From NCBI GenBank assembly GCA_021835845.1, contig JAKBJU010000002.1, forward strand, positions 118,130 through 182,129: a stretch of 64,000 nt of DNA, written 5' to 3'. Below are positions 1 through 64,000 of the stretch, one piece after another. Position 1 is the stretch's first letter. Every line of letters begins with the position of its first letter. The position numbers and the translations under genes are program-made. This DNA comes from Pseudomonadota bacterium (GTDB lineage: Bacteria; Pseudomonadota; Gammaproteobacteria; Burkholderiales; JABEVD01). The notes beneath the pieces were generated by a model that saw only the letters and a list, made by a program, of their open reading frames with translations, had not been told where the DNA came from and did no database searches.

Positions 1-442
1 GCTGGAAATCGGGGTGGGCCTCGATCAGCTCGCCTTTCTTGTCGAGCGGAAGGGTTCTTCTGTAGTCGGTAAGGGGGTGGATCACCACGGTGGTGTCCTG
101 CCTTGCCTCGACGATTTCGTCGAGATAGCAGATTGCCCCCATCCGTGCGGCGATGGTGAGCGGGCCATCCTGCCACCGGGTGCCGCTTGCATCCAGGAGA
201 AAGCGGCCGACCAGGTCGGAAGCCGTCATGTCTTCGTTGCAGGCCACCGTGACCAGGGGCTTTTCAAGCTTCCACGCCATATGCTCGACGAAGCGGGACT
301 TTCCGCAGCCCGTCGGGCCTTTGAGCATGACCGGCATTCTGGATGCATAGGCTGCCTCGAAAAGAACGACTTCCTTACCCTGCGGCTGGTAGAAGGGCTC
401 CCTGCTTATCCTGTACTGATCGACATCGATCGTTTCATTCAT
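1..442 (-). CDS. cbbQ: CbbQ-type AAA+ (MoxR-class) RuBisCO activase subunit, second paralogue; only the 5' part is in the window
   Basis: This gene is absent from the ORF track because it has no stop codon inside the window. A reverse-strand ATG at 442..440 is preceded by GGAGGA. My hand translation is [95 protein letters not shown]... It is collinear and mostly identical with the complete CbbQ at 5734..6540, including the Walker A motif GPTGCGK. It lies directly downstream of cbbM. Confidence 0.85.
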
Positions 443-462
443 CGGTTTTCCTCCAGAAATAA

Positions 463-488
463 CAAAGCCCCTGCTCGCAGGGGCTTTG
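463..488 (-). terminator. Intercistronic hairpin between cbbM and cbbQ, likely a leaky terminator or mRNA stabiliser
   Basis: A perfect 11-bp stem CAAAGCCCCTG/CAGGGGCTTTG has a 4-nt loop. On the transcribed minus strand it is followed by TTGTTATTTCT and then the GGAGGA RBS of cbbQ. Confidence 0.45.
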
Positions 489-507
489 CGTTGCGCCGGA
501 CGGCGGA

Positions 508-1887
508 TTATTTATGAACGCCCAGCTTCTGGCGCCAGCCGGGGTAGAGCTTGTCCGCATCTTTCGGAAAAGATTCGAATGCACGGGCGAATTCCTTGTG
601 CTCTTTCGCGAACTCGATCGGATCTGCGCCCGTCTTCCAGCACTCGTAAGACTGGCGCAGGGAAATCGCGCCGGCTGCCGGACTGTCGATATGGCCGTAG
701 GAGCCGCCGCCTGCCGTATTGATCACGTTGCCGTGGCCCAGGTTCTCGAAGAAGCCCGGCAGGCGCAGCGCGTTCATGCCGCCAGAGATGATCGGGGTGG
801 TCGGCTTCATGCCGTACCACTTCTGGAAGTAGACCGGACCCTGGCACTCGTCGCGCTCGATCATGTAGGCGATGTTCTTGTCATCCGCCTCGCCTTCCAT
901 CTTGCCGTAGCCCATGGTGCCGACGTGAATGCCTGAAGCACCCTGCAGGCGGCTCATTTTGGCCAGCACGAAAGCGGTATAGCCGCGCTTGGCGGAAGGC
1001 GAAGTCACTGCGCCGTGGCCCGCGCGATGGTAGTGCAGGTACTGGCCGGGATACTGGCGACGTGCGGTGGTCACCATGCCGGGGCCGCCGACATAGCCAT
1101 CGACCAGGAAGGCGAGCTTGTCGGCATCCGGACCGAACACTTCGAGAGCATAGTCAGCGCGCGCGCACATTTCGTAGTGATCATCCGCGGTGATGTTCAT
1201 CGAGAACAGCTTGGCTTCGCCGGTTTCATCCTGGGCGCGCTTGAGGGAGTCATAGACCAGCGGCAGGACCTTCTTGAGCGGGCAGAAAACCTGATTGCCC
1301 TGGGGTTCGTCGTTCTTGATGAAGTCGCCGCCCAGCCAGAACTGGTAAGCCGCCTTGGCGAAGGGCTCGGGACGCAAGCCGAGCTTGGGCTTGATGATGG
1401 TTCCGGCGATGTAGCCGCCATCCTTGACCGGGCGACCCAGGATGCGCCACAGGTTGGAGATGTCGGTGGCCGGGCCGTCGAACATCTGGATGGCGCGCTC
1501 GGGCACATAGAAGTCGATCATCTTGGCGTGCTCGATGTCGCCCATCCCCTGATTGTTGCCGATGGCGAGCGTCAGGAAGGAAACCAGCATGAAGCGACCA
1601 TCGGTTACGTTGCGGTCGAAAAGTTCCAAAGGGTAGGCAATGCGCATGTCCTCGGTGGCTTCGTCGATGTGATAGACCAGCGCGTCCACGCCTTTGGTGA
1701 AATCATCGGTGGTGGAGACTTCCACATTGGTGCCGGTGGAGGATTCGGCGGCAAAGTGCGCGGCAGCCTCCAGATAACCGTAGCCGGCCTTGGGTTTCAT
1801 CTTGTAGGCCACCAGAATGTGCTTGCCCCCCTTGATGAGGCTTTCTTCGCTGAGGTCCAGATTGGCATAACGATTGGACTGGTCCAT
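508..1887 (-). CDS. cbbM: Ribulose-1,5-bisphosphate carboxylase/oxygenase, form II
   Basis: The 459-aa ORF has an ATG start. It carries the form II active-site motif [14 protein letters not shown]. No small-subunit gene follows, and the length and sequence are typical of CbbM. Confidence 0.97.
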
Positions 1888-2001
1888 ATCAATTCTCCAG
1901 GATTGTATTGTGGGTAAATGGCCCTATTGCAAGCAGGACTATACGCCAACAAAACCATAAACAATATTCACAAATTCTGATAAGATTCCAAATAATTTCT
2001 T
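1888..2001. promoter_or_regulatory. Divergent cbbM / cbbR control region
   Basis: This 114-bp AT-rich spacer sits between divergent cbbM and a LysR gene. It contains TGATAAG at 1978..1984, the same half-site motif (CTTATC/GATAAG) that recurs in the second cbbL/cbbR spacer. Treating it as an operator is an inference from the usual LysR/CbbR architecture. Confidence 0.4.
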
Positions 2002-2919
2002 ATGCCTAGACTGACCCTACGCCAACTGGATATTCTTGAAGCCGTTGCCCGCTGCGGGAGCTTTTCCCGTGCGAGCGAAGAACTGCATCTGACGCAGCCA
2101 GCTGTTTCCATGCAAATCAAGCAGCTGGAAGAGTCCCTGGGCTTGCCCTTGTTCGAGCAGATTGGAAAGCGCATTCACCTCACCGAGGCCGGGCGCGAAG
2201 TGCTGGAAACAAGCCGCGCAGTGAGCCGTGAACTGGCAAATCTGGAACATGCTCTGGGGGATTTGCGGGGTTTGAAGGGGGGGGCTCTGACGGTGTCGGT
2301 CGTGAGTTCCGCCAGCTACCTTGGGGCAAGGCTGATCGCCGCATTCCGACAGACCCACCCGGATGTACGCGTGAGCCTGAATGCGGTCAATCGCGAAACA
2401 TTGTTGCGTCATCTGGCCGAAAACAGCATCGACCTTGCGCTGATGGGTCTGCCGCCGGACGGTCACGATCTCCAAGCACAGCCCTTCCTGGACAATCCGC
2501 TGGTGGTCATCGCCTCGCCATCCCATCCGTTGGCGGAAATGCCCGACATCTCCTTGCAGCGCCTGGCAGAGGAGCCCTTTGTCGGTCGCGAGCAGGGTTC
2601 GGGAACCCGCAGCGCCGTAGAAAAGTTTTTCAACGAGAACGGCCTGGCGCTGAAGGTTGCCATGGAAATGAACAAGAACGAGGCCATCAAGCAGGCAGTG
2701 GAGGCCGGACTGGGCGTAGGCGTGGTGTCACTTCACGGAGAGCTCGCAAAAAGGAATTTGTGCCTTCTGGACGTGCAGGGCTTCCCGTTGTTGCGACAGT
2801 GGTATCTGGTTCAGCGGCAGGGAAAGCGCCCCAGTGCCGCCGCTCAGGCTTTTGCCCAGTTCGTATTAAGCGAGGCGACCCGAATTGCCCATGTGGAGGT
2901 GGCCGGCCAAAAGTCCTAG
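2002..2919 (+). CDS. cbbR: LysR-family transcriptional regulator, CbbR-type (paired with cbbM)
   Basis: The 305-aa ORF has an N-terminal LysR HTH (FSRASEELHLTQPAVSMQIKQLEESLGLPLFEQ). It is divergent from cbbM. It is paralogous to the ORF at 8641..9531. Confidence 0.85.
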   Translation: MPRLTLRQLDILEAVARCGSFSRASEELHLTQPAVSMQIKQLEESLGLPLFEQIGKRIHLTEAGREVLETSRAVSRELANLEHALGDLRGLKGGALTVSVVSSASYLGARLIAAFRQTHPDVRVSLNAVNRETLLRHLAENSIDLALMGLPPDGHDLQAQPFLDNPLVVIASPSHPLAEMPDISLQRLAEEPFVGREQGSGTRSAVEKFFNENGLALKVAMEMNKNEAIKQAVEAGLGVGVVSLHGELAKRNLCLLDVQGFPLLRQWYLVQRQGKRPSAAAQAFAQFVLSEATRIAHVEVAGQKS

Positions 2920-3218
2920 TCTTCGTCGCCCAGTTCCGGATCCCAGCCTTTTTTTCTGGCTTCGAGAGTGGCTTTTTCATAAAGCGCGATGTGGCGTTCA
3001 CGCAGGTCGGGGGGCAGGCGGCTGGGCAAGTTGCCGTATTTGTCCCATTCCTTCTCCACCCTGTCCATCAGGTTCTGCATGCGTCCCATATCCCAGCCGG
3101 CGCAATCCTCGGTGTCGGGGATCATTCCGAACAGCCAGCCATCGAGCACGATGCGCCCCAGCTGGGTGATGCCGTGCTTGTCCTGATAAAAGCCGACGTA
3201 GTTGTTTTCCATGCTCAT
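2916..3218 (-). CDS. Small conserved-looking hypothetical protein downstream of cbbO, possibly CbbN-like
   Basis: The 100-aa ORF is on the same strand as cbbO and lies 95 nt downstream of it. It has an ATG start. The product looks soluble and acidic, with four Trp residues, three of them in a recurring W-D context. Its position and size match my recollection of cbbN in the Nitrosomonas europaea cbbLSQON operon, but I could not verify homology. Confidence 0.6.
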   Translation of the reverse strand: MSMENNYVGFYQDKHGITQLGRIVLDGWLFGMIPDTEDCAGWDMGRMQNLMDRVEKEWDKYGNLPSRLPPDLRERHIALYEKATLEARKKGWDPELGDED

Positions 3219-3313
3219 CTTGTCAAACCTGCATAAAGAAGCGGGGACTTTTGGCTCCGGTCGCAGCTGCGCTGCTTAATCCGGCAGAGCCGGCAACCTC
3301 GAAAGCTTGCGCC

Positions 3314-5671
3314 TCATCTCGTCAGTCCCGCGTACAACAATGGGAGCTTTTCAGGCAACCTTTCCACCTGGTCGACCACCATATAGTTGCGGGCACCGAA
3401 AATTCGCGACACATACTGGTCCGCCCGGGGGTCGAGGCTCATGCAATAGGTGATGATACCCGATCGGCCCACATCTTCCACAGCTTTTTTCGCATCATAG
3501 CGCAAATACTGCGGATCCCGAACGTCGACGTCAGCCGGCTCTCCGTCGGTGATCACCAGAAGCAGCTTCTTGGACGATCGCTGCTGCCTGAGATGCCATC
3601 CCGCATGGCGGATGGCCGCACCCATGCGGGTGGAGAGCTGGCCGGTCATGCCCGCAAGCCTGCCCTTGGGCGCTTCGTCCCAGGTCTGGTCGAAGTCCTT
3701 GAATCGGTAGTAGTCGACGTTGTTTCGTCCGTCGGAGCAGAAGCCGTGGATGGCGAAGGGGTCTCCCACCTTTGAAATGGCGTCCGACAGCAACACGCAG
3801 GCCTGGCGGGTCAAATCGAGCACGCTGAATTCCTGCCCCGAAACCTTTTCGTTGGTGGACTCGGACAGATCCAACAGCACCATGATGGAGATGTCGCGCA
3901 CCTTGCGCACCGAACGCATCATGATCCTGGGGTCGGGCTGCATGCCCATGCGCAGATCAATGGCGCTCGCGATGGCTGCATTGATGTCGATTTCGTCGCC
4001 GTCCTCGAGTTTCCTGATGCGCTGCACGCCCTGGGGCTGCATGGTGTCGAGGAGGAATTTCATGCGATGGATTTCCCGCTTGTATTGAGCGGCAATGCCG
4101 TCGATGACTGCGGCGTCCCCGCGCCTCGCGCGCTTTTCCAGAACGGTCGCCCAGGAGGGCCGTTCCAGCTGGATCTGGTAGTCCCATTCGGAGTAATGAT
4201 AGGGTTCCGAAACAGGCTCCTTGCCCTCCAGCTCGTTGAAAGACTGGCCGCCGCTCTCGTCCCCGATATTCTCGTAGGGATAGAGTTCGGTGCTCAGCAC
4301 CCAGATTTCCTCGGCATCGTCCCCCGCCGTTTCGACGTCGATCTCGTTCGCCATCTCCATCACGTTCACGTACTTGCGCACCTGTTTGATGGTGTCGTAG
4401 CCGGCGGAAGCGGCCTTTTCGAAATCGAATTCCTCGAATTCCCAGAAATAGCGGTTGTCGTCGCGGTAGGGCGCCGTCAGCACATCGGTGCGCGGATTGT
4501 ACGGAATCTGCCTGCGGCTCAGAGCATGCGCGAGCTGCACGCCGATTTCCCACGAAATCTGATTGCTGCCCAAGCGATCCTGCGCCGAGGCGAACAGGGT
4601 ACGGCCTTCGGCGATCCATGGATCGTCATCCCGATAATTCTCGTCCAGCAGCGCACGCGCAAGGCGGTTCAGATAGTCGCCCACGCTTGCGTTCATGGCC
4701 TGCGTGGCAAGATGCAGCCTGCTCCAGAGCTGCTTCAGGCCCGGGAAGCGCCGGATCGACAGCGCTTCCACACGCGCATCCTCGATCACCGAAATCAACG
4801 CCATCTGCATCGGATTCAGGGCTTCTGCGGACAGCGGCTGTTTGGTTTCAACCACATGCGCAGCGCAGTGCGCGGCAGTCGCGCGATAAAGTTCGAGGCC
4901 GGAAACCGGCTCCTGTCCCTCGATCGCGAAATCGTCGTAGGCATCGGGAAGATGCAGCAAATAATCCTCGATGTAAGGCTTGTAGCCCTCTCGCGACTCG
5001 AAATCCCCGGAAGTCGGACGCATGAAGAAGTCGCGCGCCCACAGCGCCCTCAAATACATGTTGATGCGCCGCTGCACATCGACCAGCAAGGTGCCCTTGC
5101 GCTCTTTCTGCAGCATGGCCAGCGACTCCTTGGAATCGAGGCCGAAGTAGCGAATCTGCTCTTCGTAGTTGGTGCGGTGCGCATGCGCTCCCCACAATGC
5201 CCAGCGCCTGAGCCCGCCCAGGGTTAGATGCTGGAACAGCGTCTCCAGATTGTCGAGCATGGGGCGAACCCCGCGCGGCGCCTGTGCGATCAGCGTATTG
5301 ATGAACTGCAGATAGTTGATGAAGAGCTGCGCGTCGCCCAGCCTTCTGGCGGCAGCTGGCGCTGTGGCAAGCAGGAGTTCAATGACCGCTCCCGAAGTCT
5401 TGGACGCGAGAATCAAGGATGCCGTGGCAAGTTCCCCGACCACATCTTCGCCGACTTCCTTGGCAACCCGGGGAGCCTCGTTTATCCAGGTTTCGACCAG
5501 GGAGTCTCCTCGCCCCAGGCTGCGTATCGCAGACACCCCCTTGAGGTAATTGTCCAGCCCGCGCGGGCTGAACACCTTGGTGGCATCATGCCAGCTGACA
5601 TTGAGCGCATCGCGGCTGTGCGGCGAAAGATCCTCCAGCAGCTCGGCGTAGTCTTCGAGTTTGATTGACAT
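3314..5671 (-). CDS. cbbO: CbbO, the von Willebrand factor A-domain adaptor subunit of the CbbQO RuBisCO activase
   Basis: The 785-aa ORF sits immediately downstream of cbbQ. It has a C-terminal VWA domain with a MIDAS-like motif (VLLDLSESTN). Both size and position are typical of CbbO/NorD-like proteins. Confidence 0.9.
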   Translation of the reverse strand: MSIKLEDYAELLEDLSPHSRDALNVSWHDATKVFSPRGLDNYLKGVSAIRSLGRGDSLVETWINEAPRVAKEVGEDVVGELATASLILASKTSGAVIELLLATAPAAARRLGDAQLFINYLQFINTLIAQAPRGVRPMLDNLETLFQHLTLGGLRRWALWGAHAHRTNYEEQIRYFGLDSKESLAMLQKERKGTLLVDVQRRINMYLRALWARDFFMRPTSGDFESREGYKPYIEDYLLHLPDAYDDFAIEGQEPVSGLELYRATAAHCAAHVVETKQPLSAEALNPMQMALISVIEDARVEALSIRRFPGLKQLWSRLHLATQAMNASVGDYLNRLARALLDENYRDDDPWIAEGRTLFASAQDRLGSNQISWEIGVQLAHALSRRQIPYNPRTDVLTAPYRDDNRYFWEFEEFDFEKAASAGYDTIKQVRKYVNVMEMANEIDVETAGDDAEEIWVLSTELYPYENIGDESGGQSFNELEGKEPVSEPYHYSEWDYQIQLERPSWATVLEKRARRGDAAVIDGIAAQYKREIHRMKFLLDTMQPQGVQRIRKLEDGDEIDINAAIASAIDLRMGMQPDPRIMMRSVRKVRDISIMVLLDLSESTNEKVSGQEFSVLDLTRQACVLLSDAISKVGDPFAIHGFCSDGRNNVDYYRFKDFDQTWDEAPKGRLAGMTGQLSTRMGAAIRHAGWHLRQQRSSKKLLLVITDGEPADVDVRDPQYLRYDAKKAVEDVGRSGIITYCMSLDPRADQYVSRIFGARNYMVVDQVERLPEKLPLLYAGLTR

Positions 5672-5686
5672 GTCAGATCCCCTTCT

Positions 5687-5716
5687 GGCGTCCGGAGGCT
5701 CGGGCCTCCGGACGCC
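5687..5716 (-). other. Intercistronic GC-rich hairpin between cbbQ and cbbO
   Basis: A perfect 13-bp stem GGCGTCCGGAGGC/GCCTCCGGACGCC has a 4-nt loop. On the minus strand it is followed by AGAAGGGGATCTGAC and then the cbbO ATG. There is no U-tract, so it is more likely an mRNA-stability or processing element than a terminator. Confidence 0.5.
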
Positions 5717-5733
5717 AACCGGTCACCGGGTAT

Positions 5734-6540
5734 TTATGAGAAGAAGGTGGTCACTGCGGCGTCGAGGGCATCGCGCATGTCCGGGTCGTCGGTGATCGGC
5801 CTGACCAGGGCGACGCGGCAGGCGTTCTTCGGCTCCACCCCCCTGGCAATCAGGCTGCCCGCATACACCAGCATCCGCGTCGAGACGCCTTCGTCCAGAC
5901 CATGCCCCTTCAGGTTCCTGGAGCGCTCCGCAATCGACACCAGCTTCTCCGCAACCTCGCCCTGAACCCCCGATTCGTGCGCCACGATCTCCGATTCGAC
6001 CGCATGCTCCGGATAATTGAAATCGAGCGCTCCGAAGCGCTGCTTGGTCGACTGCTTCAGATCCTTCATCAGGCTCTGATAGCCCGGATTGTACGAAATC
6101 ACCAGCTGAAAATCCGGATGCGCATGCACCAGCTCGCCCTTCTTCTCCAAAGGCAGAACCCGCCTGTTGTCGGTCAGGGGATGGATCACCACCGTGGTGT
6201 CCTGCCTCGCTTCCACCACCTCGTCCAGATAGCAGATCGCCCCATATCTCGCCGCAATCGCAAGCGGCCCGTCCTGCCAGCGCGTGCCCGAAGCATCCAG
6301 CAGAAAACGCCCCACCAGGTCGGATGCGGTCATGTCCTCGTTGCAGGCCACCGTGATCAGCGGTTTCCCGAGCTTCCAGGCCATGTATTCCACGAAGCGC
6401 GTCTTGCCGCATCCCGTCGGCCCCTTCAGCATCATCGGCATCCTCACCGAATACGCCGCTTCGTATAGCGCCACTTCGTCAGATACCGCGCGATAATAGG
6501 GTTCCTTCTCTATTCTGTACTGGCTGATGATGTCGCTCAT
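5734..6540 (-). CDS. cbbQ: CbbQ AAA+ RuBisCO activase subunit (form IA-associated)
   Basis: The track ORF is 5734..6597. I place the start at the ATG at 6540 ([16 protein letters not shown]...) by collinearity with the paralogue at 1..442 and because AGGAG lies upstream. The Walker A motif is GPTGCGKT. Confidence 0.92.
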
Positions 6541-6568
6541 GGCTGCTCCTAGAAAATGATCTGCGGAA

Positions 6569-6624
6569 GGGTCTGACCGCTTGACTCGGCGAATCAAGCG
6601 GTCAGACCCCGCCTTGCGGCGGGG
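6569..6624 (-). other. Double hairpin downstream of cbbS
   Basis: A perfect 16-bp stem GGGTCTGACCGCTTGA/TCAAGCGGTCAGACCC (6569..6584 and 6594..6609) has a 9-nt loop. An adjacent, partly overlapping 7-bp stem is CCCCGCC/GGCGGGG (6607..6613 and 6618..6624). There is no clear U-tract, and the cbbQ RBS AGGAG follows. Confidence 0.55.
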
Positions 6625-6630
6625 AGAGCC

Positions 6631-6987
6631 TTACACCGTCTTGCCGCGGTAAATCACCATCGCCGTGCCCTGGCTTTGCGCAAAGTTGTCGTAGCCGACC
6701 AGACGGACGTGGTTGTTTGGATTGGCCTTGTGGCAGGCTGCCGCCTCGCCCAGAATCCTGTCCACATCGGTCTCGCCGAACATCGGCAGCTTCCACATGT
6801 ACCAGTAGTTGTCCATCAGGTGCTCGGGCTCGGTATGCTCAACCGCCGGATTCCAGCCCTTTTTCACGATGTACTCGACCTGTTTCCTGATCTTGTCGGC
6901 GTCCAGGGCCGGCAGATAGGAAAAGGTTTCGAACTTGCGGCTGGCAGGATCGCTCAACCGGCTTTTGTAATCCATCATTTCAGACAT
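6631..6987 (-). CDS. cbbS: RuBisCO form I small subunit
   Basis: The 118-aa ORF lies directly downstream of cbbL. It contains a typical small-subunit sequence ([13 protein letters not shown]...[11 protein letters not shown]). Confidence 0.95.
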
Positions 6988-7038
6988 AGTGTTCTCCTGA
7001 ATATCAATTTGGGAATCCCGGCTACGCCGGGAAAATCA

Positions 7039-8460
7039 TCACTTGTGCGCCACGTCCAGCTTGTCGACGGTGTCGAACTCGAACTTGATCTCTTTCCACG
7101 TTTCCATGGCGATCTTGAGTTCGGGGCTGTGCTTGGCGGCTTCAGTCAGAACTGCCTTGCCTTCCTTCTCGACCTGGACGCCGCGGTTGCGCGCTTCCAC
7201 GCAGGCTTCCAGTGCGACGCGGTTGGCGGCAGCGCCAGCGGCATTGCCCCAGGGATGGCCCAGCGTGCCGCCGCCGAACTGCAGGCAGGCGTCGTCGCCG
7301 AAGATCGCGACCAGCGCGGGCATGTGCCAGACGTGGATGCCGCCGGATGCGACCGGGAATACTCCGGGCATGGAGCCCCAGTCCTGGTCGAAGAAAATGC
7401 CGCGCGAACGGTCTTCCTTGATGAAGGAATCGCGCATCAGGTCGATCCATCCCAGGGTCGAGGCACGGTCGCCTTCCAGCTTGCCGACGACGGTGCCGGA
7501 ATGCAGGTGATCGCCGCCGGAAAGGCGCAGGATCTTGGCCAGCACGCGGAAATGGATGCCATGGTGCGGGTTGCGGTCGATCACGGCGTGCATTGCGCGG
7601 TGGATATGCAGCAGAATGCCGTTGTCGCGACACCAGTTGGCCAGGCCCGTGTTGGCGCAGAAGCCGCCCGTGATGTAGTCGTGCATGATGATGGGGGCGC
7701 CGATTTCCTTGGCATATTCTGCACGCTTGTACATTTCTTCCGGGGTCGGGGCAGTCACGTTGAGGTAGTGGCCCTTGCGCTCACCGGTTTCGCGTTCGGC
7801 CTTGTGGACCGCTTCCATCACGAAGTCGAAGCGCTGCCTCCAGCGCATGAAAGGCTGGCTGTTGACGTTTTCGTCGTCCTTGGTCAGATCCAGACCGCCG
7901 CGCAGGCATTCATAAACGGCCCGGCCGTAGTTCTTGGCGGAAAGACCCAGTTTGGGCTTGATGGTGCAGCCGAGCAGCGCACGGCCGTACTTGTTGAGCA
8001 TGTCGCGCTCGACCTGGATGCCATGGGGCGGACCGCCGCAGGTCTTGACATAGGCGATGGGGAAGCGCACGTCTTCCAGACGCAGGGCGCGGATTGCCTT
8101 GAAACCGAACACGTTGCCCACCAGCGAGGTGAACACGTTGACCACGGATCCCTCTTCGAAAAGATCGATGGGGTAGGCCACGAATGCATAGAAGCAGGTG
8201 TCGTCGCCGGGAACGTCTTCGATGCGATAGGCGCGGCCCTTGTAGTAGTCCAGATCCGTCAAAAGATCAGTCCAGACCGTGGTCCAGGTTCCGGTCGAGG
8301 ACTCGGCTGCAACGGCAGCTGCCGCCTCTTCGCGGTCCACGCCGGGCTGGGGGGTGATTTTGAAGCACGCCAGGATATCGGTATCCAGCGGCGTGTACTC
8401 GGGCATCCAGTAGGTTTGCCGGTATTCCTTCACGCCGGCATTGTAGGTTTTGACAGCCAT
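7039..8460 (-). CDS. cbbL: RuBisCO form I large subunit (form IA-like, non-carboxysomal cbbLSQO type)
   Basis: The 473-aa ORF carries hallmark large-subunit motifs ([43 protein letters not shown]). It is followed by cbbS-cbbQ-cbbO. There are no carboxysome genes in the window. Confidence 0.97.
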
Positions 8461-8640
8461 AGCAGCCTCCTCAAGAGAATGAAAATATCCCGAAACCGGG
8501 ATGTTGCGAGTCGTTCACTTTCGACTTGAAAACACTATACCGGCCACTTATCATAAGAAACAGTCAGATGTTTTGATTGTTATCATCATCAAAAGCTTAT
8601 GGTATATTGTTGTCAGTCGGAACAACAAGTATAGGTCGCC
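8461..8640. promoter_or_regulatory. Divergent cbbL / cbbR control region
   Basis: This 180-bp spacer contains the palindrome CTTATCATAAG at 8547..8557, plus further TTATCA and CTTATG copies. Such sites are typical of a LysR/CbbR operator region. This is an inference with no binding data behind it. Confidence 0.4.
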
Positions 8641-9531
8641 ATGCTCCATTTGACTTTCCGCCAGCTCAGCGTATTCGAATCGGTCGCCAGAAATCTGAGT
8701 TTTTCGCGTGCCGCCGAGGAAATGCATCTGACGCAGCCTGCCGTATCCATGCAGATCAAGCAGCTGGAAGAAAATATCGGCCTGCCGCTGTTCGAGCAAT
8801 TGGGGAAGAAGATCTTCCTGACCGAAGCAGGCAAAGAGCTCTACCATTACAGCAGGATCATCGCGCAGCAACTCCTTGAGGCCGAATCCGTCCTGTCCGA
8901 ACTGAAGGGCCTGGAGCGGGGAAAGCTGAACATTTCCGTGGTCAGCACGGCAAATTATTTCGCCCCTCAGCTTCTTGCACGATTCTGCACCGACCATCCC
9001 CAGATCAAGGTCAGCCTCAATGTGGGCAACCGCGAATCGGTATTGAAGCAGCTGCACGACAACGAGATCGATCTCGCCATTCTCGGCACCCCTCCCGAAG
9101 GGATCGACATCGAGGCCTACCCCTTCATGGAAAACCGCCTTGTCATCATCGCCGCGAGCGGCAACCCCCTTGCCGACAAGCCGGCCATTCCGGCGTCCAG
9201 ACTCCAGAATGAAATCTTCATCATGCGGGAGCAGGGTTCCGGAACACGCCTGGCTGCTGAAAAATACTTCTCTTCCCACAGCGTTCAGGTCAAGACGGGG
9301 ATGGAAATGAGCACTACCGAGGCGGTAAAGCAGGCCGTTCAGGCTGGAATGGGATTGGGCATTCTTTCTCTGGACACGGTGCTGCTCGAAGTCGAGACTG
9401 GCCGCCTGAAAGTCCTCGACGTGGAAGGATTCCCCATCATACGCCATTGGTATTTGGTGCACAGGCAGAACAAGCGGCTATCGAGCGTGGCGGAAGCCTT
9501 CAAGTCCTTTCTGCTCAGGCAGGCCCAATAA
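8641..9531 (+). CDS. cbbR: LysR-family transcriptional regulator, CbbR-type (paired with cbbLSQO)
   Basis: The 296-aa ORF has an ATG start and is divergent from cbbL. Its HTH (FSRAAEEMHLTQPAVSMQIKQLEENIGLPLFEQ) is nearly identical to that of the other CbbR. Confidence 0.85.
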   Translation: MLHLTFRQLSVFESVARNLSFSRAAEEMHLTQPAVSMQIKQLEENIGLPLFEQLGKKIFLTEAGKELYHYSRIIAQQLLEAESVLSELKGLERGKLNISVVSTANYFAPQLLARFCTDHPQIKVSLNVGNRESVLKQLHDNEIDLAILGTPPEGIDIEAYPFMENRLVIIAASGNPLADKPAIPASRLQNEIFIMREQGSGTRLAAEKYFSSHSVQVKTGMEMSTTEAVKQAVQAGMGLGILSLDTVLLEVETGRLKVLDVEGFPIIRHWYLVHRQNKRLSSVAEAFKSFLLRQAQ

Positions 9532-9555
9532 AAAAGGCGGCCATGGCCGCCTTTT
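9531..9555. terminator. Bidirectional rho-independent terminator between convergent cbbR and fba
   Basis: The sequence AAAAAGGCGGCCATGGCCGCCTTTT has a GC stem flanked by an A-run on one side and a T-run on the other. Confidence 0.65.
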
Positions 9556-9575
9556 CATGTCGTTGCCTGGGGGGC

Positions 9576-10640
9576 TTACTTGATCACCGCCTTCAGCTCT
9601 CCCTTGGCATAGCGCTGCGCCATCTGGTCCAGGGACAGCGGCTTGATCTTCGCCGCCTGGCCTGCAGAGCCGAATGCCTCGTAACGCGCCTTGCAAATTT
9701 CCTTCATCGCCTTGGTCGCAACGGTGAGGAATTTGCGGGGATCGAAGTTCTTTTTATCTTCCGCAAGGAATTTCCGGACTGCGCCGGTGGAAGCCATGCG
9801 CAGATCGGTATCGATGTTGACCTTGCGCACGCCGTGCTTGATCCCCTCGACGATTTCCTCGACCGGAACGCCGTAGGTTTCTCCCATGTCGCCGCCATAC
9901 TGGTTGATGATCTTCAGCCATTCCTGAGGAACGGACGAGGAGCCGTGCATCACGAGATGCGTGTTGGGAATGCGCGCATGGATTTCCTTGATGCGGTTGA
10001 TCGCCAGAATTTCCCCGGTCGGCGGACGGGTGAACTTGTATGCGCCGTGGGAAGTCCCGATCGCAATCGCAAGCGCATCCACGCCGGTTTGCTTGACGAA
10101 CGCCGCCGCTTCTTCCGGATCGGTCAAAAGCTGATCGTGCGAAAGCTTGCCCTCCGCGCCGTGGCCGTCTTCCTTCTCGCCCTGACCCGTTTCGAGCGAA
10201 CCCAGGCAGCCAAGCTCACCTTCCACGGAAACGCCCACTGCGTGGGACATCTCCACGACCCGGCGGGTCACGTCGACGTTGTATTCGAAGGAGGAGGGGG
10301 TCTTGGCGTCTTCCATGAGGGAGCCGTCCATCATCACGCTGGAAAATCCGGAGCGGATGGCCTGGATGCAGATCGCCGGCGATGCGCCGTGATCCTGGTG
10401 CATGACGATGGGAATATGCGGATAGGCTTCGACAGCCGCCTCGATCAGGTGGCGCAGGAATGCTTCCCCTGCATATTTTCTCGCCCCGGCGGAGCCTTGC
10501 ATGATCACCGGGCTGTTGCACTCGTCCGCAGCCTGCATGATTGCCTGGACCTGCTCCAGGTTGTTAACGTTGAACGCAGGGAGGCCGTAGCCGTTTTCCG
10601 CTGCATGATCCAACAACTGCCTCAATGATACGAGAGCCAT
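9576..10640 (-). CDS. fba: Fructose-1,6-bisphosphate aldolase, class II (Calvin-cycle subtype)
   Basis: The 354-aa ORF has an ATG start. It shows class II aldolase motifs (HQDHG, HGSSSVP) and is the last gene of the tkt-gap-pgk-pyk-fba block. Confidence 0.93.
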
Positions 10641-10681
10641 AATTTTCTCCTTCGGATAAATTCAGAATAAAAAAACACCAG

Positions 10682-12115
10682 CTATTTTCTGTTGTCGCCC
10701 ACCTTGACGATCTTCATCGTATTGGTTCCTCCAGGCTGTCCTATCGGCTCGCCGATGGTCAGCGCTATGAAGTCGCCGTCTTCGATGATCTTGTTCTGCA
10801 GCAAGAGATCTTCCACCTTTTCCAGAAGCTTGTCCCTGTTGTAACCCTTGAATTCGCCGAGCATGGGATAGACGCCGCGATAAAGCGTCATTTTCCTGCG
10901 GGTTTCTTCGATGCTGGTCAGGGCATAGATCGGAACCCCGCTGTTGATGCGAGACATCCACAGCGGGGTAGATCCCGACTCCGTCAGGGAAGCGATGGCT
11001 TTCACCTTGAGGTGAAAGGCAGTGAATATCGTTGCCATGGCAATCGACTGATCTATCCGCGTGAAATCCCGCCGGTTCAGGAATCCCCGTTCGAGAGCGG
11101 CCTCGACCGACTTTTCGGCTTCGATGCAAATGCGCCCCATCGCTTCTATCGTCTCGACAGGATATTTTCCGGCAGCAGTTTCGGCTGACAGCATGACCGC
11201 ATCCGTTCCGTCGAGTACGGCATTTGCCACGTCGGAAACTTCCGCCCTGGTCGGGATCGGATTCTCGATCATCGATTCCATCATCTGCGTTGCCGTGATG
11301 GTCAGCTTGTTCTTGGCCCTTGCGAGCTTGATCATTTTCTTCTGCAACGCGGGAACGGCCGCATCTCCCACTTCCACGCCGAGATCTCCGCGCGCCACCA
11401 TGATGCCGTCGCTCGCATCGAGAATTTCATCGAGACTGGGAATCGCCTCGGCCCTTTCAATCTTCGCAATCAGCAATCCGTGTCCGCCAGCCTTGCGCAG
11501 CAAATTCCGGGCAAGATTTATGTCTTCTCCGGTGCGCGGGAAGGAGACGGCCAGATAATCCGCCTTGAGTTCGGCGGCCGTGACAATGTCTTCCATGTCC
11601 TTGGCCGTGAGGGCAGGGGCGCTCAATCCGCCGCCCAGCCGGTTGATTCCCTTGTTGTTCGACAAAATGCCGCCGTGCTTGACGGTGCAATATATTCTCG
11701 GCCCGTCGATCGAAACCACATTGAGAACGATCCTGCCATCGTCGAGCAGCAGCATGTCGCCGGCAGAAACGTCTTTCGGCAGATCCTTGTAGTCGAGTCC
11801 GACCTGGTCCTGGTTGCCGAACTCGCAATTGGCGTCGAGCACGAACGGAGCGCCCTTTTCGAGCTGGATTTTTCCCTGCTCGAATTTCCCTATCCTGATT
11901 TTTGGACCCTGCAGGTCTGCCATCACCCCGACCGACCGACCTTGTTTGTCCGCTATTTTCCTCACCAGCTCGGCGCGGTGGATGTGATCCTGGGCCGTGC
12001 CGTGCGAGAAATTCATCCTGACCACATCCACGCCGGCGGTAATCATTTTCTCCAGCGTCGCTGCGTCCGTTGAGGCCGGGCCCAGCGTTGCTACAATCTT
12101 AGTTCTTCGTTGCAT
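10682..12115 (-). CDS. pyk: Pyruvate kinase
   Basis: The 477-aa ORF begins MQRRTKIVATLGPAS and contains MVARGDLGVE. Confidence 0.93.
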   Translation of the reverse strand: MQRRTKIVATLGPASTDAATLEKMITAGVDVVRMNFSHGTAQDHIHRAELVRKIADKQGRSVGVMADLQGPKIRIGKFEQGKIQLEKGAPFVLDANCEFGNQDQVGLDYKDLPKDVSAGDMLLLDDGRIVLNVVSIDGPRIYCTVKHGGILSNNKGINRLGGGLSAPALTAKDMEDIVTAAELKADYLAVSFPRTGEDINLARNLLRKAGGHGLLIAKIERAEAIPSLDEILDASDGIMVARGDLGVEVGDAAVPALQKKMIKLARAKNKLTITATQMMESMIENPIPTRAEVSDVANAVLDGTDAVMLSAETAAGKYPVETIEAMGRICIEAEKSVEAALERGFLNRRDFTRIDQSIAMATIFTAFHLKVKAIASLTESGSTPLWMSRINSGVPIYALTSIEETRRKMTLYRGVYPMLGEFKGYNRDKLLEKVEDLLLQNKIIEDGDFIALTIGEPIGQPGGTNTMKIVKVGDNRK

Positions 12116-12167
12116 ATTTGCGGGTCATTCAAAGTGAAGACCGGCCCAATGGGCCGGCCTGTTTCGT

Positions 12168-13349
12168 TCATTTTGCGCGCTGTTCCAGAATATCGACTGC
12201 GGGCAGCTTCTTTCCTTCGAGAAACTCGAGAAAGGCGCCGCCTGCCGTGGAAATGTACGACACCTTGTCGTAAATGTCGTACTTCTGCACTGCAGCGATG
12301 GTGTCGCCGCCGCCCGCCAGCGTATAGGCTTTCGTTTCGGCAATGGCCTTGGCAATGGCTTTGGTCCCTTCGCCGAACTGGTCAAACTCGAATACGCCTA
12401 CCGGGCCGTTCCATACCACAGTGCCCGCCTTCATGATGATGTCGACGAGTTCCTGCGCGGACTTCGGACCAATGTCGAATATCATGTCGTCGTCGGTGAC
12501 TTCCGAGGCCTCTTTCGTCACAGCGGGTTCGTTCGAATCGAATTTCTTGCCCACCACCACATCGACTGCGACGGGAATGGTCGCGCCGCGCGCCGTCATC
12601 TTGCCCATCAGCGCCTGGGCTGTCGGAACCAGATCGTCTTCGCAGAGCGATTTGCCGACGTTCTTGCCGGAAGCTTTCAGGAACGTATTGGCTATCCCGC
12701 CGCCCACGACGAGCTGATCGACTTTTTCGGAAAGGGCTTCGAGCACAGTAAGCTTGGTCGAGACCTTCGATCCGCCGACAATGGCAACCATGGGGCGCAC
12801 CGGATTCGCCAGCGCCTTTTGCAACGCATCCAGTTCTTCCGTCAGCAAGATGCCGGCGCATGCTGCGGGCGCATATTTCGCCACACCATGGGTAGAGGCT
12901 TCCGCACGGTGCGCCGTTCCGAAAGCGTCCATGACGAAGACATCGCAAAGCGCAGCATATTTCTTCGCCGTGTCGTCCAGGTTTTTCTTTTCGCCGGTGT
13001 TGAAGCGACAGTTTTCCAGCACGACCAGTTCGCCATCGGCCACCTTGAAACCGCCGTCAACCCAGTTGCGGATCAGCCGCACGGATTTTCCAAGCCGCCT
13101 GGAAATATCGTCGGCAACCGGCTTGAGCGAGTTCTCCTCGGAGAATTCGCCTTCCGTCGGGCGGCCCAGGTGGGACGTGACCATCACTTTCGCGCCCTGC
13201 TTCAGGCAATGGTTGATGGTGGCCATGGATGCCGCGATTCGGGCATCCGAAGTCACCTTGCCGTCCTTGACGGGGACGTTCAGGTCCGCGCGTATCAGCA
13301 CGCGCTTTCCTGCCAGATCCAGGTCGGTCATTCGAATGAAGTTGCCCAT
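12168..13349 (-). CDS. pgk: Phosphoglycerate kinase
   Basis: The 393-aa ORF contains typical PGK sequence ([21 protein letters not shown]). Confidence 0.95.
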
Positions 13350-13351
13350 GT

Positions 13352-16395
<3,044 letters not shown>

Positions 16396-16738
16396 CGTTT
16401 AAATTCCTCGTCGCCCTTGTAGAGTCAGGGGCCATGTTATGACAGTTGATTGCAATAGGGAGAGTAGCCGCTTCCCCGACCGAAAGATTTGAGATTATTA
16501 CTCAATACCCGCTTGCAAGGCAATAATGGTATGACATGTTTGGTATTTGCTGTATGTAAAACCGATAACAGCTAATAAAGCGGCATGAAAATTTGTATAT
16601 ATCAATAAAAATAATATTTTCAATACGTTGCAGATTTATTCGGCGTGAATTTTCAGGGTTTTTTGTTGTGGATAGTTTGTGCGGTATTTTGTTTCCGTTG
16701 TTAAGAACCAAGTTATGCACATTTCACACATTGAAAAA
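16396..16738. promoter_or_regulatory. AT-rich intergenic region holding the tkt-operon promoter and the ntrX 3' end
   Basis: This 343-bp non-coding stretch is far more AT-rich than its flanks; a hand count of 16561..16620 gives 14/60 G+C. It lies upstream of the tkt-gap-pgk-pyk-fba block. It also carries two DnaA-box-like 9-mers, described in the findings. Confidence 0.45.
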
Positions 16739-17995
16739 TCATGCTTTCTTGAAGCTGATCCCGAGCTGCTTCAGTTTCCGGTAAAGATGGGTCCTCTCGA
16801 GGCCGACATTTTCTGCGATCTTGCTGATTCCGCCGCTTTCCTTTGACAGGTGGTATTCGAAATACATTTTCTCGAACCGGTCTCTGGCCTCGCGCAAGGG
16901 CATATCCAGCGAAAAGGGCTGGCTGTTCGCAGCCACAGGAATTTCCTGTTTCGAGAGTATTTGATGGGTATTTGCCAGAGTGATTTCGTCTTCCAGCGAG
17001 GTCAGCGCAAGCGATTTGACTACGGCCATCAGCTGGCCCAGATTTCCAGGCCAGGAATAATTGCGCAAGGCATTGAGGGATGCCGTGCTGAACTGTTTCA
17101 GGGGCGTTTCCCGGGCTTCTGCATACCTGGAAAGAATGAGGCTGGCGAGATTGGGAATATCTTCAGGGTGTGCCCTCAGCGGTGGAATGACTACGGTCAG
17201 GCTCATCAGTTTCTGGAAGAGATCGGCGTCGTAATTTCCGGATGCCACCAGGTTTGCCAATGGCTTGGTGGACGCACAAACCAGCTTGATGCCGTGATTT
17301 TCCAGTTTATCCAGGAGAAAAAGCAGGCCTTTCTGCTCTTCCCGGCTGAGATCCCCTATTTCCTTGATGAAAATGATGCCTTCCTTTGCCTTGCTGAGCA
17401 GATCGGCTTTTTCTTCCGTCAACTCGGAGGAGTCTTTCAGCTCTATCCAGGGAAAATTGGGGTTCCTGAAGAAATGGGCGCAGATTTCTATTTCCGAGCC
17501 CGGCTCTCCCGTCAGGAAAACAGGGAAGGGCAGCTTGTTCGCATGTTCCAGGGTTTTTTTCAGTTCGGCGACAATGCTGCTCTTTCCCAGGGCTGAGAGG
17601 GAAAGAGGTTCGCTGGTGCCAAGTGCGTTTTTTTGTAGTACCCGTCCGACGGTGTTGAGAAGCTTCTGGAGCGCTATGGGTTTTTCGAGGAAATCGCAGG
17701 CGCCGATGCGCGTCGCTTCCACTGCAGTATCGATGGTACCGTGCCCGGACATCATGACTACGGGCATGGTGAGGAGTCCGGAGCTTGCCCACTCTTTCAG
17801 CAGCGTAATCCCGTCCGTGTCCGGCATCCAGATGTCCAGCAGCACCAGATCCGGCCTGCTCTTGCTCCTGAATTGACGGGCTTCGCTCGCGTTTTCAGCG
17901 AGAATGACCTGATATCCCTCGTCCCAGAGAATTTCAGACAGCAAGTCCCGGATACCCACTTCGTCGTCAACAACAAGAATCTGATTCGCGCTCAT
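16739..17995 (-). CDS. ntrX: NtrX-like response regulator: REC domain, degenerate AAA+ core and Fis-type HTH
   Basis: The 418-aa ORF has a REC domain with the acceptor Asp in LVLLDIWMPD. It has a C-terminal HTH (ISKIAENVGLERTHLYRKLKQLGI). Its central domain aligns with sigma54-activator cores, but the motifs are degenerate (GEPGSEIE, IIFIKE). Its stop directly abuts the upstream ntrY. Confidence 0.75.
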   Translation of the reverse strand: MSANQILVVDDEVGIRDLLSEILWDEGYQVILAENASEARQFRSKSRPDLVLLDIWMPDTDGITLLKEWASSGLLTMPVVMMSGHGTIDTAVEATRIGACDFLEKPIALQKLLNTVGRVLQKNALGTSEPLSLSALGKSSIVAELKKTLEHANKLPFPVFLTGEPGSEIEICAHFFRNPNFPWIELKDSSELTEEKADLLSKAKEGIIFIKEIGDLSREEQKGLLFLLDKLENHGIKLVCASTKPLANLVASGNYDADLFQKLMSLTVVIPPLRAHPEDIPNLASLILSRYAEARETPLKQFSTASLNALRNYSWPGNLGQLMAVVKSLALTSLEDEITLANTHQILSKQEIPVAANSQPFSLDMPLREARDRFEKMYFEYHLSKESGGISKIAENVGLERTHLYRKLKQLGISFKKA

Positions 17996-20110
17996 TCAAG
18001 CCTCCGTGACCGAGGGAAAGACGATGCTGACGCAGGCGCCCCCCGGACTGACATTTTCAATTTGAATCGTACCATTGTGTTCTTCCACGATCTTTTTCAC
18101 GATCGCAAGCCCCAGTCCGGTCCCCTTCGGTTTCGTCGTGACATAGGGTTCAAAGGCTCGCAGCATCAGGTTTTCCGGAAAACCGGGGCCGTTGTCGCAA
18201 ATGCTCAGCTTGACGAAACCGTCGAGGGCTTCTGTGGCCACGGTAATCTGGGGCGAATCGGAGTCAGCCAGAGAGTCCTGCGCGTTTTTCAGCAAGTTGT
18301 GTATGACCTGGCGCAACTGGGTCTGATCGCCGCTTATTCTGGGCAAAGTCTCGTCGAGCTGCATGCAAACCAGGGACGACTCGTACAACGCGAGTATCTC
18401 CCGGACCAGGTGATTGAGATCGACAATCTGGAAGTTGGGTTCGGTCGATTTCGCATACTTGCTGAAGGCATCCACCATGCTGTTCAGGGCGGCAACCTGA
18501 TTGACTATGGTTTGGGTGGATCTGGTGAGCATTTTGCCGTCTTGGGGGCCAAGCTTTTCCGCCAGCTTGTGTTGCAATCGCTCTGCGGAAAGCTGAATCG
18601 GAGTGAGCGGGTTCTTTATTTCGTGGGCGAGACGCCGGGCAACCTCGCCCCAGGCGGCGTTCCTTTGGGCCTGGACCAGGTGCGTGATGTCGTCGAAGAC
18701 CACCAGGAAGCCGTTTTCCGTGACGTCCGGCAGACGCGAGCCGCGCAGGAGCAGGATCTGGGTTCCGGTCTTCCTGGAAAGATCGAGCTGCCGCTGCCAT
18801 TCGATTTCGGCGGCCTCGAATTCCTTGCAGATCTCGGAAGAAAACGGCTGAAGAAAAGGAAAGCGCTTGCCCCATTCGTCCAGAGAGGAATTGCCCGGTT
18901 CGGGGAACTCGACATTCAAAATCATGCGGGCTGCAGGGTTTGCGGAGCGCAATACGAAAGATTTGTCGAAAACCAGCACGCCGGAGGAAAGGCTGGAAAG
19001 AATGCTTTCGAGATAGGCTTTTGCGCTTTCCAATTGCTCCTGATTTTTCTGCACCGAAGTTCTGGCTTCGGCGAGCTGATGCGTCATGAGATTGAACGAC
19101 TCGGTCAATATGCCGAGCTCGTCCCGGCTCTGAACGGGGTGATACTGGCTGAAATCGCCCTGGGCGACGGCGCGCGTACCTTCGGCCAGGATGGCAAGCG
19201 GAGCGCTCAGCCGCTCGCTGACGAAAAAGGCGATGGCAAGCGCGCAAAGGAGCGCAAGCAAAAGGGAGAGGGTGAGGGTGAGCCCGTACAGCCTTTTCAA
19301 GCCCAGCCTGGAAAGGGAAAGGCCCTGGTAATCGCGATAGACGGTTTGCACGGTTTCGGCATCCTGGGCAAGCTGCCTGGGAACAGGCTTCAGCAGCTGC
19401 AGCACACGGATGTCTTCGTTGAGCCTGAGCACGTTCACGGGAACCACCACGCGAAGATAAAGGCCCTTGCCGGGAACCGATTCGATGACGCTGTAGGGCT
19501 TTTGCATCCTGATTTGACGCAGGACGGAGGGTGGTGGAAATGCCAGAACCAGCCCGTCCCGCTCCGAACCGGAAAATGCGATGATTTGCCCGGACGGGCT
19601 GAACAGCGCGCCTTCCTGTGCGCCTGCCTGATCCAGCAGTCGGCTGAAATCGGAGGGAAGGATGCCGTCCGGAAGATCCACGAGGGAAAACGCCATCGCG
19701 TCGGCGCGTTTTTCCAGGTCCTTGCGCATGTTGTCGAGCGTTGCCCGGCCGAGATTCAGCCCGCCTTCGAGCGCCTTGTCGACCCGCACGTCGAACCAGG
19801 ATTCGATGCTTTTCGACAGGAACTGGACGGAAAGCGAATAGATCAGCACGCCGGGGAGCGTGGACATCAGCGCAAAGAACAGCACGAGACGGAAGGTCAG
19901 CTTGGCGCCGAACACCTTCGCCTTGAGTTTGCGCAGCAGCACGAAAAGCTGGTAGACGACAAGGCCGGAAAGCAGGAGAACGACCCCGCCCCCCAGACCG
20001 AGCAGCACGGTATAGTGCTTGGAGAACACGTCCGTGTTGGCGCTGGCAAGCGACAGGAGATAAAGCAGCACCGCGCCGATGGCGGCGCACAAAATCAGCA
20101 AGTATTTCAA
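17996..20110 (-). CDS. ntrY: NtrY-like sensor histidine kinase (TM-HAMP-PAS-HisKA-HATPase)
   Basis: The 704-aa ORF has N-terminal TM segments and an H-box (HEIKNPLTPIQLSAERL). Its ATPase domain has N and G boxes (NLLKNAQDS, DNGPGFP, GTGLGLAIV). The start is a TTG at 20110, and no in-frame ATG lies nearby, so the start is uncertain. Confidence 0.8.
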   Translation of the reverse strand: MKYLLILCAAIGAVLLYLLSLASANTDVFSKHYTVLLGLGGGVVLLLSGLVVYQLFVLLRKLKAKVFGAKLTFRLVLFFALMSTLPGVLIYSLSVQFLSKSIESWFDVRVDKALEGGLNLGRATLDNMRKDLEKRADAMAFSLVDLPDGILPSDFSRLLDQAGAQEGALFSPSGQIIAFSGSERDGLVLAFPPPSVLRQIRMQKPYSVIESVPGKGLYLRVVVPVNVLRLNEDIRVLQLLKPVPRQLAQDAETVQTVYRDYQGLSLSRLGLKRLYGLTLTLSLLLALLCALAIAFFVSERLSAPLAILAEGTRAVAQGDFSQYHPVQSRDELGILTESFNLMTHQLAEARTSVQKNQEQLESAKAYLESILSSLSSGVLVFDKSFVLRSANPAARMILNVEFPEPGNSSLDEWGKRFPFLQPFSSEICKEFEAAEIEWQRQLDLSRKTGTQILLLRGSRLPDVTENGFLVVFDDITHLVQAQRNAAWGEVARRLAHEIKNPLTPIQLSAERLQHKLAEKLGPQDGKMLTRSTQTIVNQVAALNSMVDAFSKYAKSTEPNFQIVDLNHLVREILALYESSLVCMQLDETLPRISGDQTQLRQVIHNLLKNAQDSLADSDSPQITVATEALDGFVKLSICDNGPGFPENLMLRAFEPYVTTKPKGTGLGLAIVKKIVEEHNGTIQIENVSPGGACVSIVFPSVTEA

Positions 20111-20127
20111 GGGCGTATTTCAGTCAG

Positions 20128-20670
20128 TCATGGAACAAAATCCCACTGGAACCAGTCCGAGCCGAAATTCCAGTCGCTGGAAGCCAGTGCGTCGATCTGA
20201 AAGGGTTTGGGAAGCAGGGAAATGTCCAGGGACATGCGCAGCTTCCCCCTGTACGTTCCTCCGCTTTTCAGGGCGCTTCGGTTGATTACCTGCCGATGCA
20301 GCAGGCTGCCCATAACGTTGACTGCATCCGACAAATTGTCGAAATTCTGATACAGCGTGCCGCTGCTCAATCGGTATTGCTGCGTCAATGCGTTGTAGCT
20401 CAGCTTGGTGTGCCAGGAGGTGTCGACTATCTTTTCGTCGAACCAGTACCAGCGAACCCGCGTCAGCTCGAATTCGGTGACGAAATTGAGCGGAACCCCC
20501 TTTTTCAGGGCATCTTCGAGCGTGGGATTGAGATTGATCTCGAAGTAGGCGTTGAGGCGGTAGTCGTCGTTTGCCGCGAATTCCGCGGATTTGACGCGGA
20601 TGCCGTCCGCCAGGGCGGAAAAGCAGAGCAGGAATGCCGCCAGAAGCAATGCGATTTGCTTGAAGAGCAT
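20128..20670 (-). CDS. DUF4390-type secreted protein of unknown function
   Basis: The track ORF is 20128..20742. I prefer the ATG at 20670 (MLFKQIALLLAAFLLCFSALADG..., a signal peptide), which lies just after the rsmB stop at 20675. The RWYWFD-containing sequence and the rsmB-X-ntrY-ntrX position match my recollection of DUF4390. Confidence 0.7.
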   Translation of the reverse strand: MLFKQIALLLAAFLLCFSALADGIRVKSAEFAANDDYRLNAYFEINLNPTLEDALKKGVPLNFVTEFELTRVRWYWFDEKIVDTSWHTKLSYNALTQQYRLSSGTLYQNFDNLSDAVNVMGSLLHRQVINRSALKSGGTYRGKLRMSLDISLLPKPFQIDALASSDWNFGSDWFQWDFVP

Positions 20671-20674
20671 CGGG

Positions 20675-21913
20675 TCATTTTTTCTGGAGAAGCGCATAAA
20701 AAAAGCCATCTTGTTGATCGTTCGGCAGCAACGGCATTTCATCGATCAGGGCCGCTTCATGGTGTCTCTTCATGAATTCCTCGACAAGCCCGGCATTTTC
20801 CTCCTTGAAAACCGAGCAGGTCGAATAGAGCAATTTACCACCACTGGCCAATGTTTGCCACAAGGCTTCGAGGATGACGGCCTGCTGTCCGGCGAATCCG
20901 GCGATGTCTTCGGCTCGCCTCAGCCACTTGATGTCGGGGTGTCGACGCGCCACGCCCGATGCCGAACAGGGGACGTCGGCCAGGATGCGCTGGAAAGGCA
21001 CGCCGTCCCACCAGGATTTCGGATCGGCGGCATCGGATACCCGGACGTCGCCTTCGAGTCCCAGCCTGGAATAGTTTTCCAGAATCTGCCGGGATCGCGA
21101 TGCGCTGTTGTCCAGGGAAAGCAGATCGACCTGTGCGGTCTCGAGAATATGCGCCGACTTTCCTCCCGGTGCCGCGCAGGCATCCAGCACCCGCATGCCG
21201 TCCTTCAGGTCGAGAAGAGGCGCAGCCTGCTGCGCGCCCCAATCCTGCACGGATACGAGCCCCTCGGAAAACCCGGGCAGCTTTTCGACCGGCATCGGCT
21301 TTGCGAGCATCAGGGCATTGCCGGAAAGAACGCTGCATTCGATCCGGTTTTCCTGCAGCAGGATGCGGTAATCTGCAGGAGAGATTCTTCTCCGGTTGAC
21401 TCTCAGGGTCATGGGCGGGCGGGAATTCCCCGCATTCAGAATTTCCCGGTACTGCTCCGGATATTGCGCCTTCAGCCTGTCTATCCACCACAGGGGATGA
21501 TTGAACAGGGCGATCTCGCTGCCGGACGCGGCTTCCAGAAGCGCGTCCTTGCGGCGCAGGAAATTGCGCAGGACGGCATTGACGAGGCCTTTTCCCGAAT
21601 GCCTGGCAACTTCGACCGCATGATTGACGATGGCATGGTCCGGGGCCTGGGTGTATTGAAGCTGGTATAGCGCGACGAGGAGCAGGGCTTCTATTTGCCG
21701 GTCCTTCGGGGGGGTCTTGAGCAGGGCATCGAGCATGGTTTTCAGGGTGCCATAATGGCGGAAAACCCCGTAGCTGGAATCCTGGATCAGACCTTTCTGC
21801 TGCGCAGCAAGACCCGGGTTGGTGCGCCAAATCTCGCTCAATGTCCGGGTGAGGTTCCGTCCCTGCAGTGTCTTGAGCACGGCATCGCAGGCAAGGCGCT
21901 GGGATTGGAGCAT
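20675..21913 (-). CDS. rsmB: 16S rRNA (cytosine967-C5)-methyltransferase RsmB
   Basis: The track ORF extends to 22507, but that N-terminal extension is Arg/Pro-rich out-of-frame readthrough of fmt. The ATG at 21913 (MLQSQRLACDAVL...) lies 3 nt after the fmt stop. The protein has a NusB-like N-terminal domain and a SAM-methyltransferase core (DACAAPGGKS, DVPCSASG). Confidence 0.9.
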   Translation of the reverse strand: MLQSQRLACDAVLKTLQGRNLTRTLSEIWRTNPGLAAQQKGLIQDSSYGVFRHYGTLKTMLDALLKTPPKDRQIEALLLVALYQLQYTQAPDHAIVNHAVEVARHSGKGLVNAVLRNFLRRKDALLEAASGSEIALFNHPLWWIDRLKAQYPEQYREILNAGNSRPPMTLRVNRRRISPADYRILLQENRIECSVLSGNALMLAKPMPVEKLPGFSEGLVSVQDWGAQQAAPLLDLKDGMRVLDACAAPGGKSAHILETAQVDLLSLDNSASRSRQILENYSRLGLEGDVRVSDAADPKSWWDGVPFQRILADVPCSASGVARRHPDIKWLRRAEDIAGFAGQQAVILEALWQTLASGGKLLYSTCSVFKEENAGLVEEFMKRHHEAALIDEMPLLPNDQQDGFFYALLQKK

Positions 21914-21918
21914 CGGCT

Positions 21919-22848
21919 TTATCGCAGCCTGCTGCCGGCTTGAACGGGAAATCCGGAAAGGAACTGCGCCGCTGGAAGCCGCTTGCCGCCAGGCTTTTGC
22001 AGCACTTCGAGCAGCAGGGCATCCTGTCTGCAGGCCACAAGTATTCCGTCCGCATTTGCCGCCAGCACGTCTCCCGGCATGCCTGCGCTCCCCTCGACCC
22101 GGCGCGCCCGCCAGATTTTTACCGGAATGTCGCCGATGAGGCACGCCGCGCCGGGAAAGGGGTCGAAGGCGCGGATCATTCTTTCGATCTGCCGTGCGCC
22201 ATCGCTCCAGTTTATGCCCGCCTCGGATTTGCTCAGCTTGGCGGCATAACAGGCGCCGGCTTCTTCCTGGGGTTTGCCCGGAAAACGGCCGGCCGGGTTG
22301 TTCGCAAGCAGGTCGACGATGCATCTCGCCCCCAGGGCGGCAAGCTTGTCGTGCAGGGTCTGGGCGGTATCGCTGTCGGCAATGGGGATTTCTGCCATGG
22401 CGAGGATGTTTCCGGTGTCGAGTCCGGCATCCATTTGCATCAGGGTGATCCCCGTTTTCCCGTCGCCGGAAAGGATTGCCCTCTGGATGGGGGCGGCCCC
22501 GCGCCATCTTGGCAGGAGAGAGGCGTGGATGTTGATGCAGCCGAGTCTCGGAATGTTCAGAACGGATTCCGGAAGGATCAGCCCGTAGGCTGCAACGACC
22601 ATGGCGTCGGCTTCGAGCGAAGCCAGCCGATTTTCGGTCGCCGGGCTGCCCTTCAATGTCGATGGCTGCAGCAGGGGCAGGCCGTGCTGCTGGGCGAACA
22701 CTTTGACCGGACTCGGCATCGTTTTCATGCCCCGCCCCGCAGCCTTGTCGGGCTGGGTGAGCACCAGCGCGATTTCGTGCCCTGCCGCAACGAGCGCGTC
22801 GAGTGCAGCTGCAGCAAACAGGGGGGTTCCCGCGAAAATGATCTTCAA
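21919..22848 (-). CDS. fmt: Methionyl-tRNA formyltransferase
   Basis: The conserved N-terminus (L)KIIFAGTPLFAA begins at the TTG at 22848, 3 nt after the def stop. No in-frame ATG fits. The longer track ORF overlaps def. Confidence 0.88.
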   Translation of the reverse strand: MKIIFAGTPLFAAAALDALVAAGHEIALVLTQPDKAAGRGMKTMPSPVKVFAQQHGLPLLQPSTLKGSPATENRLASLEADAMVVAAYGLILPESVLNIPRLGCINIHASLLPRWRGAAPIQRAILSGDGKTGITLMQMDAGLDTGNILAMAEIPIADSDTAQTLHDKLAALGARCIVDLLANNPAGRFPGKPQEEAGACYAAKLSKSEAGINWSDGARQIERMIRAFDPFPGAACLIGDIPVKIWRARRVEGSAGMPGDVLAANADGILVACRQDALLLEVLQKPGGKRLPAAQFLSGFPVQAGSRLR

Positions 22849-22853
22849 GGCGC

Positions 22854-23357
22854 TTACATCCGCTCCCGGGCCAGTTTCTTCATTTTGGCCAGGATTCTGG
22901 TTTGCTTCAGGCGCGACAGATATTCGACGAACACCTTGCCCTTCAGGTGATCGATTTCGTGCTGGATGCATACCGAAAGCAGTCCGTCCGCCCGGATTTC
23001 GAAAGGTTCTCCATTCTGGTCCCGGGCGCTGACCGTGATGTTTTCGGCCCGTTCGACGCTTTCGAATATTCCCGGAACAGAAAGACAGCCCTCCTCGATA
23101 TAAGACGTTCCGCTTGTGGCGATGATTTCTGGATTGATCAGGACGACGGGTTTGTCCCGATTCTCGGAAAGATCTGTCACGATGATCTGCTTCTGCACAT
23201 CGACCTGTGTGGCTGCGAGGCCCACGCCGGGCGCCGCATACATGGTCTCCAGCATGTCGGATACCAGCGTTTTGAGCGCTTCGTCGAAAACGTCCACCTT
23301 GGAGGCGACCAGATGAAGCCGCTCGTCAGGGTATTGAAGAATTTTCATTATTGCCAT
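22854..23357 (-). CDS. def: Peptide deformylase
   Basis: The start is the ATG at 23357 ([14 protein letters not shown]...). The motifs [14 protein letters not shown] and QHEIDHL are present. The upstream part of the track ORF is not Def-like. Confidence 0.93.
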
Positions 23358-23424
23358 AGATACTTGCCAATTTGGTTTGCCGGATGCAGAATCTGGCGGA
23401 TTGTATTCGCCGTCAGGAGCGTCA

Positions 23425-24450
23425 ATGCGCAAGCTTATTATATATTTGTTTTTATTTTCGGGCTTGGTTCCTTTGGGCCTTCGCGCCGAGGCGCTCCAGT
23501 TGCAGGACAAGGCCCCGACCCGATATGTCGTCGTTCCCGGCGATACGCTCTGGGGAATCTCCGCCCGCTTTCTCAAGGATCCCTGGAAATGGCCGCAGAT
23601 CTGGGGAATGAACCGGGAGGAAATCGAAAACCCGCATCTGATCTATCCTGGCGATGTGATCGTTCTGGAGAACGACGGGGGGAATCCCAGGCTCAGGGTG
23701 GAGTCGCAGGGGGCGCAGGGGGCAAGCGCAACGGTGCGCCTTGAGCCGGGAGTCCGGATCAGCGACTTGGGCAGGGCGATACCCAGCATCCCGCTTTCCG
23801 CCATAAGCCCCTTTCTGTCCAGAACGAGGATCGTAAGCCAGAAAGTCTGGAATGGCGCGCCCAAGCTGATTTCCGGCGAAAACGGGAACGATGTCCTGGG
23901 GACGGGGTATGTCGGATATGTTACTGGATTGTCCGGCGGCGCCGTCACCTGGTCGGTATACGGGAAGGGCAGGGAGCTCGCCGATCCTGACAGCGGCAAG
24001 CCTCTCGGCCTTGAAATCGATTATCTCGGTGAAGCGAAGCTGGTCAAGCCCGGCAATCCTGCCAAAATCGAGATCACCCAGTCGGCCAAGGAAATCGGAA
24101 TGGGGGCGGCGCTGCTGCCGGTCGTCGAGCAGACGATCACCCATTTTGTGCCGCATGCCCCGGACAAGCCGATAAATGGCCGCATCCTCCCGTCCGACGA
24201 CAAATCCGAAATTGCCCAGAACGACGCCGTTATACTCGATGTCGGCAGCAGCGACGGGGTCGAACTGGGCACTGTGCTTGCGGTCGACCGCGCGGGGAGG
24301 TCGGTGATGGAGGGGGACAGGAACATCCAGCTGCCACCCAGGCGCGTAGGCCTCGTCATGATTTTCCGCGTATATGACAGGGTTTCCTATGCGCTCGTCG
24401 TCCAAAGCGAGCGCACCATTCATGCCGGAGATGTTGTCAGGACGCCCTGA
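23425..24450 (+). CDS. LysM-domain peptidoglycan-binding protein (secreted)
   Basis: The ATG at 23425 is preceded by AGGAG. The product has a signal peptide ([23 protein letters not shown]) and a LysM motif ([17 protein letters not shown]...YPGDVIVL). The gene is divergent from def. Confidence 0.8.
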
Positions 24451-25522
24451 TTCTGCCGTGAAAGATGCCGCAGGCTGGATTGCGCTGAGTACCGTTGCCG
24501 GCCTGGGCGGCGAATCTTTCAGAAGGCTGCTCGCCGCTTTCGGCGGGCCGGAAGCGGTGCTTCAGGCGGGCAGGCATGATCTTTCCGGAATCGTCGAGCC
24601 GGCTCTTGCCGGACGCATCCTGCAGGGTCCAGACAGGCAGGCTGTCGAAGTTGCGCTGAAGTGGCTGGAAGAGCCGGCCAACGACCTCGTCACCCTGGCC
24701 GACGAAGATTATCCCCGCCTTCTCCTGAATGTGCCCGATCCGCCGCCCTTCTTGTATCTCAGGGGAAACCGGTCCCTTCTGGGAAGGCAGGCCATCGCCA
24801 TCGTCGGAAGCCGCAATGCCACTCCCCAGGGTATCGAAAATGCGAGAAATTTCGCCAGAGTACTGAGCGATGCCGGGCTTTGCATCGTCAGCGGGCTCGC
24901 TCTCGGGATCGATGCTGCTGCGCACGAAGGCGGCCTGTCCGGCGCATCGGGCAGCATCGCCGTCGTCGGGACCGGGATCGATGTTTCCTATCCCGCGCGA
25001 AATGCCGGTCTTGCCCGCGAACTGGAAGGAAGGGGGCTGATCGTTTCCGAGTTCGCGCTGGGAACGCCGCCCCTGGGCACCAATTTTCCGCGGCGCAATC
25101 GCATCATCAGCGGCCTTTCCTTGGGCTGCCTGGTCGTGGAGGCGGGAATCAGGAGCGGCTCCCTGATCACGGCAAGGCACGCCCTGGAACAGGGCAGGGA
25201 GGTTTTCGCCATTCCCGGGTCGATCCATTCCCCGCTTTCCAAGGGGCCCCACAAGCTGATCAAGCAAGGGGCCAAGCTGGTGGAGGCCGCGCAGGACATA
25301 CTCGAGGAGCTCGGTCTGCCTGCGCCGGCAGCGGCGCCTGTTGCCGCGCAGCCGGAAACCGGGGGCCTTCTGGACAGCATGGGCTTCGATCCTGTCGATG
25401 CGGATACTCTCTGCCTCAGGACGGGTCTTTCGCCGCAGACTGTTTCCGTCCGCCTGCTCGAGCTGGAAATCGCCGGGCTGGTGAAGGGCATGCCGGGAGG
25501 AATGTACCAGCGGCTGCGTTAA
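24422..25522 (+). CDS. dprA: DNA-processing protein DprA (Smf)
   Basis: The DprA Rossmann core is present (IAIVGSRNATPQG...IVSGLALGIDAAAHEG). The start is ambiguous among 24374, 24422 and 24431. All three choices overlap the end of the LysM gene. Confidence 0.85.
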   Translation: MPEMLSGRPDSAVKDAAGWIALSTVAGLGGESFRRLLAAFGGPEAVLQAGRHDLSGIVEPALAGRILQGPDRQAVEVALKWLEEPANDLVTLADEDYPRLLLNVPDPPPFLYLRGNRSLLGRQAIAIVGSRNATPQGIENARNFARVLSDAGLCIVSGLALGIDAAAHEGGLSGASGSIAVVGTGIDVSYPARNAGLARELEGRGLIVSEFALGTPPLGTNFPRRNRIISGLSLGCLVVEAGIRSGSLITARHALEQGREVFAIPGSIHSPLSKGPHKLIKQGAKLVEAAQDILEELGLPAPAAAPVAAQPETGGLLDSMGFDPVDADTLCLRTGLSPQTVSVRLLELEIAGLVKGMPGGMYQRLR

Positions 25523-25585
25523 TTTTCTTGCCCTCTTCTGTTTTTGTTTCTATGATCCACGAATCTTTGTAATCAGCGCAGCTCA

Positions 25586-28108
25586 ATGTCATCCAATCTG
25601 CTCATCGTCGAATCGCCTTCCAAGGCCAAAACCCTGAAGAAATATCTTGGCAAGGATTTCGAAATCGTCGCCAGCTTCGGTCATGTGCGCGATCTCGTCC
25701 CTAAGCAGGGGGCGGTGGATCCGGAAAACAATTTCGCGATGGACTACAAGCTGATCGAGCGCAACACGAGGCATGTAGACGAAATAATCAAGGCAGCGGG
25801 GATTGCCGAGCGGATCTATCTTGCGACCGACCCGGACAGGGAAGGGGAGGCGATAGCCTGGCATATTTCCGAGATACTCGCCAGCAAGCCCAAGCTCAGG
25901 ACGAAGCCCCTCAAGCGGGTGGCTTTCTACGAGATTACGGAGTCCGCAGTGAAGGATGCGGTCGCCCATCCCAGGGACATTTCCATGCCGCTCGTCAATG
26001 CGCAGCAGGCGCGGCGCGCACTCGACTATCTGGTCGGCTTCAATCTTTCCCCCTTGCTCTGGCGCAAGGTGAGGCCCGGCCTTTCCGCAGGCAGGGTGCA
26101 GAGCCCGGCGCTGCGCCTGATCACCGAAAGGGAGCTGGAAATCCAGAACTTCGAGGCGCGGGAATACTGGACCATCCATCTCGACAGCCACAAGGGGGCC
26201 GATGCCTTCACGGCCAAGCTGTTTCAGTACAAGGGGGAAAAGCTCAAGCAGTTCGACATCTCGAACGAGGAAAGAGGCAAGGAGATCGTCGCCGAATTTC
26301 TCGCGGAAAAGGGCGCTTCGGGCAGGATCGCCAACGTCGAGAAAAAGCGCAAGCTTCGCCATGCTGCGCCGCCCTTCACCACCTCCACCCTGCAGCAGGA
26401 AGCGGTCAGGAAGCTCGGCATGACGACCGAGCGCACCATGCGCATCGCCCAGCAGCTTTACGAGGGGATCGACATAGGCGGTTCGACGGTGGGCCTCATC
26501 ACCTACATGAGGACCGACTCGCTTTCGCTCGCCGGGGAGGCGATCCAGGAAATGAGGGACTATGTCTCCCGAACCTTCGATGCCGGATACCTGCCCAAAC
26601 AGCCCAACGTTTACAAGAGCAAGGCCAAGAATGCCCAGGAAGCGCACGAGGCGATTCGGCCCACCTCGATTCTGAGAACGCCCGAGAGCGTGTCGAAATA
26701 TCTCAACCAGGATCAGGCGAGGCTGTACGAGATGATCTGGAAAAGGGCGATCGCGAGCCAGATGAGTCCGGCCCAGTTCGATACCGTGAGCCTAGACATT
26801 TCCCTGGTTCATCCCGATTCGCTGTTCCGGGCGACCGGCCAGACCCTGGTCTTCCCCGGCTTCATCGCGGTCTATCGGGAAGGAGTGGACGACGAGGAAG
26901 ATTCGGAAGAAGGGAAATTGCCCCAGCTCGCGGCAGGCGAAACCGTCCCGGTGGACAGGCTCTACGGGGAGCAGCATTTCACGCAGCCCCCGCCCAGGTA
27001 CAGCGAGGCCTCCCTCGTCAAGACCCTGGAGGAATACGGCATAGGCAGGCCCTCGACCTATGCCTCGATCATTTCGACCCTGCTCGACCGCGAATACGTG
27101 ACGCTCGACAAGAAGCGCTTCATGCCCACCGACGTGGGCTATGTGGTCAACCGCTTTCTCACCGAGCATTTCTCCTCCTACCTGGACTACGATTTCACCG
27201 CCAATCTCGAAAACCAGCTCGACTCGATTTCGGCGGGAACACGGGAATGGATACCGCTTCTCGAGGATTTCTGGAAAGGCTTTTCCTCCCTTATCGAGGA
27301 AAAGAAGAACATTTCCAGGAAGGAAGTCACGCAGGAGCTGCTGGAAGAAGCCTGCCCGAAATGCGGCAAGCCGCTTTGCATGAGGCTCGGGAAAAGGGGA
27401 AGGTTCATCGGCTGCAGCGGCTTTCCGGAGTGCGATTACACCCGCAACATGGGCGAGGAAGGGGCGGATTCAACGAACGAGCCCAAGGTGCTCGGCGTGG
27501 ACGAGGCTTCCGGGCAATCCGTCACGCTCCTGAAGGGTCCCTATGGCCATTATCTTCAGGTTGGGGAGGGCGCAGAGGGGAAGAAGCCCAGGCGCGTATC
27601 GTGGCCCAAGGAAATTCCCGTCGAATCGGCCAGCATGGACGCTGCGAGGCAGCTGCTTTCCCTTCCCAGGGAAGTGGGCATCCATCCCGAAACGGGCAAG
27701 AAGATCGTGGCGAACATCGGCCGCTTCGGCCCCTACGTCAACCACGACGGGACCTTCAAGTCCATTCCGAAATCCGAGAGCGTGTTTTCCATAGACCTGG
27801 ATCGGGCAGTTGCCCTGCTTGCCGAGGCGAGGACCGACAAGAATTTGCTGAGGGAGCTGGGGAGTCATCCGGACGGCAAGCCGGTCGCCGTCTACAGCGG
27901 GAAATACGGGCCGTACGTCAAGCATGGACGGGAGAATGCGAAAATCCCATCGGGGTACGATGCCGACACGGTGACCTTGGAAGCCGCTCTGGAAGCGCTG
28001 GCGCTCAAGGCCGAAAAGCCGGCCAAGGGAAAGGCGAAGCCTGCGAAGAAGGCGCCCGCCAAGAAGGCCGCCAGGCCTGCGGCAAAGGCGAAAAAGGCTG
28101 CCGCCTGA
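25586..28108 (+). CDS. topA: DNA topoisomerase I
   Basis: The 840-aa ORF has a TOPRIM N-terminus (LLIVESPSKAKTLKKYLG) and the active-site region ITYMRTDS. It has a zinc ribbon (CPKCGKPL...CSGFPEC) and a Lys/Ala-rich C-terminal tail. Confidence 0.95.
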   Translation: MSSNLLIVESPSKAKTLKKYLGKDFEIVASFGHVRDLVPKQGAVDPENNFAMDYKLIERNTRHVDEIIKAAGIAERIYLATDPDREGEAIAWHISEILASKPKLRTKPLKRVAFYEITESAVKDAVAHPRDISMPLVNAQQARRALDYLVGFNLSPLLWRKVRPGLSAGRVQSPALRLITERELEIQNFEAREYWTIHLDSHKGADAFTAKLFQYKGEKLKQFDISNEERGKEIVAEFLAEKGASGRIANVEKKRKLRHAAPPFTTSTLQQEAVRKLGMTTERTMRIAQQLYEGIDIGGSTVGLITYMRTDSLSLAGEAIQEMRDYVSRTFDAGYLPKQPNVYKSKAKNAQEAHEAIRPTSILRTPESVSKYLNQDQARLYEMIWKRAIASQMSPAQFDTVSLDISLVHPDSLFRATGQTLVFPGFIAVYREGVDDEEDSEEGKLPQLAAGETVPVDRLYGEQHFTQPPPRYSEASLVKTLEEYGIGRPSTYASIISTLLDREYVTLDKKRFMPTDVGYVVNRFLTEHFSSYLDYDFTANLENQLDSISAGTREWIPLLEDFWKGFSSLIEEKKNISRKEVTQELLEEACPKCGKPLCMRLGKRGRFIGCSGFPECDYTRNMGEEGADSTNEPKVLGVDEASGQSVTLLKGPYGHYLQVGEGAEGKKPRRVSWPKEIPVESASMDAARQLLSLPREVGIHPETGKKIVANIGRFGPYVNHDGTFKSIPKSESVFSIDLDRAVALLAEARTDKNLLRELGSHPDGKPVAVYSGKYGPYVKHGRENAKIPSGYDADTVTLEAALEALALKAEKPAKGKAKPAKKAPAKKAARPAAKAKKAAA

Positions 28109-28114
28109 GCCTGC

Positions 28115-28660
28115 ATGGCGCTCAAATCCACCATATTCAAGGCGAGCCTGCAGGTCTCCGACATGGACCGCAGCCATTACGGCAGCCATTTTCTGACCCT
28201 TGCCCGCCATCCTTCGGAGACCGACGAGCGCATGATGGTCAGGCTGCTCGCCTTCGCGCTCAACGCATCCGACGCCCTTGTTTTCGGCAACGGGCTTTCC
28301 GCTGACGACGAGCCCGATCTCTGGCAGAAGGATCTGACCGGCAGCATCGAGCTCTGGCTCGACGTCGGCCTGCCTGACGAGAAGCTGGTCCGGAAGGCCT
28401 GCGGCCGCGCAAACAGGGTGATCGTATATACTTACGGCGGACGAGCCGCCGAGATCTGGTGGAATCAGTCAAGGCCGAAGCTCGAAAGAATCGCCAACCT
28501 GACCGTGATCAACGTTCGACAGGAGTCCACCCGCGCACTTGCGGATCTTGCGCAGCGCAGCATGCAGCTGCAGTGCATCATCCAGGACGGGACGGTCCTG
28601 TTCTCGGGCGGCGAAGAAACCGTTTCGGTGATGCTGGAGCATATCAAGGCTCCGGACTAG
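28115..28660 (+). CDS. yaeQ: YaeQ-family protein (function unknown)
   Basis: The 181-aa ORF begins MALKSTIFKASLQVSDMDRSHY..., which is a typical YaeQ N-terminus. It starts 6 nt after the topA stop. Confidence 0.75.
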   Translation: MALKSTIFKASLQVSDMDRSHYGSHFLTLARHPSETDERMMVRLLAFALNASDALVFGNGLSADDEPDLWQKDLTGSIELWLDVGLPDEKLVRKACGRANRVIVYTYGGRAAEIWWNQSRPKLERIANLTVINVRQESTRALADLAQRSMQLQCIIQDGTVLFSGGEETVSVMLEHIKAPD

Positions 28661-28714
28661 CGGGAGTCGCCGAAGGATTCTTTCTTGCCGGATTTTGGAA
28701 AAGGAAAACTGCTC

Positions 28715-29869
28715 ATGAGCTGCAAGCGCTGCGCCCATTTCTTTGCCGCCCTCAATCCGCTTTCCCATATCGACCATCCGCGCGACATGATCCGTCAGTT
28801 CACGCCGAACTGGTTCGCTTCCACCATGGGAACCGGAATCCTCGCGCTCAGCCTGCCGCAGGTTCCCGGCGCAGGCCCGACATTGCATGCCATTGGCGAA
28901 GGGCTGTGGCTGTTCAATATCGGCCTGTTCCTGCTCTATACCGTGCTCTACACTTCCCGCTGGATCCTGTTTTGGGACGAGGCCAGGCGCATTTTCAGCC
29001 ACAACATCGTTTCGATGTTCATCGGCACCATTCCGATGGGGCTTGCAACCATCCTGAATGGATTCCTGATGTTCGGCGTGCCGCGGTGGGGTGCCGGCAT
29101 GATTGACGTTGCCCATGCGCTCTGGTGGCTCGACGTTGCGCTTTCCATCGGCTGCGGCGTGCTGTTGCCCTATTTCATGTTCACGCGACAGGATCACCGC
29201 ATGGAGAACATGACTGCAGTGTGGCTTCTGCCGATCGTCGCCGCGGAAGTTGCAGCTTCCAGCGGCGGTCTGCTCGCGCCCTATCTGGCCGGCGCGGGCG
29301 ACAAATTCCTGACGCTCGTTCTCAGCTATGTGCTTTGGGCGCTTTCGGTCCCGGTTGCGCTCTGCATCATTGCGATACTGATTCTGCGGATGGCGCTGCA
29401 CAGGCTTCCTCCAGACAGCATGGCCGCATCTTCCTGGCTGCCGCTGGGACCCCTCGGTACGGGTGCGCTCGGGATGCTGGTCCTGGGTGCAGACGCGCCC
29501 CCCATCTTCGCCGCGCACGGTCTCGCCGATTTCGGCATGATCGCGGAAGGCATCGGGCTGATTGGGGGCTTGCTGCTTTGGGGCGCCGGGCTGTGGTGGG
29601 TGATGCTCGCCACCCTCATCACGATCCGCCATTTCCGGGCAGGGATACCGTTCAATCTGGGATGGTGGGGCTACACCTTTCCGTTGGGCGTCTATACGGT
29701 TTCGACCCTCAAGCTCGGGGTGCTTCTGAAAATGAGCGCGTTCTCGATATTCGGAACATTCCTGGTCATGGTGCTCGCCACGATGTGGTCGCTTGTCGCT
29801 GTGCTTACCCTCCATGGCGGCTGGAAGGGGCACCTTTTCGTTTCTCCCTGCATCGCTTCCCCCAACTGA
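28715..29869 (+). CDS. TDT-family (TehA/Mae1/SLAC1-like) anion transporter
   Basis: This is a polytopic membrane protein with the family-typical N-terminal motif FTPNWFASTMGTGILAL. I chose the ATG at 28715, which has an AAGGAAA RBS, over the track's TTG at 28685. Confidence 0.75.
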   Translation: MSCKRCAHFFAALNPLSHIDHPRDMIRQFTPNWFASTMGTGILALSLPQVPGAGPTLHAIGEGLWLFNIGLFLLYTVLYTSRWILFWDEARRIFSHNIVSMFIGTIPMGLATILNGFLMFGVPRWGAGMIDVAHALWWLDVALSIGCGVLLPYFMFTRQDHRMENMTAVWLLPIVAAEVAASSGGLLAPYLAGAGDKFLTLVLSYVLWALSVPVALCIIAILILRMALHRLPPDSMAASSWLPLGPLGTGALGMLVLGADAPPIFAAHGLADFGMIAEGIGLIGGLLLWGAGLWWVMLATLITIRHFRAGIPFNLGWWGYTFPLGVYTVSTLKLGVLLKMSAFSIFGTFLVMVLATMWSLVAVLTLHGGWKGHLFVSPCIASPN

Positions 29870-29872
29870 CCG

Positions 29873-30766
29873 CTATCCCGGGCTTCGCAGAATCTCGATG
29901 AATTTCTGAACCAGGGGCTGCTGTGGCCGCTCCCTGAGTTGCAGCAGAAACAGGGAGCGGTGCATCGGGTGGAAATTTACGGCCCTGATCTTGTCCAGAT
30001 TCACGAGCTCCCTGGCAACCAGGGCGGGCAGTATCGCTATTCCTATGCCTGCAGCTACCGTGCGGGCAATGCCTTCGTTGCTTCCGATTTGGATCATTCG
30101 GCCGGGCAAAATGCCATGGTCCTGCAGCATCCTTTCGCCGACTTCCCTGGTTCCCGATCCCGGTTCACGCACGAGCCAAATTTCTTCCCTCAGCATATCC
30201 GCGCTGACGTTCTGCGTGCGATCAACCTTCGAGCCGGGATGGGTGAAAATGCGCATCTCGTCTTCCTGCCAGTCCGTCATCAGGATGCGCGGATCCTCAA
30301 CGATCCCCTCGACAAGCGCCAAATCGATTTCGCACTCTATCAGCGACCGGCTGATCTCCTGCGTGTTGCCCACCTTGACTTCAAGATGGATCGAGGGGTG
30401 CAGATGCAGGAAGCGGGCGGCATAGGAAGGAAGCCAGTATCCTGCGATGGTGGTGCTCGCACCCACGACCAGCTTTCCGCGCTGCGAGCCGACCCGGGCA
30501 AGGATATCCGCGACGGCGGCACGCTCGAGTGCAAAGATGCCTCTTGCGTGCTCGTAAAGCGTCCGCCCGCTGTCCGTCAGCCGAAACCCCCGGCCGCCGT
30601 TCGCACCCGACGCTCCTCGCTCCAAGAGCGGCAGCCCGAGCTGCTTTTCAAGTTCGCGCACGGCTTTGGACACGGCAGGCTGGCTGATATACAGGGTTGC
30701 TGCCGCACGGGAAAAGCTGCCCTGTTCCGCGACATGAAAGAATACCCTAAGCAAATGAAGATTCAT
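29873..30766 (-). CDS. LysR-family transcriptional regulator (YeiE-like by context)
   Basis: The 297-aa ORF has the HTH FSRAAATLYISQPAVSKAVRELEKQLGLPLLER. It is divergent from a YeiH-type membrane protein gene. Confidence 0.85.
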   Translation of the reverse strand: MNLHLLRVFFHVAEQGSFSRAAATLYISQPAVSKAVRELEKQLGLPLLERGASGANGGRGFRLTDSGRTLYEHARGIFALERAAVADILARVGSQRGKLVVGASTTIAGYWLPSYAARFLHLHPSIHLEVKVGNTQEISRSLIECEIDLALVEGIVEDPRILMTDWQEDEMRIFTHPGSKVDRTQNVSADMLREEIWLVREPGSGTREVGERMLQDHGILPGRMIQIGSNEGIARTVAAGIGIAILPALVARELVNLDKIRAVNFHPMHRSLFLLQLRERPQQPLVQKFIEILRSPG

Positions 30767-30785
30767 AACCGATTTTCATCCATGT

Positions 30786-30809
30786 ATGATTTATATGCAT
30801 TTGAATCAT
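30786..30809. promoter_or_regulatory. Candidate LysR operator (inverted repeat)
   Basis: ATGATT-N12-AATCAT is a perfect 6-bp inverted repeat. It lies in the 94-bp divergent spacer between the LysR gene and the YeiH-type gene. Confidence 0.35.
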
Positions 30810-30860
30810 ATTGTAACAGCGATTATTCTGGTCATCATCGTCAAATGACCGGGGAAATTC

Positions 30861-31889
30861 ATGAGTTTAGCCAAAACAGCCGATCTGTTCAGGGAACCCT
30901 CTTTCTGGCTGGGGATCGTGCTTTCCGTGCTGCTTGCTGCCGGAGGAACGACGCTCGCCGACATGTCCTGGGCGAAGCATCTCGGCCTGAGCGGACTGAC
31001 GCTTGCCATCCTGCTGGGCATTCTTGTGGGAAACACGCTTTTTGGCAGAATCGCGCACCATACGGCCAAGGGGGTCGACTTTTCCAGGAGCACGCTGCTT
31101 CGCGCAGGAATCATTTTCTTCGGATTTCGGATCAGCTTCCAGCAGATCGCGCAGGTGGGATGGGCCGGAATACTGATCGATTCAACCATGGTGTTCCTGA
31201 CCTTCCTGCTGGCAGTGCAGCTTGGCCAGCGCATCTTCCGGCTGGATAGGCAGACTTCGATGCTGATCGGGGCCGGAAGCGCGATATGCGGCGCAGCAGC
31301 CGTATTGGCGACCGAGCCCGTCGTCAAGGGGCAGGCGCACAAGGTTTCGGTCGCAGTCGCCACCGTGGTGGTGTTCGGAACGATTTCGATGTTCCTCTAT
31401 CCGGTGCTTTATCCCCATCTCGGGCTTTCCGTGCAGGAATACGGGATATACGCCGGATCGACCATTCACGAGGTCGCCCAGGTCGTGGCCGCAGGGAGCG
31501 CCGTGAACGAGCATGCTGCGGACACCGCCGTCATCGAGAAGATGATGAGGGTGATGATGCTCGCGCCCTTCCTGCTCGCCTTGTCCTCGTTTGGAGAAGG
31601 ACGGGAAGAAACCGGAAAGCGCATTACGATTCCCTGGTTCGCCGTGCTTTTCATCGTTGCGAGCGGCGTCAATTCGCTTCACGTCCTTTCTGCTGCGGTC
31701 ATACAGCACATCAACGCGATCGACACGATCCTGCTTTCCACGGCCATGGGCGCTTTGGGTTTGCGCACCCATGCGGGGGCGATCCGGCAGGCAGGCCTCA
31801 AGCCGCTCATGCTTGCAAGCATGCTGTTCGTATTTCTCATCGTTGGGGGATATGCAGTCAACCGCATCGTCATGCATTTCATGGGCTGA
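30861..31889 (+). CDS. YeiH/UPF0324-family integral membrane protein (putative sulfate-exporter family)
   Basis: The 342-aa ORF encodes a polytopic membrane protein. Its pairing with a divergent LysR gene mirrors E. coli yeiE/yeiH. The family call rests on sequence recollection and context. Confidence 0.7.
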   Translation: MSLAKTADLFREPSFWLGIVLSVLLAAGGTTLADMSWAKHLGLSGLTLAILLGILVGNTLFGRIAHHTAKGVDFSRSTLLRAGIIFFGFRISFQQIAQVGWAGILIDSTMVFLTFLLAVQLGQRIFRLDRQTSMLIGAGSAICGAAAVLATEPVVKGQAHKVSVAVATVVVFGTISMFLYPVLYPHLGLSVQEYGIYAGSTIHEVAQVVAAGSAVNEHAADTAVIEKMMRVMMLAPFLLALSSFGEGREETGKRITIPWFAVLFIVASGVNSLHVLSAAVIQHINAIDTILLSTAMGALGLRTHAGAIRQAGLKPLMLASMLFVFLIVGGYAVNRIVMHFMG

Positions 31890-31939
31890 GGCAGGCGCTG
31901 CGGGAATCGCTGTCCGAGCTCCCGGATGTTCGCGGCAGC

Positions 31940-33628
31940 TTAGCCGAAGCGGTAGCCTTCCGCAGGGTGGAGCCGCCAGTCTCCCTCCCCCCTGAGCTCG
32001 AGGACCTGTGCATGGTACTTCAGGATCGAGGGGCGGTGCCCGACGCTGACCAGGGTCGTTTCAGTTTCAGCCAGCAGGCTGTAGAGGTGCGCCTCGTTGG
32101 CTGCATCCAGGGCGCTCGTCGCCTCATCCAGCATCGCGTAGCGCGGCTTCGTGACCAGAACGCGGGCGATGGCAAGGCGCTGCTGCTCCCCGACCGAAAG
32201 GACCTTTTCCCAGTCCATTTCCGCATCCAGCCCTCCCGACCTTTCCGCAAGATCGGGCAGGTTCACCCTGTCCAGCATCTGCAGCAGATGCGCGTCCGAA
32301 ACCACCCTGTCAGCGTCGGGATAGAGGAGCTGGCTGCGCAGCGTGCCGAGTATCATGTAGGGCTGCTGCGGAACGAACAGCATCTCGTCTGGCCGGAATA
32401 TCCTTCCGCTTCCGGAATGCCAGAGTCCCGCGATGGCGCGCAGCAGCGAGCTCTTCCCGCTGCCGCTCTCCCCCGCGATCAGCAGGCTTTTCCCCGGATC
32501 GACCGCAACCGTGAGATCCCTGATCAGGATTCTTTCATGATTGGGCGTCCGCAGCGTCATGCGCTCGATCGCGAGGCGGGAATCCCGAACCGCGACGATT
32601 GATTCCTCCGCCCCGGTATTCCGCGGCCTGTCGAGGACGTCCGAGAAGCTGCTCAGGCGGGCGATGCCTGCCGAGAATCTGCTCAGCCCCTCGAAGTGCT
32701 CAACGACCAGGGACACTGCGCCGAGAACCGCCGAGAATGCGCCCGTTGCCTGGACTGCGCTGCCGATTTCGAGCTCTCCCGACAACACCTTGGGCGCGAG
32801 GATGGCCGTCGGGAGGACGATGTTCAGCATGGTGAAGGCGTACTGGAAAAGGTTCAGGAAAAACTGGCTCCTGATGAGCCTGAGGAAATTGCCGAATGCT
32901 GCGGAAAACCGTCCTTTCACCTGGAGCGCTTCCTGCTCCTCCCCTTCGTAGAAGGCGATGGATTCAGCGTTTTCCCTCACTCTGACCATGCTGAAGCGGA
33001 AATCGGCCTCCTTCTTCAGCTGCTGGAAATTGAGGCCTATCAGGGTTCGTCCGAAGAAGAACAGCGTGACCAGCGTACCGGTTACCGAATAGACGAGCAG
33101 GAAATAGACGAGTTCCCTGGATATCGACCACAAGACTGCGCTGAAGGCGATCAGGTCCAGAACCGATCCCGTCAATATCCCCAGGAAGTAGAGCGAGCGC
33201 TGGGTGAAGGCGTCGATGTCCTCGACAATGCGCTGGTCGGGGTTGTCGATCTCCCTGCTCGAATTCAGGTCGTAGAATTGCCTGTTGCTGAAATAGCGGT
33301 CGAGGAAGCGGTTCGTCAGCCACCTTCGCCAATGGATGCCCAGCGTGTCCCGCATGTAGAAATAAAGGGCATAGGCCGGAACCGTGACTGCGAGGAGGCC
33401 TACAGAATATTCGATGGCCCTCCAGAAGCGCTGCTTTTCGTGCGCGGCGAGCGCTGAAGTGAATTCGCCCGCCTGCTGGTTGAGCATGACCGCGAACCGG
33501 GTCTGGGCGAGGAGCAGGATCACCAGAAGCGCAGTCAGCCCCCAGGCCTTCCATTTCTCTTCCCGGCGCCAGTAGGGCGAGGCGATGGTCCAGAACTGCT
33601 GCCAAACCTGATTATCGAAAGGCTTCAT
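31940..33628 (-). CDS. Fused permease/ATPase ABC transporter, SbmA/BacA-like (YddA / Rv1819c type)
   Basis: The N-terminal TM domain begins MKPFDNQVWQQFWTIASPYWRREEKW. The C-terminal NBD has Walker A GESGSGKSS, the signature LSVGEQQRL and Walker B AMLDEATSALD. The start is either 33628 or 33673. Confidence 0.8.
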   Translation of the reverse strand: MKPFDNQVWQQFWTIASPYWRREEKWKAWGLTALLVILLLAQTRFAVMLNQQAGEFTSALAAHEKQRFWRAIEYSVGLLAVTVPAYALYFYMRDTLGIHWRRWLTNRFLDRYFSNRQFYDLNSSREIDNPDQRIVEDIDAFTQRSLYFLGILTGSVLDLIAFSAVLWSISRELVYFLLVYSVTGTLVTLFFFGRTLIGLNFQQLKKEADFRFSMVRVRENAESIAFYEGEEQEALQVKGRFSAAFGNFLRLIRSQFFLNLFQYAFTMLNIVLPTAILAPKVLSGELEIGSAVQATGAFSAVLGAVSLVVEHFEGLSRFSAGIARLSSFSDVLDRPRNTGAEESIVAVRDSRLAIERMTLRTPNHERILIRDLTVAVDPGKSLLIAGESGSGKSSLLRAIAGLWHSGSGRIFRPDEMLFVPQQPYMILGTLRSQLLYPDADRVVSDAHLLQMLDRVNLPDLAERSGGLDAEMDWEKVLSVGEQQRLAIARVLVTKPRYAMLDEATSALDAANEAHLYSLLAETETTLVSVGHRPSILKYHAQVLELRGEGDWRLHPAEGYRFG

Positions 33629-33949
33629 TCGCGGTCCTGTTTGCCGGAACTTCAGGGCGGGATATATCTTCATTTTTGCCGATACGGGGATTGCCAGAAG
33701 GGCCGTCGGCAGCAGCCAGTTCAGATTTAATCATAGCGATTCACAATGATTGGATCAATCGGGTTCCTGATTCGATGAGATCCGGGCAGCTTCGGGTGAT
33801 TCCGGCGCGGTTGTTCCCGTTCTGGCGCGCCCTGCTTATTGAATTCCCTTTGAATTTAGAGCATTATGGAAAAAATTCAGGAACAGGCATCGGAATGTCG
33901 CTTTTAATCGCACCGATTAGGGTGGCTAATTAAGTCAAGGCTACTCACT

Positions 33950-34465
33950 ATGACACCTGACCAAATTGCTCTTGCACAACTTGAGGTCGCCAAACTCCAA
34001 GCGTGGATAACAGCCGTTGCCATCTTTCTTGGCCCGTTAGCTGGCGTCCTCTTCACGTTTTGGTTCCAGTCTCGCAAAGACAAAGCGGCGGAAAAGCATC
34101 GCCTGTTCCTCACTCTCATGGGAGAACGTAAAGGGCTGGTTATATCGCTCCAAATGGCGCATGCATTGAATACTATTGACGTTGTGTTCTCCGACAATTC
34201 TACGATTGTAGCGCTTTGGCATAAGTATTACGCGCTGTTATCTCAGCCCCCTGGCGAAGCGAGGGTACATACATGGCTGGAGCTCCTGGCAGCAATGGCA
34301 GCAGATCTCCGTTATTCCAAGCTGAAACAAACCGACCTTGATAAGTTCTACATCCCGCAGGGGCACGTTGACCAACTTGATTTTCAGCGTGAGGTTCAGG
34401 CTGAATGGCTCCGTGTATTAAAGAATACCGAGCGTTTTATAGTCGAGCCAAAAAAAGAGCCATAG
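33950..34465 (+). CDS. Orphan hypothetical protein with one N-terminal TM helix
   Basis: The 171-aa ORF has an ATG start with AAGG 9 nt upstream. A predicted TM segment is AWITAVAIFLGPLAGVLFTFWF. Its G+C is lower than its neighbours: a hand count gives 29/60 for its first 60 nt, against 37/60 for the adjacent end of gyrB. I recognise no functional motifs. Confidence 0.5.
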   Translation: MTPDQIALAQLEVAKLQAWITAVAIFLGPLAGVLFTFWFQSRKDKAAEKHRLFLTLMGERKGLVISLQMAHALNTIDVVFSDNSTIVALWHKYYALLSQPPGEARVHTWLELLAAMAADLRYSKLKQTDLDKFYIPQGHVDQLDFQREVQAEWLRVLKNTERFIVEPKKEP

Positions 34466-34616
34466 CCTCAATTAGGCAGTTCTACGCGAAAAGCCATGCA
34501 GGCAGGAGAATTCAGACGTTAGCTTTTCCAAGGATCAATCGTGGTAACGAAGAATACAGGTCAAGTTATTAAGCGAATTGGTGCGCGTTGCCCTGTAACC
34601 GATTAGCCCGTTGGAA

Positions 34617-34646
34617 ATGAAAAGGGCCTCTTGCGAGGCCCCCTTT
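34617..34646 (-). terminator. Rho-independent terminator of the dnaA-dnaN-gyrB unit
   Basis: On the minus strand the sequence is GGGCCTC-GCAA-GAGGCCC followed by TTTTCATTT. It lies about 25 nt after the gyrB stop. Confidence 0.65.
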
Positions 34647-34669
34647 GCAACACCTGCTGACAAAAAGCC

Positions 34670-37072
<2,403 letters not shown>

Positions 37073-38179
37073 TTAAATCCGCATCGGCATGACGACATAC
37101 TTGAAGTCATCCCTTCCGGGTATGGAAATGAGCACGCTGCTGTTCGAGTCCCCGAAGGCGCAATTCACGGATTCTTCGGTGAGGTTGGTCAGCACGTCGA
37201 GCAGGTAGCTGATGTTGAAGCCGATATCGAGCGGGCTGCCGCCGTATTCGATCTCGAATTCCTCCTGCGCTTCCTCCTGCTCGGTGTTGGTGCAGATGAT
37301 GCGCAGGTTTCCTTCGGTGATGACGAGCCTGACGCCGCGTATCTTCTCGTTGGAAAGGATGGCGGCGCGCTGCAGCGCCTGGAGCAGGGGAATCCTGCCC
37401 ATGGTCATGGTCTGCTGGTAGTTCACCGGGATGACCTTGGTGTAATCCGGAAACTTCCCGTCGACCAGCTTGGAAATCACGGTCACACCGGAGAATTCGA
37501 AGCGGATCTGGTTCTGCAGTATTTCCAGGGAGAGCGCATCGTCGCTGTCGGAAAGGAGCTTGGTGAGCTCGATCACGGTCTTCCTCGGCAGGATCACTTC
37601 CTGCTTCTCGTACTGGCGGTCGAGAACGCTGCTGGCGAAGGCGAGCCGGTGTCCGTCCGTCGCCACGACCTTGAGCAGATTGCCCTCGATCACGAGCAGC
37701 AGCCCGTTCAGGTAGTAGCGGATATCCTGCTGCGCCATGGCGTACTGCACCAGGGAAAGCAGCCCCTTGAGCATCTTCTGGTTGATGACGAGCTTCCCGT
37801 TCAGCGCCTCTCCTTCGGCAAGCCGGGGAAAGTCTTCCGCGGGCAGCGTCTGCAGGTTGAAGCGGCTGTGTCCGGCCTTGACCTGGAGCCGGCTGTCCTG
37901 CGTTTCCAGGGAGACGTTGCCGCTGTCCGGGAGGGAGCGCAGGATGTCCTGAAGCTTCTTGGCCCCGACGGTCACGGAAACCTTCTGGCCATCGTCCTCG
38001 CAGGGGGTCGAGGAAGTGATCTGGATTTCCAGGTCCGTGGCGGCGAAGGAAATCGAGTCGCCGCTCTTCTCGATCAGGACGTTGGCAAGAATCGGCAGGG
38101 TATGGCGTCTTTCGACCACGCCCGTGACGGACTGGAGAGGTTTGAGCAGCAAATCCCGGTTGGCTTTGATGAGTAGCAT
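37073..38179 (-). CDS. dnaN: DNA polymerase III beta sliding clamp
   Basis: The 368-aa ORF lies between dnaA and gyrB. Its C-terminus is the typical MPMRI. Confidence 0.95.
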   Translation of the reverse strand: MLLIKANRDLLLKPLQSVTGVVERRHTLPILANVLIEKSGDSISFAATDLEIQITSSTPCEDDGQKVSVTVGAKKLQDILRSLPDSGNVSLETQDSRLQVKAGHSRFNLQTLPAEDFPRLAEGEALNGKLVINQKMLKGLLSLVQYAMAQQDIRYYLNGLLLVIEGNLLKVVATDGHRLAFASSVLDRQYEKQEVILPRKTVIELTKLLSDSDDALSLEILQNQIRFEFSGVTVISKLVDGKFPDYTKVIPVNYQQTMTMGRIPLLQALQRAAILSNEKIRGVRLVITEGNLRIICTNTEQEEAQEEFEIEYGGSPLDIGFNISYLLDVLTNLTEESVNCAFGDSNSSVLISIPGRDDFKYVVMPMRI

Positions 38180-38196
38180 GGCTTCCTGACCTGTTA

Positions 38197-39522
38197 TTAG
38201 TTTCTCAAAATTTGGAGCAGCGTGTTGAATTCCCTGGCGATATCCGGGCTGGTCGACTTGAGTTCGACGATTTTTCGGCAGGCGTGCAGCACGGTCGTGT
38301 GGTCGCGGCCGCCGAAGGCGTCGCCGATGTCCGGCAGGCTGAGCTGCGTCAGTTCCTTGGTCAGCGCCATCGCCATCTGCCTGGGCCTCGCCAGCACCCG
38401 CGTCCGCTTTTTCGAGTACATTTCCGCCACCTTGATTTTATAGTAATCCGCGACGGTCTTCTGGATATTTTCGATCGAAACCTGCCTGTTCTGCACCGCG
38501 AGAAGATCCTTGAGCGCTTCCTTCGCCACCTCCAGCGTGACGGCGTGGCCGGAGAAGCGGCAATAGGCGAAAACGCGCTTCAATGCGCCTTCCAGCTCCC
38601 GGATGTTGGAGCGGATATGCTTGGCGATGAAAAACGCGACGCTTTCGTCCAGCGCCATGTTCTCCATTTCGGCCTTCTTCAGCAGGATCGCAACGCGCAT
38701 TTCAAGTTCGGGCGGCTCGACTGCAACGGTCAGCCCCCATCCGAAACGGGAAATGAGCCGGTCCTCCACCCCCGAAATTTCCTTCGGGTAGGTGTCGCAG
38801 GTGATGATGACCTGCTTGTGGGAGTCGACCAGGGCGTTGAAGGCGTAGAAGAATTCCTCCTGGGTTCTCGCCTTGCCGCTGAAGAACTGGATGTCGTCGA
38901 TGAGGAGCAGATCGAGGGAGTGGTAGTACTGCTTGAAGTCGTCGAAGGCCTTGTGTCGGTAAGCCTTCACCACGTCGGAGACGTACTGCTCGGCGTGGGT
39001 GTAGCGAATCTTCGCCTCGGGGTGGCGGTCGTGCACGAGATTGCCTATGGCCTGAATCAGGTGCGTTTTGCCCAGGCCGACCCCGCCGTAAATGAAGAGG
39101 GGGTTGTAGGCCGTGCCGGGATTCTCCGCGATCTGGATCGCCGCGGCCCTGGCCAGCTGATTGGCCTTTCCGGTCACGAAGTTGTCGAAGGTGAAGGCCT
39201 TGTTGAGCCGGCTCTGTTCGCGGGGCGTGTGCTTGCCAGCCTGCTGCACCGGCGCAGCTGCGGGAGCCTTCTGGCCGGGCGCTGCGCTGTCGGCGGAAAC
39301 CAGGTCGAAATTGACGGGCTTGCCGAAGAATTCCTCCGCCATTTCCTCGATCCTCGGCAGGAAGCGGTCCTTGATCCAGAGCGTCACGAAAGGGCTGGGC
39401 GTGACGAGGGCGAACGCGTCTCCTGCCGGCTCCAGCCGCAGCGGCTTTATCCAGGTGTTGAATTGCTGAGCGGTCAATTCGCCTTTGAATCGCTCGAGGC
39501 AGGCGCTCCAGAATTTTTCCAT
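38197..39522 (-). CDS. dnaA: Chromosomal replication initiator DnaA
   Basis: The 441-aa ORF has a AAA+ core ([18 protein letters not shown]). Its domain IV contains [11 protein letters not shown]. Confidence 0.97.
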
Positions 39523-39604
39523 GGGCAGTTTCTATTTATAAACAAATAGATATGTTTTCTGGGTTGTTTTGCGAATTTCCGTATTCTAGACGCTTTTCGC
39601 CCAC

Positions 39605-39613
39605 TTATCCACA
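39605..39613 (+). promoter_or_regulatory. Consensus DnaA box
   Basis: TTATCCACA is a perfect 9/9 match. It lies in the 179-bp dnaA-rpmH divergent spacer. A relaxed box TTATAAACA sits at 39536..39544. Confidence 0.75.
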
Positions 39614-39701
39614 GCAATGGCCCAAACGGGAGAAAAAAAGAAGGTTGACAGAAGTCGCCGTAAAAGGGTGTAATAAGCAGTTTTATTGATGGGGAGTCAG
39701 A

Positions 39702-39836
39702 ATGAAGCGCACATATCAACCCTCGGTGACGAGGCGCAAGCGTACTCACGGTTTCCTGGTCAGGATGAAAACCCGCGGCGGCCGCGGCGTGATCAGGGCT
39801 CGGCGTGCCAAGGGACGTGCGAGGTTGGGCGTTTAG
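39702..39836 (+). CDS. rpmH: 50S ribosomal protein L34
   Basis: This gene is not in the ORF track because it falls below the length cut-off. My hand translation is [48 protein letters not shown] lies 7 nt upstream. A TTGACA at 39645..39650 is a plausible -35 element. Confidence 0.95.
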
Positions 39837-40209
39837 AGCGCCTGCCATTTATTCGTTTCCAAGATCGTATCGCTTGCTGAAGGCGGACGAGTTTTCGTCC
39901 GTTTTTAGTTTCAGGCGCGCCGTTTTCGGCGAGTTTTTCCAGGTCCAGGTCAGGCCGAACGGCGGGGAGCACCCCAGGCTGGGCATGATCGTCCCGAAGA
40001 AAACGGAAAGGCGGGCTGTCTACAGGAATCTGGCGAAGCGGATCGTCCGCGAAGGCTTCCGCACCCGGCGTGGAGAGATCGGCGGGCTGGATGTCGTCGT
40101 GAGGCTGCGCAAGTCTTTCCGCAGGGACAGGGCGGGCGAAGCCAGGCAGGAGTTGCACATACTGATTAGCAGGGTGGCCCATGTCACGGCTCTTGATCGG
40201 ACTGATTAG
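39805..40209 (+). CDS. rnpA: Ribonuclease P protein component
   Basis: The conserved N-terminal FP.S.RLLK..EF..VF motif starts at about 39856. The only canonical in-frame start upstream of that motif is the ATG at 39805, which overlaps rpmH by 32 nt. The start is therefore uncertain. Confidence 0.8.
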
Positions 40210-40390
40210 GCTTTATCAATACGCGTTGAGTCCGTTTATCGGTCCCTCGTGCAGGTTCACTCCCACCTGCTCGGAATATGCCTGTCAGGCCCTGCGCAAG
40301 CACGGTTTTTTGAAGGGCACTTGGCTCGGGGCGAGAAGGATTTCGAGGTGTCATCCCTGGAACCCGGGCGGCCATGATCCCGTCCCCTGA
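40181..40390 (+). CDS. yidD: Membrane protein insertion efficiency factor YidD
   Basis: The 69-aa ORF contains [27 protein letters not shown]. It overlaps the end of rnpA. Confidence 0.9.
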
Positions 40391-40407
40391 AACAATGGTA
40401 GAGATTT

Positions 40408-42048
40408 ATGGACAATAAACGGCTTGTAGTTTTCATCATCTTTTCCCTCTCCATCCTGCTGCTTTGGCAGAAATGGCAGGTCGCGCATGCGCCGGAAGTT
40501 CCCCAGGCGCAGAAGGAATCCGTCGCGCCAACACCCGATGCGAAGCTGAGCGAGAAGCCGCAGGCCTCCGGCCAGGGCGCGGTGGATACTTCCGCCGAGC
40601 TTCAGAAAGGGCAGATCATCTCCGTCAGAACGGACGTGATGCAGGCCGGCATCAGCACCATCGGGGGAGACTTGCGCGAACTCGACCTGCTCAAGTATCG
40701 CGATGCGAAAGATCCGGGCAAACCCTATTCCTTTCTGCACGACGAAGGCTCCAGGATCTATGTGGCGCAGTCGGGACTGATCGGGGACGGCTTGCCCAAC
40801 CACAAGACGCCCTACACGTCGAGTTCGCTGAAGTACGAACTGCAGCCCGGCGCGGACACGCTCGAGGTGCGGCTGGAGGCGCCTGAAAGCGCCGGGTACC
40901 GGGTGGAAAAGATTTACACCTTCCGCAGGAACAGCTACGTCGTCGACGTGTCCTACGACATCCGCAACATGGGCCCGGCGACCATCCAGCCGTTCGCCTA
41001 CTTCCAGCTGCTGCGCGACGGAGAGCCGCCCGAGGGCGCGTCGCGGTTCGCCAAGACCTATACCGGGGCCGCGGTCTACACCGACAAGTCGAAATTCGTG
41101 AAGGCCGATTTCGCCGACATCGCAAAGGGCAAGACGAATTACCCGGCGAACGACGACAACGGCTGGGTCGCCATGATCCAGCACTATTTCGTCACGGCGT
41201 GGCTGCCGCAGGACAAGACGAAGCGCGAATATTACACCCGGCAGCTGAATCCCGACCTCTATTCGGCGGGGGTGGTGCTGCCCGTGGGAAGCATCCAGCC
41301 GGGCAAGGATGGGCGCATCGCGGTTCCGCTTTATGCCGGTCCGCAGGAACAGAATTTGCTGGCCAAGACTGCGCCCGGGCTTGATCTCGTGGTGGACTAC
41401 GGCTGGGTCACGGTCATCGCGAAGCCGCTGTTCTGGTTTCTTTCGCTGCTCTACAGCTGGGTCCGCAACTGGGGTGCTGCCATCATCCTGCTGACCGTCT
41501 GCATCAAACTGATCTTCTTCCCTCTGTCCGCAGCCAGCTACAAGTCGATGGCCAAGATGCGCGCCCTGAGCCCCAAGCTGCAGTTGCTCAAGGAGCAGTA
41601 TGGGGAAGACAAGCAGCGCATGAACCAGGCGATGATGGAATTGTACAAGACCGAGAAGGTCAACCCGCTAGGCGGCTGTCTGCCGATTGCAGTGCAGATC
41701 CCGGTATTCATCGCCCTTTACACGGTGCTGCTGTCCACGGTCGAACTGCGCAATGCGCCTTTCATGCTCTGGATTCAGGATCTTTCTCTGCCTGATCCCT
41801 ATTACGTCCTGCCGCTCGTCATGGGCATCACCATGCTGCTGCAGACCAAGATGAATCCGACGCCGCCCGACCCGATCCAGGCCAAGGTGATGCAGGTCAT
41901 GCCGATCGCTTTCAGCATATTCTTCTTCTTCTTCCCGGCGGGGCTGGTGCTTTACTGGTTGGTGAACAACGTTCTCTCCATCTCCCAGCAGTGGTACATC
42001 ACCCGCATGATAGGAAAGGAAACCGCCGCCGCCCATGGCAAGCGCTGA
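40408..42048 (+). CDS. yidC: Membrane protein insertase YidC
   Basis: The 546-aa ORF has an N-terminal TM segment, a periplasmic domain and the conserved C-terminal five-TM core ([16 protein letters not shown]). Confidence 0.95.
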
Positions 42049-43360
42049 CACCATAGCGGCGATAGCCACCGCACCCGGAAGGGGCGGGGTCGGCGTGGTG
42101 CGGATTTCCGGCAGCGGGGTGCGCGACCTGATGCAGGGAGTGCTCGGCAAATCGGTCGAGCCGCGAACCGCGTCCCTTCGCGGGTTTCTCGACAGGGAGG
42201 GCCGCCCCATGGATTCCGGGATAGCTCTTTATTTTCAGGGGCCGCATTCCTATACCGGGGAGGATGTGCTCGAACTTCAGGGGCACGGCGGGCAGGTCGT
42301 CCTCGGCATGCTGCTCGAGCGCTGCCTCGAACTCGGCGCGAGACTCGCCGAACCCGGCGAATTCACGCAGCGCGCCTTTCTCAACGACAAGATCGATCTC
42401 GCCCAGGCCGAAAGCGTGGCCGACCTGATCGATGCCTCGACCCGCAGCGCAGCGCGATGCGCGATGCGCTCCCTGCAGGGAGAATTCTCGAAAAGAATCC
42501 GTGAGCTGGTGGATGCGCTCATCGAGCTGCGCATGCTCGTCGAAGCCACCCTGGACTTTCCCGAAGAAGAAATCGACTTTCTCGAGGAGCGGGATGCTGC
42601 GGGAAAATTGCAGGCCATCCGCAGCCGCCTCGACAGGGTGCTGGATGCGGCGTGCCAGGGCAGCCTGATGCGCTCCGGCATCCATGTCGTTCTGGCGGGG
42701 CAGCCCAATGTCGGCAAATCGAGCCTCCTGAACCGGCTGTCCGGCGACGAAATCGCCATCGTCACCGACATTCCCGGAACGACCCGGGATGCCATTCGGC
42801 AATCCCTCGAAATCGAAGGCATCCCGGTTCATGTCGTGGACACGGCCGGGCTCAGGGAATCGGAAGATCCTGTCGAAAAAATGGGCATGGCGAAAGCCAG
42901 GGAGGCAATGGAAAAGTCGGACCTGATCCTGTATCTCGCGGACAGCGCGAAGGGACTGGATATCGAGGACGGCAAGATACTGCAAAGCCTGCCCGAGCTT
43001 CCCGTCGTGATCGTCTACAACAAGATCGACCTCTCGGGAGAGCCGCCAGGAATCCGTAAGGACGGATCGGTTTGCCTTTCGGCGAAAAGCGGCGAAGGCA
43101 TGCCGTTCCTGGGGAAGCGGCTGCTCGAATTCTTTTCCCTGCACGAGATCGGCGAAAACCAGTTCATCGCCAGGGCCCGCCACGTGTCCGCCCTTCGCGA
43201 GGCGGCAGAATGCCTCGCGCGCGCCGATGCCGCGGCTCAGCCCGAAATGCTCGCCGAGGATCTGAGGCAGGCCCAGACGGCCCTGTCCAGAATCACCGGG
43301 GAATTCACCCCGGACGACCTCCTCGGCGAGATCTTCTCGAGGTTCTGCATCGGCAAATAG
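42035..43360 (+). CDS. mnmE: tRNA modification GTPase MnmE (TrmE)
   Basis: The 441-aa ORF contains [22 protein letters not shown] and the G-domain motif [10 protein letters not shown]. Its C-terminus is FCIGK. It overlaps yidC by 14 nt. Confidence 0.95.
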
Positions 43361-43363
43361 GGC

Positions 43364-43379
43364 TGTTTCACGTGAAACA
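43364..43379. promoter_or_regulatory. parS centromere-like site (perfect)
   Basis: TGTTTCACGTGAAACA is a 16/16 match to the canonical parS palindrome. It lies in the mnmE-mnmG spacer. Confidence 0.8.
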
Positions 43380-43438
43380 CGATATCCCGGCCATGAAAAG
43401 TGGAGTATCATTCCAACCTCAATCCGGTCTTCAGAAAT

Positions 43439-45328
43439 ATGCATTCAGCAAAGTTCGATGTCATTGTTGTGGGCGGCGGCCATGCGGGTACCGAGGCTGC
43501 CCTCGCCTCGGCGCGCATGGGCAGAAAAACCCTGCTGCTCACGCACAACATCGAAACGTTGGGGCAGATGTCTTGCAACCCTGCCATAGGGGGCATCGGG
43601 AAGGGGCATCTGGTGAAGGAGGTCGACGCGCTGGACGGGGCGATGGCGCTCGCGGCCGACGAATCCGGGATCCAGTTCCGCATACTCAATGCCAGCAAAG
43701 GCTACGCCGTTCGCGCAACGCGCGCGCAGGCGGACAGGATGCTTTACCGCCAGGCCATCCGCAGCAGGCTGGAGTCCCAGCCCAATCTGAGCCTGTTCCA
43801 GCAGGCTGTCGATGACTTGATTCTCGAAGGCGACAGCGTGATCGGCGTCGTGACCCAGCTGGGCATCCGGTTCACGGGGGATGCCGTGGTGCTCACCGCC
43901 GGCACATTTCTTTCCGGACTGGTTCACGTCGGTCTGAAAAATTACCAGGCAGGAAGGGCGGGAGACCCTCCCTCGATCAGCCTTGCTGCCCGGTTGCGCG
44001 AATTGGCCCTCCCCGTTGGCAGGCTGAAAACCGGGACGCCTCCCAGGATCCACGGTGCCAGCATCGACTACTCGGCGCTGACCGAGCAGCCGGGCGACGA
44101 GCCTGTTCCCGTGTTTTCCTTTCTCGGCAGCGCAGAAGCGCATCCGCGCCAGGTGTCCTGCTGGATCACCCACACCAACGAAAGAACGCACGAAATCATC
44201 CGGGGCGGACTGGACCGCTCTCCCATGTTCACCGGGGTGATAGAGGGGGTGGGGCCGCGCTATTGTCCCTCCATCGAGGACAAGGTCACCCGTTTCGCCG
44301 AGAAATCCAGTCACCAGATATTCCTCGAGCCGGAAGGGCTGAATACGCAGGAAGTTTACCCGAACGGGATTTCCACGAGCCTGCCCTTCGACATCCAGCT
44401 GGAGCTGATCCATTCCATGAAGGGGCTGGAAAATGCGCATGTCACGCGCCCGGGCTATGCCATCGAATACGACTATTTCGACCCACAAGGACTGAAAATC
44501 TCCCTTGAAACCAAGGCGTTATCCAATCTGTATTTTGCCGGGCAAATCAACGGGACGACAGGATATGAGGAGGCTGCGGCTCAGGGGCTTCTGGCGGGAA
44601 TCAATGCCGCGCTACGCTCGCAGGGAAAGGAGTCTTGGAGTCCGGGGCGCGGCCAGGCCTACCTGGGGGTGATGGTGGACGATCTCGTTACCAGAGGTGT
44701 TACCGAGCCGTATCGCATGTTCACCAGCCGCGCGGAATACCGCCTGATGCTGAGGGAGGACAATGCCGACCTGCGGCTGACGGAGCAGGGTCGCGAACTC
44801 GGGGTGGTGGGCGAGGCGCGGTGGCGCGCATTTTGCGAAAAGAAGGAGGCGATCGAGAAGGAGAGCGAGCGCCTCAAATCGACCTGGGTGAATCCCAGAA
44901 TGCTGTCCGCTGCGGACGCGGAGGCCGTGCTTGGCCAGCAGATCGAGAGGGAATACAGCCTTTACGAGCTGCTGCGTCGCCCCGGGGTGGATTACGAGGC
45001 GCTGATGAAGCTGGACAATGCGAGGCCGGCCGATGTCGAGGTGGCGAGGCAGGTGGAAATCCAGGCCAAATATCACGGCTACATCGAGCGCCAGGAGGCT
45101 GAAATCGCCCGCCAGAAGCAGTACGAGGCGCTTTGCCTGCCGCGCGACCTGGATTACAGGGCGGTGAAGGGACTTTCCGCCGAAGTCCAGCAGATACTCA
45201 ACCGCCACAAGCCGGAAACCGTCGGCCAGGCGGCCAGGCTTTCCGGGGTCACGCCAGCCGCCGTATCCCTGCTGCTGGTGCATCAGAAACGCGGATTGCC
45301 CGGCGAGACAGAGAAAATATCGGCATGA
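43439..45328 (+). CDS. mnmG: tRNA uridine 5-carboxymethylaminomethyl modification enzyme MnmG (GidA)
   Basis: I chose the ATG at 43439 ([21 protein letters not shown]), which gives the canonical FAD-binding N-terminus. The track start at 43400 adds 13 non-conserved residues. Confidence 0.95.
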
Positions 45329-45936
45329 AGCTGGAGGAGGGGCTGGCAATCCTTGGGCTGGACATTGCCGGGCCGGTCGTCGGCAAGCTCCTTGCCCATG
45401 CTGCCCTGATCGAGAAATGGAACAGGGTTTACAATCTGACAGCGATACGCGACAGGGACAGAATCGTCAGCCATCATCTTTTGGACAGCCTTGCGGTTTT
45501 GCCGCACATCGAGGCTTCCCGCTGCGCGGATGTGGGCAGCGGAGCGGGGTTTCCGGGCATCCCGCTCGCCATAGCGAAGCCGGATTGGGAGATGGTGCTG
45601 GTCGAGAGCAACCAGAAAAAGGCGGCATTTCTCAGGCAGGCCGCCATTGAGCTCGACTTGCCGAATGTCAGCGTATTTGCAGACCGGGTTGAGTCTCTCG
45701 AAGGGGCGTTCGATCTCGTCATATCCCGCGCCTTTTCGGAAATGGCAGAGTTCGTCAGGCTTTCAAGGCACCTAGTCGGACGAGGCGGGCATTTTGCCGC
45801 CATGAAAGGACAGTATCCCGAGCAGGAACTGTCCCACTTGCCCTTCGGGGTCGAAGTGGAAAAAGTGATTTCCCTGAATGTCCCAGGACTGGAGGGGGCG
45901 CGGCACCTGGTCATCATGAGCACGGAGACGGATTAG
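45325..45936 (+). CDS. rsmG: 16S rRNA (guanine527-N7)-methyltransferase RsmG (GidB)
   Basis: The start is the ATG at 45325, which forms an ATGA overlap with the mnmG stop. The SAM motif is [15 protein letters not shown]. The upstream part of the track ORF is an out-of-frame overlap of mnmG. Confidence 0.9.
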
Positions 45937-45937
45937 C

Positions 45938-46729
45938 ATGGCGAGAATACTGGCAGTAACCAACCAGAAGGGCGGGGTCGGAAAAACGACCACGACCGTC
46001 AACCTCGGCGCGAGCCTTGCCGCAGCCAAGCAGAAAGTGCTGCTGGTCGACCTCGATCCGCAGGGAAATGCCACGATGGGCAGCGGCATCGACAAGAGCG
46101 GGCTCTCCCGGACCATCTACCATCTGCTGCTTCAAAATCAATCGCTTGACGAGGTCAGGGTCGCGTCCCCCGCTGGAAAGTACGACCTGATTCCGGCCAA
46201 CCGGGATCTGGCCGGGGCCGAAGTCGAGCTCGTCGACCAGCCGAACCGGGAAACCCGGCTGAAGGATGCGCTGGATGCCGTGTCCGGCCATTACGACTAC
46301 ATCCTGATCGACTGTCCGCCGGCCCTCAATCTGCTCACGGTCAATGGCTTGTGCGCCGCCCATGCGGTGATGATCCCGATGCAATGCGAATACTACGCGC
46401 TGGAAGGCCTCTCCGATCTTATCAAAACGATCAAGCGGGTGCGCGCAAACCTGAACCCCGAGTTGCAAATCGAGGGGCTTTTGCGAACCATGTTCGATCC
46501 GCGCAACATGCTCGCCCAGCAGGTATCCGAACAGCTCCAGCAGCATTTCGGCGACAAGGTTTACCGCACGGTGATCCCGCGCAATGTCCGCCTCGCCGAG
46601 GCGCCGAGCTTCGGTTTGCCGGCGATGGTGCACGACAGGAATTCGAAGGGGGCTTCGGCCTATCTGACGTTGGCCGGAGAGATTCTCAACAGGCATCATT
46701 CTAAAGCGATGGAATTCAAGGCAGGGTAA
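45938..46729 (+). CDS. parA: Chromosome partitioning ATPase ParA (Soj)
   Basis: The 263-aa ORF has the deviant Walker A motif NQKGGVGKTTT. It is followed by parB. Confidence 0.93.
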   Translation: MARILAVTNQKGGVGKTTTTVNLGASLAAAKQKVLLVDLDPQGNATMGSGIDKSGLSRTIYHLLLQNQSLDEVRVASPAGKYDLIPANRDLAGAEVELVDQPNRETRLKDALDAVSGHYDYILIDCPPALNLLTVNGLCAAHAVMIPMQCEYYALEGLSDLIKTIKRVRANLNPELQIEGLLRTMFDPRNMLAQQVSEQLQQHFGDKVYRTVIPRNVRLAEAPSFGLPAMVHDRNSKGASAYLTLAGEILNRHHSKAMEFKAG

Positions 46730-46732
46730 AAA

Positions 46733-47563
46733 ATGACAAGACTGAAGGGATTGGGTAGGGGGCTTGAAGCGCTGCTCGGCGCAGAGGAATCGTCTTCCGG
46801 GGAAATGAGAAAACTCAAGGTGGGCGAGCTTCAGCCCGGGAAATACCAGCCGAGAAGCCGGATGGACCAGGACTCCCTTGCGCACCTTGCCGAATCGATC
46901 AGATCCCAGGGCGTCATGCAGCCGATACTGGTTCGTCCGGTCGAGACGGGAAAATACGAAATCATCGCAGGGGAGAGGCGCTGGCGCGCGTCTCAGCTCG
47001 CCGGGCTGAAGGAAGTTCCGGTCCTGGTCAGGGAGGTTCCGGACGAAGCGGCGCTTTCCATGGCGCTCATCGAAAACATCCAGCGCGAGGAGCTCAATCC
47101 GCTCGAACAGGCGGTGGGGATACAGCGTCTGGTGGACGAATTCGGCATGACGCACCAGGGGGCGGCCGATGCGGTGGGCTACTCGCGCAGCGCAATCAGC
47201 AACCTGCTTCGCCTGCTCAATCTGGCGGAGCCCGTCCAGGAACTCCTGATGCAGGGAAAAATCGACATGGGCCATGCCCGCTCCCTCTTGAGCCTCGGGC
47301 CGGCGGAGCAGATCGAAATCGCCAATCTGATCGCGAAGAAGCAGCTTTCCGTGCGCGAAGCGGAAAGGCTGGTGCAGGCGCTGCAGCAGGGCGGGGCCCG
47401 CGAGAAGAAAGCGGACCGAGACGTGCTGAGGCTTCAGGAGGAAATCTCGGCCCGTCTCGGCACGGGGGTGACGATCAGCCATGGCAAGAAAGGGAACGGC
47501 AGACTCACGATCGAGTATTCGAGCCTGGAACATCTCGATACGATCCTGGGCAGGCTCAAGTAG
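46733..47563 (+). CDS. parB: Chromosome partitioning protein ParB (Spo0J)
   Basis: The 276-aa ORF has the ParB box IIAGERRWRA and an HTH region. Confidence 0.93.
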   Translation: MTRLKGLGRGLEALLGAEESSSGEMRKLKVGELQPGKYQPRSRMDQDSLAHLAESIRSQGVMQPILVRPVETGKYEIIAGERRWRASQLAGLKEVPVLVREVPDEAALSMALIENIQREELNPLEQAVGIQRLVDEFGMTHQGAADAVGYSRSAISNLLRLLNLAEPVQELLMQGKIDMGHARSLLSLGPAEQIEIANLIAKKQLSVREAERLVQALQQGGAREKKADRDVLRLQEEISARLGTGVTISHGKKGNGRLTIEYSSLEHLDTILGRLK

Positions 47564-47627
47564 GGCTGCTGCCGTTTGACAGGGATAAAAAACGTTGCTA
47601 ACATCCCAACGGTTGTGTGATGGCGCG

Positions 47628-47999
47628 ATGAAGAACAATGCACTCCATGTAGTGGGGATACAAGCAATCGTCGCGATAACAAGCGCCACGGCAGCCTACT
47701 TCCTAGATGATCCACTTGCGGCCAAATCGGTATTGTTTGGTTCCTCGGCTTCGCTGTCTAACGGGCTGATGCTGGCCTGGCATATCCGGGAAAGGCAGCA
47801 TGCTGGGCATCGCGAGCCCGCCGGGCATTTGAGAGCGATGTACCGCGCCAGCCTGGAGCGTTATGTGGTGGTGACGCTGTTGCTTGTCGCGGGGCTGCGC
47901 TTCCTCGGGTTTAAGCCGCTTTATGTCCTGGCGGGGTTTGTTGCAGGGCAGGTGGGATTGGTCGCGGCCAGAATGCTGCGGAACGGATTTGAGAGCTAA
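47628..47999 (+). CDS. atpI: ATP synthase protein I
   Basis: This small hydrophobic ORF lies directly upstream of atpB. The track start is a TTG at 47595, and I prefer the in-frame ATG at 47628. The call rests on position and hydrophobicity. Confidence 0.65.
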   Translation: MKNNALHVVGIQAIVAITSATAAYFLDDPLAAKSVLFGSSASLSNGLMLAWHIRERQHAGHREPAGHLRAMYRASLERYVVVTLLLVAGLRFLGFKPLYVLAGFVAGQVGLVAARMLRNGFES

Positions 48000-48830
<831 letters not shown>

Positions 48831-48879
48831 TTCTTTTACCAACCTTCACTCAACTTTTTAAATACAGGAGAAAAACTAA

Positions 48880-49122
<243 letters not shown>

Positions 49123-49154
49123 GCAAGCGGGAATTAACCGAAGAAAGAATTTGC

Positions 49155-49625
49155 ATGAACATTAATGCAACCCTTCTCGGCCAAACGATCATGTTCGTCA
49201 TGTTCGTCTGGTTCTGCATGAAATTCGTCTGGCCCCCCATCACCAATGCCATGGGAGAGCGTGCGAAGCGGATTGCCGACGGTCTTGCCGCAGGTGAGCG
49301 CGGAAAAACCGAGCTCGATCTTGCGACAAAGCGCTCTCTCGAGATCCTGCATGAGGCGAAGCAGAAGGCGGCGGAGGTGATCGCCCAGGCCGAAAGCCGC
49401 GCGGCGCAAATCGTCGACGAGGCCAAAGCCAGCGCCAGGGAAGAAGGCGAGCGTCTGCTGAACGGTGCGAAGGCCGAAATTGAGCAGGAAGTTTTCCGTG
49501 CCCGCGAAGCTCTGCGTGATCAGGTGGCTGCGCTTGCAGTGGCCGGCGCCGAAAAAATTCTGCGCCACGAGGTCGATGCCGCCAAGCATGCCGAGCTTCT
49601 CAAATCCATCCAGTCTGAACTGTAA
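49155..49625 (+). CDS. atpF: F0F1 ATP synthase subunit b
   Basis: The 156-aa ORF has an N-terminal TM segment and a long charged helix. Confidence 0.93.
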   Translation: MNINATLLGQTIMFVMFVWFCMKFVWPPITNAMGERAKRIADGLAAGERGKTELDLATKRSLEILHEAKQKAAEVIAQAESRAAQIVDEAKASAREEGERLLNGAKAEIEQEVFRAREALRDQVAALAVAGAEKILRHEVDAAKHAELLKSIQSEL

Positions 49626-49634
49626 AGGACCGTC

Positions 49635-50171
49635 ATGGCGGAGATCGTTACAATAGCGAGACCCTATGCCGAGGCGGTTTTTCGCTTGGCCAAGGAAAAG
49701 GGCGCGCTGGACCAGTGGTCCGGGATGCTGGAGTACCTGGCGGCCGTGGCGCAGGATTCGCAGATGCAGGACTGCATCAACGACCCCAACGTCACGCCGG
49801 CAAAGCTGGAAGCGCTTTTCCTTTCCATCGCAAGCGGCAAGCTCGACGACATGGGATCCAATCTCGTCAGGGAGCTCGTGCACAACGGGCGGCTTTCCGT
49901 CCTGCCGGAGATATCCGTCCTCTACGAGTCGTTGAAGGCCGAAGAGGGCGGCATGCTGGAGGCCAGGGTGACTTCGGCCTATCCCATGACCAAAGCTCAG
50001 ATCGGCGATCTGGTGAAGAAGCTCGAGGCGAAGTTCAAGAAGAAAGTCGAGGCCAGTGCGGATGTGGACCCTGAGCTGATCGGCGGAGTCAGGATCGTGA
50101 TCGGTGACGATGTGATCGATGCATCGGTGCGCGGCAAGTTACAGGCGATGGCATTCGCCCTTACAAGATAG
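49635..50171 (+). CDS. atpH: F0F1 ATP synthase subunit delta
   Basis: The 178-aa ORF begins (M)[15 protein letters not shown], a typical OSCP/delta N-terminus. Confidence 0.93.
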
Positions 50172-50179
50172 GAGTTATC

Positions 50180-51721
<1,542 letters not shown>

Positions 51722-51735
51722 CTGACGGAGTCATC

Positions 51736-52602
51736 ATGGCTGGTGGGAAAGAAATACGGACGAAGATCAAGAGCGTCCAGAATACCCAGAAGATCACCCG
51801 GGCTATGGAAATGGTCGCGGCAGCGAAGATGCGCAAGGCGCAGGACAGGATGCGCACTGCACGCCCGTACGGCGAGAAAATCAGGAATGTCGCAGCGCAC
51901 ATGAGCCGGGCGCATCCGGAATACACCCATCCCTTCATGGCAGGGAGGGTGGATTCGAAGCGGGTCGGCATCATCGTGGTCAGCTCCGACAAGGGGCTTT
52001 GCGGCGGCCTGAATACCAACGTGCTGCGCCTCGTTCTGGGAAAGATCAAGGGCTGGGAGCAGGCAGGGGTAAAAACCGATGCGACTGCAATCGGGAACAA
52101 GGGCCTCGGCTTCCTGCAAAGGCTGGGCGCAAATGTCGTGTCCAGCGCAAACGGCTTGGGTGACACGCCTCACCTCGACAAGCTGATCGGCCCGGTGAAA
52201 GTGATGCTGGATGCCTATTCCGAAGGCAAGCTGGACGCGCTCTACGTTTTTTACACCAAGTTCATCAATACGATGAAGCAGGAGCCGGTGATGGAGCAAT
52301 TGCTCCCGCTTTCCAGCGAACAGCTCGGCGGCGCCACCGGGGTTTGGGACTACATTTACGAACCCGACGCCAAATCGGTGATCGACCAGGTCTTGAGGCG
52401 CTATATCGAAGCGCTGATCTATCAGGCCGTTGCAGAGAACATGGCTTCCGAGCAGAGTGCGAGGATGGTGGCCATGAAAGCCGCGTCGGACAATGCCGGG
52501 AATGTGATCGGCGAGCTCAAGCTGGTGTACAACAAGACTCGCCAGGCGGCGATTACCAAGGAACTTGCCGAAATCTGCGCGGGCGCCGCTGCAGTCGGAT
52601 AA
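51736..52602 (+). CDS. atpG: F0F1 ATP synthase subunit gamma
   Basis: The 288-aa ORF contains [26 protein letters not shown]. Confidence 0.95.
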
Positions 52603-52620
52603 ACGTTTTTATTAGATTAG

Positions 52621-54009
<1,389 letters not shown>

Positions 54010-54017
54010 GGAACGCC

Positions 54018-54440
54018 ATGGCAATGACCATGCATGTCGATATCGTGAGCGCGGAAGAGACCTTTTATTCTGGGCCTGCCGAGTTTGTCGCAGCACCCTC
54101 GATACTGGGCGAGGTTGGCATTTATCCGCGTCACGCGCCCATGCTGACCAGAATCAAGCCGGGGTCGGTCAGGGTAAAGCGCGCGATGAGCGATGAAGAA
54201 GACCTTATCTATGTCTCCGGCGGGATTCTTGAGGTTCAGCCCGACGTCGTGACGGTGCTGGCCGATTCGGCGATCCGCGGCGAAGACCTGGACGAGGCCA
54301 AGGCTACCGAGGCCAAGAAACGGGCTGAAGAAGCGATGAAGAATCGCGAGGCCGTGCTCGAATTTGCCAGAGCGGAAGCCGAGCTTGCCGAGGCGATCGC
54401 GCAGCTTTCCGCGATCGAAAAGCTGAGAAAAAAACGCTGA
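54018..54440 (+). CDS. atpC: F0F1 ATP synthase subunit epsilon
   Basis: I prefer the ATG at 54018, which has a GAGGA RBS, over the track's GTG at 54006. It is the last gene of the operon. Confidence 0.9.
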
Positions 54441-54456
54441 TTCCGTCAGCCCAAGC

Positions 54457-54486
54457 AAAAAGGCAGCCGAGGCTGCCTTTTTGTTT
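54457..54486 (+). terminator. Rho-independent terminator of the atp operon
   Basis: AAAAAGGCAGC-CGAG-GCTGCCTTTTTGTTT has a GC stem followed by a T-tract. It lies 17 nt after the atpC stop. Confidence 0.7.
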
Positions 54487-54519
54487 GCAGCATCGGAACC
54501 TGTGTCATAATATCCGGTC

Positions 54520-55887
54520 ATGTCAAACAGCGAAAAACTGAACGTCGTCATCCTGGCAGCAGGCAAGGGGACGCGCATGTATTCCAGCGTTCCCAAGGTG
54601 CTGCACAGGCTTGCGGGAATTCCTCTGCTCGGCCATGTCATCAATACCGTGAGGCTTCTCAAGCCGGCAAGCATCTGCGTGGTTTACGGACACGGCGGAG
54701 AGGCAGTTCCGGCAGCTTTTTCGGGCGGGGACTTGCGCTTCGCTCTCCAGGAACCCCAGAACGGGACGGGTCATGCAGTGCAAATGGCGCTTCCCCACCT
54801 CGGGGATGATGGCAATACGATGATACTGTATGGCGATGTGCCGCTTACCGGGGTTGCGACCTTGCAAAAGCTGGCAAGAGCCGATGGGATGACGCTTCTG
54901 ACGGCGCAGATGGACAACCCGCACGGCTACGGCCGGATCGTCAGGGATGCGGGCGGCGCCATAACACGAATCGTCGAAGAGAAGGATGCCACAAAGGAAG
55001 AGCGAGAAATCACGGAAGTGAATACTGGCATACTTGTCGCGCCAACAAACAAGCTGAGGTCATGGCTGTCTGAATTGAAAAACGACAACGCCCAGAAGGA
55101 ATATTATCTGACCGATGTGGTCGAAATGGCGGCAAGAGAAGGAACCCGGATAGCTTCGGTTCACCCGCAGCGGATATGGGAGGTGATGGGAGTCAACAAC
55201 CGGGCCCAGCTCGCCGAGCTCGAACGCATCTTTCAACTCGAGCTTGCACGCGAATTGATGATGCAGGGCGTGGGCCTCGCGGACCCCGCAAGGCTGGATG
55301 TCAGGGGAAGGCTCAGTTGCGGCAGGGATGTCTTCATCGATGTCAACTGCGTGTTCGAAGGGGAAGTCAATCTGGGCGACAATGTCCGAATCGGTTCCAA
55401 TTCGGTTTTGAAGAACGTCGAAATCCGGGAGGGCTCGGAAGTCGCGCCGTTTACCCACATCGAAGGCGCAGAAGTGGGTGCGAATTGCAAAATTGGTCCC
55501 TATGCCAGAATTCGCCCGGGAACGACGCTCGCGGCAAATGCGCATGTCGGGAACTTCGTGGAAATCAAGAACAGCCAGATCGGGACCGGGAGCAAGGCCA
55601 ATCATCTCAGCTACGTCGGGGATGCAAGCGTTGGCAGCAACGTGAACATCGGCGCGGGGACGATCACCTGCAATTACGATGGCGCAAACAAGCACAGGAC
55701 CGTGATCGAAGACGATGCGTTCATCGGCTCGGATACTCAGCTGATCGCTCCCGTGACGGTGGGGAGAGGCGCGACCATAGGCGCAGGGTCGACGATAGCC
55801 AGAAATGCACCTGAAGGCGGTTTGACTCTGTCCAGAAGCAAGCAGATTCACATCGAAAGCTGGAAAAGACCGAAGAAGAAGGAATAA
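54520..55887 (+). CDS. glmU: Bifunctional UDP-N-acetylglucosamine pyrophosphorylase / GlcN-1-P acetyltransferase
   Basis: The 455-aa ORF has the N-terminal motif [10 protein letters not shown] and C-terminal left-handed beta-helix hexapeptide repeats. Confidence 0.95.
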
Positions 55888-55889
55888 GC

Positions 55890-57713
55890 ATGTGCGGGAT
55901 CATTGGCGCGGTGGCGCAGAGAAATGTGGTGCCGATCCTTCTGGAAGGATTGAGGCGGCTCGAATATCGGGGGTACGATTCGGCAGGGATTGCCGTCGTC
56001 AACGATGGGCTTTCCAGGATCAGAAGCACAGGGCGGGTGGCCGAACTTGCCGCTCTCTCGAAGGGCCTCAAGGGCAATCTGGGTATCGCTCACACAAGGT
56101 GGGCGACCCACGGCGCACCCACCGAAAGGAACGCCCATCCGCATGCCAGCCGGGATGAAATCGCGGTAGTGCACAACGGGATCATAGAAAACCATGTCGA
56201 ATTGCGCAGGAAGCTCGAAGGGCTCGGATACAGATTCGAATCGGACACCGACACCGAAGTCATCGTGCATCTCATCCATCATCATTATCAGGAGAGCGGA
56301 GATCTGCTCGATGCGACCCGCTCATCGGCGAAAGAGCTAGATGGTGCATATGCTATAGCGATAGTGAGTAGAAACTTGCGTGACAGATTGATTTGCGCAA
56401 GAAAAGGCAGCCCGCTGCTCATCGGGCTGGGGATAGAAGAAAATTTCATCGCATCGGACGCTTCCGCGCTGCTGCCTGTTACGCGGAAGATGATTTATCT
56501 GGAAGACGGCGATGTCGCCGACATCGGGCTGTTCGAATACAAGATATATGATGGCAAGGGGATTCCCGTCGAGCGGTCGGTTCACATCAGCGAACTCAGC
56601 GCCGAAACCACCGAGCTCGGAAAATATCGCCATTTCATGCAGAAGGAAATCTTTGAGCAGCCCAAAGCCGTTGCAGACACCATCGACATCGCGATCAATG
56701 AAACCGGGATTTCCCCTGAACTGTTTGGCTCCGACGGGAAACTTGTGCTGGAAGATGTCGAGGCCGTCACGATCATCGCTTGCGGCACGAGCTACCATGC
56801 CGGCCTGGTGGCCAGATACTGGATGGAAAGCCTGGCGGGCATTCCCTGCAGCGCGGAAGTGGCGAGCGAATACCGCTACAGGGATATCGTTCCCAATCCA
56901 AAAGCGTTGATTGTCACCATTTCCCAGTCGGGCGAAACGGCCGACACTCTGGCCGCGCTCAACTATGCCGTGCAGCTGGGCCAAACGAAAACCCTGAGCA
57001 TCTGCAATGTGGACGAAAGCGCGCTGGTCAGGCAATCGAAGCTGCGCTTTCTGACGAGAGCGGGCCCGGAAATAGGCGTGGCGTCGACCAAGGCATTCAC
57101 GACGCAACTGGTCGCACTGTTCCTGTTGACCCTCACACTTGCAAAGCTCAAGGGTAGGCTTGCCGCGGAGCAGGAAGCGGGGCATATCGAGTCCCTGCGC
57201 CGGCTGCCGCATGCCATCAATCATGCGCTCGAAATCGAGCCGAAGATCGAGCAGTGGGCGGAGAAATTTTCCGAAAAGCAGCACGCCCTGTTCCTCGCGC
57301 GCGGGATACATTACCCGATAGCACTGGAAGGTGCGCTCAAACTCAAGGAAATCTCCTATATCCATGCGGAAGCCTATCCTGCGGGAGAATTGAAGCATGG
57401 GCCGCTGGCGCTGGTAGACAGCAATATGCCTGTGGTGGCCGTGGCACCCAATGATGCCCTGCTGGAGAAGCTCAAGTCCAATCTCCAGGAGGTCAGAGCG
57501 AGAGGGGGAGAGCTCTATGTCGTCTCGGACGAGGAATCCCATTTCCAGGACGAGGCCTTGATTCACGTGATTCGCATGGCGGGGCATGCCAGCCACCTGA
57601 GCCCGATCCTGCACGCGATACCCATGCAGCTTCTCGCCTATCACGCGGCTCTGCAAAAGGGAACGGATGTGGACAAACCGAGAAATCTCGCCAAATCGGT
57701 AACGGTGGAGTAG
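55890..57713 (+). CDS. glmS: Glutamine-fructose-6-phosphate aminotransferase
   Basis: The 607-aa ORF begins MCGIIGA, the N-terminal nucleophile. It has SIS domains and the C-terminus KSVTVE. Confidence 0.97.
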
Positions 57714-57754
57714 CTGTCACAAAACCGCAATTGATCTGCTGATATAGTCGGGGG

Positions 57755-58933
57755 ATGAATGTCCTGATGATTTCAGACGTGTATTTTCCGCGCGTCAACG
57801 GCGTATCGACTTCCATAGAGACGTTCCGGAACGAGCTCCTGCGAAAGAATGCCGGGGTCACGGTGATCGCGCCCGCCTATGGCGAGGATGCAAGGCAGGA
57901 AGGGGTCATCCGCATTCCGTCCAGAGGCGTGATGTTCGATCCCGAAGACAGGATGATGGCATATGGGGCCATCATGGCGCAGACGGACCTTCTCCGGGAG
58001 CAGGGTTTCGATATCGTCCACATCCAGACGCCGTTCGTCGCGCACTACGCCGGCATCGCACTGGCTAAGGCGTTGAACCTGCCGACGGTCGTGACCTATC
58101 ATACCTTCTTCGAAGAATATCTGTTCCACTATGTTCCTTTTCTTCCCGCCGAATGGCTGCGCGGACTGGCAAGACGATTTTCCAGAAAGCAATGCAACGA
58201 TGTCGATGCCGTTGTGGTGCCGTCCAATGCGATGGCCCGGACATTGGCAGATTATGGCGTTGAAAAGCCGCTGCACATCATTCCTACCGGCATTCCGGGA
58301 GAAATGTTTTCCAAGGGTAGAAGAGGGGCCTTTCGCGAACTGCACGGCATAGCGGAAAGCACGCCCGTGATGCTGTTCGTGGGGCGCGTCGCATTCGAGA
58401 AAAACATCGAATTTCTGCTTCATGCCGCAGATATTGCAAGAAAGACCGTTCCTGAACTCCTGTTGATCATCGCTGGGGAGGGGCCTGCGGCGAGATCCAT
58501 CGAGAAATTGGTGAAAACGCTGCGACTCGAGGATAACGTCAGGCTGATAGGCTACATGGACAGGGAACGACTGTTGAAGGACTGCTACAGCGCGGCGGAT
58601 GTCTTCGTGTTTGCATCCAGAACCGAAACCCAGGGTCTCGTGTTGCTTGAGGCGATGGCGGCAGGACTTCCCGTCATCTCGACTGCGCATATGGGAACCC
58701 GGGACATCCTGAAGCCGAATTCCGGTTCCGTGGTGCCGGATGACGATCCGCAAAGCTTCGCCGGGGAGATGGTCCGGGTGCTTTCGGACCGCGAACTTCG
58801 CAGTGAACTCTCAGTGCAGGCCGAAAACTATGCCGAGCAGTGGAGCGCTGCAGCGATGGCGCAGAAAATGATGGATTTGTACGGGGAAATGACCGCAAAG
58901 AGTTCAACCGGGGCGGCTATTGCGGTAAGATAG
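57755..58933 (+). CDS. Glycosyltransferase, GT4 family (GT-B fold, group 1)
   Basis: The 392-aa ORF has an N-terminal YFPRVNGVS motif. Its C-terminal segment E..GLVLLEAMAAGLPVIST is typical of GT4 enzymes. It lies 41 nt downstream of glmS. Confidence 0.8.
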   Translation: MNVLMISDVYFPRVNGVSTSIETFRNELLRKNAGVTVIAPAYGEDARQEGVIRIPSRGVMFDPEDRMMAYGAIMAQTDLLREQGFDIVHIQTPFVAHYAGIALAKALNLPTVVTYHTFFEEYLFHYVPFLPAEWLRGLARRFSRKQCNDVDAVVVPSNAMARTLADYGVEKPLHIIPTGIPGEMFSKGRRGAFRELHGIAESTPVMLFVGRVAFEKNIEFLLHAADIARKTVPELLLIIAGEGPAARSIEKLVKTLRLEDNVRLIGYMDRERLLKDCYSAADVFVFASRTETQGLVLLEAMAAGLPVISTAHMGTRDILKPNSGSVVPDDDPQSFAGEMVRVLSDRELRSELSVQAENYAEQWSAAAMAQKMMDLYGEMTAKSSTGAAIAVR

Positions 58934-58959
58934 CACGGTCTGGACAAGATCAGTCGAGC

Positions 58960-59721
58960 ATGGCGACCATTGCGGTATTCAATCAGAAGGGAGGGGTTGG
59001 CAAGACCACAACCACCTTGAACATTGCGTCAGCGCTCGCAATGCTGGAAAGGAACCCGCTTGCCATCGACCTCGATCCCCAGGCGCACTTGACGCATTCT
59101 CTCGGCGTCAACCAGGAGATATCAAACGGAATATCCTCCTTCTTCAGGAACGAGCGCTCCCTGCTCGATCTGATCCAGTATCGTTCTTCGGGCCTTCGGC
59201 TCATTCCGGCCCATTCTGACCTTTCCAAAATCGATGCGCTGTTCGGAAAAAGCGGAAATGTGGCTTCGCGCTTGAGGGATGGCTTGGGGGAGCAGCTTGC
59301 CGGGGACAATTCTCCGATCGTCATCGATTGCTGTCCCATGCTGGGCATCTTGTCGCTCAACGCCATCATTTCCGCCGACAGGGTACTGATCCCGGTTTCC
59401 GCCGATTTCCTTTCCATGCACGGGGTGCAGAAAGTCGTTTCCCTTCTCGACGTCCTGCAGGCAAAGTACGCACGAAAATTCGATTTCAGGATATTGCTGA
59501 CGCGGTTCAACGCAAGACGCAAGCTGTCCTTCTCGATTTACGACAAGCTCAAGGAGCGCTTCGGCGACAAGGTGTGCGATACCCGCATCATGGAAAACGT
59601 CAGCCTGGCCGAGAGCCCGGCCTACGGCAAGGATGTGTTCAGCTATGCGCCGAACAGCCAGGGGGCGAAAGATTATTTCGCGCTGACGCATGAGCTGGTC
59701 GAAACCGGCTTCTTTTATTGA
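58960..59721 (+). CDS. Orphan ParA/MinD-family P-loop ATPase
   Basis: I place the start at the ATG at 58960 (MATIAVFNQKGGVGKTTTT...), which gives the canonical ParA N-terminus and a deviant Walker A with the signature Lys. The upstream part of the track ORF overlaps the GT4 gene. No ParB-like gene is adjacent. Confidence 0.8.
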   Translation: MATIAVFNQKGGVGKTTTTLNIASALAMLERNPLAIDLDPQAHLTHSLGVNQEISNGISSFFRNERSLLDLIQYRSSGLRLIPAHSDLSKIDALFGKSGNVASRLRDGLGEQLAGDNSPIVIDCCPMLGILSLNAIISADRVLIPVSADFLSMHGVQKVVSLLDVLQAKYARKFDFRILLTRFNARRKLSFSIYDKLKERFGDKVCDTRIMENVSLAESPAYGKDVFSYAPNSQGAKDYFALTHELVETGFFY

Positions 59722-60488
59722 TCCGGCCTTCTCGGCTTGTGGGGTGCCCTGGAAAACAGAAAGGCATGAAGCCGCTTGGGGAGGATGCCCAGGAGTTTGC
59801 CGATCAGCATCATTTGCCAGGGAAATGCATAGAAAATCCGGTTTCTGGCGATGGCGCTTTCGATCATCCTCGCAGCAAGGTCGGCCCTGACCAGAAACGG
59901 CATGGGGTAGGGATTCGAATACGTCATCGGCGTTTCGACATAGCCTGGACAGATGGTGATCACCCTGATGCCCGTCCCGAACAATTCACACCGCAGGGCC
60001 TCAAGGTAATTTATAACGGCAGCCTTAGATGAAGAGTAAGCACTGGCACCTGGCAGCCCCCTGAAACCCGCAATGCTGGCAATCCCGACCAGCTTTCCGT
60101 GGCCCCGACTTTTCATTTCTCCCAGATAGGGCTGGAATGTTTTGGCCATTCCGACAACGTTGGTGTCGAAAATAGCCTGGAACACCTCGATGTCTGCGGC
60201 ATGTTCTGTGAGCGTGCCGCAGCTGATTCCGGCATTGGCGACGACGATGTCGGGACAGCCGAAGCGGGACATGAAATCTGCGGCGGCAAGCTGCAAGGCA
60301 TGAAGATCCCGGACATCTGCGCTGTAAACTCTCACGGAATCGGGCCAGTTCTGCTCGAAGAAGCGCAGCTTTTCTGTTTGCCTCGAAATGACGCCGACGA
60401 CGGCACCCTGATCAAGATAGCGTTTGGCGAGCTGAAAGCCGATTCCGCTCGAAGCGCCGCTGACGATGATGCGAAGGGGGTTTTTCAC
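59715..60488 (-). CDS. Short-chain dehydrogenase/reductase (SDR) family oxidoreductase
   Basis: The 257-aa ORF has a GTG start. Its cofactor motif is SGASSGIG and its catalytic motif is YSSSK. It overlaps the convergent ParA-like gene by 7 nt. Confidence 0.85.
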   Translation of the reverse strand: MKNPLRIIVSGASSGIGFQLAKRYLDQGAVVGVISRQTEKLRFFEQNWPDSVRVYSADVRDLHALQLAAADFMSRFGCPDIVVANAGISCGTLTEHAADIEVFQAIFDTNVVGMAKTFQPYLGEMKSRGHGKLVGIASIAGFRGLPGASAYSSSKAAVINYLEALRCELFGTGIRVITICPGYVETPMTYSNPYPMPFLVRADLAARMIESAIARNRIFYAFPWQMMLIGKLLGILPKRLHAFLFSRAPHKPRRPDQ

Positions 60489-61087
60489 GGCGCGATCATG
60501 CGGCGCTGCTTGGCCATGTCGACGAGCTGGTCGAGCAGCTCGCTCCTGGCAAGATCCCCCATGACGAGATATTTCCCGTCAACGACCAGGGAAGGGACCC
60601 CGGCGATGCCAAGGCGCATCGCCAGGTTGGCCGAGTCGGCGATCTTCATTTGCACTGCTTTCGAAGCGTATATCGGCTCGAATTTTTTCAGATCGACCCC
60701 GTGTCTGCCGATCCAGGCGAAAAGAACATGCTCTTCATTCAGGTCGACCCCGCTGCGGATCGCTGAGAATATCCGGCCGCGCAGCCTGTTTTCCTGGCCC
60801 AATGCCCGAAGCGCATAGTAGGTTCTGGCAAGAGGCAACCATGAAGTTCTGAAAGCCGGAACGCGCACGATTTCGACGTCGTTGCGATCATTGAGCCATT
60901 CCTGAAGGAAGGGCTCTAGGTCCGAGCATTCGGGGCAGCCGTAATAGAAAAACTCCAACAGCTCTATTTTCTTCGTTGCGGGCTGCAGCGGCGGGTCAAT
61001 CGGCAGGTAATCCCTGCCGACCTCAGGTTGAGCGAAGGCCAATACGGAGAAAAACAACAGCAGCCAGCCGGCTGCGGATTTTCCCAT
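60485..61087 (-). CDS. DsbA-family thiol:disulfide oxidoreductase paralogue with a CPEC active site
   Basis: The product has a signal peptide and a thioredoxin fold. The active-site context is FFYYGCPECSDL. The ATG at 61087 overlaps the stop of the upstream dsbA (TGATG). Confidence 0.8.
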   Translation of the reverse strand: MGKSAAGWLLLFFSVLAFAQPEVGRDYLPIDPPLQPATKKIELLEFFYYGCPECSDLEPFLQEWLNDRNDVEIVRVPAFRTSWLPLARTYYALRALGQENRLRGRIFSAIRSGVDLNEEHVLFAWIGRHGVDLKKFEPIYASKAVQMKIADSANLAMRLGIAGVPSLVVDGKYLVMGDLARSELLDQLVDMAKQRRMIAP

Positions 61088-61707
61088 CAATGCCTGGCTC
61101 TGTCGGCTCTCGCCATCTGGATGAGCTTGTCGAGCTCGGTGATCGTTCCCGGAAGGGAGTTCATGAGCTCAGGCGAGGTGAGGTATTTCCCGTCAACCAC
61201 GATGGAAGGCGTTCCCATGATCCCGTAGCTTCTCGTCATCTGCTTCGATTTGTTAACGTTCGTCTGGGCAGTGAAGGAGTCATAGGCACTGGCGAGCTTG
61301 GCGCGATCGATGCCCTGTTTTGCGGCCCAGTCGAGCAGGGTGGCCTTGTCGCCCAGGTCGATGTTGCGATTCTGGACCGCATCGTAAACGGCGCCGTGCA
61401 GCCTGGGTTCGAGCCCCATGATGTCGAGGGCATAGTAGGTCCTGGCAAGACGCATCCAGTCGGCATTGAAGATGGTGGGGACATAACGGAACTCAACGTC
61501 CTTGGGGAGTTTTTTCAGCCATGGATCAAGATAGCGCTGCAGGTGGTAGCAATGGGGGCAGCCGTAATAGAAGAATTCGAGAACCTCGATCTTCTTTCCG
61601 CTTTCCGTGGGCTGAGGGGGATTGACCAGGGAATAGCCCTGACCGGCATGCGCGAAGGAGTAGCAGAGAAGAAATACCGAAAACAACAATCCTTTAAAAA
61701 CTTTCAT
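61087..61707 (-). CDS. dsbA: Thiol:disulfide interchange protein DsbA (CPHC)
   Basis: The 206-aa ORF has the signal peptide MKVFKGLLFSVFLLCYSFAHA. It has the canonical active-site context FFYYGCPHCYHL. Confidence 0.88.
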   Translation of the reverse strand: MKVFKGLLFSVFLLCYSFAHAGQGYSLVNPPQPTESGKKIEVLEFFYYGCPHCYHLQRYLDPWLKKLPKDVEFRYVPTIFNADWMRLARTYYALDIMGLEPRLHGAVYDAVQNRNIDLGDKATLLDWAAKQGIDRAKLASAYDSFTAQTNVNKSKQMTRSYGIMGTPSIVVDGKYLTSPELMNSLPGTITELDKLIQMARADRARH

Positions 61708-61724
61708 AATGCCCCTCCGGTTGA

Positions 61725-62291
61725 TTATTGGCCCGTTTCCTTGATCTTGACGGTAGTCGAGGCGATGCCGTTCTGCTGCAATTCGTCCCTGACTTTCCCG
61801 AGATCGCCCTCGCTCTGGTAAGGGCCGATGCGCACCCTGTACTTCGACTCGCCCCCGGCTCCCGTCTGGATTTCAGACTCCAGCCCGATCATGGCGAGCT
61901 TGGCCTTCATGTTGTCGGCATCTTCCTTCTTCTGGAAGGACCCGGCCTGCAGATAATAGCTTTCCGTCGTGGGTGCCGAAGGGGCGGCGGGAGCGGGCTC
62001 GGATGCGGCGCGCTGTGCGGGGTTTTCCTGCCCGGGAAGAATCTTGTAGAAATCGAATCTGGGTTTCTTATCGTCAGGCGGAGTTGTCGCAGCCTGGGGT
62101 GCCGGTGGGGCAGCCGGCTGCTTTTCGTCGGGCTGCTCGTGGCTGACGAAAGGGCTGGGCATCTTGTTGATGTACCAGGCGATGCCGAGCGCGACTGCAA
62201 GACCCAGGATAAATCCGATCAAAATGCCTGCGAACGTCGATCCGCCGCGTTTCGGTCCGGAATTCGATTTTGGTTTGTAGTCTCTGCTCAT
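61725..62291 (-). CDS. SPOR-domain protein (septal peptidoglycan-binding, FtsN-like architecture)
   Basis: The 188-aa ORF has a short cytoplasmic N-terminus, one TM segment and a Pro/Ala-rich linker. Its C-terminal SPOR motif is YYLQAGSFQKKEDADNMKAKLAMIG...YRVRIGPY. Confidence 0.8.
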   Translation of the reverse strand: MSRDYKPKSNSGPKRGGSTFAGILIGFILGLAVALGIAWYINKMPSPFVSHEQPDEKQPAAPPAPQAATTPPDDKKPRFDFYKILPGQENPAQRAASEPAPAAPSAPTTESYYLQAGSFQKKEDADNMKAKLAMIGLESEIQTGAGGESKYRVRIGPYQSEGDLGKVRDELQQNGIASTTVKIKETGQ

Positions 62292-62304
62292 AAGGGATCT
62301 CTAG

Positions 62305-64000
62305 TCACATTTTTTCGGGGGCGCTGACGCCGAGGAGGCCGAGGCCGTTCCTGATAACCTGTTTCACCGATGCGATAAGACAAAGGCGCGCAAGCTTGAT
62401 CGGCTCTTCCGGTACCAGGAAATGAGAGGCATTGTAGTAGCTATGAAATTCCGATGCCAGTTCCTTGAGATAGAAGGCGATCAGATGGGGGGACAGCTCC
62501 CTGGCGGCGTTCTCGATCAGGTCGGGGTAGTCGATCAGGCGCTGCAGCAACTCCAGCTCGTGCTGGTCGGAAAGGTGGGCGGCATCCGCTTCGAGCAGGC
62601 TTTCCGGATTGCCGCCCCATTGTTCCAGCACGCTGGCAATCCGCGCATGGGCATACTGAACGTAATACACGGGATTCTCGTTGCTTTGCGATTTCGCGAG
62701 GTCGAGATCGAAATCCAGGTGCTGGTCGCATTTGCGCAACACGTAGAAGAAGCGAGCGGCATCGTTGCCGACTTCCCGCCTCAGTTCCCGCAGCGTGACG
62801 AACTCGCCGCTTCGGGTGGACATGGAGGCTTTCTTTCCGTCCCGGTAAAGCACGGCGAACTGGACGAGCGCGACTTGCAGCTTTTCTGCGGGCGCGCCTG
62901 CCGCCTGAAGCGCTCCCTTCACCCGAGGGATGTAGCCATGATGGTCGGCTCCCCAAATGTCGATGATTCGATCGAAGCCGCGTTCGATCTTGTTGAGGTG
63001 ATAGGCGATATCCGAGGCAAAATAGGTGTAAAGGCCGTTTTCACGCTGGACTACCCTGTCCTTCTCATCACCGAAGCGGGTAGAGCGGAACCATTTTGCG
63101 CCGTCCTGGAGATAGATGTTGTCGCTCTTTTCGAGCTTTTCTATGGCGCGTTCCACCATCCCGCTGTCGAAAAGCGATTGCTCGGAGAACCAGGAATCGA
63201 AAACCACGCCGAATTCCAGGAGATCGTTGCGGCAATCCCCCAGCTGCTCGTTCAGAACGAAATCGTGAATGTACTGATAGTCCTGGCCCAGCAGTTTTTT
63301 TGCATTCATGATCAGGCTGTCAAGATAGGCATCCTCATTCGCTCCCTCCGACACGGGGATGTCGTAAAGGACCGCGCCTATCGGGTGCTTGTAGCGCTCT
63401 CCGTGCGCGTCCAGGACAAGGCGCGCCATGTCGCGGACATAGCTGCCCTGATAGGCGTTGGGCGGGAACAGGATGTCGATACCGACGAGTTCGAGATAGC
63501 GCAGCCAGGTCGAGAGCGTCAGGATGTCCATCTGCCTGCCGGCATCGTTGACATAGTACTCCCGTGTAACCTCGAATCCGGCCGCATCCAGCAGGTTCGC
63601 CAGGCTGGCCCCGAATGCGGCGCCGCGCCCATGGCCGACATGCAGGGGGCCGGTGGGGTTGGCCGAGACGAATTCGACCTGGACCTTCTGCCTCGATCCG
63701 AGAGTGCATTTCCCGAAATTTTCCCCGCTTTGCAGAATATGCTTCAGGATGCGCTGCTTGGACGAATTTTTCAGGAAAATGTTGATGAATCCCGCTCCGG
63801 CGATTTCCACCTTGTCGATATGCTCCGATTCGGGAAGCCCTTCCAGAATGCTTGAAGCGACCTGCCTCGGGTTTTGCTTGAGCGATTTGGCCAGCTGCAT
63901 GGCGATATTGCAGGAATAGTCGCCGTGGGCGGAAAGTTTCGGCCGTTCGAGACGAACTTCCGGGGTGTCTGGAGAAATTCGGGCTGCCGCCTGGGAAAAA
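62305..64000 (-). CDS. argS: Arginyl-tRNA synthetase; the N-terminus lies beyond the right edge
   Basis: The track ORF starts at an internal Met (63900). The reading frame stays open to the window edge, where I translate ...FSQAAARISPDTPEVRLERPKLSAHGDYSCNIAMQLAKSL, a typical ArgRS N-terminal domain. The class I HIGH-type motif is present (NPTGPLHVGHGR). The C-terminus is GVSAPEKM. Confidence 0.93.
   Translation of the reverse strand, partial: FSQAAARISPDTPEVRLERPKLSAHGDYSCNIAMQLAKSLKQNPRQVASSILEGLPESEHIDKVEIAGAGFINIFLKNSSKQRILKHILQSGENFGKCTLGSRQKVQVEFVSANPTGPLHVGHGRGAAFGASLANLLDAAGFEVTREYYVNDAGRQMDILTLSTWLRYLELVGIDILFPPNAYQGSYVRDMARLVLDAHGERYKHPIGAVLYDIPVSEGANEDAYLDSLIMNAKKLLGQDYQYIHDFVLNEQLGDCRNDLLEFGVVFDSWFSEQSLFDSGMVERAIEKLEKSDNIYLQDGAKWFRSTRFGDEKDRVVQRENGLYTYFASDIAYHLNKIERGFDRIIDIWGADHHGYIPRVKGALQAAGAPAEKLQVALVQFAVLYRDGKKASMSTRSGEFVTLRELRREVGNDAARFFYVLRKCDQHLDFDLDLAKSQSNENPVYYVQYAHARIASVLEQWGGNPESLLEADAAHLSDQHELELLQRLIDYPDLIENAARELSPHLIAFYLKELASEFHSYYNASHFLVPEEPIKLARLCLIASVKQVIRNGLGLLGVSAPEKM

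Follow-up and report, generated by a model that had tools for sequence, protein, structure and literature searches.

In many bacteria that oxidise sulfur, iron or ammonia, the main module of CO2 fixation is form IAq RuBisCO together with its activase CbbQO. CbbQ and CbbO suffice to reconstitute the activase, and to our knowledge no third component has been recognised. A fifth gene has nevertheless been seen next to the four. Wei et al. are said to have described the operon of Nitrosomonas europaea in 2004 as cbbLSQON, with cbbN as the fifth gene, which we take to be, probably, locus NE1917. The loci NE1918 and NE1919 are cbbO and cbbQ, respectively. A literature search found no paper naming cbbN together with RuBisCO.

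A second example comes from Sideroxydans lithotrophicus ES-1, in which Slit_0989 was listed, without function or expression data, as a ‘small (100aa) hypothetical protein’ of the five-gene cluster Slit_0985-0989 (Emerson et al. 2013, PMC3770913). It has no entry in the supplement to the transcriptome paper on Sideroxydans. On the side of the activase, the MIDAS of CbbO is needed for RuBisCO activation and so is an acidic residue on the RuBisCO surface, the ligand of the VWA-MIDAS being Asp82 of form I RbcL or Glu75 of form II (Tsai et al. 2015, PMC4660213). CbbQO alone activates RuBisCO in vitro, and the form IAq cbbLSQO operon of A. ferrooxidans is without a small ORF of the kind discussed here.

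The cbb locus and ORF100

The DNA analysed here, referred to as the window, is a 64-kb stretch on which cbbL, cbbS, cbbQ, cbbO and a 100-aa ORF, ORF100, follow each other on the minus strand (Table 1), the location typical of the ORF100 family. As cbbS is followed by cbbQ, the form I enzyme is assigned to the IAq type. The true start of cbbQ is probably downstream of the listed TTG start. A tkt-gap-pgk-pyk-fba cluster adjoins the ORF100 region, and no second copy of ORF100 is present in the window.

Table 1. Features of the cbb locus in the window
Feature	Position	Strand	Description and basis
cbbM, form II RuBisCO	508..1887	-	Pfam
Second CbbR-like LysR	2002..2919	+	Divergent from cbbM, convergent with ORF100; Pfam/NCBIfam scans
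ORF100	2916..3218	-	Acidic, predicted three-helix soluble protein of the uncharacterised Slit_0989-like family; homologues, dN/dS, AF2 model
Relic copy of cbbO 3' end	3214..3252	-	Would encode KSPLLYAGLTR and a stop; TGA overlaps the ORF100 ATG as ATGA
About 60 nt without counterpart in closest relatives	3253..3312	-	With the relic, makes up the 95-nt spacer
cbbO	3314..5671	-	785 aa; C-terminal VWA (Pfam); intact MIDAS start DLSES at residue 601
cbbQ	5734..6597	-	MoxR-type AAA+; Pfam AAA_5 and CbbQ_C
cbbS, RuBisCO small subunit	6631..6987	-	Pfam
cbbL, form I RuBisCO large subunit	7039..8460	-	Pfam
CbbR-like LysR	8641..9531	+	Divergent from cbbL; Pfam/NCBIfam scans

The first-pass annotation had singled out ORF100 as an uncharacterised ORF lying 95 nt beyond cbbO, and its coordinates and translation proved exact. 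The gene starts with ATG, its GC content at codon positions 1, 2 and 3 is 0.60, 0.36 and 0.76, and its product (pI 4.8, net charge about -7) contains four Trp and one Cys. It resembles Slit_0989 in size, in being the fifth gene after cbbL, cbbS, cbbQ and cbbO of form IAq, and in lineage, Gallionellaceae being among the sources of its homologues, and Slit_0989 is a putative member of its family. The family has probably already been noticed, as a Slit_0989-like small protein, although no role was proposed for it in that paper. The likeness to cbbN of N. europaea is of operon position and of approximate size, cbbN being reported as an ORF of roughly 100 aa. The ORF100 family is possibly the cbbN family.

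A conserved family with a predicted helical fold

A search with the single ORF100 sequence returned 582 homologous clusters, and the family amounts to thousands of clusters at 90% identity from beta- and gammaproteobacterial chemolithoautotrophs. Hundreds to thousands of the homologues are full length, and this length is conserved. A member of the family should align over its full length, have ~97-105 aa and keep the conserved positions (Y7, G9, D13, G21, D26, F30, C39, W42, W58, S66, L68, A83, A87, G91 and W92), all of which applies to the window protein. Hundreds of betaproteobacterial proteins share 70-98% identity with the window protein over the full length, against 43-61% for gammaproteobacterial and Nitrosomonas-type homologues. 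The named sources (Thiobacillus, Gallionellaceae, Sideroxydans-type, Nitrosomonas, Sulfurimicrobium, Parasulfuritortus, Hydrogenophilus, a Solemya symbiont and Piscirickettsiaceae) are all lineages of CBB autotrophs or MAGs from within them. As far as these sources show, the family is confined to beta- and gammaproteobacterial chemolithoautotrophs.

The dN/dS ratio of ORF100 has a median of 0.22 across homologues and falls to 0.03 in the comparison with the nearest relative; ORF100 is a genuine gene under purifying selection. ORFs of similar length overlap it on the other strand (2760..3236 and 2885..3169, both +), as might be expected if it were a chance, untranslated frame in GC-rich DNA. 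The number of full-length homologues and their conserved length, the dN/dS values, the difference between GC3 and GC2 and the confident structure prediction (see later in the text) reduce the probability of such an accident to almost nothing, and the conservation pattern refutes it.

The Trp residues had been reported to recur in a W-D context. W42, W58 and W92 are indeed invariant in an alignment of 38 sequences, but the residue after W42 may be D, N, S, E or T and that after W92 D, N or S, so there is no repeated motif. Further invariant polar residues in the alignment include Asp13, Asp26 and Cys39, and His76 is nearly invariant. The acidic tail, also remarked on at first sight, is a feature of the whole family, the last eight residues being acidic at a mean of 4.7 positions in 88 orthologues. 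It is kept even in homologues unlinked to RuBisCO, and in the window protein it reads GWDPELGDED from the invariant Gly-Trp onwards.

The AF2 model (pLDDT 86.6, pTM 0.77) shows three helices at residues 19-30, 44-59 and 70-89, with residues 98-100 of the tail disordered. The description of ORF100 as a conserved, uncharacterised, small soluble protein stands. Comparison of the model with the PDB by Foldseek gave a best hit of E=2.9 and TM 0.29, and with BFVD nothing below E=1.6. No match to ORF100 was found in Pfam or NCBIfam, and none in Pfam at E<=1 for any of the 38 aligned members. A sequence-profile search of the PDB gave only weak helix-hairpin matches to repeat chains named H12 and m4D2. 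The match to 8fjg_A (E=2.5e-5) was judged to be compositional, as it consists of two weak helix-hairpin stretches (E 0.29 and 2.5) in a repeat protein. The fold is a confident prediction without a known match.

Two kinds of small protein could be set aside from these searches. A toxin-antitoxin, defence or phage protein was rejected on the absence of any match of ORF100 in PADLOC or PHROGs and by the BFVD result. RbcX, Raf1 and acRAF are small or helical RuBisCO assembly chaperones encoded in or near RuBisCO operons, and a chaperone of this type was rejected since there is neither a Pfam match nor a fold match in the PDB.

Gene neighbourhood in relatives

Linkage was counted over the 72 loci whose upstream flank is 3 kb or longer. 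In 41 of them (~57%) a cbbO stop precedes the gene on the same strand by no more than 400 nt, at a median distance of ~50 nt and, in three loci, at -4, -4 and -1 nt. ORF100 homologues do therefore adjoin cbbO in other genomes, and the gene is, as had been suggested, the usual fifth member of cbbLSQO. Another six loci have cbbO 1-8 kb upstream, and 21 (~29%) have no RuBisCO gene within the flank. To call the gene consistently linked to the activase, as the first-pass annotation did, is therefore too strong. The tie to the activase is weakened further by the absence of such an ORF from the IAq operon of A. ferrooxidans and by the varying position of the gene within the cluster: it may be found between cbbS and cbbQ, as in L085, upstream of cbbL, as in the Solemya velum symbiont (L081), or between cbbO and a gene for a class II FBA (L098). 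Since that operon lacks it in A. ferrooxidans and CbbQO works alone in vitro, ORF100 is not a core subunit of the activase.

In the linked loci with cbbL, cbbS and cbbQ all in the flank, cbbS is always followed by cbbQ, which identifies these loci as the non-carboxysomal IAq type. ORF100 is thus linked to the RuBisCO cluster as a whole and not just to the activase, and the link is not obligatory. Linkage to a cluster that is kept despite rearrangement is a classic signature of functional coupling.

The unlinked homologues are found in other surroundings. In many Thiobacillus the gene lies between psiE and a gene for an RsmB-like methyltransferase, and PsiE recurs in Sulfurimicrobium; AI-2E transporter, ion channel and MscS genes are further neighbours. 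Homologues of 100 aa occur in several Nitrosomonas, among them N. marina and Nitrosomonas sp. wSCUT-2. In the Nitrosomonas genomes inspected, the gene follows cbbO at a distance of 7.8 kb or lies elsewhere and, unlike cbbN as reported, is never adjacent to cbbO; its neighbours there are a Na+/H+ exchanger-TrkA_N gene, Nramp and an N-type ATPase operon.

A second uncharacterised gene, of ~135-150 aa and here called the partner, is a recurrent neighbour of ORF100. It is within the flank in 44 of 92 loci and directly adjoins ORF100 in 27, and it also accompanies ORF100 where no RuBisCO gene is nearby (L083/L084, L021, L039 and L053). In several lineages it is directly downstream of the cbbM-associated LysR gene on the same strand. 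A search of the 64-kb window found no partner gene. The partner protein gave no match of note in PADLOC or PHROGs, and in profile-profile comparison ORF100 is unrelated both to the partner family and to CbbO.

This recurrent pairing, including the loci away from RuBisCO, could mean that ORF100 and the partner serve another process, such as ion, metal or phosphate homeostasis, and that adjacency to cbbO is inherited synteny. The unlinked contexts, rich in membrane and ion genes (PsiE, MscS, Nramp and the N-type ATPase), and the invariant polar residues agree with this, and one variant would build a metal site from Cys39, Asp26 and the nearly invariant His76. However, synteny alone is insufficient to explain why ORF100 recurs in form IAq clusters at varied positions in distant lineages, an ATGA overlap with cbbO in some relatives suggests co-expression with the activase, the non-RuBisCO neighbours vary by lineage without a common theme, and neither Pfam nor Foldseek gave a match to a metal-binding family or fold. 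We consider such a function apart from RuBisCO rather unlikely.

The cbbO junction and the overlap with LysR

In L001 and L002, the two closest relatives, the stop of cbbO overlaps the ORF100 start as ATGA, and ORF100 is probably translationally coupled to cbbO in them. The spacer of the window (3219..3313, 95 nt) is by comparison an atypical local insertion carrying a relic of the cbbO 3' end, positions 2616-2654 of L001 matching the window twice, at 3313-3351 and at 3214-3252. The relic preserves the ancestral context for translation coupling directly 5' of ORF100. In the remainder of the spacer (3253..3312), no promoter-like or terminator-like site was found.

At its other end ORF100 shares the tetranucleotide CTAG (2916..2919) between its own stop codon and that of the convergent LysR gene. 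The overlap, pointed out earlier as one with cbbR, is real, but this LysR gene is the one divergent from cbbM, and the regulator gene divergent from cbbL is another, at 8641..9531 (+). Such closeness of the two stops is limited to the small clade of the window, with gaps of -4 to +34 nt. It seems to have arisen by loss of a gene that elsewhere separates the two: abutment of the stops would follow from loss of an intervening partner gene in the window. Promoter and terminator scans and RNA folding at both ends of ORF100 gave values at chance level (z-scores -0.4 to +1.2), with no terminator-like or exceptionally stable structure. The lack of such a structure proves nothing on transcriptional interference between ORF100 and LysR, which is speculation.

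The location of ORF100 between two CbbR-like regulators and near tkt-gap-pgk-pyk-fba, and that of the partner directly 3' of the cbbM-associated LysR gene, might point to a regulator of the cbb regulon, either a small protein modulating CbbR or a switch of the CP12 kind, sequestering Calvin-cycle enzymes via its acidic tail. In cyanobacteria and plants, CP12 (PF02672) regulates PRK and GAPDH as a redox switch. It is a small protein whose function depends on Cys pairs and which carries a conserved Trp-Asp element and an acidic C-terminus. ORF100 is likewise small and acidic, comes from Calvin-cycle organisms and has Trp-Asp pairs and an acidic C-terminus. However, CP12 has two Cys pairs and is disordered, whereas ORF100, with its single Cys, is predicted to be well folded, and among the 38 members none matched CP12, or a DNA-binding or regulatory family, in Pfam at E<=1. 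For these reasons a CP12-like protein was rejected. A tie between ORF100 and CbbR is conjectural, and regulation of the cbb regulon by ORF100 is improbable.

Possible role of ORF100

The reading preferred here, to which we give a probability of about one half, is that ORF100 is an orthologue of a family whose members are normally the last product of the IAq cbbL-cbbS-cbbQ-cbbO operon and act as a non-essential, protein-binding accessory of the RuBisCO module. We infer both the physical partner of ORF100 and any effect on RuBisCO. The protein would work by protein-protein binding rather than catalysis. Its folded helical core, in which seven aromatics are invariant or nearly so, may provide a docking surface, and the carboxylates of the conserved disordered tail (GW-D/N-PELG-D/E-D/E-D/E) may engage the binding partner. 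For the latter the VWA domain of CbbO offers the most specific candidate, its Mg-MIDAS site, which recognises an acidic side chain of RuBisCO; a tail placed at this site would tune or gate engagement of the activase. The comparison with the acidic MIDAS ligand is a pure analogy, from a conserved exposed cluster of carboxylates encoded beside cbbO, and MIDAS binding is a candidate mechanism suggested by acidic tail and gene neighbourhood only. Alternatively, ORF100 could bind RuBisCO itself, for assembly or stabilisation.

A bolder version of the accessory reading would make ORF100, possibly with the partner, a hitherto unrecognised regulator or co-factor of IAq RuBisCO/CbbQO with a new fold. 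As a decoy, its acidic tail would fill the MIDAS site of CbbO and so gate the activase; as an adaptor, it would target CbbQO or stabilise RuBisCO under particular CO2/O2 regimes. This is an unlikely proposal, and a speculative one.

If ORF100 were unrelated to RuBisCO, it would be one more conserved hypothetical protein. As it is short, soluble and confidently predicted, tests of binding and activity would be straightforward. Form IAq RuBisCO and CbbQO are together a possible target for engineering, and ORF100, because it is conserved, keeps its place in the cluster and is probably coupled to cbbO in some genomes, is an obvious candidate for a further component of this module, whether as regulator, adaptor or assembly aid.

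An uncatalogued family of small proteins

ORF100 is a real gene. A search with the single protein found 582 clusters (90% identity) of ~97-100-aa proteins, 70-90% identical and all unnamed or 'hypothetical'. Searched with a profile, 1.84 billion representatives gave only 148 clusters at 50% identity, so the family is compact; with profiles from distant members, the tally at 90% identity rose first to 1009 and later to 4336 clusters. The first-pass annotation had proposed looking for purifying selection on the frame, and this is evident: median pairwise dN/dS is 0.22 for 88 orthologous coding sequences and 0.03 (dN 0.008, dS 0.27) for ORF100 against its nearest relative. GC content at codon positions 1, 2 and 3 is 0.60, 0.36 and 0.76. 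The AlphaFold2 model, built on a 38-sequence alignment, is confident (mean pLDDT 86.6, pTM 0.77), with an extended N-terminal segment, predicted helices at 19-30, 44-59 and 70-89, and a disordered end. Homologue clusters, dN/dS, codon-position GC and this model exclude a spurious reading frame.

The family lies outside all catalogued families searched. Pfam, NCBIfam, PADLOC and PHROGs gave no match, even when 38 members were searched at E<=1, and Foldseek found none better than E=1.6-2.9 in PDB and BFVD. A nominal PDB sequence match proved to be no more than weak similarity to helix hairpins of a repeat protein, and comparison with CbbO shows no relationship. Residues Y7, G9, D13, G16, T18, G21, D26, F30, C39, W42, L50, W58, S66, L68, A83, A87, G91 and W92 are invariant in beta- and gammaproteobacterial members, and W28, Y61, R73, R75, H76 and E95 nearly so. 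The recurring 'W-D' contexts remarked on earlier hold for the tryptophans, which are conserved, but not for the aspartates, which vary. The proteins are acidic (median pI 4.8, net charge -7), and the C-terminal tail past the invariant Gly-Trp is carboxylate-rich in every case.

Wei et al. are said to have described the Nitrosomonas europaea operon as cbbLSQON in 2004. In that organism NE1918 and NE1919 are cbbO and cbbQ; our literature search found no mention of cbbN. Homologues occur in several Nitrosomonas, so the suggested identity of the ORF100 family with cbbN is plausible. ORF100 is a further member of a family already noticed but uncharacterised: Slit_0989 of Sideroxydans lithotrophicus ES-1, its probable counterpart by size and position, is a 'small (100aa) hypothetical protein' after cbbO in the five-gene cluster Slit_0985-0989, with no expression or function reported (Emerson et al. 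2013, PMC3770913).

Gene order in the window

The position and product first assigned to ORF100 were confirmed, the translation being identical, as was the 95-nt spacer behind cbbO. Beyond the second CbbR-like gene lie genes for class II fructose-bisphosphate aldolase, pyruvate kinase, phosphoglycerate kinase, GAPDH and transketolase, which makes the left quarter of the window a Calvin-cycle supercluster. The order of this block agrees with that in L085, a JGI contig.

Features of the window, and partner genes at homologous loci
Feature	Position	Strand	Remarks
cbbM	508..1887	-	form II RuBisCO
LysR gene	2002..2919	+	convergent with ORF100, divergent from cbbM
ORF100	2916..3218	-	ATG start, 100 codons and TAG
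cbbO	3314..5671	-	Pfam: CbbO, VWA domain
cbbQ	5734..6597	-	Pfam: AAA_5 and CbbQ_C
cbbS	6631..6987	-	Pfam
cbbL	7039..8460	-	Pfam
CbbR-like gene, second	8641..9531	+	divergent from cbbL
fba-pyk-pgk-gap-tkt	9576..16395	-	next to cbbR-cbbLSQO
Partner gene	L089 8300-8716	-
Partner gene	L090 8312-8713	-
Partner gene	L081 8325-8768	+
Partner gene	L083 8346-8795	+
Partner gene	L085 11708-12091	+

In L001, one of the two closest relatives, cbbM is followed by a cbbQ (69% identity to the form I copy) and a cbbO (35%); by comparison, a second cbbQ is expected downstream of cbbM in the window, running off its left end (1..517, minus strand). Nucleotide identity to L001 dips to 63-82% in cbbO at 4500..5000, with flanks at about 92-97%; the stretch is either a small patch of recombination or a central region of CbbO that is hypervariable.

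Junctions at both ends of ORF100

In the two closest relatives, L001 and L002 (ORF100 identity 98% and 90%), the stop of cbbO overlaps the start of ORF100 as ATGA, a putative translational-coupling arrangement. The L001 junction segment matches the window twice, at the true cbbO end (3313-3351) and at 3214-3252 right before ORF100; the spacer is thus made up of about 60 nt of unmatched DNA and a relic of the 3' end of cbbO. Within 3214..3351 the terminal ~39 nt of cbbO therefore occur twice, and the relic, nearly identical to the L001 cbbO end, preserves the native upstream context of ORF100. Over 11 codons the functional end and the relic differ at 8 third positions, all synonymous, an unusual pattern if this were a simple duplication. 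Scans of the spacer found nothing resembling a promoter or terminator and no structure of unusual stability.

At the other end, the tetranucleotide CTAG at 2916..2919 is indeed common to both convergent stops, but the regulator, named cbbR earlier, pairs divergently with cbbM and not cbbL. Several lineages (L019, L027, L045, L055, L069, L021) have an extra gene between ORF100 and the cbbM-associated LysR gene, convergent with the former and co-directional with the latter. It is missing from the window and its clade (L001-L004, L010, L026, L036), where the distance between the stops of LysR and ORF100 is -4 to +34 nt; the overlap is thus clade-specific and looks like a scar of gene loss. Interference between the two convergent transcripts, raised in the first-pass annotation, would be speculative.

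Linkage to RuBisCO clusters

With each GTDB species represented by one genome, a scan gave 273 loci; the best 80, with loci of distant homologues, form the context set (n=92, four loci examined later standing outside the counts), 72 of them with 3 kb or more of flank upstream. Among these 72, the cbbO stop lies within 400 nt upstream of ORF100 on the same strand in 41 (median distance about 50 nt; -4, -4 and -1 nt in three), which bears out the expectation that homologues adjoin cbbO elsewhere. Six more have cbbO 1-8 kb upstream, four carry a RuBisCO gene at another place in the locus, and 21 have no RuBisCO gene in the analysed flank. Linked loci with cbbL, cbbS and cbbQ all in the flank have cbbS then cbbQ every time, the arrangement of the non-carboxysomal form IAq. 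The position of ORF100 shifts: L085 reads cbbL-cbbS-ORF100-cbbQ-cbbO, the Solemya velum symbiont (L081) has ORF100 upstream of cbbL, and in a Gallionellaceae contig (L098) it is flanked by cbbO and a gene for a class II aldolase, all co-directional. That linkage persists despite rearrangement speaks for ORF100 being functionally tied to the whole cluster and not to cbbO in particular. The proposed tether to the activase genes is thus only partly upheld: cbbO adjoins in 41 of 72 loci, but the position moves and 21 have no RuBisCO gene within the flank.

Away from RuBisCO genes, many Thiobacillus have the order psiE-ORF100-rsmB-like-acyl-CoA ligase-fadL-mscS, and some gammaproteobacterial loci have no RuBisCO gene nearby. 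Nitrosomonas sp. have Na+/H+ exchanger-ORF100, then a convergent gene and Nramp, about 7.8 kb downstream of cbbO. Three Nitrosomonas loci (L090 6110-10154, L093, L096) share a conserved block made up of genes for an unknown protein of 632 aa and Na+/H+ exchanger-TrkA_N, ORF100, the convergent partner gene, and genes for Nramp and an ABC transporter. The block follows cbbO at a distance of ~8 kb, with a PemK toxin pair and dihydroxyacetone kinase inserted before it. In N. marina (L092) an N-type ATPase operon (8421-15160; beta, epsilon, ATPase_gene1, AtpR, a, c, b, alpha, gamma) begins directly after ORF100; a similar one in L085 (13971-16312) begins directly after cbbM. The gene for PsiE (phosphate-starvation-inducible) is upstream of ORF100 in Thiobacillus (L043 7576-8300) and downstream in Sulfurimicrobium (L097 9001-10092), there with polyphosphate kinase and CHAD/CYTH genes near.

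A recurrent partner

The products of the gene between ORF100 and LysR, about 128-150 aa long, form a second uncharacterised family, which has no match in Pfam, NCBIfam, PADLOC or PDB; a search across the 64-kb window found no member. Among the 92 loci (best 80 of 273 plus distant homologues), the partner is in the analysed flank of 44 and immediately adjoins ORF100 in 27, convergently in 21 (all betaproteobacterial where named) and co-directionally in six (gammaproteobacterial L081-L084, with L070 and L073). Several lineages have the partner gene immediately behind the LysR gene that goes with cbbM. This recurrent pairing is the strongest new lead. It extends to loci without RuBisCO genes and is also the main support for a RuBisCO-independent role of the two proteins, perhaps in metal or ion handling, which we regard as possible but rather unlikely.

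Possible function

The reading we favour, at a probability of about one half, is that ORF100 would be an accessory to the form IAq RuBisCO module, dispensable and acting through protein-protein contact. Several observations speak for it. ORF100 is a member of the operon, seems to be translationally coupled to cbbO in close relatives, and has stayed in the cluster although gene order changed; its family is confined to lineages of CBB autotrophs. The protein combines a compact folded core, in which many aromatic residues are invariant, with an acidic tail that is conserved and exposed. The form IAq operon of Acidithiobacillus ferrooxidans runs cbbL2S2Q2O2 then yfeA, without an ORF100-like frame, and in vitro its CbbQO complexes suffice to activate RuBisCO.

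RuBisCO activation needs both the CbbO MIDAS site, the metal site of its VWA domain, and an acidic RuBisCO surface residue (PMC4660213); the MIDAS site is intact in the window. In the most specific form of the favoured reading, the ORF100 tail would offer a carboxylate to this site and so tune activase engagement, a doubtful proposal drawn from neighbourhood and chemistry only. A regulatory role, CbbR-modulating or CP12-like, is improbable; when tested, ORF100 did not prove to be a CP12 member.

The original interpretation is supported in part. The finding would not astonish a RuBisCO specialist; the family, its partner and the putative ATGA coupling to cbbO provide a cheaply testable lead towards what may be a third component of the CbbQO system.
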